From the NCBI GenBank assembly GCA_033442325.1, contig JAWQFM010000009.1:863729-927728 (forward strand): a DNA stretch of 64,000 bases, given 5' to 3'. The translations under genes and the position numbers were made by a program. This document shows, in pieces, positions 1-64,000 of this stretch; the stretch's first letter is position 1, and every line of letters starts with the position of its first letter. The stretch is from Salpingoeca rosetta. Lineage: Eukaryota; Protista; Choanoflagellata. The notes beneath the pieces are model-generated. The model had not been told where the DNA came from. It ran no database searches and worked only from the letters and a program-made list of their open reading frames with translations.

Positions 1-1
1 C

Positions 2-68
<67 letters not shown>

Positions 69-115
69 GCACATGTACGTTTGCAAACCATGCACAACGA
101 TGGGTGGCTGTGCAG

Positions 116-1857
<1,742 letters not shown>

Positions 1858-2278
1858 CATGACACAACCCTTTCGCACTGACAGTTGTGCGCACGCACTC
1901 GTTCGCACTTACGCACACACGCACATTCGCATCCGTGCGCCTACACATGCAGACCCGTGTGTGCACATCATCTTTGCGTCGTCTGCTTGATGTGGTCCCG
2001 CGGTGATATGGGATGTGTGACACTAAATTTTTTACTCGTTGCTTGTTTGCTTCGCGTTGTTTGAAAATGTAGCAACCACATAACAACCAACCCAAGCATG
2101 TCTTACACATACGACACGTACAACAACACCCGCGCACACTCACGCATGCAAACACGTGAGCTGTGACTGTGCATGGAGCCCACAAGCATGACGCAAGCAA
2201 CGCGCACATCAACATCTACAAATCCCGCAACACCCGTGCATCGCCAAGCACAAAATCACACACACACACACACGTACG

Positions 2279-2321
<43 letters not shown>

Positions 2322-2397
2322 TGTTGCCGACATGTCACGTCGCCCATGACGGCCCGGTTGCCCCCCCCCCTCCTCTCCCACCTCTCCGTCCCCCTCT

Positions 2398-2731
2398 TCA
2401 CCTTCGCCGCACAGGCGACCGGGAGTAGGAGCGACGGCGTTGAAGCGGTGACCGTGAACGTGAACGTGACCGTGATCGTGAACGCGATCGTGAGTCAGAG
2501 CCAGAGTCTGTGTCCACGCTTGAGCCACGACGACGACGACGACGGCTGCCACCACGGTCACCACCACTGCGGCCGCGGCCATGGATAGTGGCGGTGGTGG
2601 TGGTGGTGGTGGTGGCAGGTTGGTTGCGGAGTTGTTTTCGGCGCTGCTGCTCCTCCTCGGACGCCGGCAGCCAGTAGATGGCGGGCTGGGCCTGAACACG
2701 ATGGAAGGGGAAGGAGACGCTCAGGCGCACG

Positions 2732-2802
<71 letters not shown>

Positions 2803-5561
2803 TGTGTATGCGAACGTGCATGTGTGCATGTGTGTGTATGTGTGTGTGTGACGTCGAGTCTGGCGCACCAAACTCAACTCAGTTGAATTGTACAGATTGC
2901 ACCCAGCCCACACCTTGGTTTTCCTGAAGAGGTCATCCAACAGCACGGCTGGCTTTGCTTCCTGCTGCCGCTGCTGGCCTTCCCCTGCAAACATGGCGGC
3001 AGTGATGGTGGAGTGAATGGTGTCAATGATGGAAAAGGCTTGGTTGGCGGATGGGTGTGGCGGTAGCCGAGGGGATGAATTGAGGGGATGAATACGAGAG
3101 ATGCCTTGCTTGCAAGCTCGCAATGACACAATTCATGCAGCAACACCATGTGCATGTGTGTGCATGTGACCTTCTTCTTCCTGCTCTTCCTTCTTCTTGG
3201 CCTTGAAGGCATCCTCAGCCACAAGCGTCGCCTTCAGCGGCTGATGGACGCACGACAGCAGTTGGGGGAGCGGGGCAGATGCGGTTTGGCATGGGTCACG
3301 CATTAGCCAACTGAAATATGCACATGAAACAAACACACAGACACAGACACACACACAGACACACACAAGACACATACACACAGACACAAGACACAGACAG
3401 ACACACACAAGACACAGACACACAGACACAAGACACAACAGACACAACAGACACATACACACACAGAATCACACACACAGACACAGACACAGACACACAG
3501 AATCACACACACACACACATACGCAGACACAAACACACACATACACAACACATGTGGTGAACGGGGGGGGGGCACCTGGCCGTGACGGGGCGGCCAGGGA
3601 AGACCAGAGAGGGCGCGAGCGGTGGCGACGGCGCCCTCGTGTGTCGTGTACTGTTGACACGCAAGCACATGGACGTGGTGTGTGGTGGTGAATGGCGCGG
3701 AGTGGGGAGGTGGGGGAGGTTGTTAACAAGATCAGGTGAAGTGCAGTGGAGCGCGTGGTGATGACTCACACACGCACACACGCATGCACGCATACGAAGC
3801 ATGCACAGGCACACGCCTTCATGCAACTTTGCACACACACACACACACAGACGTACGCACGCGCACACACAGCATGCATGGGCACACACATATACACACA
3901 GCATGCATGGGCACGCGCACCTCCACGTAGCACTGTGATCGGATGGAGTCTGTGGAAATGACCTCTTGGCCATCAGCGAGCGTGCCGTGCTGTCAGCGAC
4001 GCAACGGCAATGAAGATGATGAAGATGATGATGGACAAGGTGGTGATCATGTTCGAGTGAAGGTGAGGACTGAGTTAAAAGAAGCGCCACAGCGCACGAA
4101 TTGAACATCACTTCAAGCCTCACCTTCCCACCCCACTCACATACACACACACACACCTGCTGCAAGAGCATGCGAAGAGCCAGGCGGGTGTAGGGGCGTT
4201 TCAGGTTCTGCACATGGACAACACGGTAGTCGTTGTCCGTGTCACCAATGTCCTTCTCCTCCTCCTGCTTATCCTCCTCCTGCAGTTGTGCGCTGCTGTC
4301 ATCTGCCGCTGTTGCTGCGCCACTCGCATCGGCAGCGGTTTCCATCGCAGACGTCTTCGTTGGCACCTCCTCGGGCTCCGTGCCCAACATGTCCTGACAG
4401 GTTAACACCGCACAAGAAACATATGCGCCCATGTGTGCCCATTGTGTGAGACAGGCAACACCCGCATTGCAGGCAGCGAATGCGCACTCTGCACGTATCT
4501 GTGCCTGCTCTACATTCCCTTCACGCCATCAAAACACACACACACAAACATACACAAGCATGCACACATGCACACACACACACGCATGCATTTAACATAC
4601 ACAAGCATATGCACACATATGCACACAAAAATACACACTAATGCACAAAAACATACATACACGTACATACACACACGCACAAGCACGCACATACACAAGC
4701 ACACACACATGCACACCCAATAGGCAGAAGAGGCACAGACCTGTAGGACAGTGTCGTCAAGGATATCGTCTGAGGCAGAGGGCCGTGAGTGCTCTGAGCT
4801 GGTGCGCCAGCGTGCACGCCGCGAACTGGATGGCTTCTGGCACAGTGGAGAGGGGATGGAGAAGCAAAACATATCGCGGGAAAATCACATGAATGTATCG
4901 CGAAGACAACCCACACATGGCTATGAGCATAGGTACATCAACAACTTCAACAGCCATGGTTGCCAGCCCCTCTTGTGACACACACACACACACACACACA
5001 CTCACAATGTGATGTCACCTTTGTTGAAGCAGGCTTGCTGCTGGGCCAGGAAGTGTCAGCGCCATCGTCCATGCCCTTGGTTGTTTCGGACGCGTCTTCG
5101 CCAGCAGCCTCGCCAGCGTCTGCGTCCTCCGTCTTTTCGTGTTTACCAGCCTCTTCTTCTTGCTGCTTCTTTTCGCCTTCACCTTCACCTTCTTGCTCGC
5201 CATCCTCTTCTTCATCATCTTCTTGCTGCTTCTTTTTGCCTTCACCTTCACCTTCATCTTCACCTTCTCCCTGACCATCTTCACCATGTTCTTCTTCTCC
5301 CTGCTTGTCTTGTTCGTTCGCATCCTCCGCCTCAGGAGCTGCTGCGCTCTCCTGCTCCTGCTCCTGCTCCTGATCATCACCACCCTGCTTCTGCTCCTGC
5401 TGCTCCTGCTCAATCTCTGAGTGCATGGCCTCCTTCAACCGGGCGGCAAGCTCGGCTTTCCGTCCAGACACCGCAAGCCCGCGGCTGCGCAGGCTCTCCT
5501 TCAGCTCCACCACCTTCATCTTCGCCACACTCGCATCCGCAGCACTGAACGCATCTGCCAT
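2398..5561 (-). CDS. ACIN1: Acinus-like protein (SAP domain, acidic linker, RRM, RSB motif, RS tail), multi-exon
   Basis: SAP motif [28 protein letters not shown]; Acinus-type [19 protein letters not shown]...[26 protein letters not shown]; RSB motif [10 protein letters not shown]|AQPAIYWLP; SR-repeat C-terminus. ATG at 5561. The TGA at 2400-2398 could instead be part of a splice donor. Confidence 0.88.
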
Positions 5562-5957
5562 CGTTGCTGCCTTTGCTGCTGCCTTTTCTGCTGTTGTTTG
5601 TTGTGGTTGCTGTGAGTAAACGTGCATCGAATCAAATACACTTTCCGCTATTGTTTTGTTTGTTTGTGTTTTTTTTGTTGCTTGCAACAATACAAAGCAG
5701 AGCGTGCTGCAGCAACAGCAGCGTGTCACGTTCAGGTTGCTGCACTGTTGCGCTCGCTTTTTGGACTGGACTACACTCCAACACCTTGCTCATTCCTCAT
5801 CAGCCTCCACCCCATCCACACACATACACACATCCACACATCCCCACATACACACATACACACATACACACATCCGCATATACGACGCACACATCCACAC
5901 ATACACACACGCCCGCACACACCCCTCTTTACATGCTTTGCGATCACTGGTGTGGCC

Positions 5958-6876
5958 ATGACAGCGTGCAGCGACAGGATGAACGTGATTGTGTTGAGCC
6001 TCTTCCTGCTCCTCCTGACAGTGAGCCATGCCAACGCGACAGCTACACCAACACTGCGAACAGGGACCCCGAGCGCTAGCACATGTCAGTTTGATGGGTG
6101 CGATGAGCTGTGTACGCGCTCCTTCTTGCTGAACTCAAGCGCGGCAACGCTGGCTCCCGGTGCCGCCAGCACGTGGCCTGTGGTGACTGCAGGGCATCCG
6201 CTGTCCGCGTGCACAAGCTGGAACGACGTCATCATCTGCAGCACCGCCAACGCCACGGTGCTCAACTCGCAGCCGGGCGTCTACGCCATGCGCCCTTCTG
6301 CCAGAACACCCAGGGCTCAGCTGGCCGCGCGAAGCAACCGCTCTGCAAGCGTGCAAAGCAATCACCCTTCTGCAGACGCACTGAAGCCGGGCGACCCAGC
6401 CATCATCTGGGAGACAAAGGAGGTGCTGGGAAGCCGCGCGTTGCCGCTCCTGGACCTGGCTGGTGACAGCTTCTCTGTGGACGGGCTCATCCTGTATGGG
6501 GCAAACGTCATTGGCACACCACTTGGCCAACCCGTGCTCATCAAGCCGTACTTGGGCGCCGTTCACTCCATGACTGGAACCACCAACGGTGTCATGCTGA
6601 TACCGTCCCTGAACGGCCCAATGGCTGCATACCTCACCAACGGCGTGCCGCACGCCTCCCTTTGGCTCAATGACACGGTGCATGGCGTCAACGGTACATT
6701 CACAGCCCTTCACACACCCGTTGTCTTCGGGAACCGTGCCATCTTCCTCACCCGCTTCCAACCCGACGCCACCACCGCTGGCCGGTCAACACATGTGCAC
6801 TCTTCTTCACCGCCACGAATGACACGCGCGATGCCGGAATCGAGCAGACCTTTTGCTCAGCAGCAACAACAACAGC

Positions 6877-6952
<76 letters not shown>

Positions 6953-7898
6953 TGTGTGCCGGTTGTATGCCCTGGACGTTCAGCGCACCATCTCTGATCG
7001 TCTGCAGATTGCCTGGTTCACCACGGTGCCGTGTCCGCACTCTGCCGTCACCAAGACAAGTGCACCTGTGCACTCTGTTGATAGTACACTGGCACAACAC
7101 CCGTCTTCTACCCAACACACCTCAGGGTCGCGCCGTTCCGCTCGCCACAACAGCGGTGCAGACATAGCAGCTCCGTGGACACCGGCGGTGATAGGGTTTC
7201 ATGACAGCAGTCAGGTGTGCATGGTGCTAAGCGCAACACCAGCCACAGCACAGCAGCAAGGCCCTGTGGGCCCAGTACATGCAGCTAACACCTCAACTAC
7301 GCTGCATTGCGTGTCCATGCTCACAGGCAACACAACAGCAACAGCACCACTCACACCTGCACATTCCAAAGCGAGGCCAGAGGAGGATGTGCACAGCTTC
7401 TGCCGGTTCGCATCACGCACCCAGCCGCAGCAAGAAGGTGAAGGTGACATGCATGCGCATGCCTGGCAGCAGCAACAAGAGGTTGTGTTTGCCCTCACCG
7501 TATTCCTCAACCACAGCACTGCGGACACAGCGCCATCCTCGTCGTCGCGCGTTGGGCGTGTTGCGCGGTTGGTCATGCTGAACGCAACCACAATGGAGAC
7601 TGTGAGTGCTGTGGACATCAGCGGAGACACACCGGCGGGCAACGTGTTGGGCGTCAGCCCTCTTGCTTGCGTGGCGACAGCAGACGGTGCAGGATCCCTG
7701 TTGTTTGGCACGGTGAGCGCTGCTGGCGCATACACGATGCATGCGTACGATGCCACGACGTTGCGTCGCACACACCGTCAGACGTTGGGTGCATGTGCTT
7801 CTGCCCCTCACCACACTGCGCAGCTTGTGGGCATGGCACCTGCCACCATCGTTGCTCCGTGCTCAGACACCGTTTTCTTTGTGAACATGGCTTCTTGA
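5958..7898 (+). CDS. Intronless predicted secreted protein with poly-Q insert; possible beta-propeller
   Basis: Long non-repetitive ORF; signal-peptide-like MNVIVLSLFLLLLTVSHANA from the ATG at 5979 (upstream ATG 5958); several N-x-S/T sequons; strand-like segments such as LYALDV..IAWFT and MHAYDATT. No family recognised. Confidence 0.7.
6858..6950 (+). repeat. Coding (CAA/CAG)n poly-Q tract
   Basis: In frame within the 5958-7898 ORF. Confidence 0.9.
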
Positions 7899-7974
7899 TG
7901 CCGTGTGAACTTGATTGGTGCTTCTCGATTGCAGTCCAGCCTGTGATGCTAATGTGTGCGTGTGTGTGTGTGTG

Positions 7975-8077
<103 letters not shown>

Positions 8078-8251
8078 GTGTGCGTGTGTGTGCTGGCCAC
8101 GCACGCGTGTCCGTGATTCTGTTCGTCATTACCGTTTGCCCTTTGTTGTTATCTTCGGTGGTTTATTCTTTTCCTGCCGTTGACAGGCGGACCGGCATTC
8201 AAACACCAGCAACCAAAACTACGCAAGCAAAACAGGCAGTGAGTGCTGCGG

Positions 8252-8283
<32 letters not shown>

Positions 8284-8687
8284 ACACACACACAAACAAA
8301 TGAACAAACAAACAAACAAGCAAGCAAGCAAGCAGCACTGAACGCAAACCAAGAATGGTTGTTGTTGTTGTTGTAACTGAGATGTGAAGCAAACAACAGC
8401 ATTGAGAGGTCAGAAACACACCAAGAATACGGGGAAACCAAATTAGCTGTTGACAGAACGAAGAGGAAGCAAAATACCGCGAGTACCGGCCACACATGCA
8501 TGTGTGTCAACACAAGGCCAGATCACCCGCGCAACAACCCACCGAACAAAGAAAACAATTGCGGTGACACGATGTGGCAATGAACAAGAGTGATGGTGGT
8601 GGTGACGAAGGTGTGATGGTCACAGGTTGCTCGCAGCGCCGATTGGATGGGACACCACCACACCGTTGCTGGCGGTGGTGGTGGTGT

Positions 8688-9419
8688 TCACTTCCCGCTT
8701 GTTGGTCGTGACGATGGTCGAGAGCGCGGGCTGCCGATTCTGCCGTGATAGATGCGTCCGTCCTCACCCACCAGCTCCACGCTCCGTCGCGGGTCTCGTC
8801 GCACCTGCACAGCGGTGGTGGCAGGTGGTGATAGGTGAGGTGGTGGTGGCAGCACGCTGGGAGCTTGGGAGATGTAAGAGGCAACACATGCGGCGCGTGC
8901 ACGCACACTCACAAACACACACAAACAAACAAACAAACATACAAACAAACAAACGAAAGCAGCATGACGACGCGTCACCTCGACGACGGAGCGTGGTGTG
9001 CCGCGCTGCTCCTTGTAGGTCTGCATGAGCCGTGGCGACGTGTGTGCACCACCAGCAGACCGCATTGATCGCGGCAACTCCGACACCTCCACAATCCCAT
9101 CGCGGCTGCGCTGCTGTACCGATGCGCTCTGTGCACGGCGGGGAATGTACGGCGCCTGTCGCTGCCCATCTTTGCTCGATGGCAGCAGCGGCAGCGCTGG
9201 CGTGTTGGCAGGGGTGGTGATGTTGTTGACGGGGGGGGGATGGATGGATGGACGGGAGGTGTGTCGGTGTCAGTACATACTCAACAGAAGCAAAATAATG
9301 CACGCGCGTGAAAAAAAAAAAAACACTTGCATGTGCGTATCGGTGCCTGTGTGACTAGAAATGGCGAAGCTACAGATACAAACTCAGACACCCCCCCCCC
9401 CCCAAACACACACACATAT

Positions 9420-9454
<35 letters not shown>

Positions 9455-9744
9455 CACATCACATCACATCCCACAATGCGCGGTGTACAGTCGGTGGTAC
9501 TCACATGGCATGGGTGGTTGGCTGCCTGGTCGGAGGGGGCGGTTGCAGGATATGCAGGCGTACGGCTCCAGTGGCCGTCGCATGCCCGCCGCCGCCTCCT
9601 CAAGCGAGATGCCGTACTGTTGGGTGATAGTGGTGATAATGATGATGGTGGTAGTGAGATGAATTTGGGTGCTTGACGCTTGACAATCACTGACACGCGT
9701 TAATACACAACTCGCTCGTGTGCACCGCATCGGCACTGTTCACT

Positions 9745-9820
<76 letters not shown>

Positions 9821-10821
9821 CACCCCTCCACCTCCTCCACGTGTCCATTCAGGCCCACCTTGCCAAAGATTGCCTCCTGCTGCTCTCTTGCTTCCTCAGG
9901 CGTGAGCTGCTGGTTCTCAAGGCGCTTCTGTATCTTCTCGATTTCGTCCCGATCCAGCTTGTTCGACAGCTGGCTCGACAGCTGCTGCACCAGCCCCTCC
10001 TGTTGTGGTGTGGTGGTGAGGATGGTGGTGTGGTGAGAGGGTTATAACCGTGGTGGTGCGAACAAGGAGTGCAGCAATGCATCCACACACACGCGCGTGC
10101 CCTCTGTCACGACGTGCATTATCACTTCCTCTCCTACACTACTCGTGCTACCACCACCACCACCACCACGATCACCACCACCACGATCAGCACGAGCCGT
10201 CCAGGCCCACCGCACCTGTTTCTCCAGCAGCTGCTGCACGCCTTGTGTCCCCGCGTTCATGACCGTCAGTGCCTCATCCACGGCCCGAAGGTTCCGCTCT
10301 GTATCACGCGCAACGGCGTCTTTGTCCGCTTTCACATTCAGCGCCATCTCCATCACGTGCTTGTCCGCCTTTGCTTGATGCAGCTCGTCAAGCTGTGCGA
10401 CAACGACGACAACAGCAGGCGCGTGTGTGTAAGCGAGAATGTGTGTGAGCGAGTACGTGTGTGCGAGTGTGCTAGGAGGGTGAACACGTGCAAGCCCAGC
10501 CAACAGATGCACACATGACAGATGTTCCCCTCTGACCTTCCACCCCGCATGATCCCATCCACCACATTCCCTCTCCAAGCCCCTCCACTCCCGTTCCTGC
10601 TCACCTTGAGTCTGAGGTCGTCAAGGAGCTGCTGTGTCTCCTCTGCTCGCCCGCGCCCGTCGGCCTCTCGCGCAGCAGCATCCGCATACCGCTGCTCAAG
10701 CTGGTGATGGTGATGGTGATGGTGGTGGTGGTGGTGGTGGTGGGTAGTGTGAGTGTCTTTGACCAATAGGAGCTGGCAGTCTAATGTAAATGCCTATTGT
10801 GTACAGCAAAGGGTGGACGAC

Positions 10822-10858
<37 letters not shown>

Positions 10859-11735
10859 CCCGCTAACCTTTGCGACGTCTGATTGGAGCTGCTGGATGAG
10901 TGCGCGCGTGCCCCGGTTGCTGGTGGTGTCGACGGCGTCGGGGTTGATCTGCCGGATCGCATCCTCGAGCTCCTCCATCGTCTCCCGGTTCAACTGGTGG
11001 TGGACGGTGTTGGGAGTGGTGGTGTTGTTGATGGTCAGACATGTGAATGTGAATGCAAAGACGCTGGTCATGCATGTGGTGGTGGTGGTTGTGGTGGTGG
11101 TAGCAGTGGAGGGGGAGGCCAGAAATGGCACTGCGGGGCAGGTAACACACGTGTGCGTGACACGCACCTGCACTTGACCCTGTGTTGTTGTGAGTGTTTC
11201 GCGAATGTTGTCTGTCTCCTTTTGCATTGCGTCCATGCGGGCTGTTGCCTTCATAAACACGCCTGCGCGCGCACAAACACATAAGCGCGTTTGGATCGGG
11301 TTTCGTAATTGTGAGTTGCGAGCACAAAGGCTGGGCACTACCCCACGCCCCCAAGCAATTCACACATATGTACATACACATATGTACACATACACGCATG
11401 TACATACAAGCACACATACACATACGTGCGCACACACACGCACACAACTCAGCGCACACATGCAGCAGCAGCACGAAGATGCAGGGTGTCGGTTACCGCT
11501 CTTTGCTTCCTCGAGTTCGCGCTTGAGGTTCTCAATCTGCTGCTCCAGCTGCATATCCTGCATCTCTTGCTGATAGCGTGCAAACTGCGCAGTGCACACG
11601 CATATTGTGTGACCGTACATGGACGGGCGTTAGTGGAGGGCGGGGTGGCATTCGTGAAGGAGATGCGTGCAATGAGACAATTCACTCTCTGTCCAAGCCA
11701 TGCAGACCATGTGTCAGGAAAAGGAGTTGCAGCGT

Positions 11736-11822
<87 letters not shown>

Positions 11823-12911
11823 CGCGGCGGAGGTCGAGGTGGTCGTCCTCCAATTTGTCGCATCGCTCGTCCATCAGATCCACCCGCTTGTTCGTGCTCT
11901 CCAACAATTCCTTGACTGACGGCACCAACAGCAATCGCGCAGGGGGGGGGGGACAGCGCATGAGCCGTGCACCACACACACGCACGCACGCACGCACGCA
12001 CGCACCCATACACACGCAAACACACATACACGCGCGCACACGCGACCACACACATGCACACATGCGCCATCGCAGGAGTCGGGCAACGTACTCTCTTCGA
12101 TGTTGATTTGCTCAATCTGCTCCCTCAGCTCTGCCACGACATCGTCCACATACGCCTTGTCTGCCTTTGCGTCCAGGTCATCTCGCATTGCCTGAAGCGA
12201 CTTCTCCAGCTCCTGCATGCGGCCCAGTGCCTTGGCAATGCGCTCCCTGTTGTTTGCCACGCCTTGCTCGTTGCCCTCGATCCTCGGCACCATGGCATCG
12301 ATCTGCTTCTGCACCTCGTTGATTCGCTTCTCCAGCCGCTCAATCAGGTCCTTTGCCAGCTTGTCGACTTGCTCTTGCAGCTTGTTGTGTTTTGTCTCCA
12401 GCTCCTGGAACTCCTCCTTGCTCACCATGTTGGCAAGCTGCTCCTGCACGGCATCTGCCAGCGCCGTGAGGCGCCCGTTGACGGCGTCAATCTCGGACGA
12501 GTTGGCTAGGATGCCCACGTCGCACGTGTCCACGCGCGACTTGAGCTGTGTGAGAGGGATGACGTGGTCTGCCAGCCTGAACGACGACTTGTCCTTGGCC
12601 ACCGCCGCCTTGATTGGCGCCTGTGTCGTCAGCTGCTCCAACTTTGACTCCATGGTTGTGTTCTCCAGCACTTCTAATCTGGCTTTGAGGCTTTGCAGGT
12701 CCTGCTGCGGCACCACCGTCAATGGGGTGCCTTGTTCGCCTGCACTGCCATCGCCGCCGCCGCCGCCATCTGCGTTGCCTGCATCCCGGCTCAGCCCGCG
12801 CGCAAGCAGGCCATCATGGCGGTCTAGCCGCTGGATAATCGCGCGGAGCACTTGCTGCAGGTTGTCAGACACCAGCAACTGCTCCCACGGCACAGCTGCT
12901 TCGCTGGACAT
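8688..12911 (-). CDS. QRICH2/C16orf96-like (DUF4795) coiled-coil protein, multi-exon
   Basis: Long coiled coil from MSSEAAVPWEQLL, then KADKHVMEMALNVKADK, NKLDRDE, EEAAAGMRRPLEPYACISCNRPL, RSAGGAHT and C-terminal VELVGEDGRIYHGR, in the motif order I recall for the QRICH2 C-terminal region. Confidence 0.78.
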
Positions 12912-13501
12912 GCTGGTGGGTGGTGTATTAGTGTGTGCGCGTGCGTGTGCGAACAGACGCTCTCGCTTGCGCGCGTGTTGGCTTCGAGTCTTCTGGTGTT
13001 TCTCGTATTGTTTTGGAGCTGGCGTGTTGCTTTGGCTCACGGGTTGGCCGTTGCGTTTCTATGCGCTGTACTTGGAGTGTCGTGAAGAAACGGGAGACGG
13101 GCGTTTGCCAGGTGGGAGCGGTGCTGCGCAGGTGCTGTGTGCGCGTGCTGTGGTGTTGGGGTGTTGGTTGGCTGGCAGCAGAGCAGCAGCTGTGTCGGTG
13201 GTGTTGTTGTTGTGATGGCCTCTCAAAATGCACACAGCGAATTTGCTGCCAAGGCCAAACGCAAACTTGACTTGAGACAGAGGTCAAAATTGACCACCCC
13301 TCGACGTACATGGCGTTCTTGGGCTCGGCTGTCGTTGACGACGCGGTTGCGACGAGCTTATCTCTCTCTGTCTCTCTCTCTGTCTCTCTCTGTGTCCTTT
13401 TTACCTGTGTTGTTGGCGTTCATTCAAAGCTGTCTCGCAAGCAGGTAAGCACACCTGACCGAGCACACATGAGGAAGACTGCGAGCAAGAGGACATGGCT
13501 G

Positions 13502-15522
<2,021 letters not shown>

Positions 15523-15959
15523 CCTCAACGTGTCAGTCCTGGCTGCCAGCAGTGCGTCTCTGCCTCCACAATGCAACACGCACACACACACACACACTCG
15601 CAGCGACAGTGGCAGCCCAAACCTCACGGCAATGCTGCACTGTCAGGTCGTTGCCATCGTTTCGGCCATGCTACGAGCCACTTGCTTGTTGCTTGCTCAC
15701 AAGCGAGGGGAACTTGTTTCCGAACCAGATGACGAAATACGCTGTCCCCTTTTATGTTTCACATTTGTTTCATTTTTCACATCTCAAATCACTGACTTTC
15801 ATGTGTCACATTTCGCGTTTGATTTCTGCTGCTCTTGAGCGAAGAGTGCTCGGTGTGTACGAGGAGGCCGGCCACCAGTCAAAGCAACATATACAGGTGT
15901 AGGTGGCGGGTTGACAGTAGTCACATAACACCCACGCCAGGAAGGCCATGCAGCGAACA

Positions 15960-16216
15960 CTATTGCTCTTGTTCTTCCAGAATGCTGAACCCCATGAGCG
16001 CGGACATATCGCGTGTGCTGATGACGGGGAGGTGGCGCGCCCGTGAGCGCACCTGCAGGTTCTTGTCGTCCGTCAGGAAGATGATGGGCTTGACCGTAAA
16101 GCGCTCGCCCTGCGCATACGCACAAGCCCCGCACGATAGCATTCACAACAGGCACACGCGTGAGCGTGGTTAAGAAACGACGGGATCGTGTGTCGATGCC
16201 GAAAAACCAAAGGCGC

Positions 16217-16266
<50 letters not shown>

Positions 16267-17103
16267 GACAGACAGACGCAAGACAGACGCAATCACACTG
16301 ATGCGAGCCCGCACCTCAATGGTGTGTGTGTCCTCCATGCTGGCAGAGACGCGTTCCACGGTTGTAAGAATGACGGTGTCATTGTCTTCTGCTCGCTCAC
16401 GTGCCGGCCAATCGCCCGATGCCAGGTCGGCCATCGCCACAACCCGCCCGTCCGGCGTGGCTGCAGGGAGCTCGCTCGCACGCTGTAGGCAGTGAAAAGC
16501 ACGCGCACGTCACGGCAAGAAATGAGGCTCAATTGCAGCGCACACCATCGGATAGCAGGTCTGAGACGACGACACCGAGAAATGTTGCCGCCGCACACCC
16601 ACAGACACCACACAGGCCCACAGACACCACACAGGCGCCCCTCCCAACACACATCCCCACTCACCCGCCCACACGCAGCGCTCACCTGCGGATCTTGTAG
16701 GTATTGAAGGGCGCGAACTGCAAACCGGTTCGTCTGTCAATGCAGAACAAGCGGTATATCAGCGGCGATGGGTGCAAGGCTGCTCACAAGAGACCAGGCG
16801 ATGGACACAAGGCAGCCGGGCACGTGACACAGGTAAAACACGGACCTGTGCTGTTTCGTCGCTTTTCATGCTCTCCAGCTCACACAGCACTATAACCCAG
16901 GCGACAACACAGCACGTGAGCGCATGCTTCATCGCAGGCACACGAAATGAGCCCAGCCATGTCCACACACACCCACACACACACAGACACGCACACACGC
17001 ACACACACACACACACAGAGACAGACAGACACCCACCCACCCACACACACACACCACACACACACACCACACACACACACACACACACACCACCACCCAC
17101 CCA

Positions 17104-17138
<35 letters not shown>

Positions 17139-19356
17139 GCAGACACATACAGACACACATACACACACGCACGCACCCATGGTGGGGACGATGACGCGAA
17201 GCTCCTCCTCTGCAAACAGTTTCTTGAGGAGGTCAAACTTGCTCTGGCTCAGGAAGCAGTTGGTGTCTGGCATCACAACGCTCACCATGACGACAAACTC
17301 GTAGTCTGCCCTGGCCTTCTCTCGCTCGACAGCCTTGAGCACAGCCTGCTTGCTCGCCTCAGCAGCCTTCAGCTGCCGCTGCTTCTCCTTCAACTCCCGC
17401 AGCGCCGCCGACTGCCGCCCAAACGACGACTCCAGCGAGAGAAGCGAACTGAGCGATGACGCAAGCGAACTCGTGCTCTTGCGTGATGCTGGTGTCGCCT
17501 GGCCCGTGCTGGCACGGCTGCTCGTGGATTGCGTCATGGACTTGGAGGTATGGTGCTGGGCCTGGGCTAAGCCACCACCACCACCAGTACCATCACCATC
17601 ACCAATGGTGGCGCCAGAGAAAGCGGAGGCTGCACCCCTAAGTGCGCCTCCTGTTGCTGTAGTCGCTGCGGTCCGCCGATGCGCGTGAATATCCGCCGGT
17701 GCAGACACGGCCGCCGGCAGTGAGGACGACGACGACGACGATGCACGCGAGTGATCCCTGGTCGCGCCGTGCGTGCCTGCTGTCGGTGTCATACCCGTCA
17801 GGGCGGGTGTGTGCGACCCGGACACCACCGACGTTCCTGGCTCGAGTGGAGACGTCAGCGACGACGGCTGCCGCGCGACCGCTGCGGGAACAACAATCGG
17901 CGGGCGTGGCGGCGCATGGCGCTCCACAGCACCCTCGTCGACCTTCCACACCACGTTGGCATCGAAACCGCCATCGCTGTCCAGGTCGTGGCGTCGGCGG
18001 GGCGTCCGTCGCCGCACCCACCGCGTGGTGTCCGCAAGCGCCTCAAACTCCACATACGCACGCGCGATGGTGACAAACAGCTGGAACACAGACGGCGCGC
18101 GCACCACAGGCACGCGGACGGGTTTGAGGGACAGCGTGGGGGCGTGGTCGCGGTAAAACTGCTTCAGATGCTCCACGCCACGCAAATGGTAGTCAAACGC
18201 GTGCGTGGCCGTCATCTGCGAGATGCACACGTACAGGTAGCGCAGGGTGTCTGGGCGCTGGTCAATGAGGGAGACCGCAAGCAGGGCGGGCGTGTCGTGC
18301 GGCTGCAGCGGCTCCGCCTGCGAGGAGAAGAGCGAGTCTTGTCCGATGGGAAACATGGTGAACTTGGCGTTGGGGTGGCGGCGAGCAAGGCGCGCAATGG
18401 AGCGCTCAGCGGTGTCCACAGCAGAGATGAGCTCATCGGCAAACACAGAGGCAACCTGGCACCGCAAGCGCCGCCGCAGCGTGGTGGCAAGGACACACAG
18501 CATGCGCATGGTGTGTGCGAGGGCAAGTTGTTGCGGCAGCATGGGGTATGCCTCCAGCTGCTCCAAAATGGACGCGTTGTTGCGTAATGTGCGCAGCATG
18601 ACGGTGATGGAGGGGAGGACTGCATTGAACGCTACGCCAGTCGCAGTCGCCTCGTCGTAGTGCACCGTGAAGAACGCACACAGCAGTCTGCGGTGTGGTG
18701 TTGCAACGTGCAGGACGATAAACAACGTGGGTGTGAAGGTGACTGTTGTGAACGTGCAGGGAACCATGGGCGCATGTCAATGTGAAATTGCTGATGCTTG
18801 CGTATGACTGGAGTTGTGGTGTATGTCTGCGTGCATGCGTGTATGCGTGTGTGTGTGTGTGTATGTGTGACGCGGAAGCGTGGGGCGTGGTGGTCAGCGA
18901 CAGCACCTGAGCCAGGAACAGAGAAGATGGAGCGATGCGGCCACGCGGGCAGAGCGGGCCGGGTTGCCGTTGGGATTGGCGCGGCGATCTGAACAGGAGA
19001 GGAGGTAGAGCAAGGGGGGGGGGCGTGGTGTGTGACATTCGGGAAGGGAACTTGGAAAAACGAGCACACAGACACAGGCACGCAACAAAACAGACCAAAA
19101 AGTCACAAACAGTCGCTCACACAGGCAGACAGACACAGACACAGACAGACAGATAGATACCCCTCCCCCACAGACAGCCACACCCACAACACAGCGCACC
19201 CTGGAGCTGTGCGAGGCGGACAGCGATGACGATCCAGAGGGTGCAGGCCGTGATGGTGTCGGCGTCAATCTCATTGCGGTCGAGAAGCAGAACCAGATAC
19301 GCATGCACCGACACGGAAAATGGCGGCACGTCGTGCATCCTGGGGGTCGGGGTGTG

Positions 19357-19421
<65 letters not shown>

Positions 19422-20246
19422 ACGGCGTGTGCAGTGGATGGGGTGGCGATGATGAGGGGGGGGGGAGGGTGTGGCGAGCAATTGTCACGATATATAGACA
19501 CAGGTATGGGGATATACAGACACACACACGCATATGGGGATGCACATTGGCACAAACATACACAGACACACACAGACATACACATACAGAACACAAACAG
19601 ACACGCACAGACAGACAGACACAGGCAGACACAGGCACACAGACACACACAGACACACACAGGTAGACAGACACACAGACACGCAAAAGCCTACATACCT
19701 GATGCCCTCGTGGATAAGTGCCATGAGTCCCGCAAAGACGACCTTCAAGTCATGAGTGGAGATTGCATCAGGGTCATCGAAATGCTGCATGGAGGCGCGC
19801 ACGAGGCGTGGCCAGGAATACTCATCGTCAAGCGCAGCGCGTGCGGACTTTGGGTCCAGAAGCAGCGAAAGCTCTGACGTGTGCACACTCGGAGCAAAGT
19901 GGACGGCCCTTGCTTGCACGCGCTGCCGATGCTGCTGTTGGAGGGAGGGCGTGGTGGGGGCGTCGGAGGAGGTGCGAGCAGGCAGCGACGACGACGACGA
20001 TGATCCGAGAGAGAAGATGCCAGCGAGGCCAATCATGCTGCTTTTCTTGCTGGTGCTCTGTGAGGCGCTAGTGTCCTTCTCAGCCTCCAACCTCTCCTTT
20101 TCCTCCCTCTCGTGTTCCTGCTGTTCCTGCTGCGCCCTTCGAAGCGTCACCAGCCGCCCGCACGCATCCGACAGGGACTCCCACGGCAGTATCCACATGC
20201 TGCGGTGGAAGGGGGAGCGCTCGGGCGCACCGTGCGAGTTGTTGGC

Positions 20247-20277
<31 letters not shown>

Positions 20278-20668
20278 GTGGTGTTTGGGTGCTGATGGTG
20301 CCGCTGTGCGAGTGCGGATGTCGATGCATATGCGCGCGCTGACGACGACGACGACGGTGGTGGTGGTTGCAGTGGAACGGGGTCAAACGTGCGTTGGCGG
20401 CGTGGTGACGACGGCGCTGATGGCGACGTGGGCGTGTTGGTGCGCGGGGGGCCATGCAACAGCTGCACGCCTCTGGGAATCACCTGCCAGCGATGACAGG
20501 GGTGGGGGGGGGGGAGTGGCGGCACGTGTGCGTGTATGCAGGTGAGTGCGCATGTGTTCTGAGGTGGGAACATCCCCAATAAGGGGCAATCGTCAAACTC
20601 ACAACAGCAATCAGACGCAAAATGGGCATAATTAAAGAACATGCACCACTCACATGTACGTGTCTCCA

Positions 20669-20746
<78 letters not shown>

Positions 20747-22464
20747 CACGTACACGACTACGCGTTGGCAGACCTGCTGTGCATATTGGGTGAACATGTC
20801 TGGGGCGGTCTGCAGCGGCGTCTTGACGGCCATGGAGCGCGCGTGGTGGTACAACACTTCAAACGGGCGCCCTTGCAGCTCCGCCAGCACAGCAAGCTTG
20901 TTGTACGCGTTGTAGAAGGTCGGGTTCAGCCGCAGCGACGCCTGCACGTGTGCATTGGGGAAAGCGGAAAGTGTGCAGGGTGCCCGTGTTGGTGTTGTTT
21001 GCATGTATCAGTTTGTGTCGACAGCAAGGGTAACAAACAGGCGCACCATGGCCAGCAGGCAGGCTGGCAAGCGGGCAGGTACTCGCCAACACATACATAC
21101 ACGCATACACACACATACATGCAGACGCACACACCTGGTAAAACGTGTGAGCAGCATGGATGAGGTCACGACGCAGCGGGTTGGTGTCGCGGGTGGAGAC
21201 GTGCTGCGCTTGGTAGCGCTTCATGTCACCCATGAGGTTGAGGCAGTCTGCCATGATGATGAGGCGGTTTGTCACCTCCACAGACCGACCGGCGCCAATC
21301 CACAGCCGCCGTGCCTCCCCTTGCGTGCACGTGTGCAGGCTGATGGGGACCTTCTGCTGCACTGGGTACTTGTTGTCAGCAAGGGTGATGGTGGGCAGGT
21401 CTGCAAGGTCGCGGTCGTCCTCAAAGCGGTCGTACACGTGCTCGTACACGAACATCACCATCCGCTCTGCCTCTGCCAGGAAGTTCAGGTACTCAAAGCA
21501 CAGCCCGCCCATGGCCACGCGGCGGTAATACGCCACCACTTTGTACATGTGGTCTCGCCAGAAATATCGCAGCATGGTGCGGTGCTTGACAGCAGCTGCC
21601 AAGTCTGCCACCACCTTCTTGATTGCTCTGCCAACAGCAGCAAGGGCATCATACAACAGGCACACCGAAGATGCAATGGGCCAAAAGCAGTGAGTCACGT
21701 ACGCCAAGGGGGGGGGGATGAAAATGCAGCATATCGACACGGAGCAAGCGCAAACGTCAACGACATGGGGGCGTGCACGTTTTCATGTGCGTGCGTGTGT
21801 GTGCATGTATGCATGTGTGTATGTATGTATGTATGTATGTATGTATGTATGTATGTATGTATGCATGTGTGTATGTGTATGTATGCATGTGTGTGTATGT
21901 GTGTCCCATCATCACGACCCCCAACACGCAAAACCACACCAGCCGCCAACCCTCCCCGTCACCGCCACAGAAGGCACCCTCCAAGTGATGTGCAAGTTAT
22001 TTCCTTCCCTCCCCCACACACCTTCTTGCGTTGGTGAGGGCGACGTTGGCCATGATGCGGCGGTTCTTTGTTGTCACGTGCTTCTCCATGGTGGTTGGCA
22101 TGGTGGCTGGGAGCGGGTCTGCCTTTGGCAGGGTGGCCATGGACACGCTGCGTGTCTGCTCGACAGCGACCAGGGGGATTTTGAAGGCGGCCTCCTCATC
22201 CTGCGTGTTTGGTCGATGAAGACTCTCACTCTCAAAGTCATCCAAGGACTTGTGTGATGTGGCCGTTATACTCGCTGCTCGGCCACTGCGCTGTTGGGCC
22301 CAATCTTCCTCGCTTGTGCTCCACCCTTCCTCGCCATCTTGTCGGTGGTGGACAGACGCGTGTTCTGCTTCCGTGTCCGTGCTGCTAGTCACGTGCTGCG
22401 GGTAGCGGGTGCTGTCCTGCCGCAAGTGGTGTCGTCCTTGTTGTCGTCTTGTTGGCGCACTCAT
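15960..22464 (-). CDS. SMG6: SMG6/EST1-family NMD factor (EST1/14-3-3-like domain plus C-terminal PIN nuclease), multi-exon
   Basis: EST1 motifs MGDMKRY...FYQ|[30 protein letters not shown]; PIN motifs [28 protein letters not shown] and [13 protein letters not shown]. Confidence 0.85.
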
Positions 22465-22603
22465 CGCGCAGCCATCACCACCACCGTTGCAGACAATTTA
22501 CGAATGATTTACATCAATTGTCAGCAACCAAAGAGAACAAGGAAGGAGGAAGGGGGAGCGCCACAGAGCAACGGGCTGACGGGCTGCCACGCACGCACGC
22601 ACC

Positions 22604-24398
22604 ATGCTGATGGGTGTTGGCGGTGGCAGTGGCACTGGTGGAGGCGGTGTGCGGGTGAACAGGCTCGCTGGCGTGCTTGCAGCAGCGACTGTGTTGGTGG
22701 TTTGGCTGTGGATGCAAGTGCTGGGGCAAGGCAGTGCACCGGTGACCCGGCCCAACTCGGTTGTGGTTGTGGTGCCACCTGCCGATCTGGGCGTGGATCA
22801 CCTCTCTCACGTGCAGCCGGTGCAGATGGAGAACATCGCCGTGGCCCCTGGTGACGACGGCCAGATGCGGGAACAGCACGAAGATCAACGAAGAATACAC
22901 GCCCAGTACGGGGACCAACAGGGACAAAGATTACATGAGCAGGGGCAGTCAGAAGATGCCCAGCGTGGTGGAGCACAAGGAATCAATACACAGGAGCACC
23001 CCGTGGAGAGAATAGGGGGCAATGCAGAAGCAGGACACGGAGAGACCAACACCCATAATGGAGGCAACACAGGTGGAGTGACTGGGGCAGCGAATACCGT
23101 GGATGCTGCAGCTGTCGAAGAGGTGTTGTTTGTGATGGTGTCGAAGAAACACAAGCACCTGGCGGCGTTCCTGCGGTCCTTGGAGCGAAGCGACTGGCCA
23201 AAGAACATGGTGATTGTGTTCTCGCACGACTTTCACAATTCCAGCACCGTTGCCCTGACGCGCGAGGCCAAGGCAGTGTTTCCGAACAGCGAACAGTGGC
23301 TGCACCCGTTTGCATGCTCGCAGTCGGATCCGGCCGGCCCCGCCCGCGGGTTCCCGCGCTTCACCCCCACAGGCGCCGAGATTGACGACTGGCAAGGCAG
23401 CTGCGTCAAGAACCACTGGTGGTGGGCAGCCAACAAGATCTGGGGCTCGTATTCGAACCTGCGCATCATGTACTACCTGGAAGAGGATTTCCTCGTGTCT
23501 GCGCATGCGTACAGCGCTGCCACGATCATGCGACGGCAAGCGGAGGCTGGCGACATGCTGGGGTTCATGCTGGAGTGTCGTCGCAACCTGTGGACGGTAT
23601 CCGGTGCCATGCTGCGGCGCGCGTGGCTTGATATCCACAGCAATGCCGACTTCTTCTGCCACTTTAACGAATACAACTGGTTCGTGTGCGTGTGCGTGCG
23701 TGTGAGTGTGTGTGTGTGTGTGTCGTGTGTGTGTGTGTGTGTCGTGTGTGTGCGTGTGCGTGTGTCGTGTGTGTCGTATGTTGCGTGTGTGTGCATGTGT
23801 GTGTATGTGGTACAACCCTCCTCTTTTTTGCCTGTTCAACTTCAACCCCCCTCCCCACCTCGCACCCATCAATTGACTGCACTCACCATCCGGTCGCCAT
23901 GTCTCTCTCTCGCGCGTGCGCTCTCTCTCTCTCTCTCTCTCTCGCGTCGACCGCTGTCAACCGCCACCCCACACCAGGGATCTCTCTGTGAAGCAAGCCC
24001 TCATCCGCTTTGCATCAGAGCCATCGCACCGCATGTACATATGCGCACCGCGACGGTTTGCTCAGCACACGGGCGACATTGGGCAGGGCCTCACGCGGGG
24101 CAAGGATGTGGGCGGCGATGAGGAGGAGGATCGACTGATACGGGAGCTTGAGACATCGTTCTACGCAAAGACAGACACGCAGACGCTGAGCGAGCACGCA
24201 GCCACAACGCGGGTGGAGAAGCTGTCACGGCAGCACAAGGGCTTCAAGGGGTTTGCAGACATGCGCTACCAGCACCACTGCATGCACGTTGCCAGCTACT
24301 ACGATGGCCGTGGCCGTGGCGAGGGTGATGATGACGAGGGGAGTGATGCATGGATAGCTCGCTTCGTACAAGAGACCCTGTCACTGTCGCCGGAATAA
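22604..24398 (+). CDS. MGAT2: MGAT2/GnT-II-like (GT16) N-acetylglucosaminyltransferase; exons 22604-23679 and 23978-24398
   Basis: Type II N-terminal TM segment (LAGVLAAATVLVVWLWMQVL); VIVFSHDF, KNHWWW, YLEEDF, FCHFNEYNW|DLS and QHTGDIG match GnT-II motifs. Confidence 0.8.
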
Positions 24399-24893
24399 AC
24401 ACAGCCATATCTAGGCGTGTGTGTGCGTGCGTGCGTGCGTGCGTGTGTGTGTGTGCGCGTGTGTGCATGTCATGTGTGCACCTTCGGTATGCTTGGGAGG
24501 ACTGTGTCCATGATGTCATGTCAATGAATGTCCAACCGGTGGTGTATTCGGGTTGGGGAATTGCAAAAGGCACATATGACACACACACACACATATACAA
24601 ATATGAAGGCCGGTCAAGAGCCGGCTGCGTGGATTGAGTGGTCTGTGACACAAAGCCATGTGTACGTGTGTGAATGCATGCGTGAATGTGAGTGTACGCA
24701 TGTGAGCGTGTGGTAGCCAACACAAAAGCGCACATAATGCCACCACGAGGCAAGCTGCATATAGTCACGCACGCGCGCGCACACACACACACACACATAT
24801 ACAGACACACACAGGCACACACAGAGGCACATGAGAAGGAGACAACTACAGCTACACGACGAGCACCAGCAATACCGCGATGTGCTGAAGCGG

Positions 24894-26729
<1,836 letters not shown>

Positions 26730-27127
26730 CCTGTTCACACAACAGAGGTGCGTGTGCGTGTGCGTGTGCGTGTGCGTGTGCGTGGGGGGGGGGAAGTGAG
26801 AAAGCAAGCGTCGTGGGAGAGAGTGATGGTGGAGAGGTTCATCACAGCGGAGTGGGTGCACGCCAACGTTGCACGCACGCTGTCTTCGTTGTTGTTGTTG
26901 CGCTGTCTTTCCTCTTCTTCGTCAGCAGTTTTTTTTTTGTTTTGCGACGACGACAACAGGCACATCAACACACACCCATCTTCCTGTCCTTCTTCCGCAC
27001 CCTGCTGGCTTGCTTGCTACCCTTGCTTGCTGCCCTTGCTTGCACCCACCTCTCCTTCGTCTCCTCGTCTCCTCGTCTCCTGTCCTGCCTTCCTCTACCT
27101 GTCACGCACACACACGCACACGGCACC

Positions 27128-27765
27128 ATGTATCTTGGTGGGGTGTCCGTTGCCTATGAGAAGGAGAGGACGCCGCCAGAGTGGTCGGTGGTGCCCAAAA
27201 CCGTCAATGGGCACGATGCGGACCTCAACGCTGGCACAAAGCTGCCCCTCCTCGGCGGTGCAAAGATGTACATATGCGTTCGCCCACTCAACCACCAGGA
27301 CAGCCACTACATCACCAATGTGACTGTCATCCACGAAGGCAAAGAGGCTGTTCCCCTCGGGCACGAGGTTGTTCGCCGCTCCGTCTCAGGTGCGCGTGCT
27401 GATGCGTGTGCTGATGCGAACTGCTCATTCACCACACACTCAACGACGATGGTCATATGTGTGCGTGTGCGTGCGCGTGCGCGCGTGTGTGTCTGGATGT
27501 ACACGTGTGCATGTGCATGTGTGTGTGCATGTGCATGTGTGTGTGCATGTGTACGTGCATGTGTACATGTATGCGTGTGATTTGTGATTCTCAATCCTCA
27601 AGATGCCCACACGCACTCATACACCAAACACACGCATTCATACGCTGCATGCTTCGTCTATTGGACAGGCAAAGATGCAAACCTCAACGCCAAGTCTGGT
27701 GGATCCAAACTGTATCTCTGCGTCAAGCGTGAGCCCCGATACACGGTTCGTTCGCATGCAACTTC

Positions 27766-27838
<73 letters not shown>

Positions 27839-29181
27839 CGCGATCGAGAAAGATANNNNNNNNNNNNNNNNNNNNNNNNNNNNNNNNNNNNNNNNNNNNN
27901 NNNNNNNNNNNNNNNNNNNNNNNNNNNNNNNNNNNNNNNNNNNNNNNNNNNNNNNNNNNNNNNNNNNNNNNNNNNNNNNNNNNNNNNNNNNNNNNNNNNN
28001 NNNNNNNNNNNNNNNNNNNNNNNNNNNNNNNNNNNNNNNNNNNNNNNNNNNNNNNNNNNNNNNNNNNNNNNNNNNNNNNNNNNNNNNNNNNNNNNNNNNN
28101 NNNNNNNNNNNNNNNNNNNNNNNNNNNNNNNNNNNNNNNNNNNNNNNNNNNNNNNNNNNNNNNNNNNNNNNNNNNNNNNNNNNNNNNNNNNNNNNNNNNN
28201 NNNNNNNNNNNNNNNNNNNNNNNNNNNNNNNNNNNNNNNNNNNNNNNNNNNNNNNNNNNNNNNNNNNNNNNNNNNNNNNNNNNNNNNNNNNNNNNNNNNN
28301 NNNNNNNNNNNNNNNNNNNNNNNNNNNNNNNNNNNNNNNNNNNNNNNNNNNNNNNNNNNNNNNNNNNNNNNNNNNNNNNNNNNNNNNNNNNNNNNNNNNN
28401 NNNNNNNNNNNNNNNNNNNNNNNNNNNNNNNNNNNNNNNNNNNNNNNNNNNNNNNNNNNNNNNNNNNNNNNNNNNNNNNNNNNNNNNNNNNNNNNNNNNN
28501 NNNNNNNNNNNNNNNNNNNNNNNNNNNNNNNNNNNNNNNNNNNNNNNNNNNNNNNNNNNNNNNNNNNNNNNNNNNNNNNNNNNNNNNNNNNNNNNNNNNN
28601 NNNNNNNNNNNNNNNNNNNNNNNNNNNNNNNNNNNNNNNNNNNNNNNNNNNNNNNNNNNNNNNNNNNNNNNNNNNNNNNNNNNNNNNNNNNNNNNNNNNN
28701 NNNNNNNNNNNNNNNNNNNNNNNNNNNNNNNNNNNNNNNNNNNNNNNNNNNNNNNNNNNNNNNNNNNNNNNNNNNNNNNNNNNNNNNNNNNNNNNNNATG
28801 TATGTATGTATGTATGTATGTATGCATGTATGTATGTATGTATGTATGTATGTATGTATGTATGTATGTATGTATGTGTATGTATGTATGTATGTATGTA
28901 TGTATGTATGTATGTATGTATGTATGTATGTATGTATGTATGTATGTATGTATGTATGTATGTATGTATGTATGTATGTATGTATGTATGTATGTATGTA
29001 TGTATGTATGTATGTATGTATGTGTGTATGTATGTATGTGTGTATGTGTGTATGTGACGCCCAGATGTCGACGTTGACCATCTCCGGCGACGCGTCGTTT
29101 GTTGACGTCGATCAAAAGGTGCTCCACCCCGCCCACGCATCCACCTCACGTGTCTCATCGCACATTTCGTGTGACCCTGCG

Positions 29182-29261
<80 letters not shown>

Positions 29262-29332
29262 TCATGCACACACACATACACACCACGCTCTTGCCCCAAT
29301 GCATCCTTTCAATCCTTTCAAAACTCGCTCAA

Positions 29333-29364
<32 letters not shown>

Positions 29365-29412
29365 CAGTATGCGTATTCGTTTGAGCGGGAGCTCAGGATC
29401 AAGGCCGGATGA
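27128..29412 (+). CDS. MVB12-like ESCRT-I subunit (MABP domain plus UMA-like C-terminus); interrupted by an assembly gap
   Basis: MABP-type repeats (PPEWSVVPKTVNGHDADLNAG..MYICVR; YITNVTVI..VPLGHEVVRRSVSG|KDANLNAK..LYLCVKR); C-terminal YAYSFERE resembles the UMA motif. Confidence 0.72.
27856..28797. other. Assembly gap (N run) inside the MVB12-like gene
   Basis: Run of n; flanked by (TG)n and (TATG)n. Confidence 0.99.
28798..29040 (+). repeat. (TATG)n tetranucleotide microsatellite, intronic
   Basis: Directly visible, about 240 bp. Confidence 0.97.
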
Positions 29413-29854
29413 TGAAACGACGACGACAACGACGGCTATGATGATTGCGATTGTTGTGTTGCGATACTTCAACCACACGATCCACTGCATCCCCGACCTT
29501 CCCTCCTCTTCCCTCCTCTCCCCTCCTCCCCCTTCTCTACTCCATTACTGTCGCTTGTTGATAGATATGCCACTCGCCACTGCTTCTTGTCCACACCACC
29601 TTGCTTCCTCGCGAGTCCGTGTGTCTCTGCGCGTGTCTCCTGCCCACGTGCGTCTCTTTTGTCTCTTATCGAGCGCTTGCCTTCTCTGCTTCTGTCTTGC
29701 CCGCTTTCTGTTTCACCCCCCTCTCCTTGGCTGTTACAGTTACATCTTTCGTTCTGACACTCACAACACCCTTCTTCCCAAATGCTGTGAAGTCGTTGTT
29801 CAGTCGTTCATTCAGTCGTTTGCGTCTTGGTTGTGGACGTGTACATCACGCCAC

Positions 29855-29893
<39 letters not shown>

Positions 29894-29971
29894 GCCACTA
29901 CGATCGCATAAGACTTGGTTTGTACGACAAAAGATTAAACGAGATCAACTGCTACGTCGCTCTCATCCTCG

Positions 29972-30027
<56 letters not shown>

Positions 30028-30576
30028 GACACAGAACGCATTGGTGTGTCCGTCCACTCTAATAGCGGCGAGGAGGGCTGTGAGGGCCAAAAAACCATAC
30101 ACACATACACACATCCAACAATCGTTCAAACGGGCACAGCAGGTGCAAACGCATGTGAGCTGACGCCAGCGTTCAACGGAACCTCAAGTGAACAGCGACA
30201 GTTAAGGCGGCAGTTGTGGTGGCGATGACAAACAGCGCTCGCTCGAGACAGCAGCCAGCCACTCAGGCATCCATGCAGCCGCAACCATGGCCACCAGCCT
30301 TTCAAATGTCTTTCTCCTTTATTCGTTCTCATCGCCACGCCACCTCTCTTTTCGTTGCCGCCTTCATTGCCCACACCGTCCCAACCCGTGCCAGAGCCAC
30401 GCATGACATGACACCACAACCACGACGACAACCACGGCGACAACCACGACTACGACCATGCATCATGTTCCGTCCCACCTCCCTCTCCGCTTGTCCTTCA
30501 AACGTCACATCGCTCCAACTTCCAACACCGCCCGTTCACTCCTTTGCCCTCAGGTCGCTGTCGCGTGGAGCGCAAC

Positions 30577-31750
30577 TCACCGCGGCTCGTACCGGTCGTC
30601 GTACCCCGAGTACCCGCCCGGGTACCTGGAACTGCTTGCGTAGTACCCGGTACTGCGGCTGTCGTACCCGCGCGGGTCTGTGCCCGACGGCGGGGGCGGG
30701 GGCGCCGGCGCAGCACGCCTGTCATATGCCGGGTACCGCTCGCGCCTGTCGTAGCGGTCGTACCCTGCGTAGTAGGAGCTTGGCGGGGGTGGCGGCGGCG
30801 GCCCCGAGGGCGGGTAGCGGCGGTCGTCGTAGCGGTCGTACGGTCGCGGGTAGTAGCCGCCGTACTCGTAGCGGCGCGGAGGTGGTGGCGGCCCGCCATA
30901 GGGAGGACGCCCGTAGCGCGGGGGCGGGGGGCCGCCTGGTGGTGGTGATGGTGGTGGTGGTGGTGGTTTGAAGGTGTGAGGAAAGGGGGGGGGGTTTGTG
31001 GGTAACATGAGGAGAAGAATACAGGGAGGAGTGGCAAGGCAGAGGTAATGGACAGGGCCGACGCCCAATATGAAGCGCACAAGTACATCTTATCACACAG
31101 ACACGCAATCACATCATGTATGCAGGCGTACGTCTGCCGATGGAGCCGGCGGGGCGAGGGCGGGCAAAGTTGACGGCGACTTCGCGCCCGAGGAACGTCG
31201 TGCTGGTGGGAGGGGGAAGAACACAATCAGTTCAGGGAGCAACGGGCGCATCAGTCCAATGCAATGGCGTTCACGCAGGGAGAAACAAGATAGACAGCCA
31301 CACTGGGCATCCACGCGCAGACACACAGACACAGGCACAGGCACAGGCACATACACGCAGACAAGACAAGACACACACACACACAGACACACACACACAC
31401 ACAAAACACACACACACACACGCAGACACAGACAGGCATTCACACCAATGCAAGCAGCGTACCCATTCATGCCCTTCTCGGCATCCTCGGCCTCGGTGCG
31501 GTCTGCAAACGTGACAAAGCCAAACCCACGGCAGGTGCCTGTGACGCGGTGCATGGGAAGGAACACGTCCTTCACCTTCCCAAACTTGCCAAACGCCTCC
31601 TCCATATCTGACACTTTGGTCTGCGCGAACAGCGTCATCACATGAGAGGTAACAGCCAAGTGTGAGCGCATTTGGTTTGAGGGAGACGCACAGAGCGCAT
31701 GCATGCAAACAGACACATGCCAGTATGCACACGGACACGGGCACGGGCAC

Positions 31751-31795
<45 letters not shown>

Positions 31796-32503
31796 GATAC
31801 ATACAGACACAGACACAGACACAGACAGACACATAATAGCGAAACAACTTTGTGATTCTGGTCAGGTGTTTGGAGAACACGTACATCGTAGTTGAGGTTG
31901 CCGACAAACAGCTTGTATCCCGTGCGTTCGAGCTCCTCCAACTCCTCACGCGACAGCTTGGCAGACCTCAAGTTGAGGTCGCGGTCACGGTCACGGTCAC
32001 GGTCACGGTCACGGTCACGGTCGCGAGAGCGAGAACGCTCGCGAGAACCGCGGTCGCGCCCACGATCATCACGCGCCGGGGACTCCCTTCGCTCAACTTC
32101 GCCTGCCTCCCGTGTATCCATGCTGAGGTGGTCGCGCACACATGCAGACATGCAGAGGACATCATTGTTTTTTCACGATAGGGTCATCAACCACGGTCAC
32201 ATCATTCGTTCAATCAACCACCCCGACCAAAGCGTCGTCATCATTCCCATGAAAACATCTCCATCTCCACGATAATCACACAACGCCCTCATCGTCGTTT
32301 TTTGTGTCGACAACGTCACGTGCATCCACCTCCATCATGACCATTATCAACCTCTTGATCATCACCATCATCATCGCAGTTGGCTCATCGCCGGTCTCCC
32401 ATCACTACTAGCAAGGTACTAAACTGTCGTGTGTCATGGTGGCCCTTGGCGTGCCCCAACACTCCTCGTACCTCTCCGCGTCTCTGTGATATTCGTCGGC
32501 CAT
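30577..32503 (-). CDS. SR-like single-RRM RNA-binding protein (RS/RD N-terminus, Y/R/G/P-rich C-terminus)
   Basis: RNP2 LFVGNL, RNP1 RGFGFVTF, completed by spliced TTFLGREVAVNFAR; first micro-exon MADEYHRDAE at 32503-32472. The apparent stop overlaps a GTGAGT donor, so the 3' end may extend. Confidence 0.85.
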
Positions 32504-32779
32504 CTTGCTCCTTGGCTTCCTTCCTCTGTCTTCTGCTTCTCTGGTGCAGCGTGAATGACGAAAAATGGCAACATTGACGCCAATTTTCGCGGCAACCACC
32601 CAAGACCAAGCAAGAAGCAAGCAAGTAAGCCAGCAAAACAAGCAGCAAGCAAGCAAGCAGCCAGAGAACGCAGTGCAACCACCACACAGCAGCGCAGTGA
32701 GAAGCACGGACGGTTAGCAAGCAGCACGTTCACTGCAATTTGCGTGTGCACTTCTTGCGCGGCGGTGAGGAAGAAGACG

Positions 32780-34441
32780 ATGATGGCGCTGAGGATGGCT
32801 GGCCAACACGTTGTTGGCAGGCGTGGGTGTGCATGTGCGTTTGCGCATGGGTGCTCTATTGCCAGTGGCACACATGCACGGAGCTTCAGCAGAAGCACGA
32901 GTGGTTCGTCGGCGTCCTTGGTATCGTGGGGTGCGAGCGATGGGCTGGGGCTTGGCGTTGGCCGATCCGCCGCGGATTATCCGCTCTACCTGCCTTACTT
33001 TGTGGATGTTGGCGCCAACAAGCTTCCAACCAAAGTGGCAGTGGGAACGAACCATGCTGCAGCCATTATCCAAGGTTGGTAGGTCCTCGGGCAGGGATCT
33101 GGACGTGGTCACATCAGTTGGGGTTCGAATGCTCCTGTGAGGTTGTCTGTGTTGCACTTGCTCGTGTGAACGAGCGTGCGTTGTCTCACATGCCAAAACC
33201 ATGTCCCTCCGTTGTGTGTAAATGTGTGCGTGTATGTTTGAATACTTATGTGTCAATATGTGTGTGAAAACTTTTATATGTGTGTGTGTGTTGCAGATGC
33301 AATAGACGCAACATCTTCGCCACAGCTCTTCATGACAGGCTTGAACACACAACGGCAACTTGGATCCACCACAAATGATCAGATGCTCACCACCTTCAAA
33401 GTGTGTGTGTGCGTGTGTGTGCGTGCGTGTGTGTGTGTGTGCGTGTGTGTGCGTGCGTGTGTGTGCGTGCGTGTGTGTGTGTTTTTGCTGCATTTGTGTG
33501 TCATGGATGAGGGTGTGGGCTCTGCAACCGGCCTCCCCTGTCGCATCCAGCTCACATGTGTATTGTCGTGACGCGTTTTGGCGACACGGGGCTTCTTGTC
33601 CTTGTTCGGCGTCTGCTGTTTGTTTGGTGCCCATGCGCAGGCGAGCGCACTTCCCGATGATGCAGTTCCACGCGACGTGGACTGTGGCCGCTGCCACTCT
33701 GTCGTCGTCTCGGATGCCGGGGTGTTTGCCACGGGCCTCAACTCGCTCGGCCAGTGCGGCGCGGGCGCTTCCCTGCGCACCCTGCCGACGTGGCAGCGCG
33801 TGTATGACGGCGATGTTGACGATGTGGTCTCTGTGACGTGTGGCCTCGACCACACGCTGCTGCTGCTGAAGGATGGCACCGTCCTTGTCTCTGGCTGGAC
33901 AGCCGACGGTCAAACAGGTGCGCACGTGCGAGTGGTGCGCGTCTGTGTGTGTATGCATGTGTATGGATGTGCAGCCGTAGAGGTGGTTCGTGTTGCTGAC
34001 GCCACACCGCCGCACTGTGCGTGTTAACTACGTAAACTGCATTTGACCAGCAGAGAATCGAACAATGCACTCACGTGCACACATACACGCACACGCACAT
34101 GTTAACATATACACTCATGTACACACATGTACACACATGCACACATTTTTCCACAGGGTTGCCTGGGATGACTGCAAATGCACACACGTTTACGCGCATT
34201 CCCGGGTTGGAAGGCGTCATCTCTGTATCCGCAGGCGCCGACACGACGCTCTTCCTCACACAGGTGTGGTGGAGGGGAGGAAAGGAATGCAAAGGAAGGG
34301 CCCAGAGAGACACAGGGGAAGGGAAGGGAAGGGAAGGGAAGGGAAGGGAAGAACGGAAAGACAACGGGGGAACTGCGATGCAGCAGTTGGAAACGAAATG
34401 AGACGCATTCCAATGCCACCAAACACACACACACACACACA

Positions 34442-34501
<60 letters not shown>

Positions 34502-35018
34502 CACACACACACGACACACACACACACACACATACNNNNNNNNNNNNNNNNNNNNNNNNNNNNNNNNNNNNNNNNNNNNNNNNNNNNNNNNNNNNNNNNN
34601 NNNNNNNNNNNNNNNNNNNNNNNNNNNNNNNNNNNNNNNNNNNNNNNNNNNNNNNNNNNNNNNNNNNNNNNNNNNNNNNNNNNNNNNNNNNNNNNNNNNN
34701 NNNNNNNNNNNNNNNNNNNNNNNNNNNNNNNNNNNNNNNNNNNNNNNNNNNNNNNNNNNNNNNNNNNNNNNNNNNNNNNNNNNNNNNNNNNNNNNNNNNN
34801 NNNNNNNNNNNNNNNNNNNNNNNNNNNNNNNNNNNNNNNNNNNNNNNNNNNNNNNNNNNNNNNNNNNNNNNNNNNNNNNNNNNNNNNNNNNNNNNNNNNN
34901 NNNNNNNNNNNNNNNNNNNNNNNNNNNNNNNNNNNNNNNNNNNNNNNNNNNNNNNNNNNNNNNNNNNNNNNNNNNNNNNNNNNNNNNNNNNNNNACACAC
35001 ACACACACACACGCACGC

Positions 35019-35080
<62 letters not shown>

Positions 35081-35333
35081 AGGCATATGAACCCCCTTTC
35101 CTACCCGTCACCTCATCTCGCCCGCCCTGCGTTGCGGCTGCTGCCAGGCGCTGGATGATGGCGCGTACACGTGGGGCACCGGCGCCCTCGGCTCTCACGG
35201 TCACGCGGACAACAACCACCACCCGCACGCGATTGTGTCCACGCCAACCCGGCTCGTGTGCGGGCGTGTGCTGGGCGCTGCGTGCGGCAGCGAGGCATCC
35301 ATCCTCATTGTCACCCCGGAAGGCAGTCAGTAG
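32780..35333 (+). CDS. RCC1-like protein, probably mitochondrial RCC1L/WBSCR16 type; gap inside
   Basis: Presequence-like N-terminus; RCC1 repeats (VAVGTNHA, TGLNTQRQLG, DCGRCHSVV..TGLNSLGQCG, TCGLDHTLLL..SGWTADGQTG, SAGADTT, YTWGTGALG); TAG at 35331-35333. Confidence 0.82.
34536..34994. other. Assembly gap (N run) inside the RCC1-like gene
   Basis: Run of n flanked by (CA)n. Confidence 0.99.
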
Positions 35334-35664
35334 CTACAGTGTGCGCATCAAGGCCCATGGGAAATGCATTGACGCAAGGCAGGCTAAGTTGCCACAGCGA
35401 CCACCCCACCCCGTGTTCAAACCATGTCATTTCACGTGTCTATACCATACATCGTGGAGGCCAAGTATAAACAACACACAATCGGTCAAACAGTTCAAGC
35501 AAAGTCAATAATTCCTTCGTGCCACACCAACACACGCACGAGTAAGCGCTCGAATCGTGTCAACAGCATCGCATAATACGCACACACACACACACTACAC
35601 ACACACATACACACTACACACAGAGACACACATACAAATTAAATCTCCTCTCAACCACTGAGCA

Positions 35665-38600
35665 TCACTGCGATGAAGATTCCTTCCCTTTCGCCTCCTC
35701 TTCCCCCTCTTCTCCATCCAAGGCACCGCCTGCGGGGATGCGCGTCAACTGCGACAAATCCATTTTGTTGAAGCGAATGGCGCCCATAATCTGCTCAGGA
35801 AGCTCCTCCGGGCTCTGGCCCTCAATCAGGAACCCAAGGTCCACGACAATGCTCTTTGCAATCGGTAGCGCGAGTGACGTAATGAACTTGGCCTTGCCCG
35901 CCTTGCTGACGTCGATGTCAATCTCAAACCAGTTGTCGCCGCGGTAGTAGCCGATGGGAACCTTCTTCCCGGGAATGGCCGGCCGCGAACGCAGAGCGGA
36001 GCGCAGGACCAGCGGGCCCTTCACAATGTCCGGAAGAAGTTTGAACCGCGCGTTTCGGTAGGCGTCATCGCCCTCAACAAAGCGGTCAAACAGGCGCGTG
36101 AAGCGCGGGTTGCGATGGCGCCAGTGCGGATCGAGGGGCCGGAAGTACAGCACGATGGAGATGTTGCGCGTGCTTGGGGGCGTGATGCACACCACCAGCG
36201 TGTACGCGGCCGCCAGCTCCCCCGCCGTCAGCGACGGGTCAAACTTGCACTTACTACTGCGCGGGGCAATGTGTGTCTGCTCGCTCGGGTCCTCAAAGCT
36301 GAACTTGTCAACAGCGACAAGATGGAACAGGGCGGGTTCTGCCGTCACCTTCACGCGCGTCTCAAGATAGTCTGGCCCGCGCACGCGAAACTTGCAGCAG
36401 AAGGGCTCCTTCCACTCGTTGGTGGGCGTGGTGCATGCAAGCAACGGGATGTTGTGCATGGTGCCGTCCTCGCCAACAGGGAACTGCGGCGGCTCGAAGA
36501 AGCTCGGCGGCCGCCGGCTTGCAGCACCGCGCTGCCGCTGCTTCCGTCCGCCACGACCGCCACGACCGCCACGACCATCACCACTACTACCGCTGCTGCT
36601 GCTGTGTGTGCTGCGCTGCTTGCGTTTCCGTCGCTGCTTTACACCACGACCACCGCCGCCACTTCCCTCAGCCTCACCCTCTGCTTCATCGTCCCCGCCA
36701 TCACTCACATCGCCGTCACTCGCGCCACCGCCGCCCAAGCCGCGGGGCACGTGCGAGGCAGACGGGGAGAGGAAAGCAAGGTCCGTCTCATCGGCGGCGA
36801 TGCGCCCGCGTGTGACGGCGTCAACAAAGTCGCGGCTGGCCATGTACTCGCTGAGGGAGAGGAGGTTGGTCATCATGGGGCGGATGAACAGGAACGAGTT
36901 GATGGGCGGAATCACCTTCCACGTCGTCAGCCAGTTGGGGTTGTACTGCACCGTCTCCACGACATACGACTTGCGGACAACGTGGTCGCGCTCCGCATAC
37001 TCAGGCTTCATCGGGCAGATGAGGAATGTCCACTGCAGCACGTCAGCCCGCACGGTGCCCTGGCGCGGCGGCGCGGCAGGGTGCTCTGTCGACTGGAGAA
37101 CGATCACGTACGAGCCATCTGCCTCACGCGCCCAGTAGCGAAGACACACGCAGTCGCGCGGCTGGCACCAGAAGGGCCACGCCTTGACCGGCCTCTGCAC
37201 CATGTGCACAATGTCGACGTGTTTGTCCTGTTTTTCGAGCACGGTGACGGAGATGTTAGCGCCGTCCCACAGCACGCGGCCATCGCGCACAGACATGAGC
37301 GCTGCGTGCACCTCCTTTGGTGTTCCGCGCACAGAGTGGCCGGCAACATACACGGGCGTGCGGTTGCGGGCACGGCGGCTGGCTGATGATGATGATGTTG
37401 TTGTTGTTGCTTTGGAGGATGACGAGGACGGTGGCGATGATGACGCGAATGGGGAGCCGCCAAGGCCACCGGCACGGGTGAGGCGGCGCGGGCCGTGGTG
37501 CAGCAGCCAGTACACGCCACCGGCGGCACACAGGGCGGTAGCAACAGACACAACGGAGAGGCCGTGCTCAAGCAGGAGGTAGCAGGCGAGCAGCACAATG
37601 ACGGTGGCAGCCATGCGCCGCAGCGTGTGGCGGTTGTCTGCCTCGATCGTGGCATGGTACTGGGCCACGCTCGGCACCTCCTCCACCTCCCGGTACACGG
37701 TCAGCCCGGACACGACATCGTGCACGACGACATTGACGGCGCGCAGTGGTGACTCGTCGTTTCGGTGATCCACGAGCTCCTGCAGCTGCTCCGGTACAGA
37801 GCCAAGATCCTCCGCATGCATGGACATGCGGCCGAGCCCGCCTCCACCGAGCCCGTTGTAGCCACCATCATCATCGTCATCATCGTCAGTGGCACCAGCG
37901 GCTGCCCGCATGGTGGGCGCAGTCCCTGTTGCTGTTGCAACCGCACCTCTTGCCTGTGCCTCCTCCACCTCACCGTCCTCACCATCCTCGCCATCACCAC
38001 CATCGCCACCGGTCCCGGCCCCGTCTGCGCTGCTTGTGCGGCGGTGGCGGTGCTGTGCATGTGGTTGTGCTGCTGCCTCGGTGTACTGCTGTGCTGCCGT
38101 GCGTTCGGTGCTCGGTGTTGAGCGCTGGCGCCGCAGAAACCGCCCGCGCCGCTTCTTCCGCTGCTGTTCATCCCGCACAGCACCGGCCGTTGCTGTTGGT
38201 GTTGCGCTTGCCGTTGTTGTTGTTGTTGCGGTGCCTTGCGGCGGCGGTGTTGCTGTGCGTGCGGTGGCGGCCTCGGGGTTTCGCTGCATGGCGGTGCGCA
38301 GTGCCACCACCCACTGCTCGGCCTCCTTGCGTGAGTTGACACCGAGCTCAAGCACAGCCCCGCTCTTCACCACCTTGGCGGGCTTCTTGCCCGGCTGCGG
38401 CGGCGGTGTGGCCAGCATGGCTGCTGCTGTCATGCTGCCAATGATCTGCGCTGCTGCTTGCGGCGGTGGCGGCGATGAAGCCGCCTTGTCTCTGCCTTGC
38501 TGTGGCCGCGGCTCTTCTTGTTGCTGTTGCTGTGGTTGCTGTTGGTGTTGTGGTTGTTGTGGTTCCTCCTGTTGCTGGCGCTGCTGTTGGTGTTGAAGGC

Positions 38601-39546
38601 GCCGGGGTTGCAGTTCTGGTGTTGAGACATCACGTGTGAGCGGGCTTGATTTGGAGCGACCACGTGTGCCCGTGTTGGCCGTGGACGGCGACTTTGGGCG
38701 CGCTACTGGCGACGATGGCGGGGCCGGTTGCTGCTGCGGTTGCAGTTGCTCAACGGAGACGTCCTTGTCGACTGGTGCTGGGGTGCCGTTCACGCTCACC
38801 CGCTGCCCCGGTCCGCTCTCGCCCAAACGGCGCTGACCTTGCTGCTGGTACTGCTGGTGCTGCTGTTGCTTGGCCTCTGTGTTGTTGTTGCCCGCGGGTG
38901 GTTGTAGATGCGCCTGTGCTTGTGGGTTTGTTGTTGTTGCTGCTGTTGTGATGTCACCATTTGCACCACGCAGGTGCTGCTGTTGGCGATGGCTGTCAAG
39001 GGCGTCGTGGAACTCTTCCTCTGTGTCGCGATCCGCCAGTGTGTCCTCGTCGTAGTCATCGAAGACGTAGCGCGCATGCTGTGAGGCCGGCGACTGCTGC
39101 GCATCTGGGCTGGTGCTGGTGGCGCTGGTGTTACCTGTCCCGGCACTAGGAGCCGCAGTACCGCCGCCGCTGCTGCCGCGGCCGGGTTTGGTGAGGGTGA
39201 GCTTGAAGGACCAAAAGGATCCTTCTGCATCATCGCCGTCTTTGTTCACGGGGTCTGTTACGTTGCACCCAGAATGCAGCAAGTACGTTCGCCTTGGCCT
39301 GCGGTCCGATTCTTTACCTGTTGGATGGGTGTGTGTGTATTGAACGGAGCAAAGGATGCGTGTGTGTGTGCATGTGTGCGTGTGTGCATGTGCATGTGCA
39401 TGTGTGTGTGTGTGTGTGCATGTGTGTGTGTGCATGGAACACAATTACACACGGGTGAGCGAGCGAGCAAGCTGAGAGTGAGATGCGAACACCCACGTCA
39501 AGCAAGAAGCAATGAAACGCACACAAAACGATGCACGTACTCGCAG

Positions 39547-39597
<51 letters not shown>

Positions 39598-39704
39598 CGC
39601 GCACCAAAATAGTGTAGGAGTCCTGTGCGAGGGTCGAGCACCAAGTAGCGAGTGTTCCATATCCATTGTCGCAGATCGGCCCTGCGACGCACCCACCCTT
39701 CCAT
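35665..39704 (-). CDS. EDR2-like lipid-transfer protein: split PH domain, START domain and DUF1336 (EDR2_C); exons 39704-39605 and 39317-35665
   Basis: PH start MEGWV..TRYLVL..LLHYF and PH helix LELGVNSRKEAEQWVVAL; START motif PRDCVCLRYWAREADGSYVIVLQSTEHP..PP..GTVRA; EDR2_C motifs FRVRGPDYL, RNARFKLLPDIVKGP and DLGFLIEGQSPEELPEQIMGAIRF. Confidence 0.85.
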
Positions 39705-39775
39705 TGCTGTCGGGCTCTTCTTCCGGAAACGTCTGACTGGTCAGCCCTTTGTTGCTGTTGCTGCCGTTGTTCGTG

Positions 39776-39848
39776 GTGCGTGAAGTCGTGCGTGAAGTGC
39801 GTGAAGCGGTGCGTGAAGTGCGTGAAGTGGTGCGTGAAGTGCGTGAAG
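39776..39848 (+). repeat. Seven copies of GTGCGTGAAG in a 9/12-bp alternating (21-bp) array upstream of the EDR2-like start
   Basis: Directly visible; lies between the divergent EDR2-like and PDZ genes. Confidence 0.9.
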
Positions 39849-40324
39849 TGGTGTGTGGAGTGGAGGAGGCCGTGACGTGTGGTGTGTGGGCCAAGCAAAC
39901 AATCTGTCGCTCGATTCCCACACAGCTTGTCTGTTTTTACCCACTGGTGCTGTCGGCAAATGTTTGTTTACCACTGGCTGGCAGCTGTTTTGTTTTGCCC
40001 CCTTTTGAACACACAACCTTTTTTCTTCCCGTGCTTCCACGCCACCGGGTGCCGTTGCTGGGAGCTGGGTCGCGTTGCTGCGTTGCTCGCTCCCCCGTGC
40101 TGCCACGAACAACGGTCGTCCATTCATTCACAGGTCAAGAAGTCATTGGTGGCGAGCGCAGCACAAGGAGAAGCAAGAAAGCCGGAAGGAAGGGGAGCAA
40201 GGCAAGCAAGCAAGCAAGCAAGGGAGGAAGGCAGAAGGCGGGTGCACACGAGACCAGAGCACAGCGCGCGGCTGGGCTGCACTGCCTGCGTGCGTTGGTC
40301 GGAGACATTGTCTACTTTACGTGC

Positions 40325-40545
40325 ATGTCTGGCTCAGAGGACGTCACAAGCAGCAAGCAACGCACGAGCATGGCACTGCTTCCATACCCAAGGACGGTGA
40401 TTGATCCGTTTGCCACAGAATCAGACACGCTTCAGCTCACGTTTGAGCTGCGCAAGTCGCCAAGGTCCGGCCTTGGCGTGACTATTACCGGCAGCAATTC
40501 CGGCTACGACGGGTAGGTCGTGTGCGTGCGTGCGTGCGTGCGTGC

Positions 40546-40593
<48 letters not shown>

Positions 40594-43363
40594 ATGTGTG
40601 TGTGTGAGTGTATCGTCGTGTGTTGTGTGTGTGTGTTTGGTGTGCGTGAGTGTGTGTGTGGTATGTGCTTGTCTGCATGTTGTGTGTGTGCATGTGTGTG
40701 TGTGAGTGTATCGTCGTGTGTTGTGTGTGTATTATCTCATCACATGTGCTGTGTCTGTGCGCGAACATTGTCGCTCTTGTTCAGCACGCACGCTGCATGC
40801 ACGCACGCACGCACACGCACCCACACCCACACCCACACACTCACACACACGCACACGCACATTCAAACACACGCTTACACACCTTCACACACGCATGCAT
40901 GCACGCTTACGTTCATGACATTTCATGCCATGTAGATTGTATGTGGCCGATGTGCCACGCACTAGCTCTGGTCATGGACGTCTTCGCGTAGGCGACAGGC
41001 TCATCCGCGTAAGTCCTGCTGCTGCAAGCACACAGCTCGCCTTTCTGCTGCCTCAGTGTGACAGCGAGGCTGACAGACACAGGCACACAGATACACGCGC
41101 ACGCACACACACACACACAGACACACAGACACATGGACACACACACACACACTGCACAAGCACACAGGCACACGCATACACACACATACACACGCATACA
41201 CACGCATACATACATACACCCACTCACATACACACCATCACGGTACAGATTGACGGGTTTGCGTTGGCGCGAGAACACCTGAGCGACACGGATGCGCTGC
41301 GGGTGATACAGGACCGCCTGTTTGACGACTCCAGCACAGTCCGCCTCACCGTGCTGCGCTCCCCGCTCGTGGGCCTTCGCCCAAACGGAACAAGTGGCGC
41401 CAGCACACCCGTACCGACCATGGCCAACGACGCGGCTGCGCACCACCACCACCACCACCACCACATGGGATCCAACAAGCACCCGGCAGCTGCAGGCGAA
41501 AGGGGCGGAAAAGGTGTTCCCGCGCCTCACTTGCAGCGCGACATGCACGGCACACAGTCCACGCCTTCCCTCTTCCCCTCTTCCCGCCAGGAACAACCAG
41601 CACACCCGCGCTCATCCACATCATCAACAGCATCATCCACACAACAACAGCAGCAGCAGCACGATCGCCGGCATGTGCCTGTGCGACGGTATTACCACCA
41701 CGTGCACGACGCTGACCGCCACCAGACGCCTGGACTGCAGCGCCAGGCGTCGCTGCCCATTGTGCCAAGACACCGCCGTTACACCCCCACGGCAAACCAG
41801 CCGGTCTTTGGTCACGACGCACAGCCGCACCTCTACCAGCAGCAGCACCAGTACCAGGCTGGCAGCGACGACAGCGGCAGCGACAGTGTGAGCGGCAGCG
41901 GGGTGCTGGCTGTGGGTACGCCCTGTCGCATGTGCGCAACAGCCCGCACCATGTACGGGCTGGAGTATTGCTCGCGCCATGCAACCGACCCAGAGTACCT
42001 GGACAGCGTCGCGCACACCACCGCCGCCACCCGCGACGCCACGCTGCAGGGGCTGGCGTCCACGGGGCGTGCATATCTCCACGCGCGTTCGTACGCACAC
42101 GGCCCACCACCGCCGCCACAACCACATCACCAGCACCGGGAGGGCCAGCAGCCAGCACCACCAGCTGTGTCAGCAGCGACTTGGGCGATGACGGCAGCGG
42201 TGCCCGGGACAGGGCAGGCTGGATGGGAGGCGCTTGTTGCGCAGCAGGAGCAGGCGGCACGGTACAACATGATGATGTTTGCGCAGCAGCAGCAGCAGCA
42301 GCATGCGGGGCAGCACCCCACCGGCAGCGTGGACATGGCCGAGTTCCTCTCGGCCGTGCACATTGGCAGCCAGCACGAGCAGCACCACCAGCAGTACGAC
42401 CAGCAGCGGTTTGGAGCCGAGAATGGTGGTGGTGCGCACATGCCAGGCCCTGGTGATGGCGGTGCTGGTGGTGGCCAACTGGCGGGTGATGACGAGGGTG
42501 CAGAGGAAGAGGAGGAAGAGGAGGAGGAGGAGGGGGAGGACGCAGCTCGGACCAGACAGCAGGAAGGCGGGGCAGTGGAGGAGGTGTTTGCTGAGCCAAC
42601 ACCGCCACGCTCCCGACAGCGTGAGCGTGACCAGCACGGGGGCCCGAAGCAGAGCGGCGAGAGTGACGTGGGCGGTGTGGGCGGTGTGCGGGTGACGCAG
42701 AAGACGCTGCGGTCGTCTGTTGCCGCCATCACCGATTTCGAGATTGTCGACGACAGCGCAGATGTGTCCGGCCTCAGGGAGTTCCGCGGTGTTGCGCACA
42801 TCACACGCGCACACCCACAGGGCAACAACGCCACCAACGCTCATAATGATGACGTTGACGATGATGGCTTTGGCAACGGTGGACGTGGTGACAGCAGCAG
42901 CAGCAGTAACAGCAGTAACAGTGCACGTCGGCGAGGTGGTCGGTCGCGTGGGCGGAGCGCAGGACCGTCACGCGGGGTATCGTCGTCTTCAGCGTCAACG
43001 TCGCAGCCGCCACGGCCGCGGCGCACGTCTGGGGAGCAGGGCAGCACGCCTGCGTGGCAGCGGGACACGGTGACAGACCCCGACGCTAGCAACCTGCTGA
43101 GCTTTCTGTCTGAGATGACACGTGAGCGGGAGGCCAAGGAGCGGCGCGCAGCAAGTGTGGCGGCACGACAACACGGCAGCACTGCAGGTGGCCGCGGTGA
43201 TGGTGATGGTGATGATGACGATGTTGTTGGTGATGCTGGTGATGGTGGTCATGTGGGTGCTGGTGATGTTGATCATGAGCGGACGCACCACATCCTGACG
43301 ACGTCTGCATCCAAGGATGACAGCGCGTGGGCCGACGACACAGAGCCCGTTTTTACCTTCTAG
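40325..43363 (+). CDS. PDZ-domain protein with long disordered C-terminus; exons approx. 40325-40512, 40936-41008, 41249-43363
   Basis: Spliced PDZ: FELRKSPRSGLGVTITG..G|LYVADV..SSGHGRLRVGDRLIR|IDGFAL..DALRVIQ..TVRLTVLR. Confidence 0.8.
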
Positions 43364-43417
43364 GGGGCGGTGCCGCATGGTGGCAGCACCATTGCGTCAT
43401 ATGCAGTGGTGTGTGTT

Positions 43418-43514
<97 letters not shown>

Positions 43515-43934
43515 AGGCAGAGAGTGTGCAAGTTCTTATTGCGTGCCTTTGAAGTGTATTGTGGTGACGGATGGCGTGTTTGGTGGGCCGGCTATTTTCA
43601 CTAGATCTGTCCCAGCTATGTCTGTGTGTGTTGTGTCTGTAGTGGTTTGGTTTGGTTGGCACGGATGTTCATGCGGACAGTCTCTTTCTTGTATTCGTTG
43701 TACAAGCAACAAAGAACTATGCCGGCGTGCACGAGAGTGTGGAGCAAGGCGAGTGCACATGAGAGAGAGTGCACGTGCGCGCGTGTGTGCATATGTGTGT
43801 GTGCGCGCATGTGTGCATGTGTGTGTGTGTGTGTGCGTGCAGATGGTAACAAATGCCCACATGAAACATGGGTCAGCGACAACAAACAGGGAATGGCTGG
43901 AGGGCAGGGTGTCCTGTCCCATCATCATCACCCA

Positions 43935-44862
43935 TTACTGGGTTTCGACACTGACGGTGATGGAGGCAGACAGCTTGGTGCGCAGCTCCTCGATGCGTAC
44001 TTTGTTCAGGGAACCCTGCGGCGCATGGGTTGGTTGGTGGTTCGGTGCATGGCATGAGGAAGTGGCAGTGGGACGTGACATGCAGCAGGAAGATGAAGTG
44101 GGTTATTGTGTGTAGGTAGGAATGGTCATAGTCGTGCAGGCTTGCTTGGACACGGCACACGCACGTGCACAAGAGTGCAAACGGGCACTAACGTACACGC
44201 AGGCTGGCGCACGCAGTGATGTACACACACGTGAGTATACACACACGAGCATACACACACACGTACGCAGACACACACACACACACACACACACAGACAC
44301 ACACACACAGACACACAGACACACAGACACACACACACACAGACACACAGACACACACACACACACACACACGGCAGCCCACCTTGTCTGTAAAGTCGGA
44401 AAAGGGAATCCAGAACAAGGCCATGTTGAGGAGAGGGGCACACGGGATGCAGGTAGGCAAGAAACCGGAGCTGAAGGACTTGACAAATGCCGTGCACGCG
44501 TTTGCATCCGCTGCCACGGGCTTGATGTGCACCTCCACCACGTCCAGCCACTCTGATGTTTGTGTGTAGTTCTCGATGCGAACAAAGCCGCGCGTGTCAT
44601 TGCTGATGGCCTTGGCGATGCGCACCTTGCGCGTGTTGGTGAGTCCGGACTCTGGTCGCCCTTCCTGGAAGTCTGCCACCGCGGTCTTGAGCGCCTGTAC
44701 CAGCGCATCTACGGAGCAAGAGGCGCGCCACTGCTCGCTGCCTTGCCGAATGGCCCGCACGCCAAAGCACCACTGCCCAGGCCGCAACACCGCTTGCACG
44801 GGGCCTTGCACCCGCGACATGCACGTCGGCTCGCTCGAAGGCCCTTCAGCGGTCGTGGACAT
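43935..44862 (-). CDS. Small conserved hypothetical protein, DUF1499-like C-terminus; 2 exons
   Basis: Non-repetitive ORF MSTTAEG..YTQTSEWLDVVEVHI..SFSSGFLP..WIPFSDFTDK spliced in phase 0 to GSLNKVRIEELR..*; the SD..G.N..R..LR ending recalls DUF1499. Family call is tentative. Confidence 0.65.
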
Positions 44863-45501
44863 GGCCGCCCCCTGTTGTGTGTTGGGAAGAAAGGGGGGGG
44901 GGTAATATGTGCGTGCGCGCGCGCGCGCGTGTGTGTGCGTGGAGTGGGGGAAGTGGGGGGGGGGGGGTTGTGTGTGGAGTTGCCTCTCCTTCTCGTGCTG
45001 GCTGTTGCTGCGTTGAATCTGCAATGCACGACCGACTTGTTTTCTGGACTCACCGCGCCACGCTAAAGCAACACATCCATCACCACTTGCCGCCCAATAT
45101 CCAAACACACCACACAATCAACTGCAACGACAGCTACGGCGAGCACCACACTTGATCACGGCTCCCAGTTTACTCCATTCAGTGCACTCCACCGCACTTC
45201 GAACCAGGCCTCATCATCACGTCATCAGCGACGACCACGTAACGTGCCCAAACACGCTCGAGTCGTTTTTGCAAACTCCTTCTTCACGCTGTCACGCGCG
45301 TGTAAGAATTGCCATTGACATCATCGTCAGCCAGCATCCTCGATTTTCAGCAAGCAGCCTTGCTGGCTTGTTGTTGATGATCGTGTGACGGTGTGAGTTT
45401 GATACGCTCCTTCCCCGTCCACCTCTTCCCCTTCGCTTCTTCCCCCCCCCCCAAACTCCGCCCACCACTGGCTGTTGACCCTCAGCCATTATTGGTGGAG
45501 G

Positions 45502-47894
45502 ATGGTGTCGCCACCATCGCCACCGCCTCTCGGGTCGTCCTCCAAGCGGCTCTCCCGCAGCAAGGTGCTGGGCTTGAGCAGGTTCCCACGCCACCGGCTG
45601 GTTGCAGATGTGCTAAGGCCTCGTGCGGAAGCCAGGTCGCCTTCAGCCACCAGTACCACCAGCAGCAAGCATGGCAGAAGGCGCAGAAACATGGCCGTTA
45701 ATGCACGGCCACGCAAACCATCAGCGACAGCACCACCACCACCACCAGAAGCAAACACATCCTCCTCCTCCTCCTCCTCCTCCTCCTCCTCCTCCTCCTC
45801 CTCCTCATCATCATCATCATCAACACGGACAGGCCCACCGCCACGGTCGAAGAGCGACGGCGCAAGCAGCGACAGCAGCATGCGTGGTGGAGCGCTATCT
45901 CCAAAGCGGGCACGGTCCATGACCGACATCTACACCAGCACACCCAGGCCCAACTCCACGGCTTCCGACTTCACCGCAAATGCAAGTCGTGGCGGCACTA
46001 ACATCACCACCGACATCACCACCAAGAGCAGTACAAGAGGTTCTGGTCCACGGCTGCGCTTGTTCAAGAAGCCATGGTTGAAGCAAATCATGGCCACACT
46101 CCATGCCGACATCGTCACCCGGCAGGCGGCAGACCGCCGCGGCGTGTCACTTCGACAGACGCTGGGCGCGCGATCACGCACGCGCGAGCCGCCAGCAGAA
46201 GGGACGCTGGCGGCAGAGATGGCGCGAAGCTTGGCGCAGCACCACTTCATGTTCAAGCGACAGCAACTGCGACGGCTGCAGGCCATGAAGGAAGAGCTGC
46301 AACGACAAACGAGTGCACAACACCGCTCCCCACGCGAACACAATGACCAGCAGCAAGAGAATACAACCCCACAACAACAACAACAACAACAACACCCATC
46401 AGCCATAACATCGTCATCGTCGTCGTCTTCAGCACGCGGCACTGTCGCCACGGCGCTGGATGGCGGTGAGAGTTCGCGCCACTTTGAACGGCTGCGGTCG
46501 CTGTGGATTGACTATCTCTCTGCAGAGTCGGACCAGTCCCATCTGGAGACTGCCGCGTGCGCGTGGACGTTGAGCGTGCTCCTGCAGCACTTTGATGAGA
46601 GTCGCTTTGACTTCTTTGAGATGCCACCAAGCATCGTGAACGGCGGCGTGCGCACGCGCGTGAGGAATGCCCTTGAGCGGGTGGTGACGTCTCTGGCCAA
46701 CTGGCGCGCGTCCAGGTTTGAGGAGGAGCCCTGTCTTGCGCAGGTCCTGACGCGTGAGCCGAGCGAATCAGACTGCCGTCTCCTCATCGACGCCGTCGTC
46801 ACAAACATCTGCAAGGTGAGCGTGCGTACATTTGCGTTTGTGTGGGGTTGTGCGCCAACACGTGTGGTGTTTGAGGAGGGAACTCGAACCGCAAGCTGTA
46901 ACAAACAGCACTATCGCCAAATCGACAAAGTCGCTTGCGCTCATCCTCTCCGTATCCCATTTCTTCTTTCCACCAACTTAATCCCACTCAACCACCACCA
47001 CCACCACCACCACCACCACCACCACCACCACCACCACCACCACCACAGGCGGCGGGGCTGTCGTTCCGGTGCGAGCGAAGCGTGTTCTCCGTGTACATGC
47101 CGCGCAACCGCCCCGATTACCTCTTCTACGACAAAGACAACACCCCGTGCGGCCTACTGGAGGCAAAGCGCATCGACCTCAGGCACGGCTTTGTGCAGGC
47201 GTGTGTGCAGCTGCTGTGCTTGCAGGGAATTGTGCCTGCACGCAAGTCGCGGCCGCTGTTTGCCGTTGTCTCGGACGGCTTTCGCTACATGCTGCTCGTG
47301 CTCACAGCGCAGCGGCTGTGGGTGGAGGGGCCAGCCGTGTACCGCGCAAAGACGTGGGATGCTCTGTGGCACATCTGCGGCAAGCTGCTTGCGGTGATGC
47401 AGCACAGGCTCCCGGAGGGACTGCTGACGTCACAACGTGTGTGCGGTGACCTGGATGCGCAGACCGGCACAACATCAGGCACACGCGCACACGCGAATGC
47501 CAGGAGGAAGAAAGCGGGGGATGGAAGGGGTTCATCGCCCGCAAGTGTTGGAGCGACAGCAACGGAGAGGAGCAGCCGCAGTAATCATGAGATGCCTTCA
47601 AGCAGAGGCAACGAACAGGGTGATGGTGATGATGGTGGTGATGGTGGTGGTGGTGGTGACAACGGTGACGATGGGGGTGGTGTGGGCACTGTATCTGATA
47701 CTGAGGCTCGCAGCTACTGCTTTCGGTTGTTCAAGCGAGACTTGTCACCGTGTAAGGTACAAATACAGATAGGCTTCGCTCTCGAGGCGTGTGTATGCGT
47801 GTGCGTGTGTGTGCGTATTGTGCGTGTTGTGTGTGTTTCTGCTGTTGTATCGACGACGTGTTTTCTCTGATGCATGTGATTGTCTCACCCCAGT

Positions 47895-47927
<33 letters not shown>

Positions 47928-50512
47928 ACCTGCGAACACGCCTCCATCAGTGTCAACGCGTTCAGTCGCGCTGCCCTGCCGGGAAATGTGTGACTGCGCT
48001 CTCAACCAAGTTCGCACCCACGGTACGTCGATGTACACCTGCTTGGAGCATGCGTGGTGTGTGTATGTGTGTGTATGTGTGTGTATGTGTGTGTATGTGT
48101 GTGTATGTGTGTGTATGTGTGTGTATGTGTGTGTATGTGTGTGTATGTGTGTGTATGTGTGTGTATGTGTGTGTATGTGTGTGTATGTGTGTGTATGTGT
48201 GTGTATGTGTGTGTATGTGTGTGTATGTGTGTCTGTGTGTGTGTGTGTCTGTGTGCGCGCGCTTGTGTGTGTGTGTGTGTGGGTATGTAGTGGCTTCACC
48301 TTGTCATGTCTTGATGCTCTCACCCATACTTGGGGGTTATGCCGCTGTTCTCTCTCTCTCTCTCTCTGTCTCGTGCGTACACGATACTCAACAGAGCAAA
48401 GGGGAGCCAGAGAACGAGGGCGCTGTGGAGGAGGGGAGTGCAACGCTGAACGTCGCTGGCGATACGCAGCCGCTCGTCGACACAGACCAGCCAGCCGTCA
48501 TCACCGCTCACAGTCACGGCGACCACGACACTGGTGGTGGTGATGGTGCTGAAGAACCAGCCTCTGGGCACCGGCAGCAGAGGAAGAAACCGCCCCTCAA
48601 ACGCACCAACGCGACCGTTGTGCACACGCGCACCACCCATCCTCTCCCCAAATCATCACGAATCTGGTCATCATCAGAAACAGCACCAGCACCAGGAGAA
48701 TCAAGACCGGTGCCAGCGTCGACATCAAAACAACCAGCACCATCACTGTCATCATCATCATCATCGTCGTCGTCGTCGTCGTCATCATCATCATCATCAA
48801 TGCCTGGCGGCGACAAGGTGGCGGGTCTGACGTGCCCTCGAAGCAGCTGCACAGCAGCAGCACCAAGGAGTGTCACCACGACCACTGCGACCACCACCAC
48901 CATTGCGAAGATGAAGCCGACGGTGACAATGGCGCGCGGGCGTGCTGCGCAGTACAAACGGACGAACGAGGACCTTCTGCGGCTCCTCGGCGGTGTTGGG
49001 GAAGCATTGCCGTCTCCGCCAAAGGACGTGCCCACCACACCGATCGCAGCCACGAGCAGCACCACATCCACGACCACGACCACCACTCCCGTTGTGGCGG
49101 CAGTGGACCCTTCGGCAGTAGAGGTGGATGTTGCTGTCGGTGGCGGCGGTGGAAAGACGACGACGACGGCTTCATCACAGGCGTCCTTGCACACATCATG
49201 CGATGCACCTGCGCTACCAGCAGCATGCCTCTCGTCCTGTCGACGACCACCTTCGAAACCACCGCCCCTGGTATCGTCGTCGCCATCATCAGGCTCCCCA
49301 CCACCGTTATCGCGACTGTCGAGTATGTCATCGCATGCCCCGACCAGCACGGCGCCAACGCAAACACAGCTGGCAGGCAGCGGCAATGTGCTGGCGCAGC
49401 TGCAGCCAGTGAGCGCAAGTGGCAGGGGGCAGACGAAGGAGGCCACGGCAGCAGCTGATGTGTTGGATGTGGCGGCCATCGACGCTGACGTTGGCGGAGG
49501 TGATGACGGGGATGGGGACAGGACCGGGAAGAAGAGAAAGGGCGGTGTGGCTGTGATGAAGAATCAGTCCTCCACGAGCGAGTGGTGGTGCGCTTCTCTC
49601 CAACAGCGACAACAGCACCAACAGCACCAGCAGCACCAGCAGCACCAACAGCGACAACAGCACCAACAGCACCAACAGCACCAACAGCGCCAACAGCGCC
49701 AACACCACAACTATCGCGGCACTGCCACAGCAGCCCATGTTGAAGGCCGTGATGATGGTGGCGATGATGATGATTGTGATGCTGGCGAGCGGCGGTTGTG
49801 GGATGGTGCTCGGGCGGCGCTCGACCGACAGTTGCCGCGTGGCGGGGATGGGCGGCGAAAGTGCATTCGTGGGCGCTGGCTGGCGGTGTGGGCGCCAACG
49901 GAGGACACACGCCAGCACCGATACGACCACAGCGACGGGGGCGGGCGAAGTGGTGGTGTTGGTGGTGTTGGTGGCGATGGTGGTGTTGGTGGCGATGGTG
50001 TGGTGACAGGGACGACGACGACGACGACGACGGCAACGACGACGGGTGGGAGCGGGTGGTGGTCGGCGCTGATGCGTGCAGTTCGGCAGGATGGCACGTT
50101 GTCGCGCCACAACGCCAGCGTTGCCCAGCTTGCCGACAGCATCGCAGCGGCGCGGGGGCGGGGGTGGCTGGAGCTGCTTGAGCACCTGCAAGAGGCGTTG
50201 GTCCTTGTGCAGGCGGAGTGCGACTCGTTGGAGTGGAGCGATGCTGGCGCGTGTGTGCTCTCTGTGTACTGCGACACAGACGATTGCGTGGCTGTTGGCA
50301 GGCGACTGCGCCGCGTGCTCCAGTCCTTGCACAGCCTCGCACATGGCCGTGATGCTGAGGACGACGACGACGACAACAACAACAGCAACAACTGTGATGA
50401 ACGTGGTGGTGGTGGTGGTGACGCTGTGCCTGTTCCCAACATTGTCTTTGTGGCCAGACACCCGCCACACATCTTTCTATCTATTCCTGTTCCCGTAACC
50501 ACCAGCAGCTAA
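45502..50512 (+). CDS. Large protein with central PD-(D/E)XK restriction-endonuclease-like domain and putative C-terminal eIF4E/BLES03-like domain; exons 45502-46815, 47049-47756, 48395-50512
   Basis: Two phase-0 GT-AG introns join three long ORFs; SESDCRLLIDAVV..K|AAGLSFRCE..RPDYLF..GLLEAK..FVQACVQL..LFAVVSDGFRY; C-terminal GRWLAVW..WWSALMRAV..VLSVYCD..VAVGRRLRRVL..IVFVARH. Confidence 0.7.
48057..48232 (+). repeat. Compound (GTGTGTAT/GTGTGTGTAT)n repeat in intron 2 of the REase-like gene
   Basis: Directly visible. Confidence 0.92.
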
Positions 50513-50868
50513 GCCTTTGCCGTTGCTGTCTTGCCTTGCTTGCTTGCTGTCTTCCTTGACTTACTTGTGACACTTGTATTTATTCTTTCTATTGTCCATT
50601 GCATGCGTGTGCTTCCCTGCCTGCGCGCGTGTGCGTGTGCGTGTGCGTGTGCGTGTACGCGCCAGTCGAGTACATAAGATCACACGGGAACCTCCCAACA
50701 GAGATTGCAGGTGGATGATGCCCGCCTGTCACTTCAACACAATCCACCATTATTTTGTCTTAACCTTTCTTGCTTACTTGCTTGTGTATGTCTGTTTTCA
50801 TTCCTCTCCCACAACGACAACTTCGAAAGAGAGCAAACACGCACGCACACATCGACATGGATGGTTGG

Positions 50869-51064
50869 TTATGTGTAGAGGTCAAAGTCGATGCGACTGG
50901 AGTGGTAGAACTTGGCATTGCGGCCCTGTGCACATGTAGGGAAGAAGAGAGGCAGGTGAGCAGGTGGGACAGGACAGGTTGGCGTGATTACACCACGCGC
51001 GTGGTGTCCACAAATGTTGTGTCCACAACCATCAACATGGCCCTTGCACACTTCAAGAATCCTC

Positions 51065-51152
<88 letters not shown>

Positions 51153-51393
51153 ACACACACACATGCACACACACATGCACACCTTCTTGAGCTGGCGAGC
51201 CCACACGCCTGACTTGAAGAAGCCGGCCTCCTGCCAGTCTGCCATCTGCTGCGCCGTGAAGGGGCCGTACACCTCCGCATCCTCGTCCTCACTCCACTGT
51301 ACGTGTTGTGTGTATGTGTGTGATGATCATGAGCACAGCACGTACGTGCACAATGCACATACACACACACACTCTCACGTACATACTACGTAC

Positions 51394-51439
<46 letters not shown>

Positions 51440-51968
51440 GTGTCTCCACCTTGTATTCGAAAGTGGCGACGTCCTTCTCCTTGATTTCGTGCACAAGCTT
51501 CTCGTACGTGTCCTAAGCACAACACAGCAGCGACAAGCACATGTGTCAATCGCAGCAGCGTGGATCACGGGACCAGCACGTTTTTACACAGCCCCGTGCG
51601 CGCACACACACATACACACGAATACACACACACTGGCTTGTATGCACGCACACACACGCACACACACGCACACACTGGCATGTATGCACACCCCCATACA
51701 CACACGCACACATTCCCATATTCCCACCTCGTAGATGGTGAATACGCCGTCCTGCATGAGCTGGTCCGCCAACTCAATCAGCCGCGTCAGGTCCTTGCCC
51801 TGCACCCATCAACCAATTCGATGCAGTCGAAGGGGGGGGGGGGAGGATGTGAGGAATAAAGGGGAGGGGAAGAGGCATGTATGGATGTGAACCCACTCAC
51901 GTACGTATGTGCGCATGCACGAAGCATAACCACACAAACACAGACACACAGACAGACACACACACACA

Positions 51969-52029
<61 letters not shown>

Positions 52030-53617
52030 AACGGAACACCGTGCGTACCGCCTTCTCGCGGGCCGCCTTTGCTTTGTCTTCGTCGCCACCAGCACTCCCT
52101 GCCGTGTCGCTGCCCGCTGCTTCCTTCTTCTTCTGCCTGAATGTCTGGCGCGAGGGCTTGCTCTCTGCATCGAGCCGCCGTATTGCCTGATGTGCACACA
52201 CCACCAGTACCGTGAGGCAAGGGAATGCACAATGATGACGTCTATGTCTGTAAGTGTCTGTCCGTCTGTCTGTTTGTATGTGTGTGTGTGTGTCTGTATG
52301 TGTCTGTCTGCTTGTATGTGTGAAGGTCCTGTGTTCACACGCGCAGAAGACACGGCGACAAGAACACAACTGTACATGCAGACGTGCATAGGAACATGCA
52401 CACACATACCGCGTTGACGGTCTCGTGTTCGCGCATGTATGTGAGCATCTCCTCCATGACTTTGAAGCGGTCGATGTCAGCCTCCTTGCCATCATCATCA
52501 CCATCGTCGTCCTCGCCTTCCTTCACCTGGTGATTGGCGGAACAGGCAACGTGCATGGAGTAGGAGTCAAGTGACAGTTGCAACAATGTACGAACACACA
52601 CACACACACACATATTCATTGGCCTTTGCATGTGCACGCACAAGTACGCACCGGGCCCTTGTAGACCTCGACACCCTCCAGCCACGCATCCCCAGCATGA
52701 TCCTCATCCTTCTTGAAGTGGAATGCGCCTTGCTCATCAAAGTGCCTGCACACGAGGGATTCATCCACATTGTGCGTGTGTGTGTGTGCGCGCGTGTGTG
52801 TTTGCGTGAACTATAGGGTGCGTGTAGCGTGTCAAAACAAGCGGCTATTGCCAATGTCACCAAATGCAATGCACTGTGGCACACTCGGTGTCATCACGTA
52901 CCCTTCCTCCATCTCTTCTTCCAGGTTGAAGCCTGTGATGGTGTACCCTCCGTTTTGAAACTGAGTGTACATGCGCGCAGTTGCAGTGGTGAGTGAGTGT
53001 CCTCACGAACAGCGTCAATGCGTACATGTGCGTATCATGTATGCGCACAAGCTGTTGGTATGTGTGTGCGTGTGTGTGTGTGTATGAAGGGCTCACCTCT
53101 TCGTCGGTCTTCTCGTGCATGTCTTCTTCTGTGAGCTCGTACTTGTTGGATGGTTCCTTCTCCTCCTCATCTTCCTCGTCGCTCTCCAGCGTGTGTGCGT
53201 CGCCGGTTGTGTCCCGCTCGCGCGCCCGCAGCAGAGCTGGTGCAAGCCCGACAACCACAACACACAGAACCCACGACCGTGAGCTTGCAGCAGCCGCGCA
53301 ATGTAGCGCTTCGAGTGCACCCATATGTGCACACACAGGTTGTAAACACGCATGCACACGCATGTTCACTCACTCGCACACAGACACAGACACAGACACG
53401 CACCGTTGCTGCGTTCCTCAGGGCTGATGTTGTCCCATGTGTTCTCGCCTCCTCCTTCTTCTTGCTGCTGTTGCACCAGCATCTCCTCCACCACTACCGT
53501 GGTGCTGTCAAGGCCTTCCCCTTGCTGCTGCTGTCTTCTCCTCTCCTGCGTCTTTGCCCGCTTCGTCGGCGCACCACCACCCGGTGGGCCCCTCTCCTTC
53601 CTCCGTCGATCAGCCAT
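50869..53617 (-). CDS. CD2BP2: CD2BP2/U5-52K (Snu40/Lin1) GYF-domain spliceosomal protein, multi-exon
   Basis: HTLESDEEDEE, GYTITGFNLEEEMEEG, MREHETVNA|AIRRL, LIELADQLMQDG..IYE|DTYEKL, GYF domain YGPFTAQQMADWQEAGFF and terminal FYHSSRIDFDLYT*. Confidence 0.92.
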
Positions 53618-53852
53618 CCTCCTTGATCCTTCCCTTGCTTGCTTGCTTCAGCTCGTTGCGATGCGGTCGTTCCAGTGTGTGTGCGTGTTGTTGTTGTTGT
53701 TGTTGTTTTGTTGGTGAAAACGATAAAAACAAGAAGCAAGCAAGAAGCAAGCAGCAACAAGCAAACAAAGCAACAAGCAAAGGCAAGCACATAGCACGCA
53801 CACAAACAACCACACAGCACGAACCCTCCTCCCATTCGACACTCCCGTCAGC

Positions 53853-55090
53853 ATGTTCCGGTTGCGGTCGCGGCCGTCTGCGGTGCAGGCGTCGTCGCTG
53901 GTGCCGGCGGAGATGCAGCAGTCAATCAAGGACTACAGGCGCATGGAGGCGACGATGCAGGCGATACTCAAGGCGTGCAAGGCGTATCTGGGGGCGATTG
54001 ATGTCATGAACAAGGCGCGAACGCGGTTGCGCGACAACCTCAACGACATCGCGCTGTTCAAGCAGCCGAAGGACGAGGTCGGGGCGCCGAGCCAGGGCGA
54101 GATTGAGAAGATGAAGCGGGTGGCGGAGGGCATTGTCTTCCTCGGGACGCATCGCCTCAGCGACCAGATCAAGCGCACGTTGCACGACCCGCTCAAGAAG
54201 TTTGTGAAGATCTTTCCCAACGTCAACGACTGCATCAAACACTACGAGAAGGTTGCGAGCGACTGCGAGAAGGCCAAGGACAAGTACGCCAAGCTCACCA
54301 ACTCGTCTTCTTCCGACAGCAGCAAGATTGACAAGGTATATGAGCATGAATGTGAGTGAGTGTGAGTGAGTGTGAGTGAGTGCATGTATTTACATGTGTG
54401 AGTGTGAGTGCATGTGTGTGTGCATGTGTGTGTGTGTGTGCATGTGTGTGTGTGTGCATGTGTGTGTGTGTGCATGCGTGTGTGTATGTACGAGTGCGTG
54501 TGTGCGCATGCGTGGAGTGGTCGTTTGGATGAACATGCGTCGCCGTACAGCGAACCCCGTGAAGCGAGCCTCGTGGATTCTTGCTGAGCTGTGCTCATGC
54601 ATGCTGTCTTTCTTTCTGTATGTGTTGTGCGTGCGCGTGTGTGCTTCGTTAGGCAAAAGCGCAGAAGATCAAGGCCGAACAGGCGTGGAGCAACGAGAAC
54701 GAGTACTTGCCAGAGGTATATTGCACTGTGTATGCACGTGTGCGTGCGTGTAAATGTGTGTGTGTATGTGTGTGCATGTGCGTTTGTGTGTTTCGTTGTG
54801 GATGTGTGTACGTTCTTGTACTCCCCCTCCTGCTTCTCCATGCACAGCCCCAACGCTCATGCTCCCTCCTCCTCCTCCTCCACCACCACCAACATTCCCC
54901 CGCCGCAAACATCCAACTGCCAGGAGCTGCCGCTGCTGTACGAGCTGCGGTTGAACTTCTTTGAGCCGTCGTTGGCGGCGCTGGCCGGTTCGCAGAAGCA
55001 GTATCTTGAAGGCCTTACCGACACCCTTGAGGCGTTCTTCGACCAAGTCGCGGTGCGAATGTGTGTGTGTGTGCTTGTGTGTGTGTGTGC

Positions 55091-55160
<70 letters not shown>

Positions 55161-55412
55161 CGTTCATGCCTGACAATGTATCTGACGGCTTGCCGACCAA
55201 CGCACCCCTCTGCCTATGCACCCCTCTGCCTATGCACCTCCCTCTTGTTGATGTTCGAACCTCCATCCCCTCCATTTCGTTGATCCCCCGTCCCACCTCA
55301 TGCCACTTCACGCGGTTCCTATTGCTTCGGCGTGCAGGCGACGGACGAGGAGTACCTGCAGGAGATTGACACGTACTTTGCCGAGCTGCAACAGCTCTCC
55401 ATAACCGAGTAA
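53853..55412 (+). CDS. BIN3: BAR-domain protein, BIN3/Rvs161-like, 4 exons
   Basis: DPLKKFVKIFPNVNDCIK, NEYLPE|ELPLLYELRLNFFEPSLAAL and short C-terminal AELQQLSITE*; BAR-only architecture without SH3. Confidence 0.78.
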
Positions 55413-56058
55413 CAACCCACCCGCCTTCCACGACCAACACGCCATCAGTTCATCATCAATCTCAACCAGCCACCACCAGCAGCCACCCATCGCTACTTAT
55501 CTCGTGTCATCATTGCGCCCGCAAGCCGTTCCACTTCTCGTTACACAGACTGGTTCTCCTCCTTGCTATTCCGCTGCTGTTACATTTGTTCTTCACGTGC
55601 ATGCATGTGTGCGTGCGTTTGTGTGTATGTGTATGTGTATGTGTGTATGTGTGTGTGTATGTGTATGTGTGTATGTGTGTGTGTATGTGTATGTGTGTGT
55701 ATGTGTATGTGTGTATGTGTGTATGTGTGTGTATGTGTATGTGTGTATGTGTGTGTGTGTATGTGTATGTGTGTGTATGTATGTGTATGGGCGTTGAGTT
55801 GTGGTGTTTGTGCGTATGCGACAATGCTGGCGTTGCACCATGCGTTTCCGTGTCTGTGGTGCGCATGTTGGAAACACCAAAATACAATTGCAACACTATC
55901 ATCACAACAGGCCCCATTATGGCTTCATGCTTCATGCTTTTACTGCTATTGTGAATTTCGTTACACGTGCATGTGCATACAAGAGTTGATATGTAACAAT
56001 GGCCACATATGTCACGCACACGTATGTGTGCGTGAACACGTGGTGGGAGAATGGAGGG

Positions 56059-56062
56059 GTTG

Positions 56063-56160
<98 letters not shown>
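56059..56160 (+). repeat. (GTT)n-(GCT)n-(GTT)n compound trinucleotide repeat just 3' of the DHHC stop
   Basis: Directly visible. Confidence 0.93.
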
Positions 56161-56192
56161 GGGGTGGTGATGCGCACACAGCATACAGCGTG

Positions 56193-56768
56193 CTACTCAC
56201 TATGTTGTAACTCAATCAATGGCTTGTTCTCCATCCCAGCATCTTCATTGCTGTGCAAACCCACTGCACCAACATCACCCCCACGCCCATCTTTGTCATC
56301 ACCACCATCATCACCATCATCATCATTGCCAGCACTACCATCGCCACCCCCACGCCCATCTTCGTCATCATGATGATGATGATCATCATCATCGTCGTCG
56401 TCGTACACGCTCCCCACCTCGTCGTCCTCCTCCCCCTGGTATTCGGCGGCAATGCCAAACGCGTCCCGTCCGTCCACACCAGACGCGCTGCTCCCAGCAG
56501 CATCATCGGGCTCCTGGTGATGTTGGGGGGGGGGGGATGGTGATGATGGACGGATGGATGGTGACAGTGGTAGTTGTGGTGAGCGAAAGAGAGACAGAGG
56601 ACTGGGCACAAGTAGAGTGTGAAAACATGCCGTGGGTGGGGTGCGGAGGGCGTGGCATAACATGGTCTCACCAGGTTGTACGGGTCGTACGAGTGGCCGT
56701 CTGCTCCCAGTTCCTCATCAACATCAACCTGGAACTGGTGCCCATCCCCAATGCTGCGCCGCCAGATG

Positions 56769-56865
<97 letters not shown>

Positions 56866-56987
56866 TTGTGATTTGGTTGGTTGTTTGGTTGTTTGGTTGG
56901 TGGGTTGGCAGGCGGAACACACAGACACGTGCAGACACACAGACACGTGCAGACACACAGACACGTGCAGACACACAGACACGTGCA

Positions 56988-57052
<65 letters not shown>

Positions 57053-57315
57053 NNNNNNNNNNNNNNNNNNNNNNNNNNNNNNNNNNNNNNNNNNNNNNNN
57101 NNNNNNNNNNNNNNNNNNNNNNNNNNNNNNNNNNNNNNNNNNNNNNNNNNNNACACACATATACACACATACACGCACACATACATATATACTCGCGCTG
57201 ATTGGTGACGTATATTGAAACTCTTTTGTCTTTCTCACGGTTTTCTATAACAGTACAGATCGCACACGTGTCATTACCTAAATATATATATTTGTATATA
57301 TATCACATGTAGACC

Positions 57316-57378
<63 letters not shown>

Positions 57379-57591
57379 ATCGGGTCGCACCAACTGTTGT
57401 TTCGTTACGGCGGAGGAGATGGATGTGCATCGCAAACAAGCTGCCAACGCTGCACAGAGAGACATAGAGGCACACGCAGACGGCGCCGTGGACAGGGGTG
57501 TAAGAAGCATGGCACATCTGAAGCAAGTGCAATATACCACAAGGCACGAACACAGAGTCACACGGACAGAGAGACAGAGGGACAGACAAAG

Positions 57592-57653
<62 letters not shown>

Positions 57654-57658
57654 ACGCA

Positions 57659-57710
<52 letters not shown>

Positions 57711-57974
57711 GCCGGGGGTGACCTGAAGAGAAAGACGACGGCGATGAAGCACATGGCGGCCATGTGGATGCCGTGATCTGACGAAATCGACCCCTGCAGC
57801 GATGATGGCAATGGTGTTTGTGATGGTGATGAGGGTGACAAGGGCGATAGAACTACGCACAGGCAGGCGCTCGGGGTAACTTCGACATGTGCACACATTC
57901 ACATGCAGACAGACACACACACATACATACATACATACAGACATACAGAGAGACACATACAGAGACACGACACG

Positions 57975-58014
<40 letters not shown>

Positions 58015-58237
58015 CACGACATGGCACGGGATGCTGTCGTACGTTGACGTAGAGGATGAAGTATCGGGCGCTGGTGGCGGCGACGAAGATGAGAAAGAAG
58101 GTCGCATATGCAAGGAACTGGAAGAAAAACTTGTAGTTGTGAAACCCAACACAGTTGGCAACCCACTGCAAGAGAGAGCATGCGTAAATGAGTGCGTGTG
58201 TGAATGTGCACGTGTGTGTGTGTGTGTGTGTGAATGT

Positions 58238-58275
<38 letters not shown>

Positions 58276-59418
58276 CACATGACATACGTCGTGGGCGGAT
58301 GTTGGGTACCATGCACACACACACACATGCACAGATACATGTCAAGCACAGGTGCAATATCATTGTTGGAAGAGAAAGCACTCACTGGGCAGTGGTGGTC
58401 AAACTTGAGCACTGCACGTGCATCCGTTTCGTGGTGGCATGGACACGCGATCATATGCCATTGTGGCAGTCGAGGGAAGAGGGAATATGAGCGCAGTGAC
58501 GTAAACGCTTTCACAGCCTACATGCAGACAACCCTCACAGAGTCACTCACATACGCACACACACAGACACAAACACACAGACACACACAGACACGCACAG
58601 ACACACGCATGCACACACACGCATGCACAACACGCGACTAGCAAACGCGAGGACCAAACTTCACATGCATTCAATACAGCCGCAACATGATGCTGACCGC
58701 ATGCGCCGCAAATGGAGCAGTGGCGACAGCGGTCTGGCTTGATGATCTTGCATTTGGTACACAGCCGTAGCCCTTGCATTGCGCGGGAAAGCAAGTACAG
58801 GGGCAAGGTTGCATGGGCAGGTAAGTGGGAGCAGAGGCTAAGGGCACATGAATCGGTAAAACGCATGTAGATTCGCAGATACACACACAGCCACAGACAG
58901 ACAGACAGACACGCACACACACACACACAGACACAGACACAGAGCGCACACTCATGTCCCCACGCCCAACACATACTTCCGCTTCCGTCATGCATTTTGA
59001 TGGGCAGGTTCCTGTCTTTGAGGTCTGGGCACGGCTCGCCATGTGTCAACCGCCGAAACTCATGGTGCGAAAGCACAAACTAGAACAACAACAGCAGGCA
59101 CAGCCAAAAGCACAGGACAGGTGCGTGGGTGAGCGGGCGCTGTTGAGCGTGAACAGCAGATCAAGCCAAGCATCACCCACGCAAAGCCATGATGCTGCAT
59201 GCCACACAACACAAAGTGAGCGGTGCTTCGACCCACGCTCCGACCCAGCATACGACGTTGCAGGAGGCACATAATGCAAGGCCACCGACTTTGGATTGAA
59301 TCAAAGGCAACGGCTCAAAGACGGCGCGGTAGTATGGTGCCAAGAAGAGGAAGCTCAGCATGTGAAACGTGAGGCCATACACGGCCGCCACAAACACATT
59401 GTCAATCAACGTTCCTGG

Positions 59419-59454
<36 letters not shown>

Positions 59455-59733
59455 GAACGGTTCCAATTAGCGCCCACACACGTGTGCAATTCACCACCAG
59501 CTAGTCAACCAACGAGGCACGTCATGCAATGAAATGCAATGGTACCCACACCTGCACACACGCACGTGCATGTGTGCATGTGTGCATGAGCATGCAGCAT
59601 CAACATGCAGGAAACAAAATCCAGTTTGAGACTGACCGACGAGGACAACTATGTAAGCGTAGTACGACCACGCCCAGACCCCAGTCACGAACAGGACAGG
59701 GAAGTACGTGGCCAGCCTGGCAGCCAGCCACAT
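56193..59733 (-). CDS. DHHC palmitoyltransferase (ZDHHC2/15/20-like); true start may lie further upstream; gap inside
   Basis: FPVLFVTGVWAWSYYAY, RLCTKCKIIKPDRCRHCSICGAC|VLKFDHHCP|WVANCVGFHNYKFF, HIHLLRRNETTV, GDGHQF and an acidic tail. Confidence 0.9.
56918..56992 (+). repeat. 18-bp minisatellite ACACAGACACGTGCAGAC x4, intronic in the DHHC gene
   Basis: Directly visible tandem copies. Confidence 0.9.
57053..57152. other. Assembly gap (100 N) inside the DHHC gene
   Basis: Run of n flanked by (CA)n. Confidence 0.99.
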
Positions 59734-60216
59734 CTCGAGCACGCGGTTTGGATGTGCCCTCTATGTCACACTGTCCGTGCAAGCGAAAGAAAGGCTTGTT
59801 CACAAGAATCAAGTCAGTGATGGGGGTGAGCGATGGGCGGACAGTGTGCGAGGAGTGCTTTCGTCGTCTTTTGTGGCTGCAGCACCACAGCGGTTATGGA
59901 CGATTTGTGGAAGATTTCAAACAAGATTCGAAATTCGACGTGCCTTGGTTTCGAGGCAAACAAACACAATCACACCCTCATTCACACTCATTCACACTGC
60001 TGCTGCTGCTCTGGTTGGTTGGCGCACCACCCCTCGTCACTCGCTCTGACCATATCACACGCGCACCTACGTACATGCGCATACGCACGCATCAGCATAC
60101 GCGTACATAAGCACGGAAACGCAAAGAAAGCAGAAACACCTGCATTTACAGCAGCACTACGCTTACCACCGTGCAAACCACACACACAGACACACACACA
60201 CGCACACACAGTCGTC

Positions 60217-60539
60217 ATGTCTGATGAAGACGACTTTGCCCAGTACAGCTCCGACTGGAGCGAAGAGGGTGATGGCCACAGGTCACCGTCCCCTCGCCAT
60301 TCAACTTCTCAGCCGCGGCGCAAACCGAAGCGCAGCCATACCTCGACATCCTCAAAATCAGGTTTGTCGATGTGCATGCAACCATGTTTATTTCGTCTCA
60401 TGGTTTCATGTGTTTTGGAGAAGTCATCATGGCCCTTGCAGTACAGCACATGTGTCCTCAGGCTGTCCTGTCCGTCCCACTTGATGTTTGTGCAACTCCT
60501 CAACTCACGCACACACGCACATAACCGTACACACATAAC

Positions 60540-60602
<63 letters not shown>

Positions 60603-63459
60603 CAGGGGCCAAGTCCTCGTCGCGGCGCACGCGGAAGCGGCCGGTGCAGTCTGCGGGCACGCGGCAGTACACGGCCGAGCTCGAGGACAAGCTACACAAC
60701 AAAGACATGCAACTGCAAGAGCTGAAGAAGGAGATGAAGGTGCTGCAGGATATTCAGCGGCGACAGGAGAAGGCCCTGGACAAGCTGGAGGGCAACGACT
60801 CCGAGCTGCCTCAGCGGCTGCGGCAGCGCGATGAAGAGATCCGGTCCCTGCGCGAGCAGCTGCGCAAGGCAAAAGACACCGTGCACACGATGAAGGAGAA
60901 TCAGCGGAAGAAAGACAAACATCTGCAGTCGATCCGCGACAAGACGCGGCAGCTCGACCAGCTGGTGCAGGACAAAGGGCTGCGGGAACGCGCGGAGCTT
61001 GAGAGCGAACTGGCAGCAATGAAGCAGCGCGTGCAGGAGCAAGAGGAGGAGATGGGCCGGCTGCGGCGCAAGGCTGAGCTTGAGGAGAAGGCACGCGTGC
61101 GCATGGAGCAGCAGGAGGTGAAGATGAAGGCGGCGCACAAGGCCAAGGTGACGGCGCTCCAGCAGCAAGTTGAGGACTTGGAGGCGGCGGTGGCGGAGAA
61201 GGACCGGCAGCTGGCCGGACTAAACATCCGGAGCCATCTGAAGACAACAACATCCGCGTCCAGGGCAGTGAGCCGCGCAACCACCACGCCCGCACCTGCA
61301 CCCCTGGATCTGCACAGTAGCCACGACGACAGCGACAACGACGGCACTGGTGATAGCACAGCGTCCAAGCTCCCGACATCACCAACACGCGGGAAGGCGT
61401 CGTCGCCATTCAAGAGAACGGCATCGCCAGAGCCAAAGCGCCTGCCACAGCCCCCAGCACAGACACAGACACCGAAGAAGCAGGAAAGCACGCCCGCACA
61501 TGTGGCAGAGCAGGTGGAGGAGGTGGTGAGTGATAAGGATGATGACGGTGATGGGGACATGAACGTGTCATCGACACGCACTGTGACGCCGGCCACGAAC
61601 ACAAAGAGAGCGCAGGAGGAGGAAGAGGAGAGGGCCCGCGGAAGAGCGCAGGAGGAGGAAGAGGAGAAGGCAAAGGCAGCAGCAGCGCAGCAGGCGGCGT
61701 TGCTGGCCGAGAAGAAGAAGAGGGAGGAGGAGGAGAAGGAGGAAGAAGCAAGGCGTGCAGCACGCGAGAGAGAAGAGAGGGCGGCAGCAGAGGAACGGCA
61801 GCGGATGGAGGAGGAAGACAGAAGAAGGAGGGAAGAGGAAGAGAGGAGGAAGCGGGAGGAGGAGGAGGCAGAACAGCGAAGGAAGGAGGAGGAAGAAAAG
61901 AGGCGGAGGGAAGAAGAGGAAGCAAAGGCTGCCAAAGCCAAGGCACAGCGGCAGCAACAGAGCGAAGCAGATCGCAAGAAGCAGCAGCTCCTGGCCATGG
62001 TGAGCGTGTGTGAGCGAGTGTGTGAGTGAGTGTGTGAGTGAGTGTGTGTGAGTGTGTGAGCGTGTGTGAGTGAGTGTGTGTGAGTGAGTGTGTGAGTGTG
62101 TGAGTGAGTGTGTGTGAGTGTGTGAGTGAGAGTGAGTGTGTGTGAGTGTGTGTGTATGTGTGTGTGTGTTTGTGTGTGTGTGTGGGATGCATGTGCATGA
62201 ATGCATGCTGGTTTGCGAGAATGCATGCAACCAGTTTTTCCTGTCATTTTATGCGCCGCACATCTCACACCTGATCTCCTTCTTGTGCGTGGTTGTGGCG
62301 CCACCAGCTCGGCAAGATTGATGCACAGGGCGGGGCGGGGACGACGGCCCCCAAGGACAACAGCGACGACAGCGATGACGATGGCATTGAGGAGGACATT
62401 CCATCGCTCGGCGGCCCGGCACCGGCTGACACCGCACGCGGCAGCACGAATGAACACCAGCAGCAACAGCAGCAGCAGTCGTCGCTCCCCTGGTTGAACA
62501 AGGAGCCGCGACAGCGAGGAGCACGACAGCCGGTGTGTATGCATATGTGTATATGTGTATGTATATGTGTATATGTGTATATGTGTGTGTGTTTATGCAT
62601 GCGGGTGCTGATGATTCTGTCCTGATTTCTTCTTCTCACAATTCCTTTTTCCACCCCTCCATGTGGCCCGTCGCCAGTCTGACGCCATTGCCAACATGCA
62701 TCGGGGACTCCCTGCCCGCCCAGACCTCCTCGAGTCAGTTTACACCCCCCCCACACACACAGACACAGACACACACACACACACACAGACACACAGACAC
62801 ACACACACACACCACACACAGACACACACACACACACACACACACAGACACACGTGCTGGTGTGCGTGCATATGTGTGCGTGAGCACGTGATTGTTCATC
62901 TGTTTGTTTGTCCCATTTGTTTGTTTTTGTGGTGTTTTTATGTCGACGGCTTGCCGTGAACCCAATGTTGATCACCTTATCTCACGAGTTGTGCTGTTGT
63001 GCGTGTGCGTGTGTGCAGTGACTTCAGGCAACGGTCCGGCCGCCAGCGCGCAAGAAGAGACATTGATCTCTCAAAGTGAGTCCTCACACACATACCACGA
63101 CACACACGCGACGCACGCACGCACACACACACACACATACACGCCTAAACAGCTTCCGCTTCATTGCAAGCAGTGCGTTACCACTGCCTGTTGTCACCAC
63201 CATTCTCATGACCACAATCACCACCAACATTCTCATGACCACAGTCGCCACCAACATTCTCATAACCGTTCTCATGACCACTTCCGTGACCACCACCAGG
63301 CCTGCGCTTGAGCGGGACGGGGCCGGGTCGAGTGTGCGGTCGTCATCTCTGGCGCCGTCCAGCGGACACAAGCTCGACTTTCTCAAGAGCAACGCGCGTG
63401 CCACTGCATCAGCACGCAGCAACCCCGACCAGAGCACGCGCGCACAGGGCAGCAGCAGC

Positions 63460-63499
<40 letters not shown>

Positions 63500-63882
63500 G
63501 CAGTGGTGGCGGTGTTGTTGATTTCCTCAACACGAAGCCCGACAGCAGCGGCGCGGCGCGTGCGCGTGCGCGTGGGAGTGGCGGGGGTGTGTTTCCGTGG
63601 GAGGCGAAGCAGCCGTCTGCAGGCAAGGGCAGAGCAAATGCTGGCGACAACAGCAGTGCTGCATACGCGCCAAGCTTCACGGCGGCGCCAGCAAAGGCGA
63701 CGACGGGCGCACGAGGCGGAGATGGTTTGCTTGCAGGCAATGACAGTGGCACAAGTGCGAGCAGTGCACCCAAGACGCTTCCGTGGATGAACGCGGGCGT
63801 GCGGAGACGAACGACACAGCCACCAGCGCAACACACCTTTGACGATGATGACGATGATGGCATTGAAAGCATCGAACTTTGA
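60217..63882 (+). CDS. LCA5: Lebercilin (LCA5)-like ciliary coiled-coil protein, multi-exon
   Basis: ELKKEMKVLQDIQRRQEKALDKLEGNDSELPQ..EEIRSLREQLRK and LRERAEL match the lebercilin domain; later RKKQQLLAM|LGKID, YAPSF and terminal DGIESIEL echo LCA5 motifs as I recall them. Confidence 0.82.
63194..63282 (+). repeat. Degenerate approx. 27-bp tandem repeat (CACCAACATTCTCATGACCACA..) x3-4 just before the last LCA5 acceptor
   Basis: Directly visible. Confidence 0.75.
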
Positions 63883-64000
63883 AGCCAGCGGTGTGTATGT
63901 GTGTATGTGCGTGTATGTTTATGTGCATATGTGTGTTTATGTGTCAATGTGTGTACATGTGTATATGTGCTTGTGTGTACATGTGTATGTGCATGTGCGC

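Follow-up and report, generated by a model that had tools for sequence, protein, structure and literature searches.

Within the window, the 64,000-nucleotide stretch of Salpingoeca rosetta DNA analysed here, a gene on the + strand runs from an ATG at 45502 to a TAA stop codon at 50510-50512 (Table 1). The gene is real and expressed, and its four coding exons are spliced to encode a long, largely disordered protein of 1403 aa. The start codon has A at -3 and G at +4 and is preceded by an in-frame stop at 45400, while the sole ATG in the leader (45377) opens an ORF of just 3 codons. Since the RNA is of the + strand, the long ORFs lying antisense to the last exon (e.g., 48873-50468 on the minus strand) were dismissed as products of low-complexity composition.

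Table 1. Features of the gene and of its product, in window coordinates.
Feature	Position	Strand	Evidence or location
5' leader	45100..45501 (start approximate)	+	RNA depth (run X16) begins in 45102-45203 bin
Coding exon 1, aa 1-438	45502..46815	+	RNA coverage, intron-less contigs, translation
Nuclease domain (predicted), N-terminal helical part, aa 322-438	46465..46815	+	family alignment, ortholog model, pairwise alignment
E422 codon	46765-46767	+	exon 1
Intron 1, 233 nt, GT..AG, phase 0	46816..47048	+	RNA reads, contigs, splice sites
Coding exon 2, aa 439-674	47049..47756	+	RNA, translation
Nuclease domain (predicted) core, aa 439-565	47049..47429	+	35-row alignment, model, fold matches
E447 codon	47073-47075	+	exon 2
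D461 codon	47115-47117	+	exon 2
E476 codon	47160-47162	+	exon 2
K478 codon	47166-47168	+	exon 2
Q488 codon	47196-47198	+	exon 2
Intron 2, 194 nt, GT..AG, phase 0	47757..47950	+	RNA reads, contigs
Micro-exon, 72 nt, phase 0, 24 codons, aa 675-698	47951..48022	+	RNA, translation
Intron 3, 372 nt, GT..AG, phase 0	48023..48394	+	RNA loose ends at 48022
Last coding exon, aa 699-1403 + stop	48395..50512	+	unbroken 706-codon frame
Island 2, aa 1163-1400	49787..50500	+	homology, alignment, model, fold searches

The exon structure was established by comparing RNA reads and contigs with positions 45000-48056. The first intron had been proposed correctly in the initial annotation: RNA depth is zero at 46836-47039, and the flanks are joined in intron-less contigs from two studies (in those of runs X4 and X5, 46816 is joined to 47059 with 9 letters between). 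By contrast, the single second intron of that annotation, 47757-48394, consists of two introns around a micro-exon, and at the low depth available no read has a direct 47756>48395 junction. The joint between exon 2 and the micro-exon (47754>47949, cut +2) is present in raw RNA of run X15 as well as in contigs of X4 and X5, and loose ends at 48022 (7 reads of X16; X4; X5) consist of letters identical to those from 48395 onward. Adding the micro-exon corrects the length of the product, previously given as approximately 1380 aa. Intron 2 is located after SPC[KR], a boundary common to five relatives (L001, L003, L004, L005, and L006); in the genomic DNA of the first four, the last exon includes the micro-exon sequence, which is a separate exon in the window. 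Intron 3 includes a (TGTGTGTA)n repeat at 48057-48232.

For the last exon, RNA joins the first 255 nt to the micro-exon. Beyond approximately 48650, we infer that the exon is continuous, from its unbroken frame and from the fraction of sampled words that the intron-less runs contain: of the words taken from 45300-50700, X4 and X5 have 0.81-0.83, with a ceiling of 0.85 when all three introns are removed. Contigs are broken at low-complexity repeats and, therefore, none of the records extends across the entire locus, which is the one observation in favour of 45502-47756 and 48395-50512 being two separate genes. However, exon 2, the micro-exon, and the letters of 48395 onward are joined on one RNA, the reading frame runs on unbroken, and orthologs have both ordered islands of the protein in one transcript or gene model, making two genes extremely improbable. 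The earlier proposal of one spliced gene with both islands on one transcript thus stands.

The protein is mostly of low complexity, as had been noted before, with entropy below 3 bits in 41% of 20-aa windows; its conserved ordered parts, islands 1 and 2, lie where they were originally placed. Exon 1 encodes an Arg/Ser-rich N-terminus in which the first acidic residue is D36, a low-complexity extension, the sequence PWLKQIMATL (aa 190-199), and the helices at the front of island 1 with E422. Exon 2 supplies the core of island 1, a low-complexity linker, and the first cysteine of a Cys4 motif, and the last exon provides a long linker of low complexity that contains basic clusters, followed by island 2. 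The basic clusters are of the KKRK type and would be consistent with a nuclear location. The Cys4 motif CKCQRVQSRCPAGKC (aa 673-687) starts at 47751 and spans the junction between exon 2 and the micro-exon, with three of its four cysteines encoded by the latter. Its pattern, C-x-C-x6-C-x4-C, is conserved in choanoflagellate orthologs, with homologues in L001, L003, L004, L005, P0002, P0004, and P0005; the motif is probably a zinc knuckle, which would bind zinc.

Among 1.84 billion proteins, a profile search yielded 36 representatives, all from choanoflagellates, the closest living relatives of animals, and from spiralian animals. Named matches come from Choanoeca flexa, Monosiga brevicollis, Salpingoeca kvevrii, Hartaetosiga gracilis, oysters, Lingula, and Owenia, with a single match in each of the named choanoflagellates. 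An N-terminal W-x-x-[FL]-L-x-x-L motif, represented in the window by PWLKQIMATL, is common to the family. No Pfam model covers the family, a Pfam search with the TARA relative P0001 gave no match, and a literature search returned no paper naming any member; all are labelled "uncharacterised". Two orthologs, M. brevicollis XP_001743589.1 (A9UT20) and C. flexa EP00730_P017925, have the element order of the window: the N-terminal W..LL motif, a helical plus PD-(D/E)XK domain, SPC[RV]C...RC..G.C, and an island-2-like C-terminal domain. This order recurs in the TARA relative. Much shorter disordered linkers make both orthologs about half as long (739-751 aa) as the protein of the window. The architecture, for which the initial annotation knew of no described protein, is therefore shared with at least two other choanoflagellates, including the fusion of both islands that it suggested looking for, although none of these proteins has been named in the literature searched. 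In the family tree, a single branch separates the choanoflagellate-like rows from the animal-type rows; this split, together with the conserved intron position, suggests vertical descent.

Island 1 (aa approximately 322-565) contains a full PD-(D/E)XK catalytic set, E422, E447, D461, E476-x-K478, and Q488. A 35-row family alignment shows almost no variation in the E, D, ExK, and Q columns, and those of D461, E476, and K478 are conserved in at least 90% of rows. In pairwise alignments, aa 322-433 match residues 95-206 of the C. flexa ortholog P0002 (E 4e-13), and exon 2 is 44% identical to P0002 (E 6e-33) and 63% identical to P0001. We looked at the fold through an AlphaFold model of the P0002 segment 95-350, which is 30-44% identical to, and collinear with, the protein of the window. 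The model (pLDDT 93, pTM 0.87) has the order helix, three strands, helix, further strands, and so contains the alpha-beta-beta-beta-alpha-beta core; intron 1 falls within this domain, after helix alpha-1 and before strand beta-1. The catalytic residues are on beta-1, beta-2, beta-3, and the next helix, with the D and ExK columns on model strands 134-144 and 150-156. Foldseek retrieved PD-(D/E)XK nucleases at a probability of 1.0, and VIA likewise matched many of them. The model resembles type IIG and HsdR nuclease domains as well as the mitoribosomal pair mL37/mL65; the closest ESM Atlas clusters are oomycete Crinkler-linked and cyanobacterial HSDR_N clusters, and HSDR_N is also among the language-model neighbours of island 1. 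In sequence searches, Pfam and NCBIfam gave no match for the three exon pieces of the window, PDB sequence searches with both islands returned low-complexity noise alone, and a JGI metagenome scan with the island 1 alignment gave pattern matches and no true relative. The intact active site, the fold matches, and the language-model neighbours agree with the original assignment, and, on the ortholog model, aa approximately 322-565 are a PD-(D/E)XK nuclease domain of the HsdR-N/Crinkler-REase subtype. Island 1 is apparently functional as a restriction-enzyme-type domain that cuts DNA.

Among solved structures, the highest Z was obtained for mitoribosome chains, which we take to be mL37 (chain 5) and mL65 (chain s), and the match includes the N-terminal helices. 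Both are animal-specific repurposed endonucleases (PMC8998825), and this precedent raises the alternative that the domain of the window is likewise a repurposed endonuclease fold, structural or RNA-binding, inactive, and perhaps mitochondrial; the first 35 residues of the protein are indeed basic and without acidic residues. However, while mL37 and mL65 are catalytically dead, the family retains its catalytic residues, which hardly vary among its choanoflagellate and animal members, arguing for retained chemistry. The likeness to mL37/mL65 is also distant (6-9% identity, rmsd 6-7.5 Å) and has no sequence-level signal: neither protein is listed in a profile search of PDB sequences, and none of the 13 Pfam families matched by the 35 members at E<=10 is mitoribosomal. 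Since the oomycete and cyanobacterial REase clusters are much closer structurally, we regard a repurposed, inactive domain as unlikely. A related and still somewhat less probable idea is that the family has survived, with its catalytic site intact, as a relative of the endonuclease from which animals made mL37/mL65, based on these proteins being the best solved-structure match with the N-terminal helical extension included. Like the family, mL37 and mL65 occur only on the animal side of the tree (PMC8998825). If true, the family would show the form and role of the mL37/mL65 ancestor before it became a ribosomal scaffold.

Island 2 is split by two low-complexity inserts (approximately aa 1203-1250 and 1350-1376) and aligns with the TARA relative at E 6e-13. 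The initial annotation had assigned it to the eIF4E/BLES03 (DUF1917) fold and proposed that a nuclease tethered to this cap- or nucleic-acid-binding domain could be an RNA/DNA surveillance or antiviral effector. The assignment goes back to a motif order read by eye, and aromatic residues of island 2 (RGRW, WW) show partial conservation. The sheet of eIF4E has eight strands. In the AlphaFold model of island 2 (core pLDDT 70-89), we find five strands in the order beta-alpha-beta-alpha-beta-alpha-beta-beta, with single strands between helices, and the structure search with this model produced no eIF4E-type eight-stranded sheet. In addition, Pfam searches with the island 2 of 9 family members gave no match even at E<=10, including to DUF1917 and eIF4E; PDB sequences gave none by phmmer or profile, and two language-model searches returned no usable match. 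A word search with the 907-aa ORF over the last exon (region 203-907) was swamped by low-complexity candidates and gave no match, and neither did one with island 2 alone. The model is of moderate confidence and built on a shallow alignment of 9 rows, so a false negative is possible. Even so, an eIF4E/BLES03 domain is very unlikely, and the tethering idea is left with no evidence behind it. Island 2 instead looks like an orphan alpha/beta domain of approximately 140 residues with no recognisable relatives outside sister species. It also evolves far faster than the nuclease: identities among choanoflagellate-type members are 16-29% for island 2 versus 31-50% for the nuclease (67% between the two Choanoeca-type sequences).

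The explanation we favour, with moderate confidence, is that the locus holds one expressed gene of four coding exons for a largely disordered 1403-aa protein whose PD-(D/E)XK nuclease belongs to a small, unmodelled family and is most likely a metal-dependent DNA endonuclease. Gene structure, transcription, fold, and the conservation of active site and architecture come directly from the data. The nuclease domain would act on DNA as a metal-dependent endonuclease, and the Cys4 motif and C-terminal domain may serve as targeting or regulatory modules. In choanoflagellates, the layout is a nuclease followed by variable disordered linkers, the Cys4 motif, and the fast-evolving alpha/beta domain. 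S. rosetta is genetically tractable and, therefore, the function is directly testable.

The closest predicted-structure neighbours are the REase-type C-terminal domains of oomycete Crinklers (CRN/CR). The ESM Atlas oomycete cluster gives a TM of 0.67/0.81 with an rmsd of 2.0 Å over 186 residues, and Crinkler-type neighbours in general have TM values of 0.67 by query and 0.51-0.81 by target, with an rmsd of 2.0-2.9 Å over 186-196 residues; the match takes in most of the N-terminal helical extension. In one oomycete cluster, matched at TM 0.67, 30% of members carry the Crinkler header PF20147; the similarity of the family to this cluster is confined to the domain. This header is an N-terminal ubiquitin-like domain with an LxLFLAK-type motif (PMC12957317), and the PD-(D/E)XK chemistry of CRN proteins, the same as in the family, is thought to target nuclear DNA (PMC5289972). 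The protein of the window could thus be a Crinkler-type toxin or selfish-element nuclease used in conflicts, with its fast-evolving tail as a built-in inhibitor or immunity-like module. However, exon 1 has no Crinkler header at E<=10 or other Pfam domain, and members scanned whole have no Crinkler match, the per-member scan covering domain segments only. The sequence LRLFKKP (aa 185-191) was considered as an LxLFLAK motif and rejected; it is unconserved in orthologs and has no Crinkler profile match. Unlike Crinklers, which form expanded effector families, the gene is conserved, intron-bearing, and found once per named choanoflagellate species, and where Crinklers have kinase/NTPase modules, its nuclease is followed by the Cys4 motif plus an orphan domain. 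Given the signs of vertical descent, and with no repeats or transposon features seen at the locus, we consider a toxin or selfish element improbable, and a metal-dependent DNA endonuclease remains our preferred reading.

The bacterial comparison is with HsdR (HSDR_N, PF04313; PDB 3H1T, 2W00) and type IIG enzymes (BpuSI 3S1S, DrdV 7LO5), whose motif layout matches that of the family. With HsdR, this layout comprises E..R on a helix, E on beta-1, D on beta-2, ExK on beta-3, and Q on the next helix, so that structural likeness to the HsdR nuclease domain comes with corresponding catalytic motifs; a profile match to HsdR 3h1t likewise aligns D, EAK, and Q. Weak HSDR_N matches occur in 6 of the 35 members (best E 1.6e-4), all under the Pfam gathering score, the best member reaching 19.9 bits versus a cut-off of 25.1, and there is none in the exon pieces of the window. 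Unlike HsdR and type IIG enzymes, the family lacks a helicase motor, methylase, or specificity partner (no SF2 helicase or methylase was found in the pieces of the window or in full-length members scanned), and the protein of the window is eukaryotic, intron-split, and equipped with an extra N-terminal helical extension. What emerges is a very small family with a complete restriction-enzyme-type active site and without Pfam model, name, or literature. In structure, the family is closest to the toxin domains of pathogen Crinklers, to bacterial HsdR nucleases, and to the catalytically dead endonuclease folds of the animal mitoribosome, which would therefore place it at a point where a defence or toxin nuclease entered ordinary eukaryotic biology.

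Two raw RNA-seq runs (X15 and X16) and two contig sets (X4 and X5) were compared with 45000-48056. The gene is expressed from the + strand (the first mate lies on the minus strand in every X15 read and in most of those from X16), with + strand RNA coverage beginning at approximately 45100; X4 and X5 lack introns and thus derive from RNA. In contigs of two studies nine letters separate 46816 from 47059, and RNA depth is zero within 46836-47039, so that intron 1 had been predicted exactly (46816-47048). By contrast, the initial annotation had drawn a single second intron (47757-48394), which is wrong in detail, since the RNA shows two introns around an exon at 47951-48022. In both reads and contigs, 47756 is followed directly by 47951 (GT..AG borders), and the sequence passes through 47951-48022 and continues with letters identical to 48395 onward, placing exon 2, the micro-exon and the last exon on one RNA. 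The 48022 to 48395 join is supported by 7 reads in X16 and by 255-letter overhangs in X4 and X5 contigs. Together with intron 1, these joins give a gene with three introns, all phase-0, a micro-exon of 72 nt and a product of 1403 aa. The share of sampled words of 45300-50700 found in X4 and X5 is 0.81-0.83, against a ceiling of 0.85 with introns removed, which argues indirectly for a last exon that is transcribed and holds no further large intron. An in-frame TGA at 45400 precedes the start codon, and the sole upstream ATG of the leader opens an ORF of only 3 codons.

Coding limits of the nuclease gene and assembly gaps in the window
Feature	Coordinates	Strand	Remark
Start codon ATG	45502	+	A at -3, G at +4
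Stop codon TAA	50510-50512	+	end of ATG-45502 frame
N run (assembly gap)	27856-28797		942 letters
N run (assembly gap)	34536-34994		459 letters
N run (assembly gap)	57053-57152		100 letters

Two minus-strand ORFs overlapping the last exon (48873-50468, 531 codons; 49328-50470, 380 codons) were rejected as products of low-complexity, GC-rich codon repeats; they have no strand-specific RNA support, RNA strand having been read within 45000-48056. Upstream, at 45000-45203, X16 reads whose first mate is on + point to a minus-strand transcript (feature 44188-45203) that adjoins or overlaps the 5' leader of the nuclease gene, which suggests a divergent neighbour. For the 309-aa minus-strand ORF at 44188-45117, Pfam gave no match. 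The N runs account for the odd GC values of the composition profile.

The initial annotation had described island 1 (aa ~322-565) as a PD-(D/E)XK nuclease. In a 35-row family alignment, the E of an R-x-E strand, the D of R-x-D-Y, the E-A-K motif and a Q in the next helix are near-invariant, corresponding to E447, D461, E476, K478 and Q488 in the window protein, with E422 as a further residue in the exon-1-encoded helix. Intron 1 falls inside the domain, between the E422 helix and the first strand. As a stand-in for the spliced sequence of the window, the collinear Choanoeca flexa domain (E 4e-13 and 6e-33 in pairwise alignments) was modelled, with high confidence (pLDDT 93, pTM 0.87). Foldseek matched this model to mitoribosome chains, DrdV, BpuSI, AdnAB, lambda exonuclease, MGME1 and Cas4. 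The VIA matches were 3j7y chain 5 (Z 13.9, rmsd 6.2 A over 207), 7a5f chain s3 (Z 12.9, rmsd 7.5 A over 210), BpuSI (Z 11.8, rmsd 2.9 A over 146), DrdV (Z 10.7, rmsd 2.9 A over 137) and the HsdR fragment 3h1t (Z 9.2, rmsd 4.2 A over 128). The closest ESM Atlas models were two oomycete clusters, one matching at TM 0.67/0.81 with rmsd 2.0 A over 186 residues and another with the Crinkler header in 30% of members, followed by cyanobacterial proteins of ~208 aa and an HSDR_N cluster. At the sequence level, the language-model neighbours of island 1 include HSDR_N, weak HSDR_N matches below threshold occur in 6 of the 35 members, and the family profile aligns the D, EAK and Q with HsdR 3h1t at E 0.44, also below threshold; these signals agree with an HsdR-type fold yet remain sub-threshold. 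The fold matches, the concordant sequence signals and the near-invariant catalytic residues together bear out the nuclease description, and the domain, of HsdR-N/Crinkler type, is intact.

We infer that the protein is a metal-dependent endonuclease; by analogy with its structural kin, the substrate would probably be DNA, and KKRK-type basic clusters hint at a perhaps nuclear location. The Crinkler-headed cluster recalls another reading, a conflict nuclease of the Crinkler kind that carries its own inhibitor, which we hold to be quite improbable. The mitoribosome chains matched (3j7y chain 5 and 7a5f chain s3) we take to be mL37 and mL65. These two proteins are, according to a review, animal-specific repurposed endonucleases (PMC8998825). 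A non-catalytic scaffold of their kind, to which such matches would point, seems unlikely for a domain with near-invariant catalytic residues.

Neither Pfam nor NCBIfam gave a match in the exon pieces of the gene. With exon 2 as query, a word search recovered a single protein, 63% identical and encoded on TARA Oceans metagenome scaffolds. In this relative the exon stops at the SPCK codon, as it does in the window, the sequence after the intron is CQRVKKRCPDGHC (versus CQRVQSRCPAGKC in the window), and a short linker leads into an island 2 homologue (27% identity, E 6e-13). A search of 1.84 billion cluster representatives with the island 1 profile returned 36 proteins only (E<=1e-3). By source name, they include the choanoflagellates Choanoeca flexa, Monosiga brevicollis (XP_001743589.1), Salpingoeca kvevrii and Hartaetosiga gracilis, and, among animals, the oysters Saccostrea and Crassostrea, the brachiopod Lingula and the annelid Owenia; the nuclease domain is thus kept from choanoflagellates to spiralians. 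Every member is labelled uncharacterised, and none of their accessions was found in the searched literature. One member (P0018, EukProt Nonionella stella) comes from a foraminifer transcriptome, has a long branch in the tree and a weak Pfam HSDR_N match (E 7.4e-4), and could mean either contamination or a nuclease family that is spread more widely.

A maximum-likelihood tree built on the core, from which one fragment row was left out, has a branch that parts animal-type from choanoflagellate-like rows (support 85/92), the rest of the backbone being poorly resolved. The animal-type members (P0011-P0033) form at least five well-supported subgroups in which the nuclease domain is the extreme C-terminus, and in those inspected the protein ends just past it. 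This suggests several paralogs in the animal-type sequences (named: oysters, Lingula and Owenia), versus a single match per named choanoflagellate. Reading the sequences by eye, we found an N-terminal W-x-x-[FL]-L-x-x-L motif common to choanoflagellate and animal members (PWLKQIMATL, aa 190-199, in the window protein). It lies 10-30 residues from the start in orthologs, and in the window a 185-residue Ser/Arg-rich extension (aa 1-185, 45502-46060) stands ahead of it. The first 35 residues of this extension are basic, with no acidic residue, and may represent either a targeting peptide or simply low-complexity sequence.

Choanoflagellate members carry a Cys motif and an island-2-like C-terminal domain, seen either in the proteins themselves or, where gene calls are cut short, in the DNA that follows them. 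The motif, C-x-C-x6-C-x4-C, spans the exon 2/micro-exon junction (aa 673-687); it is kept in the window, the TARA relative, Choanoeca, Monosiga and three metagenomic relatives, and is degenerate in Hartaetosiga. Pfam zinc-finger models gave no match to it in full-length orthologs; the motif may bind zinc. Six choanoflagellate-type loci have an intron at the same position, just behind the SPC[KR] codon (window 47756/47757; the TARA locus L001 627/628; relatives' loci L003, L004, L005 and L006). In the relatives' DNA read, the last exon includes the micro-exon sequence, and the extra intron has so far been seen only in the window's genome. Metagenome gene callers read through the SPC[KR] intron, giving false ...SPCRVS C-termini in P0003, P0005, P0007, P0008 and P0009. 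Intron 3 of the window gene holds a (TGTGTGTA)n microsatellite of 176 nt (48057-48232); a CA-rich repeat lies in the L001 intron (640-740), at the homologous SPCK boundary, and throughout the region introns and spacers commonly contain CA/TG repeats.

Island 2 (aa 1163-1400) had been proposed to adopt the eIF4E/BLES03 (DUF1917) fold. Aligned over 9 rows, at 16-29% identity to the window sequence, it has a conserved outline of an R-G-R-W strand, a helix, an N-x-R-x-x-P segment, a helix, a V-Y-C-D strand, a helix and terminal strands. The model has a mean pLDDT of 63 (core 70-89, both low-complexity inserts disordered) and the element order beta-alpha-beta-alpha-beta-alpha-beta-beta. Foldseek gave no match at E<=1e-3, and the Atlas search gave TM<=0.36, values that the tool rates as background. 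eIF4E or BLES03 chains appear in none of the island 2 structure-match lists or PDB sequence searches, and a Pfam scan of the 9 members, down to E<=10, gave no DUF1917 match. The proposed fold is therefore unsupported, and with it a nuclease tethered to a cap-binding domain becomes most improbable. The most fitting description of island 2 is an orphan domain of two-layer alpha/beta type, limited to choanoflagellate orthologs and forming a lineage-specific tail. Together with the Cys4 motif, it may target or regulate the endonuclease that we favour.

The nuclease fold and its chemistry are already known. What is new is the family itself, which is tiny, choanozoan and without a profile model, the way it combines the nuclease with a Cys4 motif and an orphan domain, and its place in structure space, between Crinkler REases, HsdR and mL37/mL65.
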